Positions 1 through 64,000 of a stretch of 64,000 bases of DNA are shown here, one piece after another (position 1 is the first letter of the stretch; every line of letters starts with the position of its first letter). Both the position numbers and the translations under genes were made by a program. The stretch comes from Zootoca vivipara (Eukaryota), in NCBI RefSeq assembly GCF_963506605.1, contig NC_083282.1, positions 93,434,001-93,498,000 of the forward strand, written 5' to 3'. The notes beneath the pieces were generated by a model. The model did not search any database and was not told the DNA's origin. It was given only the letters and a program-made list of their open reading frames with translations.

Positions 1-284
1 GTGTTTGCATCCAGGGCCAGCCATGCTCTGAGTAGACCCACTGAAATCCATGGGCATGGCTAACTTGGGCCCGTTCATTTCTGAGTGGAACCTAGTTGAA
101 TACAACTCCTGTGGGTTATTTCTTTATTTGTAAAGCACTGATTTGCAGGAAAGCAAATATTAGAGGGTTGTTGGGCAAGCCACTTACCCCTTTGCCTCAA
201 CTTTCCATCTCCAGCCTGGGAATAATAGTGGACCAACTCAGTGCATAAAGATTAACCTACTAACCAGCTAAATTTCTCCTGTAG

Positions 285-396
285 GAAAGTGACATCAAAT
301 GGGCTTCCCGTTGGGACACTTACCTCACAATGAGTGACGTGCAGATCCATTGGTTCTCCATCATTAACTCAGTCGTGGTCGTGTTCTTCCTTTCGG
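285..396 (+). CDS. TM9SF4: TM9SF4 internal coding exon ([38 protein letters not shown]); gene begins upstream of the window
   Basis: AG at 283-284 and GT at 397; translation matches the nonaspanin TM9SF4 region entering the transmembrane part; phase fits the next exon. Confidence 0.95.
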
Positions 397-460
397 GTAA
401 GAGAGAAGCCAGGGGGTTTTGTTGGGTGGTGTAGGGAGGGATTATCTTGCCGCTATACGG

Positions 461-462
<2 letters not shown>

Positions 463-499
<37 letters not shown>

Positions 500-821
500 T
501 TATTATTTATACCCCGCCCATCTGGCTGGGTTTCCCCAGCCACTCTGGGCGGCTTACAACAGAAAAATGAAATAAAACAATTAAACATTAAAAGCCTCCC
601 TAAACAGGGCTGCCTTCAGATGTCTTCTAAAAATCTGGTAGCTGTTTTTCTCTTTGACACCTGATGGGAAGGCGTTCCACAGGGCGGGCGCCACCACCGA
701 GAAGGCCGTCTGCCTGGTTCCCTGCAACTTGGCTTCTCGCAACGAGGGAACCGTCAGAAGGCCCTCGGTACTGGACCTCAGTGCACGGGCAGAACGATGG
801 GGGTGGAGACGCTCCTTCAGG
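463..821 (-). mobile_element. L2-type LINE 3' fragment with (TTA)n tail
   Basis: Minus-strand translation gives a C-terminus like L2 ORF2 (AFSVVAPALWNALP...FRRHLKAALF); related copies at 2136-2220, 32490-32590 and 36300-36531. Confidence 0.8.
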
Positions 822-1778
822 GAGACTTCCTAGCCAAGTCATGTAGACCCAGCTGGGCTATTATTTATGTTTATTTATGCTGAGTGAAAGAGTAACAAAT
901 CAGAAATAGTCCAGTGGGCTTGGGTTCAATTCCTAACCTCACCGCGTGGCCCTATGATCCTGGCTGAGTCTACCCATGCAGAAGGACTTTGGAAGACTGC
1001 CTCGTAACAAAACAAAAGAGAAACCCTGTGCCAGTAGAAAACCAACGCATAAAGGCTACAGTTTCTAGCCCACCTGTTTTTTTTAGCCTGTTGTGGTTGC
1101 AAGGAGTCCTTGGTGTAGAAACACAGTCTCAGGCCTAGAATGGCACGTTCTGCTCTGCCACCTCATTCTGCTTCATAGGTAGACTCTGAAACATTGTGAG
1201 GGTATTGCAAGGATTGGAAGCTGATTGTAAATATGTACTGAATGCTTCTGGCACCCGGTCTGGTCACAGCAGTTTTCTTCACTAGCAACTTGTGTATCCG
1301 TCAGTGTCCTTAGCTGCTTGTCTTTGCTCAGTGCTGGTGTCTGTGTCTCAGTTTTGCTGCCTGCAAATGGGGTTGAGCTGCAGGAGGGCTGGTTTGTGCA
1401 TCACTTTCCCTTCAGTTGTGGCCAAGCAGTGTAGGGTAAGGGCCACAGTCCATGCTGCACCCTGCATGTGCCACTTCCATCCTCAGCATGCCTGTGTCTT
1501 TGGGCAACTCACCGGCCCTGCGCACTGGATGGAAACTGCTGCAAGCAATTGTGTGGTGCTGCCTGAGGGCAGGCCGAGGCACAGGTCTTCCTTTTGACCT
1601 GTTTTGGAAGAAGGAGCACCCCCTGGTGCACATTGAGAGCATTGCGAGAAAAAGAATAGGTTCAATAAAGAACATTATCTGCTTAGAATGGAATGGAATA
1701 TAACCTTTAGAAGACATATGAACACATATAGGGAAGCTTTTTAACGTGTAATGTTTTATAATGTTTTTATATACAGTA

Positions 1779-1994
1779 CTAGTGTCAGTCAGTCCGTTTA
1801 ATAAACGGGCGCTAGAGCATTCAGCCTTTGGCGGCGGCGGCGCATGGGGGGGCCGATTGGCCCCTCCCACGGCCGCCGCTTCGTTGGGGTGCTCCGTTGA
1901 GCCCAGCTGGCCGGCGGGCGCCCAGGAGAAGGCCGTGATTCTTCTGAGGACTATGAGGGAAACGGTATGCAGAGGGGTGGGGGGGGGAGAGAGA

Positions 1995-2028
<34 letters not shown>

Positions 2029-2134
2029 CAAGTCTCTGCGTCCAATCCGTGTCTGTGGGGCACATGCGCAGTAGCGCGGACACAGGGACACAGGTAATCT
2101 GGACGCAGAGACACTTGCACTTTATTATATAGGA
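1779..2134 (-). mobile_element. Non-autonomous Helitron (356 bp)
   Basis: Minus strand starts TC(CTATATAATAAAG) and ends CTAG; subterminal hairpin ccgttt-att-aaacgg; inserted between A and T with no TSD. Confidence 0.75.
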
Positions 2135-2928
2135 TGTTAGAAACCTCCCAGAGTGGATGGGGCAACCCAGTCAGGTGGGCAGGGTACAAATAAATTATTA
2201 TTATTATTATTACTATTATTAGTGAGAAATATATGAAATACTTCAAACAGTCCATACATAGGACACAAGTCATTTCACTACTACACAGAGTTACTGTTTA
2301 CCTGGTTAAAAATTGGTGTAAGGGTATTAACACTGGTGTGATCATAATAAAGTGCTGGGAGTTACAGGGCTTGTAACTTAATCTTGAGTATATCCAAGAA
2401 CAAGTATAGATCCCTCTGGCTTCCTTTACATGGCTACCTTGCTTTTCCTCCCCTCCTCCCCTTGGGCCCCACTGCCCAACATGGCAGCCCAAGAAAGAGA
2501 TGCTTTAAAAATGCCTCTGAAGAAGAAAACAATGGCTTGCACTGAAATCAATCCCCCTGCCCTGCAAGGGCCTGTCCAAGTGGCAGCTTCCTCTGCTTTT
2601 GCTGTGGCCCCATGTGCGTTGGCAGAAGGCGTGAGAAAATGTGAAAATGAATACATGTAGCAGCAGCAGCAGCAGCAGAACCTCCTTTGGTGTAGGGGAC
2701 TCAAAAGTGCAATTCTTGCTGTGAGAACCCAACCTCACCCCTCATTGCTACTGTCTGAGGACATGGCTGAAGCTCTGTGGGCAAACGTGGACTGTGGGGG
2801 ACTCTGTGTCGGCTGACGCACCCCCCCCCCATATGACCCTCTGCTCCCATATGCTGCTGGCTTGCAGATGCTTAGGTGCTCAGTGGAATAAACTGCAATT
2901 CATTCATTCCAGGTTTTATTCATTTCAG

Positions 2929-2999
2929 GTATTCTCAGCATGATCATCATCCGGACGCTCCGGAAGGATATTGCCAACTACAACAAGGAAGATGACATT
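2929..2999 (+). CDS. TM9SF4: TM9SF4 coding exon ([23 protein letters not shown])
   Basis: tttcag acceptor, GT donor at 3000, frame continuous. Confidence 0.95.
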
Positions 3000-3698
3000 G
3001 TACGAGAAGCATGGTGTGCTTGGGGCTGGTGGGTGGGGTGGGGTGGAGAGGGAGTGGGGACCCTTCCTTGCGTCTTGAGAGTGTTCCTAGAATCTCCTTT
3101 TGAGAAGGGTAGAGGGGAGGTAGCCAAGGAATCAGGTAGAGAATGTAAGAGGAGCTCAGCTGGATTAAATCCTACTTTATTCAGCACTGGGTTTCCCATG
3201 TCAGCCAGGCAGATGCCTCTGGGAAGCCCACTGGAGCAAGGCTGAACCTGGAGGTAGCACATAGCTATAGTGTCCAATAGCCACCCGGTCCCTTTCTGCT
3301 GTTCACCTGCCCAATCCCTTTTTTAAAGCGCTGCTGTGTCTTGTGGCATCAAATTCCATAGCTAGTGATGTGGGTAGAGAGTCCCTTGCTAGTCCAGAGT
3401 TCATACCGAGGCTTAACCACTTACGGCAGATTCTTGGCAGACCTCGCCAGGCCTGCCTTCTCATTCCTTGCTGGGGTGAAACACTTTTGAGGTGCAAGCA
3501 GTACCCAGAAGGGCTTTAAGGTTTTGTCAAATTTGGTGATTTGCTGCAAAGAGGGGAGAGCCCTTGGGGGGAGGAGAGGACACACTCTGTACATCTCTGT
3601 AGCAGTGTAGAGGTGGGGAGAAGCGCATGCGGCAGTCCCTTTTGTGGGGCTTGATTTCAACTCTCCCCCCCCCCCCCGTGTGTCGCTTCCCCCTACAG

Positions 3699-3831
3699 GA
3701 AGACACCATGGAGGAATCTGGGTGGAAGCTGGTGCACGGTGACGTTTTCAGGCCGCCTCAATATCCTATGATCCTCAGCTCCCTCTTGGGCTCCGGAATC
3801 CAGCTCTTTTGCATGATCCTGATTGTTATTT
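3699..3831 (+). CDS. TM9SF4: TM9SF4 coding exon ([44 protein letters not shown])
   Basis: AG/GT boundaries; [13 protein letters not shown] is the TM9SF family signature. Confidence 0.96.
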
Positions 3832-4399
3832 GTGAGTTTCCCACCTGGGGAGCCTGGGAGTGCTTCTTTGTGAAAAGGGAGCAGGGGAGAAGAGACTCTA
3901 CAGGCTAAGCAAGAAGGCAGCTTGTTGAACAAGCTGGTGCCTCTGGGCTGGGAGGTGTGGCCTGACATCAAAGCCCTTATGGCAATTGCCAATGTATACC
4001 TTGTTACATCGGCTCTGTCTGCATTCTGATGCTCAGGTGTCAATTTCCTCTTGTAGCCACTTACTGACGGCCCCCACCCCCTTGAAAGACCCCTTTGCAT
4101 TCCAGGGAATCATGTGCTGTTAATGGTTGTTTGCTTTAAATGTATATCGGAGCTGTTTAGGGATTGTGTCTTGTTCTTTTTTTCATGACTGCTCGCTAAC
4201 CCACTTCAAGCCTGTTTGAAAAAACGAGTGGGGATGGAATATTTGAAAAATAGTGCCGCGGTGAACAAATGTGCTTTGGGAATACTCAACAAAGCACCCT
4301 CCCCCCTTCTCAGTGTGCAAGGGCTCTCTTTGAATTCCAGTGTAGCGGAGTATTAGTTTGCGAGTGGTGGCACTTAATCCTCCTTGCCTTGCCTTTCAG

Positions 4400-4481
4400 T
4401 TGTGGCCATGCTGGGGATGCTGTCTCCTTCCAGCCGAGGTGCCCTGATGACCACAGCCTGCTTCCTCTTCATGTTCATGGG
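4400..4481 (+). CDS. TM9SF4: TM9SF4 coding exon ([28 protein letters not shown])
   Basis: AG acceptor and gtgagt donor, frame continuous. Confidence 0.95.
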
Positions 4482-4583
4482 GTGAGTGGTGTGGCTTCTC
4501 CATTGCTTCAGCCGCCATCCCTCTGCCTGACCTGTGATGGGAGGTAACCTTTTGTTTCTCCACTCTTGTGTCCTCTGCTCTAG

Positions 4584-4659
4584 GGTTTTTGGTGGTTTCT
4601 CTGCTGGCCGACTCTATCGGACACTGAAAGGCCACCGGTGGAAGAAAGGGGCTTTCTGC
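4584..4659 (+). CDS. TM9SF4: TM9SF4 coding exon ([25 protein letters not shown])
   Basis: tag acceptor and gtaagt donor; preceded by a 102-bp intron. Confidence 0.95.
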
Positions 4660-5690
4660 GTAAGTGATACTGATCTTCACAAACCCCAAGGGACTTGGGA
4701 AAGGGCATGAGGGCAAACTGCGGAGCCTCATTTGTTTCTGATGATGAGTTAACCACTGTGCCTGTTGGAAGGGACCCTGGCATAACCTCAGGATAGAGTT
4801 GCTGGGGGTGTGATGCCTTGCCATCTGACCTCTGCATTACAACAGAAAACAGGCATAATAGAAGAAACCAGGCTTTGGGGAGGGATAAAGAGCACAGTGA
4901 AAATGATTTCTTGCTGCCACTGCATGTTTTATTTATTTTTGGTAGGTTTTATAACATTGTTTGATTTATTTGTTCTAGATTTTTATTAGTATTTGCGATT
5001 TTAATGTTGCTTGCCACCCTGGGGCTCCAGAGTGAAGAGAGGACTACAAATTCCTTAAATAAATAAGTCACATTTGGCTGTTTGAATAACTCATGCAGCT
5101 TTGCAGGTCCCTGGTGCTTTTGCTTCTGACTGACTTGGCAAGGCCTGGCTGCTTCTCCACATCAAATCTTTGTTTAGTCTCTGCTCTGGGACTTCACTGT
5201 TTGCTTCTGGGATGCTTTCAGGCTTTTACCCCACAGCATCAGGAGTGCAAACTGAGATGAGGATGATTCCTAGCGTAGGTAGGTAGGTAGGTAGCAATTT
5301 TATGTGTCTATTGCCGAAAGTCCCCTTTGATAAAACTGAAAGGTGAGTTGCATCCACATGTTGCAAAGTACCTTTGAGTACTTTGAGCAGAGACTTTGCA
5401 CTCCTTCTCCCGTTGCAGCCTTTACAACAATCCCGTGTGGCTGGTCAATATTGTTGTCACCATGTTGCAGGTGCTGAAGCAGTGTGTGTTGAGGGAACTA
5501 ATCTGTGGCACATCTGGAATTTGAATTGGGGGCTTTGTGAGTCATAGCTCGGTTTGTGGATCACCGGCTATGCTTGCCTTCTGCGCCCGGTGCAGTGAAG
5601 TGACGCAGTAACTGCATTAGGTTCCTTGGATGAGCTGACACCCTCTGCCCCACTGTCAGTATTCAGTCCTGCTTGCTTTGCTCCTTGCAG

Positions 5691-5774
5691 ACAGCCACCC
5701 TGTACCCGGGAGTCGTCTTTGGGATATGCTTCATCCTGAACTGTTTCATCTGGGGCAAACACTCGTCGGGAGCA
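5691..5774 (+). CDS. TM9SF4: TM9SF4 coding exon ([28 protein letters not shown])
   Basis: ttgcag acceptor and gtatgt donor, frame continuous. Confidence 0.95.
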
Positions 5775-6754
5775 GTATGTATCTTCCCACCTCTCTTTGC
5801 TCTCTCTGGAAACACTTGGCTTGGTCTACTCTTTTCTAACTCATATTCATAATTTGTGTGTGTTTATATGTTCTAAGAAACAATAAATGTTGGTTAGCTC
5901 CTTTTAAGCTCCTCATATGTTTTGCCTTCCCCAATATGCACAAACAATGCATCATTCTTATTCTTATTCTTTTGTTTCTCGCACCCCGCCCATCCGACTA
6001 GGTTGCCCCAGCCATTCTGGGCAGCTTCCAACATGAGACCTTAAAAGCTTCCCAATACATTCTGTGAAAGGACATTATCTCCCTCCCCTCAGGCCCCACC
6101 CCCAAGAGGATGTTGCCATTTCTGTAGCTATTTAAAAAGACATTTAAGGAAAAAAATTCTAAATCTTTGAGCTTTCCAAAATATTCTGTGAAATACCCAA
6201 GCAGGACACGTTTTGAACATTAGGGATTGTGAAACCACGTTAGCTGCCTGGTTTTGCATTCATTTCCCCCCTGCCAGGCGAGTTCTCTTAGACTCACCTT
6301 CACCAATCTGGAGTCTTCCAGATCAGGAGCAGGGGACCCTTTCTGGCTGGTGGGCCAGATCCTTATCTCCTGGCTGCTCTTGGGCCAAATTTGGCAAGTG
6401 TGCAGAGCCCGGGATCCAGTTGTGCCAGTCGCACCAGTCTTTTCAAGTGCTTTTGCCCAGCAGGGAGTGTGTCTTTGAACTGTGACAATGCCTCTTGCCT
6501 GCCAAGTTGGGGAGAGGGGTGTGTGGCTGTAACTGTGCATGGAAACCTCTGGCTTTTACGTGGGCTACTGCACCAAAAAGAAAAGAAAAATCTCATCTGT
6601 TTCTCTAGCTTCACTGCCATTATTATGTGGTCCCCCCAAAGGCTTCCCATCAGGGAATGAGGTGCTTGGGCTGCGAAAGGTTCCCCACTCCTTCTCTAAA
6701 GAAATGCTAGGCAATAGTATCACCTTGTGAACCTTCCGTCTTGATGCTCTGGGG

Positions 6755-7336
6755 CAGCGTTTCTCAACCGCTGTTCCGCGGCACACTAGTGTGCCGCGAG
6801 ACGCTGGCTGGTGTGCCGCGACGTGCGGCAACGAGAAGGGCGATTTGCATTGTCACGTAAGGTGCCTCAAAAGGAAACACTGGCCACCGGAAAGGAAGCC
6901 GGCCGGGTCACGACGCGAGGCGAGCGCCCGCGTCGTGACCCGGCCGGCTTCCTTTCCGGCGGGCTAGCGCTGCGTATTGGCGGCCGCCAGGCACGTGACA
7001 ATGCAAATCGCCCTTCTCGTCGCCGCACGTCGCGGCAAAATTTAGACAAACTAAACTAAAATTTAGACAAACTTAAAGAAGCTGGCTGGATGAGCTCAAC
7101 CTGAAACTTGCTGAGCAAAGGATTGTGCTGGCAGAGAAATCAGCGGCTTGTGAAGCCTTATTACAGGAGATTGCAACCAACACAGCAATTGGCAAGTGTT
7201 TCTTACAGTCATAATTATATAGTCAATATAGGGCGGCACAGAGTTAATTTTTTTAAACTTTTTTAATGGTGGTGTGCCTCGTGATTTTTTTCATGGAACA
7301 AGTGTGCCTTGGCCCAAAAAAGGTTGAGAAACACTG
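6755..7336. mobile_element. Non-autonomous hAT DNA transposon (582 bp) with captured host sequence
   Basis: TIRs cagcgtttctcaacc and ggttgagaaacactg; perfect 8-bp TSD ctctgggg at 6747-6754 and 7337-7344. Confidence 0.9.
7063..7197 (+). pseudogene. DNAH10: Frameshifted fragment of an axonemal dynein heavy chain (DNAH10-like) exon inside the hAT element
   Basis: Translates LDKLKEA, then after a frameshift LDELNLKLAEQRIVLAEKSAACEALLQEIATNTAI, followed by donor-like G|gcaagt; matches my recollection of the DNAH10 stalk sequence; not verified by search. Confidence 0.75.
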
Positions 7337-7447
7337 CTCTGGGGCAAAGGGGTGGCCCCAGGTACATCTTGCCTTGCCAGGTCCCATTCACCTATTGCTG
7401 TACCTTCTGCCAGCCACCTGTTCTAAGAGTTGGGTTGCCATTTGCAG

Positions 7448-7623
7448 GTCCCTTTCCCCACCATGGTGGCTCTCCTTTGCATGTGGTTCGGCATCTCCTT
7501 GCCCCTAGTCTACCTGGGATACTACTTTGGATTTCGCAAGCAGCCTTACGACAATCCTGTGCGGACCAATCAGATTCCAAGGCAGATTCCGGAGCAGAGG
7601 TGGTACATGAATCGATTTGTCGG
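7448..7623 (+). CDS. TM9SF4: TM9SF4 coding exon ([24 protein letters not shown]...[23 protein letters not shown])
   Basis: AG acceptor and gtgagt donor; [12 protein letters not shown] family motif. Confidence 0.96.
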
Positions 7624-8197
7624 GTGAGTGACCCAGAAAACCCTTTCCTGCGCAGCTGGGCCAAATGACTGTTGGGTAGCTCTTTCTCTTCTTCTTTTTG
7701 GAGACCAGTGAGCAAATTGCTGGAGAAAAGCTTGGAAAGATCCTTACGCCCTTCCACTGCCAGCTTAGTCAGTAAAGCACGAGACTCTCAGAGTCATGGG
7801 TTCAAAATCCACAGGGCAAAAAGATTCCTGCACTGCAGGTGGATGAGCCAGGTGACCCTTGGGGTCTCTTCCAACTCTGCAATTCTAGGATTTGATGATT
7901 CTAAATAGGAGCTGGAGCCCTGATGCTGCTGCTGCTGGCTGGGTTTCGGATGGTGTTCATTTGAGCTGCCCAGAATTTGATGGCTCCATCTAAGGCTTAT
8001 TTCTAAAAGGATGTGCTGTTCCATTGCTGGAAGGGAAGGCTTTCTTAGTGAGGGCAAGCAGTTCTGCCTCTCGGACAGCTTATCTTGTCATATTGCTGCC
8101 ACTACCAGTACCCCAGTCAGCTTGATCGTCTGCTGACTAATCATCGGTTAATTTAATTGTACACAGGTTGTTTATTGACAATAAAGGTATAATAATA

Positions 8198-8608
8198 CAT
8201 TGGTACCTCGGTTTATGAACACAATTGGTTCTGGAAGTCTGTTCATAAACTGAAGCGAACTTTCCCATTGAAAGTAATGGAAAGTGGATTAATCTGTTCC
8301 AGACGGTCCGTGGAGTACTTAAACTGAAGCATTCATAAACTGAAGCGAACTTTCCCATTGAAAGTAATGGAAAGTGGATTAATCCGTTCCAGACGGGTCC
8401 GCGGAGTACTCAACCTGAAGCGTACTTAACCCAAAGCATGGGTGTAATTGGTTCTGGAAGTCTGTTCATAAACTGAAGCGTTCATAAACTGAAGCGAACT
8501 TTCCCATTGAAAGTAATGGAAAGTGAATTAATCCGTTCCAGATGGGTCCGCGGCGTTTGTAAACTGAAAATTCGTAAACCGAGGTGTTCATAAACCGAGG
8601 TTCCACTG
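8198..8608. mobile_element. Tc1/mariner (Tigger-like) non-autonomous element with internal tandem repeats
   Basis: TA TSD; TIRs cattggtacctcggtttatgaac and gttcataaaccgaggttccactg; three internal related units. Confidence 0.8.
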
Positions 8609-9189
8609 TAATAATAATAATAATAATAATAATAATACCAACCAGGGTGGGGCTCAGGCACTTTGAGTGGCAGAAAATAAAAAGTTATAACTGTAGTTCA
8701 GTTCCAGATCATATGTTTTGGAGCCAGGTGATGCCAGGTTCAGTCCGGGTCATGTCCTGTTGAAAACAGTCTTGGATTACAGAGCTCAGAAAGCTGCTGT
8801 CTGTCAGAGTTGTCACCAACTCTGTGGCTCAAAATGCTGGCAGTACAAGGGAAGCTTCCTATAGCATATGCATGCCCTGTAACTTTCTTACAGCCCCAGA
8901 GCTGGAATAGATGGGAACATAGATTTATGGATGGCCGCTCTCCATAGCAGCTGAATGAAATACTAGTTTCTGGGGGAGGAAAAGCAGCCTAGAGATGTTG
9001 CCTTCAGGCACTGCTCGTGGGCTTCCTGGAAGCAGCTGGCTGGCTGTTGTCAGAAACGGTGCCTGACTAGATGGCCTTGGATCTTATCCAGCTGGCCTGC
9101 TCTTAGGTTTGCAATGTGTGCAGCCCTAACTAGCATCACTGGATCTAAACCTGTTCCCACAGTAACCAAATTCTGTGTCTCATCCTTAG

Positions 9190-9253
9190 GATCCTTATGG
9201 CTGGAATTCTTCCTTTCGGAGCCATGTTCATTGAACTTTTCTTCATCTTCAGT
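9190..9253 (+). CDS. TM9SF4: TM9SF4 coding exon (ILMAGILPFGAMFIELFFIFS)
   Basis: tag acceptor and gtaagc donor; GILPFGA motif. Confidence 0.95.
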
Positions 9254-9357
9254 GTAAGCGCCATTGCTGCCCTCTTCTTTTCTGACGTGGGCTTCCCAGA
9301 GAGGTGCACCATATGCCTTTTAAAGAGTGGTGTTGGGATGGGGTCTATCAGAACAAG

Positions 9358-9474
9358 CAGGGCTTTTTTCAGCTCAGCTCCAGCACTTCTCAAGTGGCTG
9401 CCATTGCTATTTTAAGAGAACCAGGAAGAAGTTTGTGGTGAGCTCCGGCCCCTTTTTCTAGAAAAATAGCACTG
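9358..9474. mobile_element. hAT MITE (117 bp)
   Basis: Perfect 8-bp TSD agaacaag; TIRs cagggctttttt and aaaaatagcactg. Confidence 0.75.
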
Positions 9475-9981
9475 AGAACAAGAGTGTTTTTGGTGTGTGT
9501 GTGTGTGTGTGTGTGTGCAGGACGAAGGATGCCTGCTCTCCCTTGTCAAGTCTTCTGGGCTTTGCACTCTAGGTTGAGATGTCGCCCTGCAGAGCCTTCC
9601 AGTATTGGTTGTGGCAGCCCCAGAGATTGAGCTGCAACATTTTGCTTCTTTAACTGTCTGCTATTGGAGAATGCCTTGCGAGAAGGGATGGGTGTCTGGC
9701 TGCTGTGCAGGACAGAGATGCCTTTCACAAGTGTAGAAAGGATCCAGGATCCCTTACAATTTTCCTGAGGAAATGGTCCAGCAGAATAGAAAATGCAGCT
9801 TAGTTCTGGGAGACCTGTCTAGAGCCAACTCGGTTACACAATTGAAGAATCCCCCGATTCTTTGAGGAAAGCCATGGTTAAAGTGGAAAGAATTGGATAG
9901 AGGTTTGTGATGTAGGTTTGCTTCACTGCCTTTTTCTGTGAAGTGATAAGCTTCTTGCATATCAAGAGCTGTCCCAATTCA

Positions 9982-10185
9982 GATAGGTAGCCGTGTTGGT
10001 CTGACGCAGTCGACATAAATTAAAAAATTGTCCAGTAGCACCTTAGAGACAAACTAAGTTTGTTCTGGGTATAAGCTTCCGTGTGCACACAAGGTATCTG
10101 AAGAAGTGTGTATGCACACGAAAGCTTATATCCAGAACAAACTTAGTTGGTTTCTAAGGAGCTACTGGACAATTTAATTTTTTTT
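9982..10185. mobile_element. Penelope-like retroelement terminal-repeat remnant, inverted (tail-to-tail) arrangement
   Basis: gtagccgtgttggtctg...gcaccttagagac end typical of reptile Penelope repeats; ~65-bp inverted arms; related single-arm copy at 52228-52343. Confidence 0.7.
10093..10132 (+). ncRNA. Minimal type I hammerhead ribozyme motif (Penelope-associated)
   Basis: ggtat-CTGAAGA-a-gtgtg(tatg)cacac-GAAA-gc-TT-atatc: core boxes, stem II, palindromic AAGCTT stem III and 5-bp stem I; activity unknown. Confidence 0.55.
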
Positions 10186-10249
10186 CATTTATTAAGAGCT
10201 GTCCCATTATATTCATGTCTCCTTTGTGCACATCTTCTCTTGCATCCAG

Positions 10250-10369
10250 GCAATTTGGGAGAACCAGTTCTACTACCTCTTTGGCTTCCTCTTCTTGGTG
10301 TTCATCATCCTCGTGGTCTCTTGCTCCCAGATCAGCATCGTCATGGTGTACTTCCAGCTCTGTGCAGAG
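10250..10369 (+). CDS. TM9SF4: TM9SF4 coding exon ([40 protein letters not shown])
   Basis: AG/GT boundaries, frame continuous. Confidence 0.95.
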
Positions 10370-10945
10370 GTAATAGAGCAGATTAATCTTGGGGTTGTCG
10401 TTGTGGGGTTGCAGGGAATGGAACCCAGTTCTGTAAGGTGCCTCAAAAGGAAACATGGATCAGATTTAGGCAGAGAGACAGAGCTCCTGTTCTCAAGTAT
10501 ACAAACCAGTTAATATATCCAGCTGAATTGATCAGTAATGCTTTTCCAGAACTGCACAAAAAAGCCAGCATGTCCTGGAGGAAAGTTGGCTTTCCCCCTG
10601 GCATGCTAATTTTCTGTGTGCAATGAGGGTTTTTGGCTTGTGTTTCTGTGAGGAAGAATTTACACTTTCACCTATCTGGAGAGTCTGGCTTCAGCTTGCA
10701 GTCTTGCCTAGTTTGAAGAGAACCGCAGGGATGAAAGCAACCTGGCTCTCCTTCCCCTGTCCTGTGCTGCAGATCCACTGCCCACCATACCTGAAGATAC
10801 CAAACCTGCATGCTCTTGGTCACAGCATGCCACTCGCAGAGCTTGTGTGGGCAAAACGGTGGGTGCCCAAACATGACTGGGCACCTGTGAGGGTTGTTGA
10901 GAGTGTTGGCAGAATGATGCCGTGTGTCTTTCCTCCGTTTGCCAG

Positions 10946-11035
10946 GATTACCGGTGGTGGTGGAGGACTTTCCTAGTGTCCGGAGGTTCTGCCTTCTATG
11001 TGTTGATTTACGCAATCTTCTACTTTGTGAATAAG
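10946..11035 (+). CDS. TM9SF4: TM9SF4 coding exon ([30 protein letters not shown])
   Basis: AG/GT boundaries; YRWWWR motif. Confidence 0.95.
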
Positions 11036-11297
11036 GTACTGCTGCTATTTACACCAGATCTGAATCCTACACTCAGTAACTATTGAATGGGCTACGATAT
11101 TTGGTCAGGGAGGCTGTCGAGGGGCAAAACTTGCTGTTCTTGAGCACTTCAGGTGGGAGATGTTCCATGATACACAACATGGTTGAGGTGGGAGGCCAAG
11201 GGAGGTTCCCACCCTGCTTCTCCTTGGGTTTGGAGGGCCATTGCAGAGGCTTTGGTGCACGCTTCCTCTGCCCTGACCTTTTGGTTCTCTCTTGCAG

Positions 11298-11447
11298 CTG
11301 GACATTGTCGAGTTCATTCCTTCCTTGCTGTACTTCGGCTACACAGCTCTCATGGTGCTGTCCTTCTGGCTCTTGACGGGGACCATTGGCTTCTATGCAG
11401 CCTACATGTTTGTCCGCAAGATTTACGCTGCTGTGAAAATAGACTGA
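11298..11447 (+). CDS. TM9SF4: TM9SF4 terminal coding exon ([15 protein letters not shown]...[10 protein letters not shown])
   Basis: ttgcag acceptor; TGA at 11445-11447; C-terminal KxD motif typical of TM9SF proteins. Confidence 0.96.
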
Positions 11448-13534
11448 AGATGCTCTGGCGCCACGTGGCACAAAGCAGCTGGTCCCCTCTGTTTCCTCCT
11501 AGGAAGGAAGTGGGGAACTCTCTCTCCCTCCCTCTCTCCTGTTTCTCCCAAGGAAACAACCCGGCTGGAGTGGGGGACACAAGGAATAAAAATAGTTCAA
11601 TTTTTTGGAATGTAACCTTTGGCACAGCGTCCGTGGAATCGGGTTTCTTGGTGGGGAGGGGTGTGTAGATACTTTGCATTTTAACTTTTATCCTATTCTG
11701 GTTATAAGGGATTTATTTTCTTTCTCTTTTTTTTTTTAGCCGAGACACATTCCCCTCAATGAATAATCTTTCTCCCCTCCTCCCTTTCATCTAATTCATT
11801 TTCTGTAATGACAATAATAGGAGATCGCAATGGTTACAAATTCGTGAATGAGTTTGGGGAGATTCATCCTTTGGTGATTGCACAGCGTAGCCTTTTGCTG
11901 TGCCTTTGCTTGGAGCAAGACGGTAGAAAGAAGGTTGGAAATGGGTCGGCTGCCACCTCATCATGCTCCAGTTCCGGCAAGCGCAGTTTTCTCTCGGAGG
12001 GCTCTCAGACTGCCTTCCCCCGGGGTGCTTGACGCTGGGAGTGTCACAGTGCAGACGGTGGCAGACACCTATGGTCTTAGGACGCTCACTTGCTTTCAAC
12101 CACGATAAACTGATGATGTGGAACCACTGCCTGCTGAAAAATGAAACAGGCCTGCAAACTGGAGGAAGGCTACTTGGAAGTCCTGGGGAAACACCAGGGG
12201 ATTTCTCAATGCTCCCCAGTAACACTGGGATCTGGGTGAGGTTTAGAGACTGGAAAATGTGCTCTGTTGTTCATGTGCCAAGGAATCCATGGCTCAGATG
12301 TTGGGAACTGCTGCTGTAAGAGAGGGGAGGGAACTGGGAGAGTTCTGTTCCCCTGACCCCAGTGTCAAAAGGAAGGAATTGTTCTCCCTTCCTACACCAC
12401 TCCCCTGCATATTTGGCCGATCCCCCTTTTCTCACTTGTTCAGTTCTGTCTCTCCCTCCAGAAATTGAAGTGCATTTGGCAGCTTTACTCTTGACTTCTA
12501 TGTGAACGAGGTCACAAGACCAAGGTTAGACTATCAAATTATATTTTAGCCAAGCACAATGGATCTCAGTCTCCCTTCTCAAGAGACAGGAGCACCCCAC
12601 TCTCTCATGCTCGTAGTGCGCTGCGCATCGCAAACGAGCCTGACATCAATTTACTGGGAGATGGTTGTAAACACTTCCTTTGAAAACAGAAACTTGCTTA
12701 TTTGTAATCAGAATTACAATACTGGATTATTTTTCTAATTGCTGGAAATTAGTTCTAATTGTGGGGTGGTCTAGTTGCAATGTTCTGCTTTATGAATGAG
12801 CTATTCCGGCAAAAGTGGGTATGCCATGGGTGGGGTGGGGACGGGAGGCATGCACCGGGGGGGGGCATTTTTTCCATGGAAAATTAATCTCTTTGGGAAC
12901 ACATATTTAAGATCACATATTTATTGATGCATTTGTCATCAATGATTGATGATGCCTCTTATGTGTGTCTTAATTTACCTGCCCTGTGGTAACTGCAGGA
13001 AACTACAGGGAATGAGGGCCTTGCTCCTGCATTTGCGCCTCTGCCCATCATTGCTTCCTTGCCCCCCCCCCTCAATGCCAAAGCCACACCAGTCACAAAT
13101 CAAGGTCTGACAAAGGGGCAGCCGTGGCACTTACTACTTTTGCTATGGATCCCTTGGTGAACTCTGATCTGAGCTACCATTAGGATACTTGACTAGGGCC
13201 TGGAGTCTACTAATTCTGCGCACTAGCAGAAGCCGAGTTACGGAAGAGCTCCAGCTAGTGCAACAGGCTCCCCCACCCAATGCGCCCTTGCAATTCATTC
13301 CGGTGAATTGGGAGAAACCCCAGAACAGCAAGGCAGGGAGGAGGGTGGGTTGTTCCATGTGGGAAGTAGGAAGGCTTGCGCTGACATAATTATCAGAAGA
13401 GTGCAATGTTGATTTCTTCCCCAAGTCTTTTCTCCCCCTCCCTGTGATTTTCTTTTTCCAACCAGAACTGCTCTATCCCTGCCTTCCACTATGTTTCTTG
13501 TATTTTTTTAATGTATTGTTTGAGCCCAACTGTA

Positions 13535-13540
13535 AATAAA
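13535..13540 (+). terminator. TM9SF4: Probable TM9SF4 distal polyadenylation signal (AATAAA)
   Basis: AATAAA preceded by TGTA and U-rich sequence, followed by a GT-rich tract; a proximal AATAAA also lies at 11585-11590. Confidence 0.6.
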
Positions 13541-14838
13541 TATGCTGTTGTTGTCATTGTGTCTTTGATTGTGCAACTTCAGCCATAGGTGACCTGTTTT
13601 AGGTTTTCCAAGTTGCAGGTGACATAACTCACATTTGCTCTGCTGTTAATCATTCTGATCATATCATTTGCCAAAAACTGTATGTTCCGTAAGAAGGTAA
13701 ACTTTGCCATGGACGTCTGAGCTGGCAGGAGGAAGAATGCCCATTTTCTCCCTGCAGGACAGCCATTCTTGAAGCTACATGACGGCTTCATTCTGTTTCT
13801 GGGGTGGGCGTGTCTCCTTCCCACTGGAGTCCCTACTGCTTCTAGCCTTGAAGGGGTGAGATTCTGATTGGTCCCTGTCTCGTTGAAACCATATATGGAG
13901 TGTTGGGTTTACCATTTAGTTTCTTAAACATTGCCTTTAAATATGGAATAATTTTGACCCTGCCACAGCTGCCAGTACAAACTTGAAAAGGTCTTATGTC
14001 ATTCAAGGTGGTATTTCAAAGCCCAAAAAGAGATGAAGACTTGGGGAATATCTCTTTATCTAGACTTCTTGAATTTTGAGCAAGGGAGAGAAGTCTTATC
14101 AACAGTAATTTTATTAGTCTGTTATAATTCCATGTCACTGGCATTTAATATAAACAAGTAGGACCAAAAACAAAATGTTGCCGTACGTCCCAATCTAAAC
14201 ACTTGTTTGTTCAGGGCTGAAGCAGCAAGTTACTTCCTCTACCCTTGTTCAATCAATCCCGCCCCCCCCCCCTGTCTTATACTTTTCTAGCTGACACTCT
14301 ACGAAGGCTTCTTGAGCCCACTAAGTATGTTCAGTCTACATAGGAGTCTATCTAGGAACCACTATTTCATTTGCAGGTGTTTGTTTCATAGTAGCGCACA
14401 CTTAACGTCTTGTGGCTGGCGAGTGCACCTCTGGGGGGAAAGTCAAACCTCTGGAGAATCACAGCACCTGCTGTGGCTGCAGAAAATGGTAACTTGGACC
14501 TGCTACCTCCCACATTGTTTTTGTTGTTAGCAGCACTGAAGTGACCTTCCCAGGGTGCAAGCCTGGACAGTGTGTATGGAGGTCCTGGGCTGCCCAGAGA
14601 ACAGGACATTCCCCCCCCCATTGGATTAGATGCTGGCTAGTGAAGGGATTAACATGGAACACTTGCCTCACCCTGGGCAGTGGCAACCCATACTACACCC
14701 CTGGGATAGCTTTCTAGGGAAGAGCCAGAGGCTCCAGCAGGATGATGTAGAATATGGATCCTGCGTATATACAACCTGCGTTGTTCATAGGTGTTCCCAC
14801 TCCCACAAACAAACAGCATAGCTTGTACTTCAAACGTT

Positions 14839-14844
14839 TTTAAT
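14839..14844 (-). terminator. PLAGL2: Probable PLAGL2 polyadenylation signal (ATTAAA on minus strand)
   Basis: tttaat on plus at the end of a long AT-rich UTR-like tract; minus-strand downstream sequence is GT-rich (gctgtttgtttgtggg). Confidence 0.5.
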
Positions 14845-15802
14845 AAGCATTTTCATTTTTTTAAAAACACACCCTCTTTCATTTTGGACTTAATTCTGTA
14901 AGACAAAGAAAAGCTAACTGAACAATGATGAACTGTACACTTCCTAATGGCACTTCAATCTTTAGTTTTAAAAACCTGGACTTGTAAGAAGTCCTACAAT
15001 ACTTTTCATCAGAGGAGGTTATTTGCTGTATTTAGAAAAAGTGCTAGATTTGTTTGAGAAGTCCCAGCTTCAGGCCTAGAGGGCCTTGGTGGCTCTTATG
15101 GCGGGCGGGCAGGCAGGCTTGGGAGATGAGGCAGGTACGGCTCAGGTGAGCCAAAGAGGTCAACTCCCGCTTGCAAGGTGCAAGGTCGGAGAAATTCCAA
15201 ATGAGCCCTTGAAAGTTCAGCTGTTAGACCACAGCCCTGAGCAGGAGAGCAAAGAAACAACAGTCTCGGGACAGACACTTTCAGGCAGAGGGGCCACCTG
15301 TGAGTTCAAGCCATCAGTTCTCCTTGTGCTGTTCAGAGGAACAGGAAACTTTCCCATGAAAAATGACGGCGAGGAATACAGCAATCCTAGATGCTGTCCC
15401 AAATCTCAAATTCCAAAGCAAGAATCATGCCCCACTGAAGGCAGATTATGTTGTCCTCTGCCCATGTTCCCTGCCCCCCACCCTGCCCAGTACAAAGCAC
15501 ACTAGAGTCACAGTGTATGCTATTAAGGCTTTTGCAGGAGCAACCAGAGCTCAGCTGTCTGACCCGGGGCACGTGCCATGCCAAGTGCAGACACAGGCTT
15601 TAGTTCTTCTCTGGTGAGGTGGAGGCCACTAAGTCTTGTTTTCTTCCTGCAATGCCTCCATGGGTGACAGCAGTTGCCCTGTTCCCTTACCATCCTTTAT
15701 ATGCACACAGAAGTACAATGAAATTATGAGAACATGGCCACCATTGCAAGCAGCAGCAGGTACATGGGAGTGATGGTCATTGCCTTGAGGTGGCAGATCA
15801 CA

Positions 15803-15804
<2 letters not shown>

Positions 15805-15843
<39 letters not shown>
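15805..15843. repeat. (GT)n microsatellite in the PLAGL2 3'UTR
   Basis: About 19 uninterrupted GT units. Confidence 0.95.
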
Positions 15844-15844
<1 letters not shown>

Positions 15845-18800
15845 CAGGGGGTATAGCCCCACAGCCTGCTCTAAGGCAAAAGCATCCTGTTTAGCAGGTA
15901 GGGTAAAATCTTGGTTAAAACACATTACAAAGCATTCATTTTTAAAAACAAACAAAACAAACCACAGCTCTTAGTTATTAAGACTAAGCAAAAACCCAGA
16001 GTTTTAATGAGATGCTCCCTAGAGGTTGAGAACACACTAAAACTGGAAAGGCGAAGGCAGCCATTCCCAGACTACCTAGATTTGGGGGAGGGGTCAGTTT
16101 AAACAGCCATGAATAACAGCAGAGAGCTACTTAGCTCATTGACACGACACATAACATTTCTTTCTTTGGGTGGATGGTGAGAGGAAGCACTCCGAGATGT
16201 CCCAAGCTGTTGCAAAAAATGCAGAAAGACACAAACCAAGCCAGAATCACAGAGGGTTCGACAACATACGTACTCACTCTCTCGGCCACAAAACTCCCAC
16301 TTTTTGATCACATACTATTTTCACCATTTTTGTTAAGATCTGGCAGTCTAGGGGACCTTTCCGCTAGGACCACCAATGCAGAGGGGAGGGGAGCATGCAG
16401 TGCACATGTGGACAACACCCTGTAAGTGAAACTCTTTGCACAGAACTTGCACTTGCAGTCATTCATTTTATCTGGCATAACTATTTAAGCCAAGATTCCT
16501 ATGTATCACTAATCCAAAAGATGTTAACTTTTCCTCTTCTAATCCCAGGAGGCTGCACAACTTTTCGCTTTTGCCCTTTCTAATGGGCAAGTCTAGAAAT
16601 AGTGGTATCCTAAAATTTAATTCCACTGTTGTGAAGGACATTCTTCTTGGGGACAGTCAATCCCACAAAACAAGGCAAGAAACAAAAGAACTTGCAAAGG
16701 CAAAATCTGAACACAAAAGGACGGGAGAGCAAAGCGTATTATTATTATTATGTTAGATTTTATCTGCAAATTTCTAGCAACTTGCCACCTCAGTAAGAAA
16801 ATAAAATGAGTTATGAGTTTTAAGGTGTGCCAGTGAAAGGAAGGGACGGTACAACCCTCCCTGCCTCCTGATTAGTTTACTATTTACAGAGAAGAGGTCA
16901 ATGCTGGTAAAATAAAGCCATTGGGCTTATTGCTAACTAAAAGGGAAATAAACAGCTTGGTCAATAGGAAAGAGTCCAACACATTGAGTCCAACACAGAG
17001 AGCTGCGATGTTGTAGCATTCGGCACAAGACAGGTGGCTAACTGGTACAGGAAGAAACCGCAAAGCTAAATGGGAGACAAACATATGGCCAAAAGAGCCT
17101 TGTTTGGGGTGCTGTAACACTGGCATCACTAAAGCTAGGAAGGTCTAAGTACCAGCTTCCTCAAGAGGGCGGCTAAAAAGGTAGACCAAGGGTGATCAAA
17201 TGGCCAAGAGGATCCAACAAACTGCAGCCATTTTAGCCAATCCCCCCTTTGACATGGTAGAAATCTCCAACAGGTGATCCTTCCAGTCTTTGCGCCGCAT
17301 GAACTGGCATCTGCCACACAAGAAAGAGAAAAACCTTTTGCCTTCAATGGTTCATGAAAGGGTGGTAAATATCAGGTTGGACTACACAAGAATACAAGTG
17401 GCATTTAACAAGACAGCTGTCAAGATCACCTCATCATGACCTGAATCAATTCTAAAGCTCCGGGGAAATAGGGGAGAGGGGGAGATGAAGGAATGGTCTT
17501 GGTTAAAGCTGAATTCTCTCTGCAAAGAAGAATGAAACCTCTTTAACTCCAAGGCCCAATTCCACTTTCAATTCTACGGGCATCATCCTATGAAACAAGC
17601 CATGTGAAATTAAGTCCCCTACAAATATGCCACATTTAGGATCGAAAGGAAGGAAACAACTGAAGAATTTGTTGTTGTTTTTAAAAAAACCCACATGCCA
17701 GCTGGAAAGGGTGAATACAGACTAGTTGTTTACCTTTCCAAATAATATGGGCCTCAAAGAAATTAACTTACAGTAGCTTAACATATCCTTATTTCCACCG
17801 GCTATAAGTTTGTAGAACTAGTTGTCATTAAGTATAATAATGGTATATGGATAAACAGCTACTAGATAAGATCATCAGCTCATCTAACTTTTCAAGGTAA
17901 CCTGAAAGCTGTGTCCTGACGAGCAGTGAGAATGGAAGACCCTTTCCATTTATTATACTATCCACCAAGGGGAGGAACCTGCTAATTCCTATCTTAAGTG
18001 TTGCCTCCTTCCCACTGCCTAGTTGTGACAATGACTAGGTTACCTGCCAAGCAGATTCGTATTCAGACAATTTCACTCCTGAGTAAAGCTAAGGGGGTGA
18101 AGGAAGTCCCCCCCCCCACACAAAAAAAACCAACCTTCTGTGAAAACTTGGTTCTGCACAGAGAGAATGCCCTGGTAGTGGGACAGAAGATTCTGCAACA
18201 TTCCTCCTCCTCACCCCAGTTTGAGCTGGTCTCTGCTTTTTCCTCCTGCAAAATGCATCCGGGCTGAAGAACACGGGGACATGGTGGCAAATCTTACATA
18301 TGTAACATGAACATGGCTTCAGTGGATGGTTCTCACTCAAGTTCTTACTCCACCCCAAATTATTAGCAGAGTAATATTTTGGTATAAATGTGAATACTAA
18401 GCTTGGGGTCCAAGTTGGCTCTGAATTACTAGGCGGGGTTGGGGAGAACAGAAATCTCACCTATTCTTACCTTCGGTTAGGTAATAGAACAAAGAGACCC
18501 AAATCATGGAGACACATTCAAAAGAACAAGGGCTAGTGGCTGACATATTCTCCTTAGTCAGACTTTTGTCAACACTCAAGGCTGGAAGCAGTAAAGCAGG
18601 CAACAGACGAGGCAGGAATTGCCAAAAAACTGGAAGAGTCACACAACACAAAGGCAACTCAACCTGGGGAAATCTTGGATCAGTTACGTTCAAAAGTCTG
18701 AAGAAGGTAGAAGTATGGAGATTTATCACGAGTGTCGAGGTAGGGATGTGGTGAGGATTGCATAGGAGACTGCAGCAATTTCTGGAAAAAGAGAGGAACA

Positions 18801-21280
18801 GGAAACGCAATTGAGGTATTTAAAAATACTGAATGATAAGGAGAAGCCCAGACACTCTCCTATTTACCCAGCGCAAGGCACTCGCTGAAATTAGAAAGGC
18901 AACGTCTTAAAAACAGATCAAGAAGCATGGCTTGTGGAACTTACTTTCACATGCTATTGTTGAGGTAAGTACAATGCAAAATACTAAAACTGATATGAAA
19001 AAAATCCAGCTAGAGAAGGGCTAGCTAAGCCTACAAAGCCTGTCCTTCCAGCAGGAGGGGAAATCCTGTACAGAAAGCAATCTAAACACTGGAAGGCAAT
19101 GGGAGAAAAACCCATACCTTAAAAGCAAACTGGAACTAACATGAACTAGTAGAAAACAATTTTCCTTTGTATCTGCTGAAGCAAAAGGGGCTCCAGAGAG
19201 ACCACTGACTACATCTTAGGATGAAGGCAGAGGTAGGCTTATCATACCCAGGCAGCAAGAGAAACAGATCCTACTGTCTTAACTCCTACTCCACCCCATA
19301 TATCTCTTTATTTATTTATTTATATATGAATGTATATATGTATGTATATATCTGAGGTATGAAGAAGTGAACATCCGGGGCTCATGAAGATACCCTGAAG
19401 TGCCACACAGGCAGACTGACCCCAAACGAGGTTACCAAGTGCGAATTCATAAGGACAGGGAAGAAGGGAACCTACATCATGAGGTATTTGCTGTGATACA
19501 GACAGAATAGTCCAGGAAAACAGCTTGCTGAAACAGCAAGGGGAAAAGGAAGTGGAATCTAAGCAAGAGGGAGAAAGGAAGCAGCAAACACAGCACGCAA
19601 ATGCATGATGGAGAAGCAGAAACCCAGGAGCACCAATGGGCCCAGTTCATCACCTTGCCTTGGAAGGCAAAGCACGCAGGGACCCTGAACTGTCGCAGCA
19701 GAAACAGACAGCAACCCGGACAACCACTGCACTCTTTGCATGTCCCAACCCTTTGGTTTACTGTGTGGGTGCAAGATCGCAGAAAACACTATGAAGCAGC
19801 CCTCATTTTAACTGGGTAACACATTCCTGGAACACAGGGAAAACGCTAGGAACAGGCTGGGCGGGGGGGGGGGGCAGAAAAGCCCAGGGGGTCTTACAAA
19901 GGAATGCAAGGTCCCAATGAGACAAAGGAGCACAGGAAGTTGTGGGAAGCATACCCATGGCGCAGGAACAAGGGTACGAAGGCATATTGAGAACACGACA
20001 CAGCTAGGTCAAAGTTGCCACCCACAAATGCTACCAAACTTCCTTCAAGAGGCAAGTGGCACAAGTCTTGCTAAGCCACTGGGAGAGCAAGACTGTGGCC
20101 CTATTCCTTTGGGCAAAGGAACGGTTTGGGCAAGCCTATGAGGCTGAACTATTAAGCTCTGTGGGCAGGGCTTATCAAGAGTGGGAGTGGCTACTGCAAA
20201 GCACAGCCCAATGGCTTCCTCCAACAAGCAGTGGGGCGAGGTAGAAGGAAGCTTCTTCTCAGGACTTGTTGCTACTGGGCTTAAGCGCTGGGTCCTCTCA
20301 GCAAGCTCCTTTGTGCTTCAAAGCCAAGGACCAAGTGTCAATTTGAAGGCATTGTGGCAAACCGCAGTGCTGAACTTAAGTAAGCCAAAGAAGTGGGGAG
20401 AAGCCCTCAAGCAACAAGCTTCCATTAACAGGTGAGGCCGTGGTCCACTCCCCTCCATCCCTGCGTATGCTTTGGGAAAGAGCGCTCACAAACACAGAAA
20501 AGCAAGCCTGGCTGTTTAGGCTGCAGGATCCTTCTGACCCACGCGAGATTTAAGGAAACATGACCTACAGAGCAGTCAGCTAAATTGGCAAAAGCAATCC
20601 ATAGTCAGTTTTGCTTTCCCCACAGGGGAAGAAATGGAAGTAGTGAAGTGAAATCAGGGCGACCCGATTCCATTGTGTAAACAGTGTGCGAGCTGTGCCA
20701 GAAACAAGGACGGTGTTCCTGGCACTTCCTGATTTGCAATAGTGGTGGGGGTGGGGGGGAAGACTTTTTACGGGTGCGTAAACACGATTCGGTTGGAATG
20801 AGTCTTAATGAAGCGGCTCTGAAGAAAGGAAGTGTTGACTCTGCACACACTCAGTACTGTATGGGCGCAACCAGCAGAGGTGATGTGGGAGGGGCAGCAG
20901 GCGACAACAGGCTCTTCCAGCCTTCCCCGTGGACTGAGACACTGAAATGCAGAAGAAATGTTGAGCCCTAACGTGAGGCAGACCCCCGATTCAATCACCT
21001 CCTAAAGTGGAATGAGGACGGAAGCCCCAAGGAAGGTCAGTTTTGATGCCTGATTTACCAAACAAACAAGGTGGGGAAATACCTGAATTTCTATTTGCTG
21101 CAACCTACTCACTGTCTGGGACTGAGGCGCACATCAAAGTCCGCGTGGCAGTTCCAGTCCACACAGGCACTCCTCCCCTCAAGCCTTCCCAGCCTACGGT
21201 AGGAAGGAGAACAAATCTGGGCACCTTTGCTGTACCCAATCCACTTGCCGAAGGAAAGTCCCGTTCTTTCCCCAGCTGCC

Positions 21281-22484
21281 TCACTGGAACGCTTGGTGAA
21301 AACGTGGCAAGGTGGTTGCACCCAAGCCGGGAGAGAACATGGAGGGCAGCGAGTGAAGTGCTCCGAAGCCAAGGGAGGTCGCAGCTCCTGGCGTCTCTTG
21401 CGGTGGCAAAGTGGAGAGGAGTGACTGGGTCTCTCCCTGTGAATAGCCCATGACTAGACCCGCCGATGACACGGGAGGGTTGCATGATGGGAGGTTCAAG
21501 GGGAGGAAGCCCAGGAGATGGGAGAAGTCCATGTTAGCAGCACAGAGAGCTTCAGAAAGCAGAGCAGGACTCTTGGAGAGCAGAGTCTCCTCCAGGGTGA
21601 TAGGCTGAGGAGAGGACGAGGATGGCTCACCAGGCACAAGGGACAGGCCTGCAGGGAGCTCTGCCAAACAGCTGTCCACCTCTGTTTTGGGGAGCTTGTC
21701 AGGCAAGTATGAGGTAGATCCAAGCTGGTACTTTGGGGGAGGTTGTGGTGGGGAGGATGACTCCAGGGGGTAGCTCATTCCCATTGGCAGAGGATTGGGG
21801 ACTAAAGAATGGGGCATTCCTGAGCTGGGCATGGTGGGGACATGTGCCCCATACATCCCCATTGGCAGCATCCCAGGGAAGCTCTTGCTGTTCATCACAT
21901 CCCGGGATGCCATGCACAAGACGGGGCTCAGTTCCTCTTTCACTGCAACGGATGAGCTGCAGCTGAGGAGGCCTAGCATGTCCACCGGCTCCGTCTTGAT
22001 CTTCAGCAGTTCTTGGGAGTGGCTCTTCTTCATGTGTCTGGTCAGGTGGTCTTTGCGGCCAAATCGCTGGGCGCAGTACTGGCACAGGAAGTCCTTCCGG
22101 CCCGTGTGCACGACCAGGTGCCTTCTCACATCTTTGCGAGTGTAGAAGCGGCGGTCACAGTGGTCACACGGGTGCTTCTTCTCCTTCACGCTGCCTGACG
22201 GCCTCCGGGAGTGGGCCTTGAGGTGCTCCAGCAGGACTTGGGTGCTCTCAAACATCTGCAAGCACACTTTGCAGCTGAGATCGCCACTGGCGGCAGCATG
22301 CATGGCCAGGTGGCGCCGGTACCCGAGCTTGGTGTTGTAGTTCTTACCACACTCTGGGCAGTGGAGAGCTTCTTTGTTGGGGTCATGTGTCTGCAGGTGG
22401 TTGCGAAGGTGGTCCTTGCGGTGGAACATCTTCTCACAGTACATGCATTGGTGGGGCTTCTGGGCAGAATGGGTGGCCAAGTGC
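21281..22484 (-). CDS. PLAGL2: PLAGL2 last coding exon: C2H2 zinc fingers and C-terminal activation region, ending TTLPRFHQAFQ*
   Basis: 407-aa ORF with tandem C2H2 fingers, IKTE SUMO-type motif and the PLAG-family C-terminus; acceptor cccgcaag at 22485. Confidence 0.97.
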
Positions 22485-22727
22485 CTTGCGGGGGAAAGAA
22501 GCACAGGTTATAAGCAGCTTACTTGTCCCCCACCCCCCTGCCCCTGCCACAATTACCACAAAAGCTGGGCAGGTTAGCTTGGGTAAGGAGATTCTCCTTT
22601 GCCTGGTTTTAAGAGTTACAGGAGAGCAAAGAATTTGACGTTTGCCACACCCATCCACACATCTTACCATTCGGATCATAAATGGGACCTTGGGGTGGGG
22701 GGAGAATGCTATGGAGCCTTGTGTGGT

Positions 22728-22971
22728 GAAGAAGAGTTTGGATTTGATATCCCGCTTTATCACTACCCGAAGGAGTCTCAAAGCGGCTAACAATCTCCTT
22801 TCCCCTCCTCCCCCACAACAAACACTCTGTGAGGTGAGTGGGGCTGAGAGACTTCAGAGAAGTGTGACTAGCCTAAGGTCACCCAGCAGCTGCATGTGTA
22901 GGAGCGGAGACGCGAACCCGGTTCCCCAGATTACGAGTCTACCGCACTTAACCACTACACTACACTGGCTC
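22728..22971 (-). mobile_element. tRNA-derived SINE (Squam3-like) in PLAGL2 intron 2
   Basis: tRNA-like head with A/B boxes and short (CTT)n tail; closely similar to the copy at 38010-38319. Confidence 0.8.
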
Positions 22972-24388
22972 TGGTGAGGTCTGTTGCATTTCACCAGCAG
23001 CCCCAAACTTTTCATCTATGACCGCATAGTGTAAGTTATCCTTCCTATGCTTAACCAACCTCTACCCCAGAAAAATCTGCTCTTCTTCTTCTATTATTGC
23101 CCATAATAATAGGCAATAACTACATTCAGTGACGAAAGCTGTATTTGCACTGGTGTTTACTGGGGTGAAAGCATCCAGTGTTTGTCTATTTCTTTTTTAA
23201 ATGAAAGGGAGTATATAAATTCTTAATCATAGCAACAACCCTTACCCTACAATGAATTTTTCCCTGGAGCATTTTAAACTGGAACTTAGCATGGTAAGCT
23301 CTGCTGGGCTGGTATATTGTTTTCTGACCACTGGAAGACACAGCCTACTATCTACCTTCAGAATGTAGGCAGAACCCTACCCCAGAAGAGGAGGCAGTTC
23401 AGAGGACAAGTGTCTCCTTATTCACTTGTCCTGGTTTTTGGGAGACCATTTTCTTCCCTCCTCCCATCCCTTGATGTCCAGCTGAAGTCAGTTTTGTGTA
23501 ATAATAAAAAGAACCACAGCTTAACAGTTTGTTGCAACAGAGCTGTTTTCTGCTCTTGCAGTACTAATAGCAAACTCAGATTACATTTCAGGGAAGGTCT
23601 CACACGTTACAAAATAAAGGGAGGAGATGTTTACGCTCTCATATAGACCTCTGTGCAGGGGAACAACCCTCCACACACACCCTCTCTCTCTCTCTCTTTC
23701 TCTCTCACACACGCTGTTTTAACATTCAAGCATGCAGTTGCCAATGAGTGGTGCCAGACAAGGATCTGGGAGAGCTGTGTTTGAAGCAAAATTCAGACAA
23801 CAGGCTGGCACAGCAAGCCATTATTTCTCTTTCTCAATCTCAAGTTTGGTAGAGATACTACAAAAGGCTATTGTGAGGTTGAAACAGAGTACCTGCCTTG
23901 AAATGTGGGGAAAGTGTAGGCTTTTCAAGCAAAGATGGGGTTGATTTGAAACACTGTAAGGTTTCAACAGGCCCGCAAAAGTGGAATGCTTGCATGGTCC
24001 TCCACAGTGGCTTCTAAAACACCATGCCTTCTTATAGAACTGCTCCTCGGTATATTTGCACTAAGGCAGTATGCCTCTGAATGCCAGTTGCCGGGAACCC
24101 CAATTAGAGAGATTACCACTGTGCTCAGGTCCTCCTTGTGGGCTTCCCATAAGCTTCTGGTTGGCCACTGAAAGAAAAGGAAGCTGGACTGATGGTTCAC
24201 TGGCCTAATCTAGGAGGGCTTTTCTTATGTTCTTAATATGGCAGCAAAGACCAAAGCAGGAGCTTGGCCGCATAGAATTTGTCAAGACAGGTGCCAACCA
24301 GAACACATGTGTTTGTTTTATACCCCACCTTTCCTCCAAGGAGCTCAAAGGAGCCTGGTTTCCTCACCGCTTCTTTAAATCTCTAAAA

Positions 24389-24524
24389 CATTGTTTCCCA
24401 AACTTGGGTCTCCATCTATTTTTGGGCTGCAACTCCCATCATCCCTACTTAGCAAGACCCGTGGTCAGGGATGGTGGGAATTGTAGTCCAAAAGTAGCTG
24501 GAGACCCAAGTTTGGGAAACACTG
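24389..24524. mobile_element. Palindromic MITE (ACTACAAYTCCC-type family)
   Basis: Whole element is an imperfect inverted repeat: tgtttcccaaacttgggtctcca and tggagacccaagtttgggaaaca. Confidence 0.75.
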
Positions 24525-24594
24525 ATCTAAAACAAACCTGCTCCATGGCCGAGTTTGAACCCGAGGCTGCTCCACCCTAGCCAACCCTCTAACC

Positions 24595-24776
24595 CAGGGG
24601 TGTCCAAACTTTTTTCAAAGAGGGCCAAATTTGATGAAGTGAATATGCGTGAGGGCCGACCAAAGTTGTTGACCTTTTAGGATTGAAGCTGTTGAGCTTT
24701 TTTTAGGATTTAGGGGCCGGATTAAACTGACCGGCAGGCCGGATTAGGCCCCCGGGCCAGACTTTGAACATGCCTA
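24595..24776. mobile_element. hAT (Charlie-type) MITE, 182 bp
   Basis: Perfect 8-bp TSD ctctaacc; TIRs caggggtgtccaaac and ctttgaacatgccta. Confidence 0.8.
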
Positions 24777-24799
24777 CTCTAACCCATCCCCACACATAC

Positions 24800-25050
24800 C
24801 TGTAGAGCTTGTACTTGGAAGCAAAGGCCTTGCCACAGTGCACTTGAGGGCAGCCGTAGGGTCTCTGCTCTGGGTTTGCTCTCAGCTTATCCACACTGGG
24901 GAAGGAGGCTCCTGACGGTTCGTGCTGGCATTTCCCTTGGCTCTCGCTTTCTCGGCCCTTGGGGCGGGGGACTAGTTTCCAACCCGTCTCCTCCTCCTCC
25001 TGCTTTGCATCTTGAATCCAGTTGGGGACGCTGGTGAAGAATGCGGTCAT
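24800..25050 (-). CDS. PLAGL2: PLAGL2 first coding part (exon 2, 24800-25165; MTAFFTSVPNWIQDAKQEEE...CGKAFASKYKLYR)
   Basis: N-terminus matches PLAGL2; donor AG|gtatgt at 24799; acceptor ttccag at 25166; spliced CDS is 1455 nt (484 aa). Confidence 0.96.
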
Positions 25051-27858
25051 GGCAGGCCTAACAGAGGAGGGCCAAATGAAGCAGAAGTCCTGCCCATGGG
25101 CATCTCACTGGTATAGTCACATCCACTGACAATTTTCAAAAGTTTCAGCAAGAAGAGGTTGCTACCTGGAATGATGAATTGCATGCTTAAGGTAAGTGAA
25201 TGGACACATGCACAGAGCAGGGGGGACAAGACTCCACATTTTAAATCTACTTTTAGGCACCAACCCTATTTTGAGTACAGGAAAAGATTTAGATTCCTAG
25301 ATGTCAACATCAACCTTTAAAGAGCACTTGTGACTTGTTTTCAGTTTCAATATTTAAATAAGAGATTATTACCACATTCATAAATGCCAATGCTAGTGTA
25401 CATTTATTGCAGCAGCAGTGGAAATCTGTCTGCATTTTTTTTTAAAAGGCTCAGGACAAGGTCCAGCTCCTCTTGAGGTTTCATTACTGACACAGTGTGT
25501 CTTGGATTCAGTGTATGACACTTTTGCAAATGCCTGATAAAGGAGAAGGCATTTACCTTACCCAACACTTACCCACTGAACTAGTACATTGCTTTAATCA
25601 GGTGAGCTGCATGATGTAAGGGCAGGGGTGGGAACCTTTTCCAGTCTCAGGGACGCCTTGCCTTCTGGGCAACCTTCAGGAGGCAAAAGTGGAGAGAGCA
25701 ACTCATGTAACTTTTGACTCTGTACAGTGTGCTAGTAGCTGCACCCCCTCTCACACTTCTTTATATGCTCTACCCAGGCCAGCAAGAGGCATAGCTAGAG
25801 TTCAATTATATATTCCAGCCAGGCAAAGCAGTGGGTGAGGGGGGAAAGCAGGACCAGTAAATTCCCACACTGCTATAAGGCCTGCAACACTCCCACTTGG
25901 GCAATGGAAACTACATAGTTACAATCTAAATTCCAGAAGTGTTGGGGGTGACCTTTCAAAACCTGAGAATAAAGTATCTTGCCTGCTCTACCCCATTCCT
26001 CTGTTGATCTTCTAAATACAGATGTCACTTTTTCAACTGCTATTGGGAAAATGTATTTTGGGATGAGACAAGTGATCTGGGAGCACCAGCCCCATAGCAA
26101 TGGAAGCCAAGGAGGTGGGGGAAAGACCTGATAACTGCTCAGCTGGTAAGAGCAAATGAACACTTTCTACAGCAGCTCTGAGATTTCTGAAGTAACAAAA
26201 AAGTCACAGCACCTTCATGTCCTCATCTTGGCCTACTAGGTACATAATTATTGTTTACATTTTACATCTTGGAAACTGAAGCATGCCCTTGTTTTTGTTT
26301 TGTCATTTACATTGTTAAATTTCAAATGCCTTTTGGGAAAGATTGGGCTACCGTACTCTGCAAAGCACCACAACGGTGATGGTCCTATGTAAACATCACA
26401 TCATTTTCAGAAGATGCCTGTGTCAGAGTTCTTCATTGTACATGCCCTGGCACCTCTCAGTTGCTTTCTCATACTAAAACTATGCCCCTCAACCAGCTTC
26501 AAAAGGAGGGCCACTGAAACGAAACAGCTTAGAGGCCCCAAACCTTCTGACTATAGCCTCATCCCTGCCATTTCACTTGATTCATAAAGCTTACTGTTGA
26601 TCCTTGTTCAAGTGACGTTCCCTACTTGCGTCACCTGCCAGAGGGATGCCAAGATTTATTTTTAATGTGATTGTTATGTTTGCACATCTGCCTGGGAATT
26701 TGGCAAGCCAACAGGGCAGGCTGCCATTCTGCTGGAGCCAAGTGTTTCCATCCAAGTAGGTCAAATCAGGACAAGGCCATGTGACCTTCTCAGGGGAGGT
26801 GGGCACAAAGCCAGAGCTCCAGCACTTTTCTTCGCTCATGCCCTTCCCTCTCCAGGCAGAAAAGGAACTGCCCATCAGCACTCTGGACAGTGAGCATGCA
26901 GAACCAACGGAAAGCCTTCTGCACATAGCCAAGGGCTCAAGGAAGACCTGAGCGGCTAAAATGCTGTTTGTGTGGCTGACGCACATTGCTTCTACTACAT
27001 CAAAGCCGCAGGAAACCCTCTACGAACAAACAGGTGCAGAAAGTGCTTAACCTAGTTTTATGGAAGAAATGAGGATTGAAGGGGGGAGGGGGAGAACAGG
27101 GCAAGCAAAGTTCATAGCACTAAAATCTCATACACTCCTCTACTACAGGAAGCTCCAAGTTTTTCACCTTTATTTTAAAGGGAAACTATGGAGTTCTCTG
27201 TGTATTTTCTCTCTTGGCAACGAAATATGGGAGTCAGCCTCCTTCCAAGCCGATTACTGTCTCAATCAGGCCCAAAATGGTCTGCTCTGATTGGCAGCAG
27301 CAGCTTAGGAGCAGAAAAGGTATTTCCCAACACCTCCCACCGGATCCTTTTCACGCCAGAGGTTGATCCTGGAGCCTCCTGCATGCCAAGTACCCGCAGC
27401 CACATCACTGAACCTTCCCTCCAAAAGGCACAGACTCGAGGCTGGTGTCTTCCTAGCTACGACCCACCCCCCCCCACTCTGCCCTTCTTCAGCACCAAAG
27501 CTCCTTCCTCCAGTCCGGTTCCCGCTTCCACCTGCAACGAAGTAGAGCTGCACCTGCTCTTCCTGCCCGCCCGTTTCCCACCTCAAGTCTAGAGACACTC
27601 GGGGTAGGGAACTGACCTTTGTTGTTGTTGCTGCTGCTCTGTAAACACGCGCGCACGGCGCTACTGGAATATTATGGCCGCCCTCACCTATCTGGGGGAG
27701 GGTGTTCCACACAGCCCTAACATTGGAGGGGGTGCTTATGCTGCCGCCCTGAACTCCATTAAGCCCCCCCCCGCCACCCCCGCGCATGCGTACTTTCGAG
27801 AAACCGTCCTCACCCCCGCCACTAATACACAACCCCTCAAGGCCGCTCGCTCGCTCAC

Positions 27859-28130
27859 CCCCACCCCGCGAGTCGCTCCCCTCCGCTGGCTCGTCCCGGC
27901 CGGAGGAAAAGGCGAGGAAGAAGACGACGAAGGCGGGCCCAGCTCTTGTTGTGGTAACTGAGCGGACGGCGGAGGCCCCATGTCCGGAGGCTGCGGGGAA
28001 GAGGAACCGCTCCGTGAGGGGAAGGCGGCGGCTGCTGAGGGGACTGAGGCGGCGACGGTTCGTTCGCCTTTATTTTCCTCTCGCGGGCTCGCTCGCGCCC
28101 CTCAAGGCCTCCATGGCGCCACATCCGGCT
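27859..28130 (-). other. PLAGL2: PLAGL2 non-coding exon 1 (5' end approximate)
   Basis: Minus-strand donor GGG|gtgagc at 27858 inside the CpG island, divergent from POFUT1; the TSS cannot be fixed from sequence. Confidence 0.6.
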
Positions 28131-28320
28131 CAGACCGGAAGCCGCCTCGGTCCGGCCGCTCTGCACTCACGAGCGCCGCCGCGGGGAGTGCCGGGAAAGG
28201 GGGCCGGTCGCCATGGAGACGGGCGCGGCCTAGCCCGGCCTAGCGAGGCAACTTCCCTCCCACTATACTCTACGAGCCGAAGCCGCTTCTTCCAAGCCGG
28301 AGGAAGAGGCGGAAGGAGGC

Positions 28321-28459
28321 ATGGCTGTTCCCGGGAAGGAGCCGGTCGGCGTCGCGGGCCTGCAGGTGCTGCTCGTCCTGTTCCACCTGGGCAGCGGAGG
28401 CGAAGGCGGCGGAGGCGCCTGGGACCCGTCTGGATACTTACTCTACTGCCCCTGCATGG
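28321..28459 (+). CDS. POFUT1: POFUT1 exon 1 (signal peptide, then WDPSGYLLYCPCMG)
   Basis: ATG in good Kozak context, hydrophobic leader, conserved YCPCMG|RFGNQ motif; gtgagg donor. Confidence 0.93.
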
Positions 28460-29303
28460 GTGAGGCGGCGGCGGGGAGCGCCTCTCTTCCTCCCCTCCCC
28501 AGCTCCACGGCGCCACTCGGGTCATCACTGTCCCCTCTCCCCCCCCCACCTCTTTTCTCTTTCCTCTCGCAGGCCGTGGCTCTGTAGGCCGAGGGCTTTG
28601 AGGAGCCTGAGGGGCCTTCCCGGTGCCGTTGGACTACAACTCCCGTCATCCCTCACCGCGGACCGCGCTGGCTGCTGGGAGTGGAAGTCCAGCCGTACCT
28701 GTTTTTTTCAGAACTTATTCAAAATCAAGCAAATATTTCAAGTGGAGATGGAGTAATAACCACACTTGCTGTCACTGTGAATATGCGTTAAGGTTCACTT
28801 GGGGTTTGTTTATTTGTTTGTTTTGCTGAATGCAGGGATGTAAAGGGGCAGCTGATGGATAATCATTTTGACAAATGCGGGAGGATGTTAACTAGAGTTT
28901 AACTGAGAACAAAACACAGAGCTAGGGGCACATCTTGGACATATCTCATGCAGGGAGTGGGAAACCGGTTTTGGAAAACTGTGTTAAATTGAATTAATTT
29001 GGTAATGATTTGTAATAATTCAGAAAATCAATAAAAATAATTGGCAGTGAAGTGCAGCCATACCTGGAGGCCGCAACCTCACATCTTTTTTCTCCTCTGT
29101 TCCTTTTACCTTTGTGTAAAAAGAACAAACAAACAAAAACCACACCAACATTTATGTCGTTTCTTCTGCTGCGCTTTTTTGTAACTTGGGATGCTGCCTT
29201 GCCCTCAAGGAGGGTTGCGGTCCATCTAGCTCAGTGTTGCTTGCGCTGACTGGCAGCAGTTTCCTTGGGTTGCAAACCAAGAGTCCTTCCCAGGCCTCTA
29301 TGG

Positions 29304-29439
29304 CAGGCATCCCCAAACTGTGGCCCTCCAGATGTTTTGACCTACAACTCCCATGATCCCTAGCTAACAGGACCAGTGGTCGGGGAAGATGGGGATTGTA
29401 GTCCAAAACATCTGGAGGGCCGAAGTTTGCGGATGCCTG
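29304..29439. mobile_element. Palindromic hAT MITE (~136 bp)
   Basis: cagg...cctg ends, self-complementary body; same family at 31396-31531, 40304-40439 and 44426-44561. Confidence 0.8.
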
Positions 29440-30587
29440 CTCTGTCGCCTTTTAAATTGTGTGTGTGGAAGGCTGTTATTGTTTTGTTTATTACATTATG
29501 TATTTTTGTGTTTTTAATACTATAAACTGCCCTGTGATCCTTGGATGAAGGGTGGCATCTAAATTTAATTCATATTAATGATAATATTGGGCATCGAACC
29601 TGGGACCTTGTACAAGCAAAACAGGTGCTCTGCAGTCAAGTTATGGCCTTTCCTAAGGCTGTTTCCCCCTGTCTGTCAGATGATGGGTCAGAGGAACATG
29701 TTCAGTCCTGCTGGGTGCTGCTGCACTAGTGTGTTTTCCACAGGGCAAAGCAGACCTGTGCTGCCAGCAGGCTTGAACCTTCTGCTCATCATTTGGTGAG
29801 CAGAGAGTTCCATCCTGCTGGGTGCTGCTTCACCAGCATGTTCCTGGTGGGACTGCTGCCCTGTAGGTTATTGTTACGATTGCTGCATGCTACTATTGCG
29901 TTATAGGTTAGGGAGTGACCTGCGTGTGATTCTTGATCAACCTGCAGTGTGTTGGACTCCTTTGTAACGGTTCCTCTTCTCTGCAGTGGAGTGCACAAAT
30001 TAGAAGATAAATGTTAAAAGTCAAGAAAATAATACAATGGACTTAAAGTGTGTGTGTGAGAGAGAGAGAGATTGAGATTTAAAGACTGCTAAACTATTAT
30101 AAGCTCCCCGGGCAAGCTTTCAATTAAGGTAACAGCAACTGTGATTTTTATTTCAGCTTTGTAAATAGCCACTTGATTATTCGCTATGGGTATAATTTGC
30201 CTCCAGGTTATCAGATGTCTCATTGCCACCTTACTTGATACCGCTTTCTGACAGCTTTCCAAATAAATCCACAGAGGTCAGAAGTCTTGCTATCCAAGTG
30301 TACTTTCTTCTGTTAGTTCTTTGTGCAATAAATTTCTTAAACTTTTGTAAAAGTTTCCTTTCTTGTTATTTGGAAGTACAGTAATTATTGGTTGCCATTG
30401 ATTACTAGGGCTTTTGGGGGGGGAGTTGGTTTGCTGCTCATTCATCCTGCACCCTGGGTAAATTTTCTTATGGGGGGGGTGGGACTTCTGCAAGCTTCTG
30501 TGGGTCGGGAATAGTTCCAGAGTCCTAGTATTGTTGCTCTGCCCCAGCCTGGTGACTAAGAAACAGGTCTTTATGTTCTATTTCAAG

Positions 30588-30709
30588 GGAGATTTGGGAA
30601 CCAAGCAGACCATTTTCTGGGTTCTTTGGCGTTTGCTAAAATGGTGAATCGGACCTTAGCTGTGCCCCCCTGGATTGAGTACCGGTATCACAGGCCTCCC
30701 TACACAAAT
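30588..30709 (+). CDS. POFUT1: POFUT1 exon 2 ([31 protein letters not shown]...)
   Basis: AG acceptor and gtaagt donor; GRFGNQ motif of protein O-fucosyltransferase 1. Confidence 0.95.
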
Positions 30710-31146
30710 GTAAGTAGTTCTGAGAACTTCTGAGGTATATTTGGGTTCTGTGCTTTTGGAATGCCAGGTATTTTCCCAAAGCCATACATAAGCAGGCTCA
30801 GTGAATAGGTCCTTGCAACAGATGAGTTAATTCTGCTAGTGTTGGGTGCTACCTACATTTTGTATATCTTGTACAAGCAAGATCCCCTCTAGTCTTTAAT
30901 TAGCCAACTACAGGTCTTGAAAGCTCTCTTGGCCTCTGCTTCAAGCCGGATTTTCATGCATAGGGAAGGAGTCGATAGTACATCAAACCTGCAAATCTGA
31001 CAGACCAGGGTAGACCAGGTTTTGGAAGTCCTTCAGCCTTTGAAGTCATGCTGCTCGCTTTTCCTTCAGACGGTTGTGGATTCACTATTTCTGGAACAAT
31101 TATGTGTGCGGACAGGCTCCTAAACTCTGTTTTCTTTGCATTGCAG

Positions 31147-31329
31147 CAGCACGTTCCCTACAAAGAATACTTCAAGCTGGCACCTCTCCTGGAGTACCAC
31201 CGGGTCATCACTTTGGAGGAATTTATGGAAAAGTTGGCACCCATCCACTGGCCTCCTGGCAAGCGAGTGGCCTACTGCTTTGAATCAGCAGCTCAGAGGA
31301 GTGCTGACAAAAGGACTTGCCCCATGAAG
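31147..31329 (+). CDS. POFUT1: POFUT1 exon 3 ([11 protein letters not shown]...CPMK)
   Basis: AG acceptor and gtaaga donor; 183 nt, frame continuous. Confidence 0.94.
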
Positions 31330-31395
31330 GTAAGAGTCCTCATCCCTGAGGTGCCTTCTGTAACCCTGGGCTCCTCTGCTGCCATTCTTTTAGAT

Positions 31396-31531
31396 CAGGC
31401 TTCCTCAAACTCACCCCTCCGGATGTTTTGAGACTACAGTTCCCATCATCCCTAACCACTGGTCCTGCTAGCTAGGGATCATGGGAGTTGTAGGCCAAAA
31501 ACATCTGGAGGGCCGAGTTTGAGGAAGCTTG
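31396..31531. mobile_element. Palindromic hAT MITE
   Basis: caggcttcctcaaac and gtttgaggaagcttg ends; same family as 44426-44561. Confidence 0.8.
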
Positions 31532-31772
31532 TTCTAGAAAATGTTCTGTGGATCATTTCAGTGTTTTTGTATTTAACTTCCTTTCATCCTCTCTATACTT
31601 GGAAAGCTTCTGTTAAACTTATGCACAAGTTTCAGTGGGGGCGGGACTATGGAATATGTTGTGTCAGCCAGGAGCTTGCGGCTCCCGTAGCAACTGCAGA
31701 GCTGCCTGTTCCTCTGGCCTGCCTCACCTTTCGTCTGCCGCAGTGAACGAGCAGGTGCCTTTGCTTTTGCAG

Positions 31773-31885
31773 GATGGAAACCCCTTTGGCCCCTTTTGGG
31801 ATCAGTTTGCTGTGGATTTCGATAGGTCGGAGCTGTTTGGAGGCCTCTCCTTCAGTGCCTCTTACAAGGACCACTGGATTCGAAG
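31773..31885 (+). CDS. POFUT1: POFUT1 exon 4 ([12 protein letters not shown]...)
   Basis: AG/GT boundaries; GNPFGPFWD motif. Confidence 0.94.
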
Positions 31886-31967
31886 GTAGCAAGTGTCGCT
31901 TGGGGGGCATGGTTAGGCACTGGGCACATTCCTCCATGGCTGCTCTGGCTTGTAAAGGGTTCTTGGA

Positions 31968-32445
31968 AATAATAATAATAATAATTAATAATAAACTTTT
32001 ATTTGTGTCCCGCCCTCCCCGGCTGAAACCGGGCTCAGGGTGGCTAACATCAAACATAACATTGGTATAAAATCAAACAGCAATTAAATTACCTCCTAAA
32101 AACCAAGTCAGGATCAAATTAAAATCGAATTAGATGGCTTTCTGCAGGATTAGGGTTGGGAACAGTAAATGCTCATCAGGCCCATCTGTTTACGCTGTTC
32201 TTATACGGGCCTGTGAGAATGCTGGGAGGCCTCTTTCATACTAGTTCTTATACAAAAAGAGAAGGGGATTCAAGCTGAGCCCTGACCAAAGGCCTGGCAG
32301 AACAACTCCTTCTTGCAGGCCCTGCGGAAAGATGTCAAATCCCACAGGGCCCTGATCTCTTATGGCAGAGTGTTCCACCAGGCCGTGGCCAAGGCCAGCC
32401 TTATCTCCTTGAGGCCTGGGATCTCCAAGATGTTGTTATTTGCAG
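31968..32445 (-). mobile_element. L2-type LINE 3' fragment
   Basis: (TTA)n tail; minus-strand translation resembles the L2 ORF2 C-terminus (WWNTLP). Confidence 0.6.
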
Positions 32446-33094
32446 ACCGTAAGGAAAGAAGGACAAGTATCCTGCCTTTCCGCACAAATATTTTAGAATT
32501 TCTGTTTTGTTGGAAGCCGCCCAGAGTGGCTGGGGGAACCCGGCCAGATGGGCGGGGTATAAATAATAAATTATTATTATTATTATTATAAATGGCAACC
32601 AAGGTGATTTAACAACAAGAAAACACAAAAACAGACAAAATATAACAACAGACAAAAACTGAGCAGCTAAAAATGCCTTGATAATAACATTACATTTTCC
32701 ATTGAAGGTGGGAGAAGAAGCAGTGGCTTTAAAACTAGGGTTTTCCATCAGTTTTTTTTAAAAACAATTTGTAAGTAATTATCTGCCTAGCTCTTAGATA
32801 ATAGTCAACTCTAAATTAGTATTATCAAAACCTTGCTTTAGGTGCCTGTAATGAATAAAAGCACCAGTCTGTGTTAGCTGCTAGAAACCAGGTTTTGGGT
32901 GGCCAAGATCTGCCATCTTTAATGTTATCTCTTTATTCTTATTCACTACAATACCGGTAGAAATTCACCCTTAAGTCCACACAAGTAATCATAGCTCAGG
33001 GAAAGAGTGCAAGGTCTCAGATTTCAATCCCTGGCAACTCTAGCTAGTTTGTTTATTTTTGATGGTAGTTCTATGCTGCTTCTTAACGGTCTTT

Positions 33095-34558
33095 ACATTC
33101 ATTCTTTATTTAGGTCCAAAGACCCACAAAAGCATTTTCAAAAGCAAAATAAAACAGAAATGCAGGGAAAGGATTCCAAGGCAGTCACTATGTTTTATCC
33201 AGAGCAAGTAGGTTTCTATTTCTTAATACTTCCAAGAGGAACTTAGCCACGGCCAGGGTAGTATCACCTGACATATCTCCAAGGAGGTACTTAAGGCAGC
33301 TTTCAGATTTTCCAGTCAAGTTTACCAATAGGGGTTTAGTTAATTGACCCCTGACTTGTTTGAACTGCTCACAGTGTAGTAGGATATGCTTCATGGAGTC
33401 AACACCCTGAGAGCATAAGCAGAGCCTATTCTGATAGGGTATACCAGACAGTTTGCCGTTTAGTGCTTCAGATGGAAATACGTTTAGTCTGGCTTTGGTG
33501 AATAATCAGTGATAGGTACCGACAGATTCATGAAATACAATGGTAACTGAAAATCACAGTCATAGTGGATTCCAGATGCAAACAGTCCACAGGCTACATA
33601 AGATCTAGAGCGAAGATCGCTTTGTGAAATATCCCATGACCTCTGCTTCAGGGATTTAAGGGCAATATCATAGCCCAGATGATGTAAAAAGGATGGCGAA
33701 AGACCAACCGAGGAGGCTTTTGGGGCCATAGTTTTCAGCCATGAGCTGATAGACTCCTCATTGGTTAGATGTAAAAGTAATCCCTTCCCCAATCTTTAGC
33801 CAGTATTTCAAGGCAGCCCCCCACACTTTGGTGGAGAATGGACGTTCACCTGTTTCCAACAATAGAATTGAGTCAGGGACACAGTTTGGGACCTGAAGTA
33901 GGGACTGTAGGAACTTAGCCTGGAATCTATCCAACTTAGAAAATAGACCATGTACCAGACATTTGAAGCACAAAGGAGTTGGGAAACATATTTCACATTA
34001 AAGACCCTTTATGGCTGATGGAACATAGTGACCTCTATTCGTGAAAAAGAGATGGAGTAAGGCAAGTTTGCTCATTTCCGCCTTATGACAAATAGTCTGC
34101 CAGTGGCAACTCCAGGACTTTTTGTGGTGAAACAACAGCACTAGGTACCGGAAGCATTTAGTCTGCTCCAGATTATGGCCTTCTAGTACCCATTTACAAG
34201 GGGAATATCTTTTAGTGAAGACCACAATTCTTGATTTCTCATAGTTGATAGATAACCTGTTTACAGAACAGTAATCTGAGAACCTCCGTAGTTGGTGTTT
34301 CAAGCCCGGTTTGGAGCAAGAGAGGATGGCCGCATCATCTGCATATAGCAAAATAGGGGTCTTTCTGGTTCCTATTTTGGGGAGATGACCATCTGGGTCC
34401 ATTAGACTTTCCGCTAAATCATTTAGGAGAAAGCTAAACCATGTGGGGGCCAAAATGCAGCCCTTTCTCACTCCCCTTGCCATCTCAATACAATCCAAAA
34501 GTTGGCCCTGCAATTTGCTATCACTGCACAGAGCTTTAATAAGGAAGACAAGTCGCAT
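33095..34558 (-). mobile_element. Degenerate 5'-truncated non-LTR retrotransposon (RTE-X-like): reverse transcriptase and C-terminal Cys/His region
   Basis: ORF 33998-34558 has GVRKGCILAP and LLYADD RT motifs; downstream frames are broken; CLC...HILLHC motif near 33370-33430; clade assignment tentative. Confidence 0.8.
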
Positions 34559-35127
34559 AACAGTCTTTGGGTGGTATATGTTTTATAAGAAGTTCAAGGA
34601 TCTTGGGCAGTAGAACTAGGAAAGACATATCCAGCTCTGTGACTGTCAGACACTGCTGCCAGTTGGCATGCGTGGGACAAAGGTCTGTGACAGTATTAGG
34701 CAGATGCATGCATGCATAACTAAAGTCTGCTTGCTTAGTCTGTTGATTTTTCAGAGATTGCTGTCATAGTTTAAAATACAGGGAGGTGCATTTTGCAACT
34801 CCCCCCCCCCTAAGGAGGCCCGCCTAAGCTCCAGTATGCAGATATTTGGGAGGTGATGCAAAGTGTCTGGGGAATTAGGAAGTTCTTATTAGCTGAAGAG
34901 CATGACAACAGAAATGCAAAATACAGATTAACTTTATTCAGGTTAGCATATTCTTCATAAATCTTGTTAGTAATCCATCCCTTTGTTGTAGATGTGTTTT
35001 AAAAAAAAATTAATTAAAAAAAGCATTTGCAATAAAAGTTCCTAACAGTAAAAACAGAGCAGCACTAGTATGAGTAAACATGGCAAGCTGTAGCTCCTGT
35101 TGATCTTTCCACTGTGTCTTTTACTAG

Positions 35128-35320
35128 GTTTCCCTCCTCTGAACATCCTGTTGTTGCTCTTCCGGGGGCACCAGCCCAGTTTCCAGTTCTGGAAGAGTAC
35201 CGGTCCCTGCATCAGTACATGGTCTGGTCTGATGAGATGGTAAACAAAGGCGAGTCCTATATTAATTCGTTCCTGGTCAGACCCTACGTGGGAATCCATT
35301 TGCGTGTCGGTTCAGACTGG
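35128..35320 (+). CDS. POFUT1: POFUT1 exon 5 ([20 protein letters not shown]...[12 protein letters not shown])
   Basis: AG/GT boundaries; HLRxGxDW motif with the essential Arg. Confidence 0.95.
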
Positions 35321-35864
35321 GTATGGTTCTTACACTTACTTCCATGGGGGCTGTAATGTGGGCAGGGTTGTAATAGCGTCTGACTGGCAGCTTCTAGCTC
35401 CATATGAATAAAAAGGGAGAGGTGTGACTGTTAAGAACATACGCTGGTTCAGAACAAAATACTACCTAGCTCAGCATCCTGTTGCCTACCTAGGGCCACC
35501 CTTTGCCAGCTAGGTGCCTCTGGGAAGTCCATAAGCAGGAGTTGAGATCAGGTACCCTCTCTCTGTTTTCTTCCCCAGCAGCTGGGGATATTCAAAGGCA
35601 TGCTGCCTCTGATCCTGAAGGGGTGTACACATTGTGACTTGCAGTTATTGACAGCTTCGTGCATAGTTGAACTAGACTGTTTGGCTGATGAGAACATAAC
35701 TGAAGCTAACCATCCATTAGCAGTGTTTTTTTGCCTGCTTTGGCGAACTGTTTGGAATTCTCATTCTCCATTGTTATGAAGTCCCCCTACCTTTGTATGA
35801 TGCTCTGTTTCTTACCACTTCTACCTGTGTGTGATGTTCTGTTTTTCTCCTCCCCCCGCCTTAG

Positions 35865-36107
35865 AAAAATGCATGCAATATGTTGAAAGATGGCACTGCT
35901 GGGTCTCATTTAATGGCTTCGCCACAGTGTGTGGGCTATGATCGGAACACTGCTGCACCCCTTACCATGGATATGTGTCTGCCAGGCCTGAAAGAGATAA
36001 AACGAGCACTAAGACTCTGGGTAAAGAAGACAGATGCAAAAGCTGTGTACATCGCCAGTGACTCTGAGCCTTATACGAGGGAAATACAGCAGCTTTTCAA
36101 ACAAAAG
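35865..36107 (+). CDS. POFUT1: POFUT1 exon 6 ([10 protein letters not shown]...QQLFKQK)
   Basis: AG acceptor and gtaatg donor; MASPQCVGY motif. Confidence 0.95.
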
Positions 36108-36299
36108 GTAATGTCCTGCTGCAGCTGGAGCAATGAGTAGTTATTGGTGCAAACTTCACTGCTTTTCTCTCTCTGGGTGTATGCACTGGAAATATTCATG
36201 TCTTGTCTTTCTTCTCAGAGGAATCAGCGGGGCTTACAGCAGGGATAGGCAGAAGAAAGTTTGGGCTCTACTGGGTCTTTGAGTGATTTGACACATCTT

Positions 36300-36531
36300 T
36301 TATTATTATTTTTATTATTCATACCCCGCCCATCTGGCTGGGTTTTCCCCGCCACTCTGGTCGGCTTCCAACAAATACCAAAGTACATTAAAATATCACA
36401 GATTAAAAACTTCCCTAAACAGGGCTGCCTTTATGTGTTTTCTAAATGTCAGGTAGTTGTTTATCTCCTTGACCTCGATGGGAGGGCGTTCCACAGGGCG
36501 GGCGCCACTACCGAGAAGGCCCTCTGCCTGG
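36300..36531 (-). mobile_element. L2-type LINE 3' fragment
   Basis: Closely similar to 500-720. Confidence 0.8.
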
Positions 36532-36889
36532 TTTGCTTTTGGCAACACAGTTCTTTTGCTCAGAATATATGGTGCGGTTGCATGAGATATAAAGGTAGCT
36601 GAACACTACTTCGGAAATCATTCAGGTGACTTCTTTCCACATGGCAAACCTGAGGTAAGACATTGTGGTGGTTCTTGAACCAAGGACTGTGAGACAGAAT
36701 GGCATTCAACAGACTCCTTCTGAAAGATACTCTGAGAACCTTAAGGCGCTATAGAAAGGTGCAGCTTGATTAAACAAGTTCAGGTGGAGGGATAGAGTGA
36801 GTAGATAGACAACTTGTGGCAAACCCCACGTCTTGCTTGTGTGTGTTCACTTTCAGTAACTGGGCTCTGCTTGTTTCCCCCCCTTTCAG

Positions 36890-37078
36890 ATAAAAGTGGT
36901 GTACCTGCAGCCTGAAGTGCCCCAGGTAGATTTGTACATTCTCAGCAAGTCTGACCATTTCATTGGAAACTGTGTTTCTTCCTTTACTGCTTTTGTGAAA
37001 CGAGAACGAGATGTGCATGGGAGACCCTCGTCCTTTTTTGGCATGGACCACCCACCCACGTCGAGGGACGAATTGTAG
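36890..37078 (+). CDS. POFUT1: POFUT1 exon 7, ending RDEL* (ER retention signal)
   Basis: AG acceptor; [17 protein letters not shown] motif; TAG at 37076-37078; spliced CDS is 1182 nt (393 aa). Confidence 0.96.
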
Positions 37079-38009
37079 TCCCTAGAGGAAGAGATGCCTT
37101 TGGACCCACTATTTGCATACAGTTCTCATAAATGCAAGGTCGTCCTCGAAGCAAGCACTGGATATATCTGGATTCTACAGGTTCACCCTCATGGTATTCC
37201 TTGACTATTACTAGAATGTGACCTGAAAGGAGAAGTGGATGACTTCCAGGAAACATTCCCTCCTCCCCCAGTTGTGGTTCAAATAAGCCAACCCACTCCA
37301 CTCATCTCTTCTCCTTTCTGTGCTGCCTTGCTACCTCTTCTGGAATTAATAACTCGTCTGGTGCTTCCTTAATGCACAGTATTCTCAAGACAGCTTGTTC
37401 ACTGACAAGTAGTGTTCTGACATTAAGAACTGGGAACCAGCAAATACGTTCTCTGTTGTGCAACTGACTGACATTTGCCTTGTGTGCTTTTGTTTTCTGA
37501 GCTGCCAAATGGATTTAATTCCCATTCCTCTTGCTGGGAGTGGAGAGACTAAGGAAATGATTTTGCTATCAGCTGTGACACGTTATGGGACTTTCAGAGG
37601 AGTTTTAATCCTAATAACACTGGTGCCCTGTGGACCAGCAGTTCTGTTTGCGGCAGTTCCCAGGTAGCATAGCGATACTTTTTTTTAAAAAAAAAAATCC
37701 TATTACATGAGAGCCTTTTAGAGCAGTTTTGTATTTTACCAAATTGGCAGTCTAAGCACTGTATACAGTATAAAATAGAAGTTAAGAAATAATCTGCTTT
37801 TTGAAACACCATAATAATTCGTAAATCAAATATTATGCACCTTTTATTGGGCCCATTTGCAACTTCGCTGAGAGCTCAGTGTATCAGTTGCATTTGAATG
37901 GCTTGTGGTGGGTCAGCAATCACGTCTTTCTGAGCTCTCTGTTCTGAAAACCCAGCCTGGCTGTCATCTTGAAACGATTTTGTTGCATTGAGCAGGGGGT
38001 TGGTGTGGT

Positions 38010-38319
38010 GAGCCAGTGTGGTGTAGTGGTTAAGAGTGGTAGACTCGTAATCCGGGGAGCCGGGTTCGCGTCTCCGCTCCTCCACATGCAGCTGCTGGGT
38101 GACCTTGGGCTAGTCACACTTCTCTGAAGTCGCTCAGCCCCACCTACCTCATAGGGTGTCTGTTGTGGGGGAGGAAGGGAAAGGAGAATGTTAGCCGCTC
38201 TGAGACTCCTTCGGGTAGTGATAAAGCGGGATATCAAATCCAAACTCTTCTTCTTCTTCTTCTTCTTCTTCTTCTTCTTCTTCTTCTTCTTCTTCTTCTT
38301 CTTCTTCTTCTTCTTCTTC
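38010..38319 (+). mobile_element. tRNA-derived SINE (Squam3-like) with (TTC)24 tail
   Basis: tRNA-like head tggtgtagtggttaag...gggttcg; perfect TTC array at 38248-38319. Confidence 0.85.
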
Positions 38320-40303
38320 CAACTCTTGATTATAGGAGCAATCAGAATAGATAGTCTTTTTAGTGTACACTCATTCTTTGAGCATCCTTTTTATGTTTAG
38401 AAGCTGTGACCTTTTAAAAGTCTCTGAAAGGAATAACCACTTGGTCCACTTTGAATTTCAGATATTTACTTTGAGTCTCTTGAAAAGTGGAGCCAACAGA
38501 TAGTGGATTTTGATTTTGTTTGTTTGTTTTAAAGTGTTTATGCACTTTTCTCTGCATAATTGCTCTGAAATCATGATTCAGCTTTCTCGATGTACATCTG
38601 AACTATGCTCACTAATTTCCCTATAGAGTTTTCCCACAGAAAAATTCTCAGGCAGGAGATCTGCAAACTGTCAGGTTACCTAGATCTTGTTATGTTTCCT
38701 CATCACATCAGTAGTAACTTTCTGTGGTGATAGTACAGCATCTTACCCTCTGATAATTATCTGCTCCTGTGCATTCAGAACATGTTGACAAATTGTCCTG
38801 GCTACTGACTGCATGCCCTATGTCAAAGCCTCTGCACTCTATATTAAGACTGAATATGTTGTGCTGGAGGAGAGAATTTTCAGGAGCTTTCTGCTTGCTT
38901 TATTGGGCTTCAGTTGCAATAGCAGGATTGAATTGCAAATGAACTTTTGCTAGGTTTGGTTGCTTGCATAGCAGCACTGCCTCCAGTTTCTTTTCTGTCT
39001 TCCTCTGCCATCTTCTGAAAAGACTCTGATTCATAAATGCTAACAGTTTCAGCTGACCAGCAAACACTTTTATAAGCAGCAAGTTCATTAATTTAATCAC
39101 TACCTTGCATCATGGTAGTGATCTCTTCCAACTCTACGATTCTATGATACTTATTTTATTGATAGTGAATTATCACCGGTAAGCTACAAATCAGAAACCA
39201 GCATTGTATTTGCTGGAAACATCTTTGCTCATCTTTATGAAGTACTGAAGACGTTTGTTTAAAAGTTCAGTCTTAAAAGGTGTCGAGAATCACAAGGCTT
39301 GGAAGAAATGCAGTTCCCGTGTACTAGTTTGGTAGATTCTGCAGTGAAACCACCTGTTCCGAAGCTACCTGTAATATGGATGATCATGATTGTGATGATT
39401 GAATGAAAAAAAGACTCTCAGTAAAATATCCAGGAATGTTTATGAAGAACTAAAAAAGCAAGAAAGGCTGAGGCTGTGGCAGCACATGGAGATGATCTCT
39501 GACTTCATCCGTTAGGTGGGATCCTCCCTTCTGCTTGCTTGAGCTTCTGAAAGAATACAGTATTTTGATTCCAAAGATCAGTAAGTGCCACAATATTTCC
39601 ATCTGGAGCAGCAAGAACAAACAGTTACTGTTCTTCAATTTGTCAATAAGCATAAGAATATAGCCATTTCCTTGATGGATCAGGCAAAGGTCCATCTTAA
39701 CAAAACCTTTTGTTCCCAACAGCAGCCATCCAGAAGACAATGGCAGTTCCTCACCAGCTTGCCTCCATCTTGTATATCAAGTTATATTGCCATATGGAGG
39801 TTCTGATGAGTTGTTATGGCTAATGGCCGTTTGTAGGTTTCACCTCCAAGAATCTGAAAAAAAAAAATCTGTTTTACTGCCTGATAAACCCATGGATAAG
39901 CTCCACATATTATCAAAGGAAGTTCCATGGATTCAGTTATGTCCTGTGACAAAACTTACTTTTTTGTCTGCCTGGCAGTAGGTGGTTAGGTCTGTTTTGT
40001 TAGACGAACCTGGGTTCCCAGTATTATGAGAGGTAAGGGGAATCTCCCTTTTTGCTCTCCACGCTATTCATAGTTTTGTAAACTCTATCATGTATGCAAA
40101 GTTACTCTGTAGTTAATATATTTATATATAAAGCCCATTGTTTCTTAGCCAGCACTGAAGCATCAACATTCATATCTGGAGGCTTCCTAATGGGCATGAG
40201 AATTCTCTGTGCTATACCTTCAATATATCTTGCCTCTTTGTGGGAGGAAATGCCAACCTCTGCTTTTAAATGCAGCTAATGAATTTTTTTTAAGGTGGCA
40301 ATC

Positions 40304-40439
40304 CAGGCTTCCTCAACCTCGGCCCTCCCAATGTTTTGAGACTACAGTTCCCATCATCCCTGACCACTGGTCCTGCTAGCTAGGGATCATGGGAGTTGTA
40401 GGCCAAAAACATCTGGAGGGCTGAGGTTGAGGAAGCCTG
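40304..40439. mobile_element. Palindromic hAT MITE
   Basis: caggcttcctcaacctc and gaggttgaggaagcctg TIRs. Confidence 0.8.
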
Positions 40440-40594
40440 CTGTACACCATTATCTGGAAGTAAGTTCCAGTGAACTCAGTCTGGATACTCCTAGGGCTGT
40501 GCTGTTAATGATGTTGACCATGGGCTGCAGCTACACCTTGCCATGAGGAGGAGGCAATTTATCCGTGGGGTGCAGTCTCACCAGCATTTCTGTA

Positions 40595-40809
40595 CATTGG
40601 TACCTTGGGTTACAAACACTTCGGGTTACAGACTCCGCTAATCCGGAAGTAGTACCTTGGGTTAAGAACTTTACCTCAGGATGAGAACAGAAATCGTGCG
40701 GCAGGAGCGGGAGGCCCCATGAGCTAAAGTGGTACCTTAGGTTAAGAACGGTTTCAGATTAAGAACGGATCTCCGGAACAAATTAAGTTCGAAACCAGAG
40801 GTGCCACTG
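40595..40809. mobile_element. Tc1/mariner (Tigger-like) MITE
   Basis: TA TSD; cattggtacct and aggtgccactg ends. Confidence 0.7.
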
Positions 40810-40945
40810 TAAACTCCATTTATGTGGCTGGCTCAGAATGGAGGACATCTGGGGTATTTGTGTGCTATGCACAATATCGGAAGCCATGTTTTAATTTTTT
40901 TTAAAATTAATGTACAGAGGATAACTTTGTGATTTTCTTTTTCGT

Positions 40946-40951
40946 AATAAA
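40946..40951 (+). terminator. POFUT1: Candidate POFUT1 distal polyadenylation signal
   Basis: AATAAA with upstream TGTA and U-rich sequence and a downstream GT/T-rich tract. Confidence 0.45.
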
Positions 40952-43900
40952 ACATCAATCTTTCTCTCGAGTGTTTTTATGACTTGAAACATTCCTCCTA
41001 GCTTTGGCTATGGTTAACATCCACCTGGTGAAACCACATGCTGATGTTTTCTCCTTTTAGAAAAAAGGAAGTTGTTGGCCCAGATGGCTGCCTTTCACCC
41101 TTCAATTTAGGGATCTCCACGTCTTGCTGCCGTGGAGCTGATTAGGCTTATGCCATTGGCAGAAGGACCCAGCTTAGAAGTGAGGTCATGGGCTCTCTCT
41201 TTCCACACAAGCTGTGCGCACACTTCCAAGCATCTGTTTTTAAAAGCAACAGATTCTTGTGCAGAGTGGATTAACCAAGTGCTTCTTTGCACAGTTGAAG
41301 ATTTTATCTGATTGCCCAAGAACTGCTTTTCTTCCATTGCATTTAGTAGTGGTAATAATAATCACCTTGAACAATTTGATTTTTCCAGACAGATGATCAA
41401 ATTCTAAATGCACTAGAGATGGAATGAAGTTCCATTGATTTCTGTTACTTGCAAGTCAGCAGTTTAGGGCAGCAGCTTGGGCAGGCAGTGTTGACTTAAG
41501 ATTGGCACATTGGGCAAGTCCCCTGTTAAATAGTGCCAGCTGACCACCCACTATTTGAGTGTAGTTCTTAGAATGTCATTATGTAAAGGGCAGCACACCA
41601 CCTTACTTCATTCAAGTGTAAATTTGTTAGCTGGGGCACAAAGGCAGCTCGACCCCTCCGCCAGGAAGTGGTGAGTGTAAACCTTGCAGAGAACCAAAGC
41701 TTCCCTCCTTGAACGCCTCTTATATGTAGGCATTTCTGTACAGGAACGCGAGCAGCCATCAGTGGTCTGGCCTAGAGAGGAGCCGCTTCCGTTTTGAGAA
41801 TGTGTGTGCCTCTTAGGGGTGGTGTGCCTCTGAAGACCGAGGGAGTCTGGTGGGTTCCTGGCGGCTCTTGGGGAGTTTCCAGCTAACATAGCTGGTACTT
41901 CTGCAGAATGTGGTGACGACTTGGGTGGTTGGCTTGACTGCGTCCTCTCCTGTGGTACAGGACCAAGTTAGCTCTTTAGTTCACTAAAGGCAGGTGGAGA
42001 AATGGTTAGGATTCACAGGTGGGTAACCTTTGAAGAGCTAAAAGCTCGTTATCAAGCCTATTTTTGACAATGAAGAAACCCTGCGGGGATTTAGAGTCTT
42101 CACAATCCTTTCACCTGTATCAAGCGAGGCACTGGTAATGTGTTGGATGAGGGCCAACAAAGAAGCTCAAAAACAGGCTCAACTGTTTGAGGAGAATGAT
42201 GTTCAGTCAGTTTGGGGTGTGGTCCACTCCCCCTGAAGGTTCAGGCTCCTCCTTTAAGGATGCTGCTAGTTCTAGCTTTGTCCATTGGTTCCTAGTCCTA
42301 AGAACATCATAAGAGCCTGCTGGGTGAGGCCAGTACGGTAGCCCCATCTAGTCACGTATCCTGTTCTCATGGTGGCCAACCAGATGCCTGTGGGAAACCA
42401 GCAAGCAGGATCCAACCAGAAGAGCCCTCTGCCCACCTGTGATTCCCAGCAGCTGGCATTTGGAGGCATACTGCACAGAGGCGAAGTTCAAATAGCGTCT
42501 TTCCAAGCCCCATGCAAGGTGTAAAGTTCCGTGCAGCTCCTGTCTTGAGTTGAGGCCAGTGGTGTCTGGGGAGAGGTGAGCAGCCCTCTTTTAAATGTCG
42601 CTCTTTGTTTATACTGCATGGTGTCCTGCCCCTTTTTTAACCATGCTGGAAACTGAAGTTGAAAGGAAGTATATGAATTAACAACGTTGTGATAGCTTAA
42701 CCAAAAAGCATCTCTGCTTCTCTTTCTTTGTCAGTTGTCTCCCCTTCCCTAATGGGGCTTCACACACTCTTTAATGAATTGGGGACAGAGAAATTGTGCA
42801 CAGCAAGATAGCAAAGTAATGGAGAAATTGCACCCAGCAAGCATAAGGCTGTGGGCAACAGGCCAAGTTCTGGAACACTGAAGGCTTTATAGCCTCAGAT
42901 GCAATTCCCCTGTTCTCTTCCAGAAAGTCCCATAAAACACATTAATCACAATTATTTTTTTTTTATCAATACACTCCTCCAGTGGGCACTTGCGCTTCCA
43001 TTCACTTGATGTTTTCTCTGCCAGAACTCCCATAAATTATGTTCCTTCCCCCACTTCCATTCTACCAGAATTGCTTCATTGGGCGCCAGTGCCAAATTTG
43101 AATTCCTAGAAGTCTTTTTGCCCTTAGGACTGAGATCAGATGGCATTTCTAGCTGTAAAACAAATAACAAAGATCATCTGCTGTGCAGAGAAGATGAATT
43201 AGGATCGTAAAGCTTTTTAAAATAGTTTTAAGAACAAAAATTATATACCGGTAGTAGATTTATTTAGGAAGGGGCTTTGATGAGCCTAAACAAAAATTAC
43301 TTGCATTGGACTTTAATACGGATTGAATTCTGATGGACACAACACATGTAATTTTTCTGTGTGTAGTGTGTGCTGAGGCGCAGAGGGACCACATTTTTGC
43401 CAGCTCACTTCAGATAGTCATTCAAATCGCATAACTTCTTACACTTCTTCAATCCCATGTGAAGCAATGGTTTGGAGGTAGCACCAACCATAGTTTTCTG
43501 ATGTGGAACAGCACGGGAAGCAGACAATCACAATGCAAAAATGGAGTAGAGCATCTAGTAACGAAAAGGGGAGGAGAAAGCAACACCTTCCTGATCCTCC
43601 AAACCATGGCTGGATGATTGTACAAATGGAAATTACTGGTTTGGACTGGTTTGGTTAATATAATGTACAAACCATCAATAGGTTAACCTGAAGAGACTCA
43701 ACTTATATTTTCAAGAAAAGCATTTCAATGCGGGTTACCACACATCAAAACATCAAATCAAACAATCCAGAGCAAAACATTACTGACAAAAGTTAAATAT
43801 AAAATATACGTTCAAAGCAACATAATTAGCATGAAACTAAAATATTAAAGATTTCAAAACATTACAAAAGAGATGAACTACATAATGAACACTGAACGCA

Positions 43901-44425
43901 GTGAAGTTAACCAAAAAATCCGAACCATTATTTCGAAAAAAAACATTACTAAAGGAATTCAGATACAAAATTATCATTTAAAACAGCATAATTAGCGAGA
44001 GGAGCAGGGCTGCTCTTTTAGGGATTGAGGAAGCCCCTTGATGCCACCCCCCCCCCAATCCTTGTCTGCCACAGGGAGAAGCCCCATTGCTGTGGGGTTT
44101 GGGGGAGCGACTTCACCTGTCCCAAGCTGCAGAAGCTGACCCAAAGCCCAGGCTTGCCTCTGCAGTCGGAGCAATTTCCTGCCAAGGTGCCACCTCACTG
44201 CAACTTACCCAAATTGCATCCCATCAGCCATTTTCTTGCCCAATTACCTGTTTTCGCGAGATGACTTGGCAGCTCTCCCATCCTTCCTCCTGGCTAGACC
44301 GCTCTTAATAAATTTGCATTGCCTACAGGTTTTTTTTATCACTTCACCACTTGCTCTTCCTTTATGCCCACATCTTCTCACAGCTCCCTTCCTACTCCAG
44401 TCTTAGCACCAGCCAGGGACTAGAG

Positions 44426-44561
44426 CAGGCTTCCTCAACCTCGACCCTCCAGATGTTTTGAGACTAGAATTCCCATCATCCCTGACTGCTGGTCCTGCTA
44501 GCTAGAAATCATGGGAATTGTAGACCAAAAACATCTGGAGCGCCGAGGTTGAGGAAGCCTG
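44426..44561. mobile_element. Palindromic hAT MITE with perfect TSD
   Basis: 8-bp TSD gactagag at 44418-44425 and 44562-44569; perfect TIRs caggcttcctcaacctcg. Confidence 0.9.
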
Positions 44562-45369
44562 GACTAGAGCAAGCAGAGCATCAATAAACACTGTTAAGGA
44601 AGCAGCAACTAAAAGATGTGCTAGACATCCCAATTACAGGGAGAGAGGGGCTATTGGTTTTTTAGTTTTATTATGTATTTTTAATATTGCACTTTTATGT
44701 TGCAAACCGTCCTGAGATCTTTGGATGTAAGAATTCCTATTAATGTCACATACTGTATACATAATTTGATTTATATATAAATTCGTATATCAATAAGTAA
44801 AAGAAATACAGCAAAAGTCATGTGATTAGCAGCGTTAACAAAACCTAAAAAAAGAAGAGCAAGCTGAGCTCATAAACTCTGGATCTCACACTGCTCCGGT
44901 GCATTAAAACACACCTAAGCCATACAGCTGAAAACGCTGGCAGCATTAAGATAAATTCAATAGGGTAAATAAGTTTTGATGGATGTAATAATGGAATACT
45001 TGTATAGTTTTTGTAAAATATGCAGGGATTTAGGATATGCAAAAAACTACAGAAAGAGGAGAAGAGAAGTCATTGATATCTTCAGGATGTAAGAACGAAT
45101 ATTTTAAACTGTAAAGCAGAACATTTAATAAAAATTATATACAAAAACACGCGCGCACACAAACAACCCCCTAGGCCGCGCCTCGCGCACGTGGCCTGGG
45201 CCCCTCGACGGCCTGGCGGGGAGGAGGGGGAGAGGGGCGTGTCCCGTTGCCAGGGGCGTGTCCCGTTGCCAGGGCCGAGGGCGCGGAGGAGGCGGGGCCC
45301 GTTGCTAGGGCCGGGGCGTCGCCAAGGAAGTGATGGCTTCGGGGCGGGCGGCCGCGTTGCCAAGGAAGT

Positions 45370-45491
45370 GAGCGGCGGCCGCGGCGGGGCCGGACTCCCC
45401 CTGTCGTATCCGGTGCTGCTGCCGCCGCCGCCGCCGCCGCCCCTGCCGCAGCGGCGGGAGGAGGAGGGGGGTCTCCATGGTGACGGCGCAG
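45370..45491 (+). other. KIF3B: KIF3B non-coding exon 1 (5' end approximate); contains (GCC)7
   Basis: Consensus donor CAG|gtaagt at 45492 in the CpG island; next KIF3B acceptor at 55019. Confidence 0.7.
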
Positions 45492-45682
45492 GTAAGTGAG
45501 GGGCCTCGCCCTCGGCTTCTCTCCCCCACCGCCGCCGCGGCGACACGGCCGCGCTGCCCGCCCGCCCCCCCCACCGTGCGCGCGCCTCCCACGGCGGGAG
45601 GAGGAGGAACCGCATCTGTGGGGCGGGGGCCTCGGGTGGCCCCACGCCTTTCCCTCTCTCCCCCTTTCCTCACGCTCAGCGA

Positions 45683-45945
45683 CACACGCGTGTCTGGGTG
45701 GGGGAAACGTGGGAATGCGTGCACGCGCACCCGGATGCTCCCTCCCGCCTCCTTCTGCCCTCTCAAGGCACACGCGTGTCTGGGTGTGGAAACGTGGGAA
45801 TGCGTGCACGCGCACCCGGATGCTCCCTCCCTCTCCTCTCTACCCCCCTCCCAGCCTCCTTCTGCACTCTCAAGGCACACGCGTGTCTGGGCGTGGGTGT
45901 GGGTGGTGGCTGCGTGCACGCACCCGGATGCTCCCCTCCCCTCCC
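45683..45945. repeat. CpG-rich tandem repeat, three units of about 86-107 bp, in KIF3B intron 1
   Basis: cacacgcgtgtctggg starts at 45683, 45769 and 45876, each followed by tgcgtgcacg...cacccggatgctccc. Confidence 0.85.
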
Positions 45946-46895
45946 CTTCTCTCTGGAGGATGGGGGTCGGCACCTCCTCCTGCTGCTGCTGCTGCCTGCC
46001 CCATACACACAAGGCCATGCCCTGCTGCGACCCCTCCAGGTGAATTGACCCCACATGAGGAGGCAGGGAGGGCCACCAGCTGGGATGGAGACAATCCATG
46101 GAGGAGGAGGGGGGGGCTATGGGGTGCTCCTAGCCAGGAGGGCCGTGTTCTTGCCCTCCACAGTCGGAGGCAGCGATGCTTCTGAATCCCACTCTCTGGA
46201 AAACCACAGCAGGAAGGGAGAGGAATCTTAGGTTCAAGTCCTGCTTGTGGGTTTTCTGTCGGGGCATCTGGCGGGCCATTGTGAGGAGACGATGCCGGAT
46301 GACACATGGGCCTGATCCAGCAGCCAGCTCTTCTTACGTTCTTACGCATGTTATTAAATGCCTGTCCGCCCGTCCCCTGCAGTTCTTTGAATGTGGATGT
46401 CCTCAAACACAAGAGGCAGCCACCAGCTGGGATGGCTTTTGCAAGAGGATTAGACAAGGTACAGTGGTCCGTGGTCGCTAGCCATGCTGTGGTCTGCCTC
46501 CGCTGCCGGAGGCATTATGCCTCTCAGCACCATAGCATTGTAGAACTGTAGAGTTGGAAGGGACACCACGGGTCATCTAGTCCAGCCCCCCGCAATGCAG
46601 GAATGTCAACTAGATCATACGTGACAGGTGGCCATGCAACCTGTGCCGAAGCCCCCTTGTGCTTCCCATAGCCATGGGGTTGCCCACTGTGAGAGCAAGA
46701 TGCCGGACCAGATGGGTCCCCTTTGACGTGCTCCTCAGGGCTCCTCTTATGGACCAGAACACACCCCTGGTTGTGGCTGAGCTCCCTTTGGGGTGGGTGG
46801 GTGGGAACACCTGCCCTCTTGCCATGCTTTAAGTGTCTCATCAAGACTGCTCATCAAAACATTGGGGCATATCTTTGGCATGCCAAGGTTGAATT

Positions 46896-47512
46896 GTTGT
46901 TGTTGTTTAGTCGTTTAGTCGTGTTCAACTCTTCGTGACCCCATGGACCATAGCACGCCAGGCACTCCTGTCTTCCACTGCCTCCCGCAGTTTGGTCAGA
47001 CTCATGTTTGTAGCTTCGAGAACACTGTCCAACCATCTCATCCTCTGTCGTCCCCTTCTCCTAGTGCCCTCCATCTTTCCCAACATCAGGGTCTTTTCCA
47101 AGGATTCTTCTCTTCTCATGAGGTGGCCAAAGTATTGGAGCCTCAGCTTCAGGATCTGTCCTTCCAGTGAGCACTCAGGGCTGATTTCCATGGGACTCTC
47201 AAGAGTCTCCTCCAGCACCATAATTGAAAAGCATCAATTCTTCGGCGATCAGCCTTCTTTATGGTCCAGCTCTCACTTCCATACATCACTACTGGGAAAA
47301 CCATAGCTTTAACTATACGGACCTTTGTAGGCAAGGTGATGTCTCTGCTTTTTAAGATGCTGTCTAGGTTTGTCATTGCTTTTCTCCCAAGAAGCAGGCG
47401 TCTTTTAATTTCGTGACTGCTGTCACCACCTGCAGTGATCAAGGAGCCCAAGAAATTAAAATCTCTCACTGCCTCCATTTCTTCCCCTTCTATTTGCCAG
47501 GAGGTGATGGGA
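46896..47512 (-). mobile_element. RTE-BovB LINE, 5'-truncated
   Basis: ORFs carry the BovB C-terminus (LQYFGHLMRREESLEKTLMLGKMEG...RWLD); (CAA)n tail; 13-bp TSD ccaaggttgaatt at 46883-46895 and 47513-47525. Confidence 0.92.
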
Positions 47513-47969
47513 CCAAGGTTGAATTACTTAGCATTCATATGTGGATTTATTTATTTTATTTTTTGAAGTCTACAAATTAAATGATAGGAAAGACCCATTG
47601 CTGCCTGAGACCCTGGAGAGTTTCTGCCAGTATTAGAAACTCAGATATATAAGCTAATAACGGTCGGGGCACCTTTACCTTTACTTTTACCTTGAACCTA
47701 CAGAATGTCTAGGTGCCTCCCCCCCCCCCATGAGATTGTTTAATTCTCATTACTATTTTTCATTTCATTTCTATACCGCTTTATTTTTTAAAGAAAAAAA
47801 TTCAAAGCAGTTTACAAAACATTAAAACATAAAATTAAACGATCCAGAATAAAACAAAATCAAGCTCCAAGGAAAATATTTCAGATCCTTCTCTAAGTGA
47901 CATTTTGTTCCCCCATATTTATTTACCCTGCTTAATTTATATAGTGGCCCCACAGCAGAAGGACTCTAG

Positions 47970-48184
47970 GAAGCCAGTGTTGTAAAGTGGTTCAAGTGTT
48001 GGACTAGGACCTGGGAGATCAGGATTCAAATCCCCACTCAGTCCTGAAGCTCACTGCGTAATCTTGGAGTCAGTCACAGCCTCTTAACCTACCTTACAGG
48101 GTTGTTGCAGGGATTAACTGAGAGCGGGGTGAACCATGTACTTCACTCCTTGGAGAAAAAGGTGGGATATAAATGCAATAAATG
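47970..48184 (+). mobile_element. Older tRNA-derived SINE
   Basis: tRNA-like head with B box ggattcaaatcc, core similar to the other SINEs, A-rich tail. Confidence 0.65.
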
Positions 48185-48663
48185 AGTTATTCTGCTTACC
48201 TGCTTAAGAAACCTGGAGAGGCCAGCCAGATGGAGATGTCGGTCGCCAACCTGGCATCCAGGGATCTCCATGTGGTTGCAATTGGACCCGTGGCAATAGC
48301 AAAATGTGCCCGGCCCCTGGCTGATTTCTAACACTGCTTCCTAGACTCTGCTTTCTGGGTACCAGCTGTGCTGTCTCCATCCTGTGATTGTTGAATCTCC
48401 TTGTCTTGTAGGCGTGCACACATAACCATGCACATAGGATCAGGCTTCATATAGACAATGAAGACCAGGCACCACCAAAGTAGCCGGACTAGAGGGAGCC
48501 ATACTATTGCCAGCTGAGAAGATCAGGAGGAAAGAACTAGATAATATAGCGGTCAACTGCAAAGGGGATTTGGATATTTAATTTGGCACATTTTACTAGA
48601 GAATCTTCTGCTATTCTATTTTATGCAACATACTATTCCTGGTGCAATATGAAGGCAGCATAA

Positions 48664-48864
48664 CAGTGGTACCTCGGATTGAGTACACAATCCGTTCCAG
48701 GGTGCCATTCGCACCCCAAAAAGTACTCAACCCGAGCGTCGCTTTAGCGCACGCTCAAAGCGCCAATAGCGCACTTACGCGCGCAGCACACAAAACACTT
48801 CTGTGCATGTGCACACGACGGAACCCAGAAGTAACCCAAATGTACGCAACCCGAGGTATGACTG
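48664..48864. mobile_element. Tc1/mariner (Tigger-like) MITE
   Basis: cagtggtacctcgg and ccgaggtatgactg ends; related to 57718-57888. Confidence 0.7.
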
Positions 48865-51800
48865 TATGTTCATTGCTCATCTGTGCAAGGGACATTTGGC
48901 TGTGGTGGTCTTGCTTATGTAGCAGTTCGTTGCTGCAAAAAATGATTTCCTCAAAGCAAGAAGGGTGCTTGCTTCCTCTCCTTAGACAGGAGAAGGAACC
49001 CAATTCTGCAAATGAATAGTTTACTCTGTCTTTGTTCTCAGGACAGTGTGTTTTCATAGAGCCTGTGGTGTGTTTCTCTAAGCTGTCATAGATCTGATTT
49101 TGACAGTTGCTCTGTTGCTTGGCTGTATTGGCTGTCACTGAATGCCTACCAGTGTGGGGTCATATAAGGGCGATTGTCATGCAATTTTCAGTCAATAAGA
49201 AACACAGAATAGACTGAATTGATATATTTTATTGGACCATCTTTTAATGAAGGAACATGCAATATTTTGTGGACTGATAAAATTGTTTACATATGCAATC
49301 AACCTTGTCTTGTAAAAAAATACTTTAGATTTAGCTATTTTTGTGTTCCAACTGATGAAGAGCATTGTGCAATTAGGCACCTACCCAGCAGATGTTGTCC
49401 CTGATCAAAGGCCTTGCTTGACTCTTTTGTATTTCGTGGGGATGAAATAAGAGCGTCAATTAGTATATATGGGGTTTTTTTGTACATGACTGTGATATCT
49501 ATATGAAAGGGATGCATTTGGGAAAGACCTATTTTCTCTAATCCTATTAAAGCTGAAAGATAGCAAAGCTTGACTTTTTCAAGAGAAGCCAAACAGCCAT
49601 CGATTGCTCTGCTTTTCTGAAGGGTGTTCAATTTCAATTTTCAACTCCTTAAAAATAAAATCACAAAAAGAAATATATTTTACCTAAGACATGTCTGTGT
49701 TTCCAGTTTCCTTGAGCCCATAGATCAGGGAACATAAACACTAAAAATAAAATAAATAAAAAATAAAATTGTTACTAATACTACTATTTTTTAACTGGAG
49801 GTTAAGTTTGTGGTGTGTACTTGGTAGAATTAGGTACTGTAGTTCAGTTGAGAAAAATACCTCATCATAATGCTCCACAGTTCACACCTGGAATATTCTG
49901 TCTGATTTGAGACACCTCTTTACCATAAAGAGGAAAAATTGCTGAAAGAGAGGAAAATCACAAATTGCCCATTTATTAGATGGAATAATGGAAGGAGCCA
50001 AATGATGCTAAGAAGTAACATAATTACAGATAGTTGACAGGTTCAAGTAGCAAAAATGGAAAATAATTGTTCTTAGAATCTCTTTAAGTCTCAGCCTCCA
50101 CCTTCCAGGTCTAATGTGGAATCTTTGTTTGCACTACTAAAATAAAATTAAAGACAATCCTGGAATATATCCAGTATGTAGCAATCTTGTCCTAGCTTGT
50201 TGGTTCTCAAGGCGCAGGCTATTTGAATTAACTAGTCTCCTTAATTTCTGATTTCATCTGAAATTCTCTGATGATTGAACTGCCACACCAATTTAATTTC
50301 AAATAGTACCAGGACTTCATTTTCAGGCATGACTTCATCCTACGCTCCAAGAAAACAGGCTTTGAGTTGCTTCCCGTATTCTGTACAATTGGAAATGCAA
50401 TCTAAAGCTCTGGGTAAGTGAAGTGGATTAGAGTCAATTTGGGACCAGGCCAGATTGCTTTTGGATTTCAGAAGAGTGAGAGGGCTCTTTCCGGAGAGCG
50501 CTGTGTCCTAAAGGCTTATCTAAAATAGGATGGGCCGTGCATTCAGCCTCATGAAATGTTTGGTTACAAATAATTGATGTATTTGGGTGCAAGCAATTAA
50601 GGCACAGTAGCACATGGCAGAACCTGCTTGACGGACATTTGCTGTCACGTGGTGTATTCTACTTTTGGCAAAATAAACAAGGGCACACTGCTGATGTAGT
50701 CACCTCCTGGGAATCATGCCTTTCCTCCCATCATGTGGTTCCCAGAACTTCTCCTTGACCCCCAAATTCTTCAGCTGTCATCCGTGCTAGTTTCAAAGAA
50801 CCTCATTCCATGCTCCAGGATGAATACCACCCCTTTGTCCTCGCAATGTCAAAATCAGGCTTGAAATTCCAACTTAGTGGAAGGTAAGGAGCTGCTTTAA
50901 AACCCAGACAGACCTCTCCCTCATCTAGTTCAATAGCCTTTGCTGTGGCTGGCTGTGCCTCCCCAGGGCTTAACAGTGAGGTCTTTCTCAGCCCTCCTGC
51001 CAAAGGTCCTTTCACGGGAGCTCCTCGTGGCAGAAACAGGAGCATTCAGCATGCAAATCATGCGCTCTGCCACTGAGCAGCAGCCTCTCCCCTTGACTTC
51101 ACCCACTTTGTATAAATTGTTAATTGAAAGAGGGAAGAGAATCCACCCTCATTATCTCTCCTTAGCCAGCCATACAGTTAATACGACGAGGCAATTCATC
51201 TGTGCTGGGTATACTTCAGTACATGCCTTAAACCGAGACAGGGCCCAGCGGATCACCCAGTTCAGCTCTCATCCTAACTTTCCGGTGCTTGTGTGTTCCT
51301 TCGGCGTGCAAATAGCAAACCTGCGTTACCGCTTTTCAGAATGTAGCACCTTCTGGGTGATTGTTTGGGGCTGATGGGAGTTGTAGTCCAAAACATCTGC
51401 AGAGCACAAATAGTTGTTGTTGCTGCTGCTCTTTTGGGGAGGAGGTTGTAATATGGGTTATGGAAGATGTTCCAGGTCTCAACGATGTCCTAATCTCTGG
51501 CATGGCGCAGTTGCAGCGTTCTGAATCTTGTATCTTGCACCAAGTTGAATGGGCTGCTTTACACCCAACAGCTCTAAAATAGAAATTAAAAAAATGTTCA
51601 GGTCATGCCAGTACAGAATTAGGCCTGCATGTAAGGATGCAGGCCATGGCATGTTGTGCTTGAAGGTTGGACGGGCAGGAATTGCTTTCCTATTGAAGCT
51701 GCAGGCAGCCTGACTGAACTTGTTTATATTTGATGCTCTTAGCTCTGTCCCTGGCAGGGCTGCTTGAAGGTTTCTTTCCATTATTTAGCCTCTTGGCTCT

Positions 51801-52227
51801 TCCACTGGTTTGGTTATAGCAGGGGTGGGGATCTCCAGCCTCCACCCCGGACTACCGTAATTAGGCCTGCCAGGCCTCTGCATTCGTCCCACAAGGCCCT
51901 TTTGGCAAAGCCACGGCCAGCTGCCCTGCATGTGAAGTCATATATGACTTCTGTCGTGCGGCAGGCAGGATCCTAGGGGTTTGCAGGCACTGCCTGCTAG
52001 CTGATCGGCACAAAGCACATTGAAAGGGGCTTTTGAAGACCCGGCAACTGGTCAGATCTTCAGAAGTCCCTTTCAAAATGCTATTTTCTGCAGCACTTTA
52101 AATGAGGCTTCTGAAGACCCCTGGGGGCAAAAAAGGTCACCTGTCATCATTGTGACATTAGGTGATTGACAGCTGGGCTGCTCTACTGACCTGTCTAACT
52201 TGGCCTGTGAGGAGTGGAAGAGTTATA

Positions 52228-52343
52228 GGTAGGTAGCCGTGTTGGTCTGAGTCGAAGCAAAATAAAAAAATTCCTTCAGTAGCACCTTAAAGACCAACTA
52301 AGTTTATATTTTGGTATGAGCTTTCGTGTGCATGCACACTTCT
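52228..52343. mobile_element. Penelope-like terminal-repeat fragment
   Basis: Homologous to 9982-10090; minus strand keeps gtgtgcatgcacacGAAAgctcatacc but lacks the CTGA box. Confidence 0.65.
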
Positions 52344-53156
52344 GTGGAAGAGGAGTGGAAGAGTTAAGGATCTGGCCCTCTTGCCAGAGTCAGTTCCCAG
52401 CCTTGGTTTGCAGTGACTTTCCAAGCACAGCGATGGAAGCAAAATCAGATTACGTAAAAATTACTCCGTTACTGCAGCCATACAGGCAGTATTTGATTTC
52501 TAGGAAAGGATACCGGGTCTGTCTGGAAACCTCTCGTAGTCTACTATATGGCAGTTGTCTGTCATTGCTCAGTAGTGGGGGGGGGGGAGTGAATACCTGC
52601 TCTATTCTTAACAAGATGCTCCAGGGTTAAGGTTTGCACTGAAAAAAGTTCCGGGTGTGGTCAGACTGAGGCAGAATAGAACTGTGCTATGACTTCCCTT
52701 GATTGGAATATTATACCGTACTTCTGCTGATGCAGCCTAGAATAGCAGTAGCCTTTTTTGCTGCTGCGTCACACTGTGGACTCATGTTCAGCTTCTGGGC
52801 CACTAAAATCCCTAGATCCTAGACCCCAACGAAGTGGAAGAGGGAAGCGCAAGGATGCCGTGCCGTGCATTTTCTAGCAATCATACATTGCGGGGGCAAG
52901 AGGGTGAGAAAGAGGCAAGAAGTCGCTGTTTTCAGTGCCATCCATGCATTTTCTGGAACGTTGTCATTCTGGCCAGAGCCTGTGGTTTCCTAGCAATGAT
53001 GAGCCCCTTTGAAAGTTTTATTACGTTTTCAATTAAGGCTAATGATGGTGACTTGGGAGCATTTTAAGTGGGAAGAAAGCAAAAGCTTTAGGGCAGTTTT
53101 CTAGGATCTAAAATTTGAGAGTTCCTGGACAGCATGTGCAATTGCTGCGTAGGAAA

Positions 53157-53297
53157 ATCTTAGAATCGTAGAGTTGGAAGGGACCCCCCAGGGTCATCTA
53201 GTCCAACCCCCTGCAGTGCAGGAAATCTCGGCTAAACCATCCATGACAGATGGCCATCCAACCTCTGCTTAAAAACCTCCAAGGAAGGAGAGTCCAT
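53157..53297 (-). mobile_element. CR1 LINE 3' end
   Basis: tagaatcgtagagttggaaggg terminus; related copies at about 46530-46650 and 63955-64000. Confidence 0.75.
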
Positions 53298-53692
53298 GGG
53301 GTTCAGAGATATACAGTGTAGGACTGTAGCTCAGCAGTAGAAGATCCTGGGTTCAGTCCTTGCTATCTCCAGAGAAGACTGGGAGAGGCCCACGTCTGAA
53401 AGCCTGGAGAACCGCTGCCATTCAGTGTAGACAATATTAAGCTGGATGGTCCACCGGCCTGACTCACCCGTGTACGGCAGCTTCCTGTGTTCTACTTTCT
53501 TATCAGGAAAAGCTTCTCCTTGGGGCAATCCCTGGCAAGAAATCCTAGTTTTGAATAATGGCGTTGTTTTTGTTTTTGTTTTAATCGAGCAGATCATTAC
53601 CATATAACTCAGCTTGCACTTTTACAGCGCTTTGAGTTGCTTGGTGGAAGTCAGCATCTGGCGAGGTGGAAAGGAGAGGCGTGTACTCTAAA

Positions 53693-53900
53693 ACATAGAA
53701 TCGTAGGGTTGGAAGAGACCCCAAGGAGGGCCGTCCAGTCCAACCCCCTGCCAAGCAGGAAACACCATCAAAGCATTCTTGGCATATGCCTGTCAAGCCT
53801 CTGCTTAAAGGCCTCCAAAGAAGGAGACTCCACCACACTCCTTGGCAGCAAATTCCACTGCCGAACAGCTCTTACTGTCAGGAAGTTCTTCCTAATGTTT
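53693..53900 (-). mobile_element. CR1 LINE 3' fragment
   Basis: Translates NIRKNFLTVRAVRQWNLLPRSVVESPSLEAFKQRLD, the CR1 ORF2 C-terminus. Confidence 0.85.
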
Positions 53901-54581
53901 ACATGGTTGGAGGGCAGCAGGGTGGTGGCAAAATCTGGGCCTGTGAGGGAAGGAAAGAGGAGCAAAAGGAGTCCAGCATGTGGACAACATGCCTGCGCAT
54001 ACGAGAGACTCTTAACTTGGAAGCCGGCTGAAAAGAGCTAGCACTGCCCTTTCTCACGTTCTCCTTGAAAGGATGAAAGTTGAGAATTTCAGAATGGATA
54101 GACCTCTCTGAACCTCCTGCTGCACAGGCTATTCAGACTTAAGATTTTGAATGAAGCTGTAGGAGCCAGGTAATCCTATGAGGCCTTTCTTCATGAGAGG
54201 TCTGGAGGGGGGGGGGGCAACATGAGACCAGGCCTTTTCTGCAGTGGCTCCCCTTTCGGGAATGCTCTCCCCAGGAAGCCTCGCCTGGCTTCTCCATTTC
54301 TTACGGTATCTTTAGATGCCAGGCGAAAATGTTTCTCTATAACCAAGCTTTTGGGTGATGAACATTCTATGGCCTTTAAAATGTATTTGTGGGAAGGTTT
54401 GTATGTTGTTTGTTTTATTACGTATCATGTGTTTTAGTTTTGTATTTTTATGGTGTGAACTGCCCTGCGATCTTCGGATGAAGGGTGGTATACAAATTTA
54501 ATATATTACTACTACTACTGTACTACTGTTATTACGGTTATTTCTATTATTACCATTATTATAATTATTATATAGTTGTTG

Positions 54582-54615
<34 letters not shown>

Positions 54616-55088
54616 CATCATCCTCCAAAGTGATATTTCTCATTTTTAATGAAACTCGAGTTAAAAGCCATTGCTTCAGTCACTAATACCGATCAAATGG
54701 GAATAGGAAGCACTTATTTCCTGTCATTTACAAGGGGGAAAACATTTTACATTGTTATTTCTTCTTGTTGTTCTGCCTCACAGTAACCCTGAGAGGGATG
54801 GTTTTTTTGCTTGTTTTTATCTTACAGTTGGGAAATTGAGATTTTGAGATGGTGGCTTAGCCTGTCCACTCTGGGAATTGATGTTTGGCCTTGGGTTTCT
54901 CCTTTCATCTCTAGTGTTAAAAGCCAGACCAGGGTGGGGGTGGGGGCGGTTCAGTGGTTTGTACTCAGTGCTTTTGTGCCTTTCTTCTGTGCTCAGTTCT
55001 TGCCTTTGATTCTTTCCAGGTTTGGGGAAACCCCTGGCCTTCCTGGTCCTGCCGCCTGCTGAGTTTGCCCTAGTGCCAACCTGTTGCC

Positions 55089-56498
55089 ATGTCGAAGTTA
55101 AAGTGCTCGGAGTCGGTCAGAGTGGTGGTGCGATGCCGGCCGATGAACAGCAAAGAGAAAGTAGCCTCCTACGAGCAAGTGGTCCAGGTGGACGTCAAGC
55201 TGGGGCAGGTGTCTGTGAAGAACCCCAAGGGAACTTCTCACGAGCTGCCCAAGACTTTCACCTTTGATGCCGTTTACGACTGGAATTCCAAGCAGTTTGA
55301 ACTCTACGATGAGACCTTCCGGCCCCTGGTGGACTCGGTGCTCCAAGGGTTCAACGGGACCATCTTTGCCTACGGGCAAACCGGCACGGGGAAGACGTAC
55401 ACGATGGAAGGTGTGCGTGGCGACCCCGAGAAAAGGGGCGTCATCCCCAATTCCTTCGACCACATCTTCACGCACATCTCCCGGTCTCAGAACCAGCAGT
55501 ACCTGGTGAGGGCTTCTTACCTGGAGATCTACCAGGAGGAAATCCGGGACTTGTTGTCAAAGGATCAGTCCAAGAGGCTGGAGCTGAAGGAGCGGCCGGA
55601 CACGGGAGTGTACGTGAAGGACTTGTCGTCTTTCGTCACAAAGAGCGTCAAGGAAATAGAGCATGTCATGAATGTGGGGAACCAGAACCGCTCGGTTGGG
55701 GCCACCAACATGAACGAGCACAGCTCCCGTTCGCACGCCATCTTTGTGATCACCATTGAGTGCAGCGAAGTGGGGCTCGATGGGGAGAACCACATACGCG
55801 TTGGGAAGCTCAACCTCGTGGACCTTGCCGGCAGCGAGCGCCAGTCTAAGACCGGAGCCCAGGGGGAGAGGTTGAAAGAGGCGACAAAGATCAACCTCTC
55901 TCTCTCTGCCTTGGGCAATGTCATATCGGCCCTGGTGGACGGCAAAAGCACTCACATTCCCTATCGGGATTCCAAGCTCACCAGGCTGCTCCAGGATTCG
56001 TTAGGTGGCAATGCCAAGACAGTGATGGTGGCCAACATCGGCCCCGCCTCGTACAACGTGGACGAAACCTTGACGACACTGCGGTACGCCAACCGTGCCA
56101 AGAACATCAAGAACAAGCCGAGAGTGAACGAAGACCCCAAGGATGCGCTGCTGCGGGAATTCCAGGAGGAGATTGCAAGGCTCAAGGCGCAGCTAGAAAA
56201 GCGGTCTGTTGTCAAGAGGAAGAAGAAAGACAGGAGGAGAGACGGAAGCTTCAGCGCCGGGGGAGAGGACGAGGATGAGGAGGAAGATGGCGAAGAAGGG
56301 GAGGAGGAAGGAGGAGGTAACAAAGGTGACTACTGGAAAGAGCAGCAGGAGAAGCTGGAGATAGAGAAGAGGGCTATCTTAGAGGACCACAGTTTGGTGG
56401 CTGAGGACAAGATGAGGCTGCTGAAGGAGAAGGAGAAGAAGATGGAAGACTTGAAGCGAGAGAAGGAGGCAGCTGAAAGGCTGGGTGCCAAAATCAAG
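55089..56498 (+). CDS. KIF3B: KIF3B exon 2 coding part: entire kinesin motor domain, neck and start of stalk (exon begins 55020)
   Basis: [18 protein letters not shown] start; P-loop GQTGTGKT, switch I SSRSH, switch II DLAGSE; donor AAG|gtagga. Confidence 0.97.
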
Positions 56499-57717
56499 GT
56501 AGGAGGCTCTTTGCTGAGTTCTGTGGATTCAGAAAAGTGGCTTGGGAGAAACCTCTCTGGGGGAGGTTCAGTGTTGAAGACTAAAAACAGAAGCATAGGG
56601 ATGGGAATTGTTCCTGAAACGCTTCTCTGATGTTCAGAGTGGTTCTGACATTCTGAATTCAAAGGTTTTCCTTTCCAAATTATTCACAGCTAGAGAACTG
56701 CAGCCAGCAGTTGGAGAGGTGTAGGGGATTTAAGACCCGGTTTGGACAATCAGGTTCTGGCTTCAGAGGCAAGGATGGATGCATGAGCTCTTGTGAACTC
56801 ACAGACTGCCTCTTTGTGCAAGCAGGGAAGCAAGCCAAGACCTTGCAGCTAGCCTTAGTTTTCTGTTGTGTGCTCAGCGGGGAGCAATGGACAGTGGCTT
56901 CCAGACATTAGCAGATCAGCTTTATTTTATTTTGTTTATTTCATAAAATTTATAAAACACTGTAAAAAAAAAACCTTGCAGCTGTCTGCTTTAAACAATG
57001 GCATCTTATCCTGGCCAGTCTAGAAGCTATTGCCTATGGCTTCCTAGTCCAGTTCACATGTAATAGAAAGCTATAGTTTATTGCGACTTCCTGGCTTGTT
57101 TCCTTGCTTCCATGAAGGGAAGAGTGAAGGGGTGGCATGCATGTGAAGAGCTTGTGCACATTTAATCAAGTGTTGCCCACAGCTGCCAATGAACCATCTT
57201 CATCCTTCCTCTGTCAGCTGCTCGTAGAGTCGAGGATGGCCACCTCACCTTAATGAGCCAAAGGTCAAACAGCTCCCCATTTGGGTAAGTTTTCACAAGA
57301 TCTGAAGGTGGTCAAAAACCAGTGATTTCTTCTAACTGTGATTCGTAAAAGAAATGCTCGATGGAGGGGGGGGGGGAAAGGAGTGGGACTTGAGCAGGCA
57401 TTCTCAACCCAACCCAATTCATTTCCTTTCATTATTTATTTGCATTTTTATTAATGAACATGTAACAATCAGCTGAGACCTGAAAGCAGTGATAATGCAA
57501 AGCAAAGCAAACCAATGACCAAATCTTCCACTGAGATGTGAGGAAAGTGTGAAAAGAATAAGGAAAAAAGAGGCAGGGACATGGGTCACAAGCGGTTGCC
57601 ATGTGATTCAAATGAAGACCCAAAGACACAGCAGGTTTTTATACACCGAGACCTTTGTAGATGCCATGAATAGTCCCATGCAAAGTCATATTTGGCAGGT
57701 TCAGATGGGAACGATTA

Positions 57718-57888
57718 CAGTGGTGCCTCGGGTTACAAACACGATCCGTTCCGGGACGCAGTTCGTAACCTGAAATGGTCGTAACCTGAAGCGCCATTTT
57801 GCGCATGCGCAGAACGCACGCACGGTGAAAATACTTCCAGGTTTGCGGAGTTCGTAACCCGAGGTGTTCGTAACCCGAGGTACGACTG
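57718..57888. mobile_element. Tc1/mariner (Tigger-like) MITE
   Basis: TA TSD; cagtggtgcctcgggttac and gtaacccgaggtacgactg TIRs. Confidence 0.8.
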
Positions 57889-58147
57889 TATTCGTATAAG
57901 TCATGAAAGCCCGCCAAACAGCTGGAAAGCCACCTTGAGTCCCTGTCGGGAAAAGGCAGGATATAAATAAATATGATGATGATGATGGAGTCCTTTGAGA
58001 GATGCTGCAAGGCAGAACAGCTGCTTCTAAGGAGGTTTATGAGACAACCGTGTGAGATCTCTTTTATTTTATTTTAAAGAAAGTAGGCTCTGCAGCATGC
58101 TGATTTTGGTTATTGGAATTCTCCACCCCTCTCATTCTGCTTTTCAG

Positions 58148-58249
58148 GCAATGGAAAGCAAGCTCCTTGTTGGAGGGAAAAATATTGTGGATCACACAAA
58201 CGAGCAGCAAAAAATCCTGGAGCAGAAGCGGCAGGAGATTGCTGAGCAG
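58148..58249 (+). CDS. KIF3B: KIF3B exon 3 ([34 protein letters not shown])
   Basis: AG/GT boundaries, frame continuous. Confidence 0.95.
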
Positions 58250-59649
58250 GTGAGAGAGGGAGGGAGAAGCTCATGCGTTGAGATGGGTTGCAGGGGTCCC
58301 AGGGTGTGCAGAACGGGGGGAGGGGGAGCCTGTGGCCCTCCGAGGTGTTGCTGGACTACAACTCCCATCATTCCTTCCCACTGCCCCTGCTGATGAGAGT
58401 TGGAGTCCAGCAATATTTGGAGGACTGAACATTCTCCACTGCTGGTGTGAAGGAGCCCTGTGTTGTGGCCCTGGGAAACTCATAGCTTGTCTATAACGTT
58501 TGGACAGAACCCACTGGGAACTTTCCTGGGCAAGTGTCTTTGGAATCCAATCGGCAGCTATGTGAATTTAATAAGAGCCTTGCTGGATCATCTATTTATT
58601 TATTTGATTTATATACCAGTCTGGATCAGACTAGTAGTTGGTCTAATCCAGCATCCTGTTGCCCACAATGGAAAAAATTCATGCATCTAGAAAGCGCAGT
58701 TGGGGTTGAAGGCAAATCCCCCTTCTTCCACTGTTGCTCTGCAACAATTGGTATTCAAAGGTATACTTCCTCTGAATATGGAAGTTCTGTTTAGCAAGGC
58801 TAATGTTGCTGTTTTGAAAGTCCTTTCAGTTTCAAAGATGAGTGTACCAGAGATGTTCTCAGCAGCTTGTGCTTTTGTTCTTACTGTTTCCTTTTTTAAT
58901 ACATGAGGTTTATCAACTTATTTGTTTGAAAACTTTGAGAACAGCTGAAAGCTAGGAAAATGCAAACACTGCAAGATCTTCAAGAAGTTGCATGAGAAGA
59001 GCTATTTTACTGAACTTTTACGTTCTTCGTTGGCTCTTCCCCTTTTTCATCCTTTAAAACCCCTCTGGCCAATTAACACTTTGCAGAAAGGAAGCCCATC
59101 TTTTGAGATCCAAGACTTTTGCTCTTTCCTTTAAGGTGTGAGAACTTAGAATGTAGGGGTGGGATTTGACTCGGTTGGTGCACAAGCAGAACAAAGTCTC
59201 CCCTCTCTGCCCTACGTGTCCCCTGAATTTGCTCTGGTGTTTGGTGGAAAACCCAAAACAGGTTTAGGGGGAGGAGAGAAGGGAAATCCTATTATGCAAG
59301 TGGACCTCATTCTGCTTGCAAATCCACTGCGTACTGCCACATTGAATTCTACTCTGTGGCTGCAGTCCAGTGCAGAGGTACTTAGAAATGAACCCATTGA
59401 ATCTAGTGCTGCATAGTAAACATGGTTTGGGGTCAGTCTGCAAGTCTGTTCTGAGGTCATCAGCAATTCCAGACGAAGTTCAGACTTCTTGAGCCTCCCA
59501 ATATTTCTCCTTAATCCTTCAAAAATACACAGCATTGATTGGTAACGCCTTGTGTGAATTCTCTCACGCCCTGCGAATGATTGGCATGTACCCTGACAGC
59601 GCTGAACTCCAGGCAAAAAAAAAAATGTCATCTTTGTTGTCTCCCGCAG

Positions 59650-59772
59650 AAACGACGAGAGCGAGAAATCCAACAGCAGATGGAGAGTCGGGACGAGGAG
59701 ACCTTGGAGCTGAAGGAGACCTACAGCTCCCTGCAGCAGGAAGTGGACATCAAGACTAAAAAACTGAAAAAG
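59650..59772 (+). CDS. KIF3B: KIF3B exon 4 ([41 protein letters not shown])
   Basis: AG acceptor and gtgagt donor. Confidence 0.95.
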
Positions 59773-60161
59773 GTGAGTGGCCTCCCTGGAGGCGGGCTGG
59801 CAGGTATGCACAGGTACTGTATGTGAGCACTGGAGATTAGCATGCATGTGGCCAAGTCCAGAATTCGGCTTCCTGTCTTCAAGGCACTAAGATTTGACAG
59901 TTTTCTCTGCGCTTTCAGGGCAGGCAATAGTTAATTGTCTAAAAGGAGTCAAAGGATCAAACCCCCTAAGTTTCCCCCCACCCAAACCAGGCTCAGCTTG
60001 CATCTCCGCATGAAGATTAAGGCCCCGCAGTTCCCTTTGACCTTGGGGCAGATGCAATGCTTCAGCAATGCAGGTTAAAATTCAGAGTTTCTTGGCTGGA
60101 AAATTCTCCACTTGCATGATAAGAGATCTGATAAAATGTTATAATTTTACAGGTTCTAACT

Positions 60162-60411
60162 CAGGGGTCAGCAAACTTTTTCAACAGGGGGCCAGTCCAC
60201 TGTTCCTCAGACCTTGTGGGGGGCCGGACTATATTTTGAAAAAATATATGAACACATTCCTATGCCCCACAAATAACCCAGAGATGCATTTTAAATAAAA
60301 GGACACATTCTACTCATGTAAAAACATGCTGATTCCTGGACCATCCACGGGCCGGATTGAGAAGGCAATTGGGCCGCATCCGGCCCCCGGGCCTTAGTTT
60401 GGGAACCCCTG
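60162..60411. mobile_element. hAT-Charlie non-autonomous element (250 bp)
   Basis: Perfect 8-bp TSD ttctaact; TIRs caggggtcagcaaact and agtttgggaacccctg. Confidence 0.88.
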
Positions 60412-60533
60412 TTCTAACTAGTTCTATGAGCCATAATTATTATATGCAATTGGTTGTGATGCTATGTAAGTCATGTACTTCCTTGATTTTTTGTTCTGCA
60501 ATAGAATTAATATTTTGCTAGGTTGGTTTCAGA

Positions 60534-60883
60534 CAGGGCTGGGGAACCTCGGGCCTGAAATCCAACTGTGGCCCTCCAGACTTCATTACCAAGCCATTGG
60601 GACTGTCCCCAGACCACACCCTTCGCTGACCCTGCTTGGGTCCTTGAGTGTTTAAACAAGCTGAAATGTGTCCTCTGACATTACCTCCTGCTTGTCTGAA
60701 TGGAGGGTAGAGAGGGGTGTTTGAGCGCTTGCAGAAACTAGCTTACTGTACAAAGGTGACATTTGGATTTGTTGCTCCACCCACTTTACCTCTGGCCCCG
60801 CCCTCCACTGGTACGTGGCCCTCGCAAGCTTGCCCTGAAGGGAAGACGGCCCCTTGGGCTGAAAAGTCTTCCCCACCCCCCCG
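60534..60883. mobile_element. Older hAT non-autonomous element
   Basis: cagggctggggaac and cttccccacccc ends; diverged opposite-orientation relative begins at about 25623. Confidence 0.55.
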
Positions 60884-61113
60884 GTTTCAGAGATTTGTTT
60901 TTCACCAATATTTCTGCATGCCTAATTCCTAAGGAAAACCCCTTATCTAAAGAAGGCAGCTGCCCTTTATTTTTAACCAAAACTTGAGAGCATACGGTAT
61001 ACCATTTTGAAGTGACCGGGAGCTGTGCAAGAACTCGGTCACTCGCTCGCGAGGCAGAGGTGGTAGGCTTGGCGGTTTGTGCCGTAGCCCATGACTCTGG
61101 CTCTCTCTTTCAG

Positions 61114-61232
61114 CTCTTTTCCAAGCTGCAAGCCGTGAAGGCTGAAATCCACGACCTTCAAGAGGAGCATATCAAAGAACGTCAGGAGCTGGAGCAAACC
61201 CAGAATGAGCTCACACGGGAGCTGAAGCTCAA
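61114..61232 (+). CDS. KIF3B: KIF3B exon 5 ([40 protein letters not shown])
   Basis: AG acceptor and gtaggt donor. Confidence 0.95.
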
Positions 61233-61383
61233 GTAGGTTTGCAGCCGGCTGTGTGTTGCTCTTGAGGGCTTGGGAATGAATGGCCTGCAGAGCAAGCTGT
61301 CTGCTGGCCAGGAATGAAAAGTGAGTGCAGTATTTCCCTTTTACTGAGGCTGCTTGCAACATTACCTTTGTTGATCTCTGCAG

Positions 61384-61497
61384 GCACCTGATTATTGAGA
61401 ACTTTATTCCCTTGGAAGAGAAAAACAAGATCATGAACAGGTCGTTCTTTGATGAGGAGGAGGACCAGTGGAAACTGCACCCCATCACCCGCTTGGA
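61384..61497 (+). CDS. KIF3B: KIF3B exon 6 ([38 protein letters not shown]); gene continues beyond the window
   Basis: AG acceptor and gtgagt donor; LIIENFIP kinesin-2 motif. Confidence 0.94.
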
Positions 61498-63062
61498 GTG
61501 AGTTGGTGGCCCCCTAAAGCTCGGCTATAGGGTTTGGGGAAAGGGGGACACACCCTTCATTATCTCTTTCAGTTCATCCAGCCCTTTCCCTGCAGCTCTG
61601 GACTTGAAATCCAAGCTGAGCTCCATTTTTCTCAGTTGGTGGCTCATCCAAGGGCAGAGGCCTTTCTGCTCCCCTCCTTCTTTTCCAGCCCCAACTATCA
61701 CAACACCACCATTCTGCAGCTCAGGTTGATTGAGGTGGGACTCTGGCTGGCAGAAGCTCTGGTTTTGATCCTGCCTTAGATGTTATATGAGAGATACTGT
61801 GATGTAAATACCGCTACTTGAACTCTACAGATGCAACATGGAGTTCTGTCCCCAACTACATAAAAGTAGGAGTTTAGCTCAGAGCTTGCTAATGTATTTT
61901 TTTTATTTAGACAAATATTTGTGTACTGCTGCATCAAAGCAGTTTACGGAAATAAAAAGATAAAATAAAAAAGTTAAAAAGCAGACATCAATTAACCATT
62001 GTGGAAGGACATGTTTTTGCCTACATAGGGCAACAGAACAGAAATGTTTTCAGCAGACGTTTAAAAGTTAGCACAGAAGGTGTCTGCTGAAGCTCTAGTG
62101 GCAGTGAGTTCCAAAGGACTTGGGGAATGATCAATGACACTCTTGCAGATCTCAGTGACTGAGCAGGGAAAGAAGGGCTCAGGTGATCCCTGAGGCACCC
62201 TGGACCTAAGTTTAAAATTAATACAAGGACCTTGGTCCTCAGCAGCTAGTTCTGAGAGGCATTTTGCCTCTGAAAGTCTCTTTTATCCTTCATGAATTTA
62301 TCTATCGCCAGCATCCTCTCCAAGTGCAACTTGCAAAGGGTCAGGAGAAGGAAACCATGGGATTGCCCTGTGCTGCCTGTTAAGGTGGCAAAATGTTGTG
62401 TGCTGGACTTAGGACAGTAACGGCATTGCATTGCATTGAGACCTTGATGCTCATCCTCCCAGCTGGAATGTTTATCCACCTGCTGCAAGATAAAATCAAG
62501 GCAGGGCCCAAGGTATGACAGCTGGGGACAGATGGAAAAGAGCAGCAGGCTGAGAAGTGTAGCTTGTGGGGAGTGGAGAATGAAGTAGTGGCATATCTCA
62601 TCCTGGAGATTTCCAAATTTCTACACAAAGCTCTTCCCGCGTGGTGTTTGTAATGAACAAAGAATATATTAATCGAGAGATCTCTTGCTGGGCCCGTTCC
62701 TTTCAAGTATAAAGTGTCTCCAGGATCAGCGCCAGGAAACTGCTGACACATCTTTGCTATATAAAGGCCTCTGTTAGCAAATTTAGATCTGCTGACCGAC
62801 AAGGAAAGGAAAATCTTCCCTCCCGTCTTTTGTACAGGGTACACCTCATAGGAAAAGGAAGCAGAGCAGGTGCGAGGGGACAGATCTGCCCTTGCCAGGT
62901 TGAGGGAGACACGCGGCAATACCGGTTTGTGTGTTAATGTCCGGCTGGAGGACATGCCCGTGCTTGCACAAACATAACTGCCAGCAAAAACATAGGTGTG
63001 CTTTGATTCCTGCTCTTTTTTTCATGGGGAGAAGCATTCATATAACAAGGGCAGAATAGCTA

Positions 63063-63948
63063 CCGTATTTTTTCCGTGTATAACACGCCCCCGTGTATAA
63101 GACGACCCCTATTTTGGGGGACTCCTGTCAGGGATTATTGCGACTACTCCTGAGTAACGACCTTCCACATACTTGTCTTTCAAAAGTCTTTATTAGTGCA
63201 CATTGTTTACAGTGTAGTCAGCTGTCGGTTTCATGTCTTCTCATTCCGTATCAGAATCCGGCACTGCCCCCTTACGCGATTTAGACCAGCATAAAAGCCT
63301 CGGGACAGCGAATCTCCTCCCCTTTCTCCCCCTCCTCAATTCCGGAGTCAGGGGGAAGGGTCTACGTTCTCTCTTTCCCTCTCCCTCTCTTCCTGCCTGT
63401 GGAGTAGGGGCTCCTGGATGTTGCCAGAGGTCTGGCACTCCCTTTCCGTCTCCTGACTTTCCTCATCCGTCCCTTCGCTTTCATGACTGCTTGGAGATGG
63501 GCTGCTTCTGATGAGAGGGGGCTGTTCTCTATAAGCCCTTCCCCTTACAACTCCAATTTAAGAAAATGGGGGGAGATTGCCCAGAGTTGTTCAGCTTTTT
63601 GGGGGGAGGACGGCCCAGAGTTGTTGAGCTTCTTTTGGGGGGGAATGCCAAAGATCACTCGCCCGACTGACAAACGCTGCAAAACGCACGCGTCGCTGAA
63701 GCCAGCAAGCCCCTGCCCACTCACCACCAGCAGCTGGCAATCACACACCCAATTGCCGCCGCCGCCGCAGCCAATCCACAGCAGCCCTTGCCACAGCCAC
63801 CAATCACCAACCCAATTGCCGCTAACGAGCTTCTGCTAGCGGCTGCAACCAATTGCCCATCCCCCATCTGCACTATCCATGCATATGATGACCCCTGATT
63901 TTAAACGTTATTTTACTGTAAGAAAAACTCATACATGGAAAAGTACGT
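63063..63948. mobile_element. Tc1/mariner-type non-autonomous element interrupted by a solo LTR
   Basis: TA-flanked imperfect TIRs ccgtattttttccgtgtat and atacatggaaaagtacgt. Confidence 0.6.
63126..63549 (-). mobile_element. Solo LTR (424 bp)
   Basis: TG...CA termini with imperfect inverted ends tgtcaggg and cccttaca; 5-bp TSD actcc; minus-strand AATAAA at 63189-63194. Confidence 0.8.
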
Positions 63949-64000
63949 TACATTTTAGAATCATAGAATCATAGAGTTGGAAGAGACCACAAGGGCCATC

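What the first reader, a model, noticed from the sequence alone, without database searches (positions are those of the whole stretch)
6755..7336. hAT transposon carrying a captured DNAH10-like dynein exon fragment (Pack-type gene capture)
Seen: a 582-bp element with TIRs and a perfect 8-bp TSD (ctctgggg) in a TM9SF4 intron. Positions 7063-7191 translate as LDKLKEA, then after a frameshift LDELNLKLAEQRIVLAEKSAACEALLQEIATNTAI, followed by donor-like G|gcaagt. The left junction is a duplication of aaaatttagacaaact. Knowledge: I recall the DNAH10 stalk coiled-coil start as LDKLKEATIQLDELNQKLAEQKIVLAEKSAACEALLEEIAVNTAV, which implies a 7-nt deletion here; DNAH10 is not part of this syntenic block. 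Inference: a DNA transposon acquired genomic exon-plus-donor sequence from a host gene and moved it, as Pack-MULEs do in plants, which is rarely documented in vertebrates. The family may have scattered dynein fragments and a ready-made splice donor genome-wide; this copy is in sense orientation about 250 nt upstream of a TM9SF4 exon. The ORF track misses it.
Basis: partly seen in the sequence, partly recalled or inferred. Interest (0 to 1): 0.9.

Follow-up and report, generated by a model that had tools for sequence, protein, structure and literature searches.

The report
Lizard hAT transposon carrying DNAH10 exon piece
A 582-base cut-and-paste (hAT, SPIN-like) transposon in a TM9SF4 intron of a lacertid lizard carries a broken copy of the end of one dynein (DNAH10) exon plus the first ~20 bases of its intron; it belongs to a family present in roughly a thousand or more copies, a known kind of gene-fragment capture at an unusually high copy number.

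Summary
Positions 6755-7336 are a non-autonomous hAT element with 15-nt terminal inverted repeats (TIRs, 14/15), a perfect 8-bp target-site duplication (TSD) CTCTGGGG, and SPIN-type ends. It lies in a TM9SF4 intron, 111 nt upstream of an exon. Inside, 7063-7191 is the 3' five-sixths of one DNAH10 stalk exon, broken by a 7-nt deletion.

The piece stops exactly at the exon's phase-1 end. The next 20-23 nt match the intron read-through of a lacertid-type genomic ORF, P0030 (41/42 aa, tail GKCFLQS). So exon end, donor position and intron start were captured together. The cargo is squamate/lacertid-type (34/35 aa to Podarcis, 35/35 to Varanus), so it is not foreign.

Contig depth in two independent DNA runs puts the mid-exon part at about 3,000 times the single-copy flank. 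A related copy with another flank occurs in a second species. This copy is a derivative: about 220 bp of CpG-rich internal sequence is folded into a near-perfect palindrome.

The insertion appears present in two further individuals. RNA gave no coverage of TM9SF4, so use of the donor is untested.

This scan has already reported the same family at four other loci (two followed up). It is a new member of a known kind (Pack-TIR), notable mainly for its copy number.

The parts
6747..6754 (.). left copy of the 8-bp target-site duplication CTCTGGGG
   Evidence: D8: 12-nt direct repeat TGCTCTGGGGCA at 6745-6756 and 7335-7346
6755..6769 (+). 5' terminal inverted repeat CAGCGTTTCTCAACC (terminal motif YARNG). 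An imperfect second block, CCGCGGCACACTAGT, extends the inverted repeat to about 36 nt.
   Evidence: TIR type compared with the SPIN entries in Novick 2010
6755..6818 (+). 5' backbone/subterminal region with repeated GTGTGCCGCGA motifs. It is shared with cargo-less and differently loaded family members.
   Evidence: D1, D5; joints leaving at 6775, 6776 and 6818; depth about 5,000 times the flank
6814..7037 (.). CpG-rich near-perfect palindrome. Outer arms are 6814-6858 and 6993-7037 (45 nt, 98%). Inner arms are 6884-6917 and 6929-6962 (34 nt, 97%). The loop is 6918-6928. The left half is family sequence also seen in a second species; the right half is an inverted duplicate.
   Evidence: I1, I2; DNA fold -122.9 kcal/mol, z -16.9; X19 contig 6752-6927; variants that leave at 6927; CpG o/e 1.37
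6859..6883 (+). 25-nt patch that breaks the palindrome's symmetry. Together with the 2 nt before it, it is identical to window 10433-10455.
   Evidence: table 3 (no X1 or X9 contig covers 6859-6886; species B and the right arm carry GCCTGGCGGCCGCCAAT... here)
7037..7076 (+). 21-bp tandem duplication at the left junction of the DNAH10 piece (AAAATTTAGACAAACT...)
   Evidence: D2, 19 nt, 95%, spacing 21
7063..7083 (+). DNAH10 exon piece, first part (LDKLKEA). A 7-nt deletion follows at 7084-7085.
7086..7191 (+). DNAH10 exon piece, second part (LDELNLKLAEQRIVLAEKSAACEALLQEIATNTAI plus the G of the split codon). It ends at the true exon end.
7192..7214 (+). start of the DNAH10 intron, captured with the exon (gcaagtgtttcttacagtcataa). 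The donor position reads GC here.
   Evidence: P0030 tail GKCFLQS is identical; other family variants share sequence only from 7216 onward
7216..7336 (+). 3' backbone/subterminal region, ending in the 3' TIR (7322-7336). This is the most abundant part of the family.
   Evidence: (depth 10,000-20,000 times the flank in X1; joints entering at 7225 and 7235)
7337..7344 (.). right copy of the target-site duplication CTCTGGGG
7448..7620 (+). context: the next TM9SF4 exon ([15 protein letters not shown]...). It lies 111 nt downstream of the element's end and 256 nt downstream of the captured donor position.

Best explanation
This is a non-autonomous hAT transposon of the SPIN-like group. It inserted, with an 8-bp target duplication, into a TM9SF4 intron.

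Its family acquired, once and in a squamate (most likely lacertid-lineage) genome, the last ~136 nt of one DNAH10 stalk exon. The exon's donor position and about 20 nt of intron came with it. The acquisition most likely happened by template switching during repair or replication at a transposon copy; this step is inferred. The composite was then amplified by ordinary cut-and-paste transposition to the order of a thousand or more copies.

The family also spawned deletion derivatives and palindromic derivatives, and this copy is one of the latter. Here the exon piece is frameshifted by a 7-nt deletion, so it cannot encode dynein sequence.

At this locus the element most likely acts as inert intronic DNA. 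Shown: the anatomy, the DNAH10 origin, the exon boundary, intron capture at the level of a translated read-through, the multicopy state, and presence in a second species. Inferred: the capture mechanism, the order of derivatives, and inertness.
For: - Ends: TIRs and TSD. The TIR matches SPIN_NA1_AC CAGTGKTTCTCAACCT 16/16 on the 3' end.
- Origin: the cargo matches only DNAH10 in the PDB (E 3.5e-11). Only one full-length protein appeared in the 1.84-billion-protein search, a DNAH10. The other hits were short genomic ORFs across the same exon.
- Boundary: 14 annotated reptile DNAH10 proteins (11 squamates, tuatara, an alligator and a tortoise) read NTAI|AEEKK, so the exon ends at 7191.
- Intron: P0030 carries the complete exon, identical to Podarcis muralis DNAH10, an upstream polypyrimidine read-through, and the same GKCFLQS tail as the element.
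- Host type: the cargo is 34/35 identical to Podarcis, 35/35 to Varanus and 31-34/35 to other squamates.
- Isolation: no neighbouring DNAH10 exons are in the window.
- Copy number: summed contig depth over 7100-7159 is 215,045 against 45-75 in the flank (X1), and 10,817 against 3.4 (X9). Reads and contigs leave both element ends into many different flanks. A cargo-less variant (6775 to 7225) exists, as does a non-palindromic variant (6927 to 7062 with extra in-frame ..REGG). A contig from a second species has another flank (all).
Against: - The parental DNAH10 locus was never seen as DNA. Intron capture rests on 6 translated residues, with a stop codon following in the element, in one anonymous Logan ORF.
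- Depth summed over contigs is only a rough copy number.
- The element's donor reads GC, and it is unknown whether the gene has GT or GC.
- An earlier follow-up on a sister copy (s1-850070) judged intron capture unsupported.
- The palindrome's patched segment has no contig support in the two DNA runs, so that part of the assembly is unverified.
Confidence: 0.85

Rival explanations
1. The cassette is functional. Its captured donor, perhaps together with the promoter-like CpG-rich part, is used. Copies would then create chimeric or alternative transcripts with host genes, here by splicing from 7191 to the TM9SF4 exon at 7448.
For: - The piece is in sense orientation, 256 nt upstream of the exon.
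- The donor context G|GCAAGT is intact.
- The CpG-rich arm contains octamer-like (ATGCAAAT), E-box (CACGTG) and ETS-like motifs, seen by eye.
- Tan 2021 reports that many Pack-TIRs are transcribed as chimeras.
- Family RNA reads are abundant.
Against: - No joint from 7191, and no loose end behind 7191, is among those listed for the RNA run, at about 100x family depth. The list is truncated, and TM9SF4 itself had zero coverage, so this is weak evidence.
- RNA depth continues undiminished past 7191 into 7192-7279.
- The donor is GC rather than GT.
- No pyrimidine-rich acceptor precedes the fragment.
- The fragment has in-frame stops in all frames.
Confidence: 0.06
2. The DNAH10 piece was captured in another host species and arrived with the transposon by horizontal transfer. 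SPIN elements are known for such transfer.
For: - The TIR is SPIN-type, and SPIN is a classic horizontally transferred family.
- The cargo is 35/35 identical to Varanus but 34/35 to Podarcis.
- The family is present in a second species.
Against: - The intron read-through tail is identical to an ORF whose exon is identical to lacertid (Podarcis) DNAH10, including the RVV motif seen in no other sampled squamate.
- The single I/V difference is one transition, and I is the state in most squamates. It could be ancestral, or a change within the element.
Confidence: 0.06
3. The palindromic interior (6814-7037), or at least its 25-nt patch, is an assembly artefact rather than real sequence.
For: - No contig from X1 or X9 covers 6859-6886 (table 3).
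- Strong hairpins are hard to sequence and assemble.
Against: - The arms differ by a 25/30-nt segment and by 2 substitutions, unlike a simple fold-back read artefact.
- The scan lists a sister copy of 586 bp at another locus, consistent with a real palindromic subfamily. That copy was not inspected here.
- Short-read contigs often fail in such hairpins.
Confidence: 0.12

Closest known systems
Pack-TIRs of animals, especially multicopy Pack-hAT such as Pack-hAT-N8_XT of Xenopus tropicalis (Tan et al. 2021, PMC8277862)
   Same: A non-autonomous hAT with both ends intact carries a fragment of a host gene located elsewhere. The composite is flanked by its own TSD and occurs at several loci.
   Different: - Tan et al. 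found only 4 multicopy cases among 370; the frog example they illustrate sits on three different chromosomes. Here contig depth suggests about 10^3 copies of the cargo.
- The cargo is an internal exon end plus intron start, not a UTR.
- The family has palindromic and deletion derivatives.
- Lizards are not mentioned in that paper's main text.
SPIN ('Space Invaders') hAT elements and their MITEs (SPIN_NA1_AC and others; Pace 2008 as cited in Novick 2010, PMC3014272)
   Same: The TIR CAGTGKTTCTCAACCT matches 16/16 at the 3' end and 15/16 at the 5' end. Both have an 8-bp TSD, a short non-autonomous form and very high copy numbers in squamates.
   Different: - The subterminal and internal sequences differ from what I recall of SPIN consensus sequences (recollection only, not tested).
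- The TSD here fits NYYTARRN at 5 of 6 defined positions.
- No transposase was examined, so 'SPIN-like' rests on the TIR alone.
Pack-MULEs of plants
   Same: They work alike: a TIR transposon picks up gene fragments and amplifies them.
   Different: Pack-MULEs belong to a different superfamily (Mutator: 9-11-bp TSD, long TIRs). Those features are not present here, so this is not a Pack-MULE.
Helitron gene capture in bats (my own knowledge: Pritham and Feschotte 2007; Thomas et al. 2014)
   Same: A vertebrate case in which a captured host promoter or exon fragment was amplified to hundreds or thousands of copies.
   Different: Helitrons use a rolling-circle mechanism and have no TIRs or TSD. 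Here the vehicle is a cut-and-paste hAT.

Membership tests
hAT superfamily (non-autonomous member) | 8-bp target-site duplication | tested here: met
   CTCTGGGG at 6747-6754 and 7337-7344, 8/8
hAT superfamily (non-autonomous member) | short TIRs with the terminal motif YARNG | tested here: met
   CAGCG... and CAGTG... at the two ends; 15-nt TIR, 14/15. Motif definition from Novick 2010.
hAT superfamily (non-autonomous member) | mobilised by a hAT transposase (an autonomous partner in the genome) | not testable with these tools
   At 582 bp the element has no room for a full hAT transposase ORF (no transposase search was run); no vertebrate genome search was available.
SPIN group of hAT | TIR CAGYGGTTCTCAACCT / CAGTGKTTCTCAACCT | tested here: met
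   The 3' end (reverse complement) is CAGTGTTTCTCAACCT, 16/16. The 5' end is CAGCGTTTCTCAACCG, 15/16 with Y at position 4.
SPIN group of hAT | TSD consensus NYYTARRN | tested here: inconclusive
   CTCTGGGG fits 5 of the 6 defined positions (G where A is expected). One site cannot test a consensus.
SPIN group of hAT | transposase, or internal sequence, related to SPIN | not tested
   No SPIN consensus sequence was available in the tools.
Pack-TIR (Tan et al. 2021) | both ends of a TIR element enclose sequence derived from a host gene located elsewhere | tested here: met
   DNAH10 exon piece. The window holds TM9SF4 and neighbouring genes but no other DNAH10 exon. The parent was identified through proteins and ORF P0030, not as a DNA locus.
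Pack-TIR (Tan et al. 2021) | multicopy type: the same chimera at several loci with distinct flanks or TSDs | tested here: met
   Depth about 3,000 times the flank over the exon part in two runs. Loose ends at 6754 and 7336 show low agreement, meaning many flanks. The species-B contig has another flank. Other loci are listed by the scan but were not inspected here.
Pack-MULE | Mutator-type ends (9-11-bp TSD, long TIRs) | tested here: not met
   8-bp TSD, 15-nt TIR core (imperfect repeat to about 36 nt)

The most novel reading that the evidence does not exclude
A cut-and-paste transposon family in lacertid lizards has spread a cassette to the order of a thousand sites. The cassette is a promoter-like CpG-rich fragment plus a dynein exon end with its splice donor.

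Some copies would act as portable first exons or alternative donors that create chimeric transcripts with host genes. That would be natural exon shuffling or gene trapping at a scale not described for TIR transposons in vertebrates.

The palindromic derivatives, like this one, would add long hairpin RNAs inside host introns.
Probability: 0.08. Interest if true: 0.7.

Novelty: new member of a known kind. Interest (0 to 1): 0.4.

Why it matters
Gene-fragment capture by TIR transposons is well known in plants and was catalogued in animals in 2021. In that catalogue nearly all cases were single-copy, and the paper attributes most of the single-copy ones to transposition-independent gap filling.

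A hAT family that carried an exon end with its donor to about a thousand copies in a lizard shows that transposition-dependent spread of host exon sequence can reach MITE-like copy numbers in an amniote. The same genome holds several other cargo-bearing hAT families, according to the scan's earlier notes. That makes lacertids a good system for studying how such captures arise and whether they ever feed exon shuffling.

For this particular copy the practical message is modest: it is most likely inert intronic DNA. Gene predictors should not call the dynein-like ORF.

Tried and rejected
I could not fetch the DNA of P0030 or P0001, nor the DNAH10 locus, so the intron comparison stayed at the level of translated read-through.
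- The search of earlier findings by sequence gave nothing. A word search on palindromes also gave nothing.
- The candidate second family copy at 24510 (TIR with 2 mismatches) is a different, shorter MITE.
- I considered a composite of two MITEs, because of TIR-like 9-mers inside the element (GAAACACTG at 6874-6882; AGTGTTTCT at 7195-7203). I rejected it. 7192-7211 matches the DNAH10 intron read-through of P0030, there are no internal TSDs, and the whole 582 bp is flanked by one TSD.
- I considered that the similarity between 6874-6886 and the inverted 7190-7202 (13 nt, 1 mismatch) marks an inverted copy of the exon/intron junction. The chance expectation is about 0.1 per element, so I left it open.
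- Rfam gave only sub-threshold miRNA-hairpin matches on the inner palindrome arms, which are not meaningful.
- The RNA test of a 7191-to-7448 junction is uninformative. Read depth was 0 on the TM9SF4 exon part and on the unique intron flanks. Conserved exons may also be filtered by the tool.
- No empty-site contig was seen in X1 or X9, so there is no sign of insertion polymorphism at this locus.
- The two reading-frame pieces were never joined across the 7-nt gap. The 35/36-aa piece was searched alone. The 7-aa piece was only compared with fetched proteins in a script.
- Mammal-type short ORFs among the hits were set aside and not pursued.

Full report
**Observation**

Window 6755-7336 begins with CAGCGTTTCTCAACC and ends with the reverse complement of CAGTGTTTCTCAACC. 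The octamer CTCTGGGG abuts both ends. The terminal pattern occurs nowhere else in the 64 kb, apart from a 2-mismatch hit in an unrelated small MITE at 24390-24524. An alignment of the two ends shows that the inverted repeat continues imperfectly to about 36 nt, through the block CC..GGCACACT.GT. The motif GTGTGCC(G/T)CG recurs subterminally.

These are hAT hallmarks: an 8-bp TSD and the terminal motif YARNG. The 16-nt end equals the SPIN_NA1_AC TIR CAGTGKTTCTCAACCT listed for Anolis (PMC3014272).

The element lies in an intron of a TM9 family gene on the + strand. The sequence from 7448 scores 1.8e-18 against Pfam EMP70. Further TM9SF4-like exons are visible on both sides.

**The dynein piece**

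Frame 1 of 7063-7083 reads LDKLKEA. Two bases later, frame 3 of 7086-7190 reads LDELNLKLAEQRIVLAEKSAACEALLQEIATNTAI. The 35-aa piece finds only DNAH10 chains in the PDB (E 3.5e-11, 32/35).

Against 1.84 billion representative proteins it finds one full-length DNAH10 and 27 short ORFs. Those ORFs are gene-caller read-throughs of this same exon in genomic contigs of many vertebrates.

They show the exon as (A)QCKRLEGGLDKLKEATIQLDELN...NTAI-G, with unrelated sequence on either side. Annotated DNAH10 proteins read ...NTAI|AEEKKK. So the exon ends in phase 1, at the G that corresponds to window position 7191.

The element therefore holds the last ~136 nt of a ~163-nt exon, minus 7 nt. Only 2 nt stand where T-I-Q should be.

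**Intron capture**

One short ORF, P0030 (Logan, one 1,224-bp contig), reads MTTFLLLFPK-AQCKRLEGGLDKLKEATIQLDELNLKLAEQRVVLAEKSAACEALLQEIATNTAI-GKCFLQS.

- Its exon part is identical to Podarcis muralis (Lacertidae) DNAH10. It includes RVV, which no other sampled squamate has.
- It carries the exon's 5' part and an upstream polypyrimidine-like read-through, both of which the element lacks.
- I therefore take it to be the gene itself in a lacertid.
- Its six residues after the exon end, GKCFLQS, are identical to the element's read-through at 7191-7211, which is followed by TAA (41/42 overall). No other species' read-through resembles it.

So at least ~20 nt of DNAH10 intron came along with the exon end. 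Independent support comes from the reads: family variants with other or no cargo share sequence with this copy only from 7216-7225 onward (joints 6775 to 7225 and 6818 to 7235). That places the right edge of the cargo at about 7212-7215.

This agrees with the earlier follow-up s1-848842 and disagrees with s1-850070 on this point. The limit of my evidence is that it is translated sequence from one anonymous contig. Whether the gene's donor is GT or GC is unknown, since both give glycine; the element has GC.

**Source of the cargo**

The 35 residues are 34/35 identical to Podarcis, 35/35 to Varanus, 31-34/35 to other squamates, and 33/35 to alligator and tortoise. The squamate-specific L (NLKLAEQ), the R shared with lacertids and Varanus, and the lacertid-type intron tail together point to capture within the host lineage rather than in a distant donor.

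The single I/V difference may be an ancestral state or a change in the element. The window contains no other DNAH10 exon. Inclusion of intron sequence excludes a retrocopy.

**Copy number and relatives**

I laid two DNA contig sets of the same species from different studies (X1, X9), one contig set of a second species (X19) and one raw RNA run (X21) on 5720-7510.

| Window region | X1 summed word depth | X9 summed word depth |
|---|---|---|
| Unique flank | 45-75 | about 3.4 |
| Mid-exon bin 7100-7159 | 215,045 | 10,817 |
| Exon start with duplication, 7040-7099 | 49,389 | 4,056 |
| 3' terminal bin, 7280-7339 | 1,200,014 | 122,963 |

- The mid-exon bin is about 3,000 times the flank in both DNA runs.
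- The bin 7040-7099 is about 760 times the flank in X1.
- The 3' terminal bin is about 2-4 x 10^4 times the flank.
- Summed contig depth is a rough measure. Even so, two independent runs agree that the exon piece is present in the order of a thousand or more copies.
- Reads and contigs leave both ends of the element into many different sequences (agreement 0.48-0.64).

Variants seen:
1. A cargo-less MITE, made of 6755-6775, 28 AT-rich nt and 7225-7336.
2. A non-palindromic form in which 6927 is followed by AGCTYTCAACAGCCACCACCAC..GGGAGGGTGGT and then 7062. Read in frame this gives ..R-E-G-G-LDKL, which is at least 9 nt more of the exon than this copy retains.
3. An abundant deletion form that joins ..CCGCCGGAAAG to the last ~8 nt of the exon.

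The contig from the second species covers 6752-6927 at about 90% identity, has a different flank, and continues into the same AGCTCTCAACAGCC... sequence. The loaded family is therefore not confined to one species.

The scan's own notes list four other DNAH10-bearing copies in this genome, of 474, 482, 500 and 586 bp. I did not inspect them.

**This copy**

It differs from the simpler form by a palindrome at 6814-7037. It has arms of 45 nt (98%) and 34 nt (97%) around an 11-nt loop. The fold energy is far beyond that of shuffled controls. CpG o/e is 1.37, against 0.18 in the flank.

The left half is family sequence. The right half is its inverted duplicate, joined to the DNAH10 piece through a 21-bp tandem duplication. 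Fold-back template switching is the simplest origin; this is inferred.

The arms differ in one segment. The left arm has a 25-nt patch (6859-6883) where the right arm and the second species carry GCCTGGCGGCCGCCAAT.... That patch, together with the two bases before it, is an exact 23-mer found again at 10433-10455. The second site is on the same strand, 3.6 kb downstream in another TM9SF4 intron (none expected by chance). No contig of X1 or X9 covers 6859-6886. I cannot tell whether this is templated repair of a broken palindrome in situ or an assembly problem.

**State at this locus**

Contigs of both individuals run from the unique flank into the TIRs:
- X1: 6469-6781 and 7315-7510, with no mismatch.
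- X9: the same spans (its right-hand contig starts at 7317), with 4 differences and 1 gap in the left flank.

Only 20-27 nt of each contig lie inside the element. That is below the tool's 31-letter bridging rule, but it is incompatible with an empty site. No empty-site joint was reported. The insertion is thus probably fixed or common.

The RNA run had zero depth on the TM9SF4 exon part and on the unique intron, so the proposed 7191-to-7448 junction could not be tested. Among family reads (about 100x), depth continues past 7191. No joint or listed loose end marks use of the donor, although the list is truncated.

**Comparison and verdict**

This works like a Pack-MULE but is not one. It meets the criteria of an animal Pack-TIR of the multicopy, transposition-dependent type (Tan et al. 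2021, PMC8277862). That study found 208 Pack-hATs among 370 Pack-TIRs but only four multicopy cases; the frog case it illustrates was amplified onto three chromosomes. Its main text does not mention lizards.

I found no paper linking DNAH10 with a hAT element. The finding is real. Its kind is known, and the same family has already been reported by this scan. The scale of amplification and the family's rearranging interior are the parts worth a specialist's attention.

Noticed in passing
window 6857-6879 and 10433-10455: An exact 23-mer (GTAAGGTGCCTCAAAAGGAAACA) is shared between the transposon's left palindrome arm and a site 3.6 kb downstream, on the same strand, in another TM9SF4 intron. In the element it replaces about 30 nt of family sequence, and no short-read contig of two individuals covers it. 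It could be filler DNA copied in cis during repair of a broken palindrome, or an assembly error.
   Followed up: partly
window 5960-6079: The same intron holds a very high-copy repeat with an A-rich tail (SINE-like). Summed contig depth is about 10^4 times the flank, and it is well represented in RNA reads.
   Followed up: no
window 24390-24524: An unrelated ~135-bp MITE with TIRs of the type CAGTGTTTCCCAAAC / GTTTGGGAAACACTG. A further CAGGGGTGTCCAAAC-type end follows at about 24596.
   Followed up: no
window 6990-7012 (mirrored in 6839-6861): The CpG-rich arm contains promoter-like motifs seen by eye: CACGTG, the octamer ATGCAAAT and, further in, CCGGAAAGGAAG. This fits the scan's other notes that hAT elements of this genome often carry CpG-island or first-exon cargo. 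The arm may be a second captured fragment of unknown source.
   Followed up: no
window 6799-6811 and 7077-7089: A 13-nt direct repeat (AGACGCTGGCTGG / AGAAGCTGGCTGG, 12/13) links the 5' subterminal region to the exact site of the 7-nt deletion in the DNAH10 piece. The chance expectation is about 0.1, so it may be coincidence or a trace of a template switch.
   Followed up: no
window 6887-6959: The inner palindrome arms give sub-threshold Rfam matches to several miRNA precursor models (best 33 bits against a gathering score of 51). This reflects a perfect hairpin, not a known family.
   Followed up: partly
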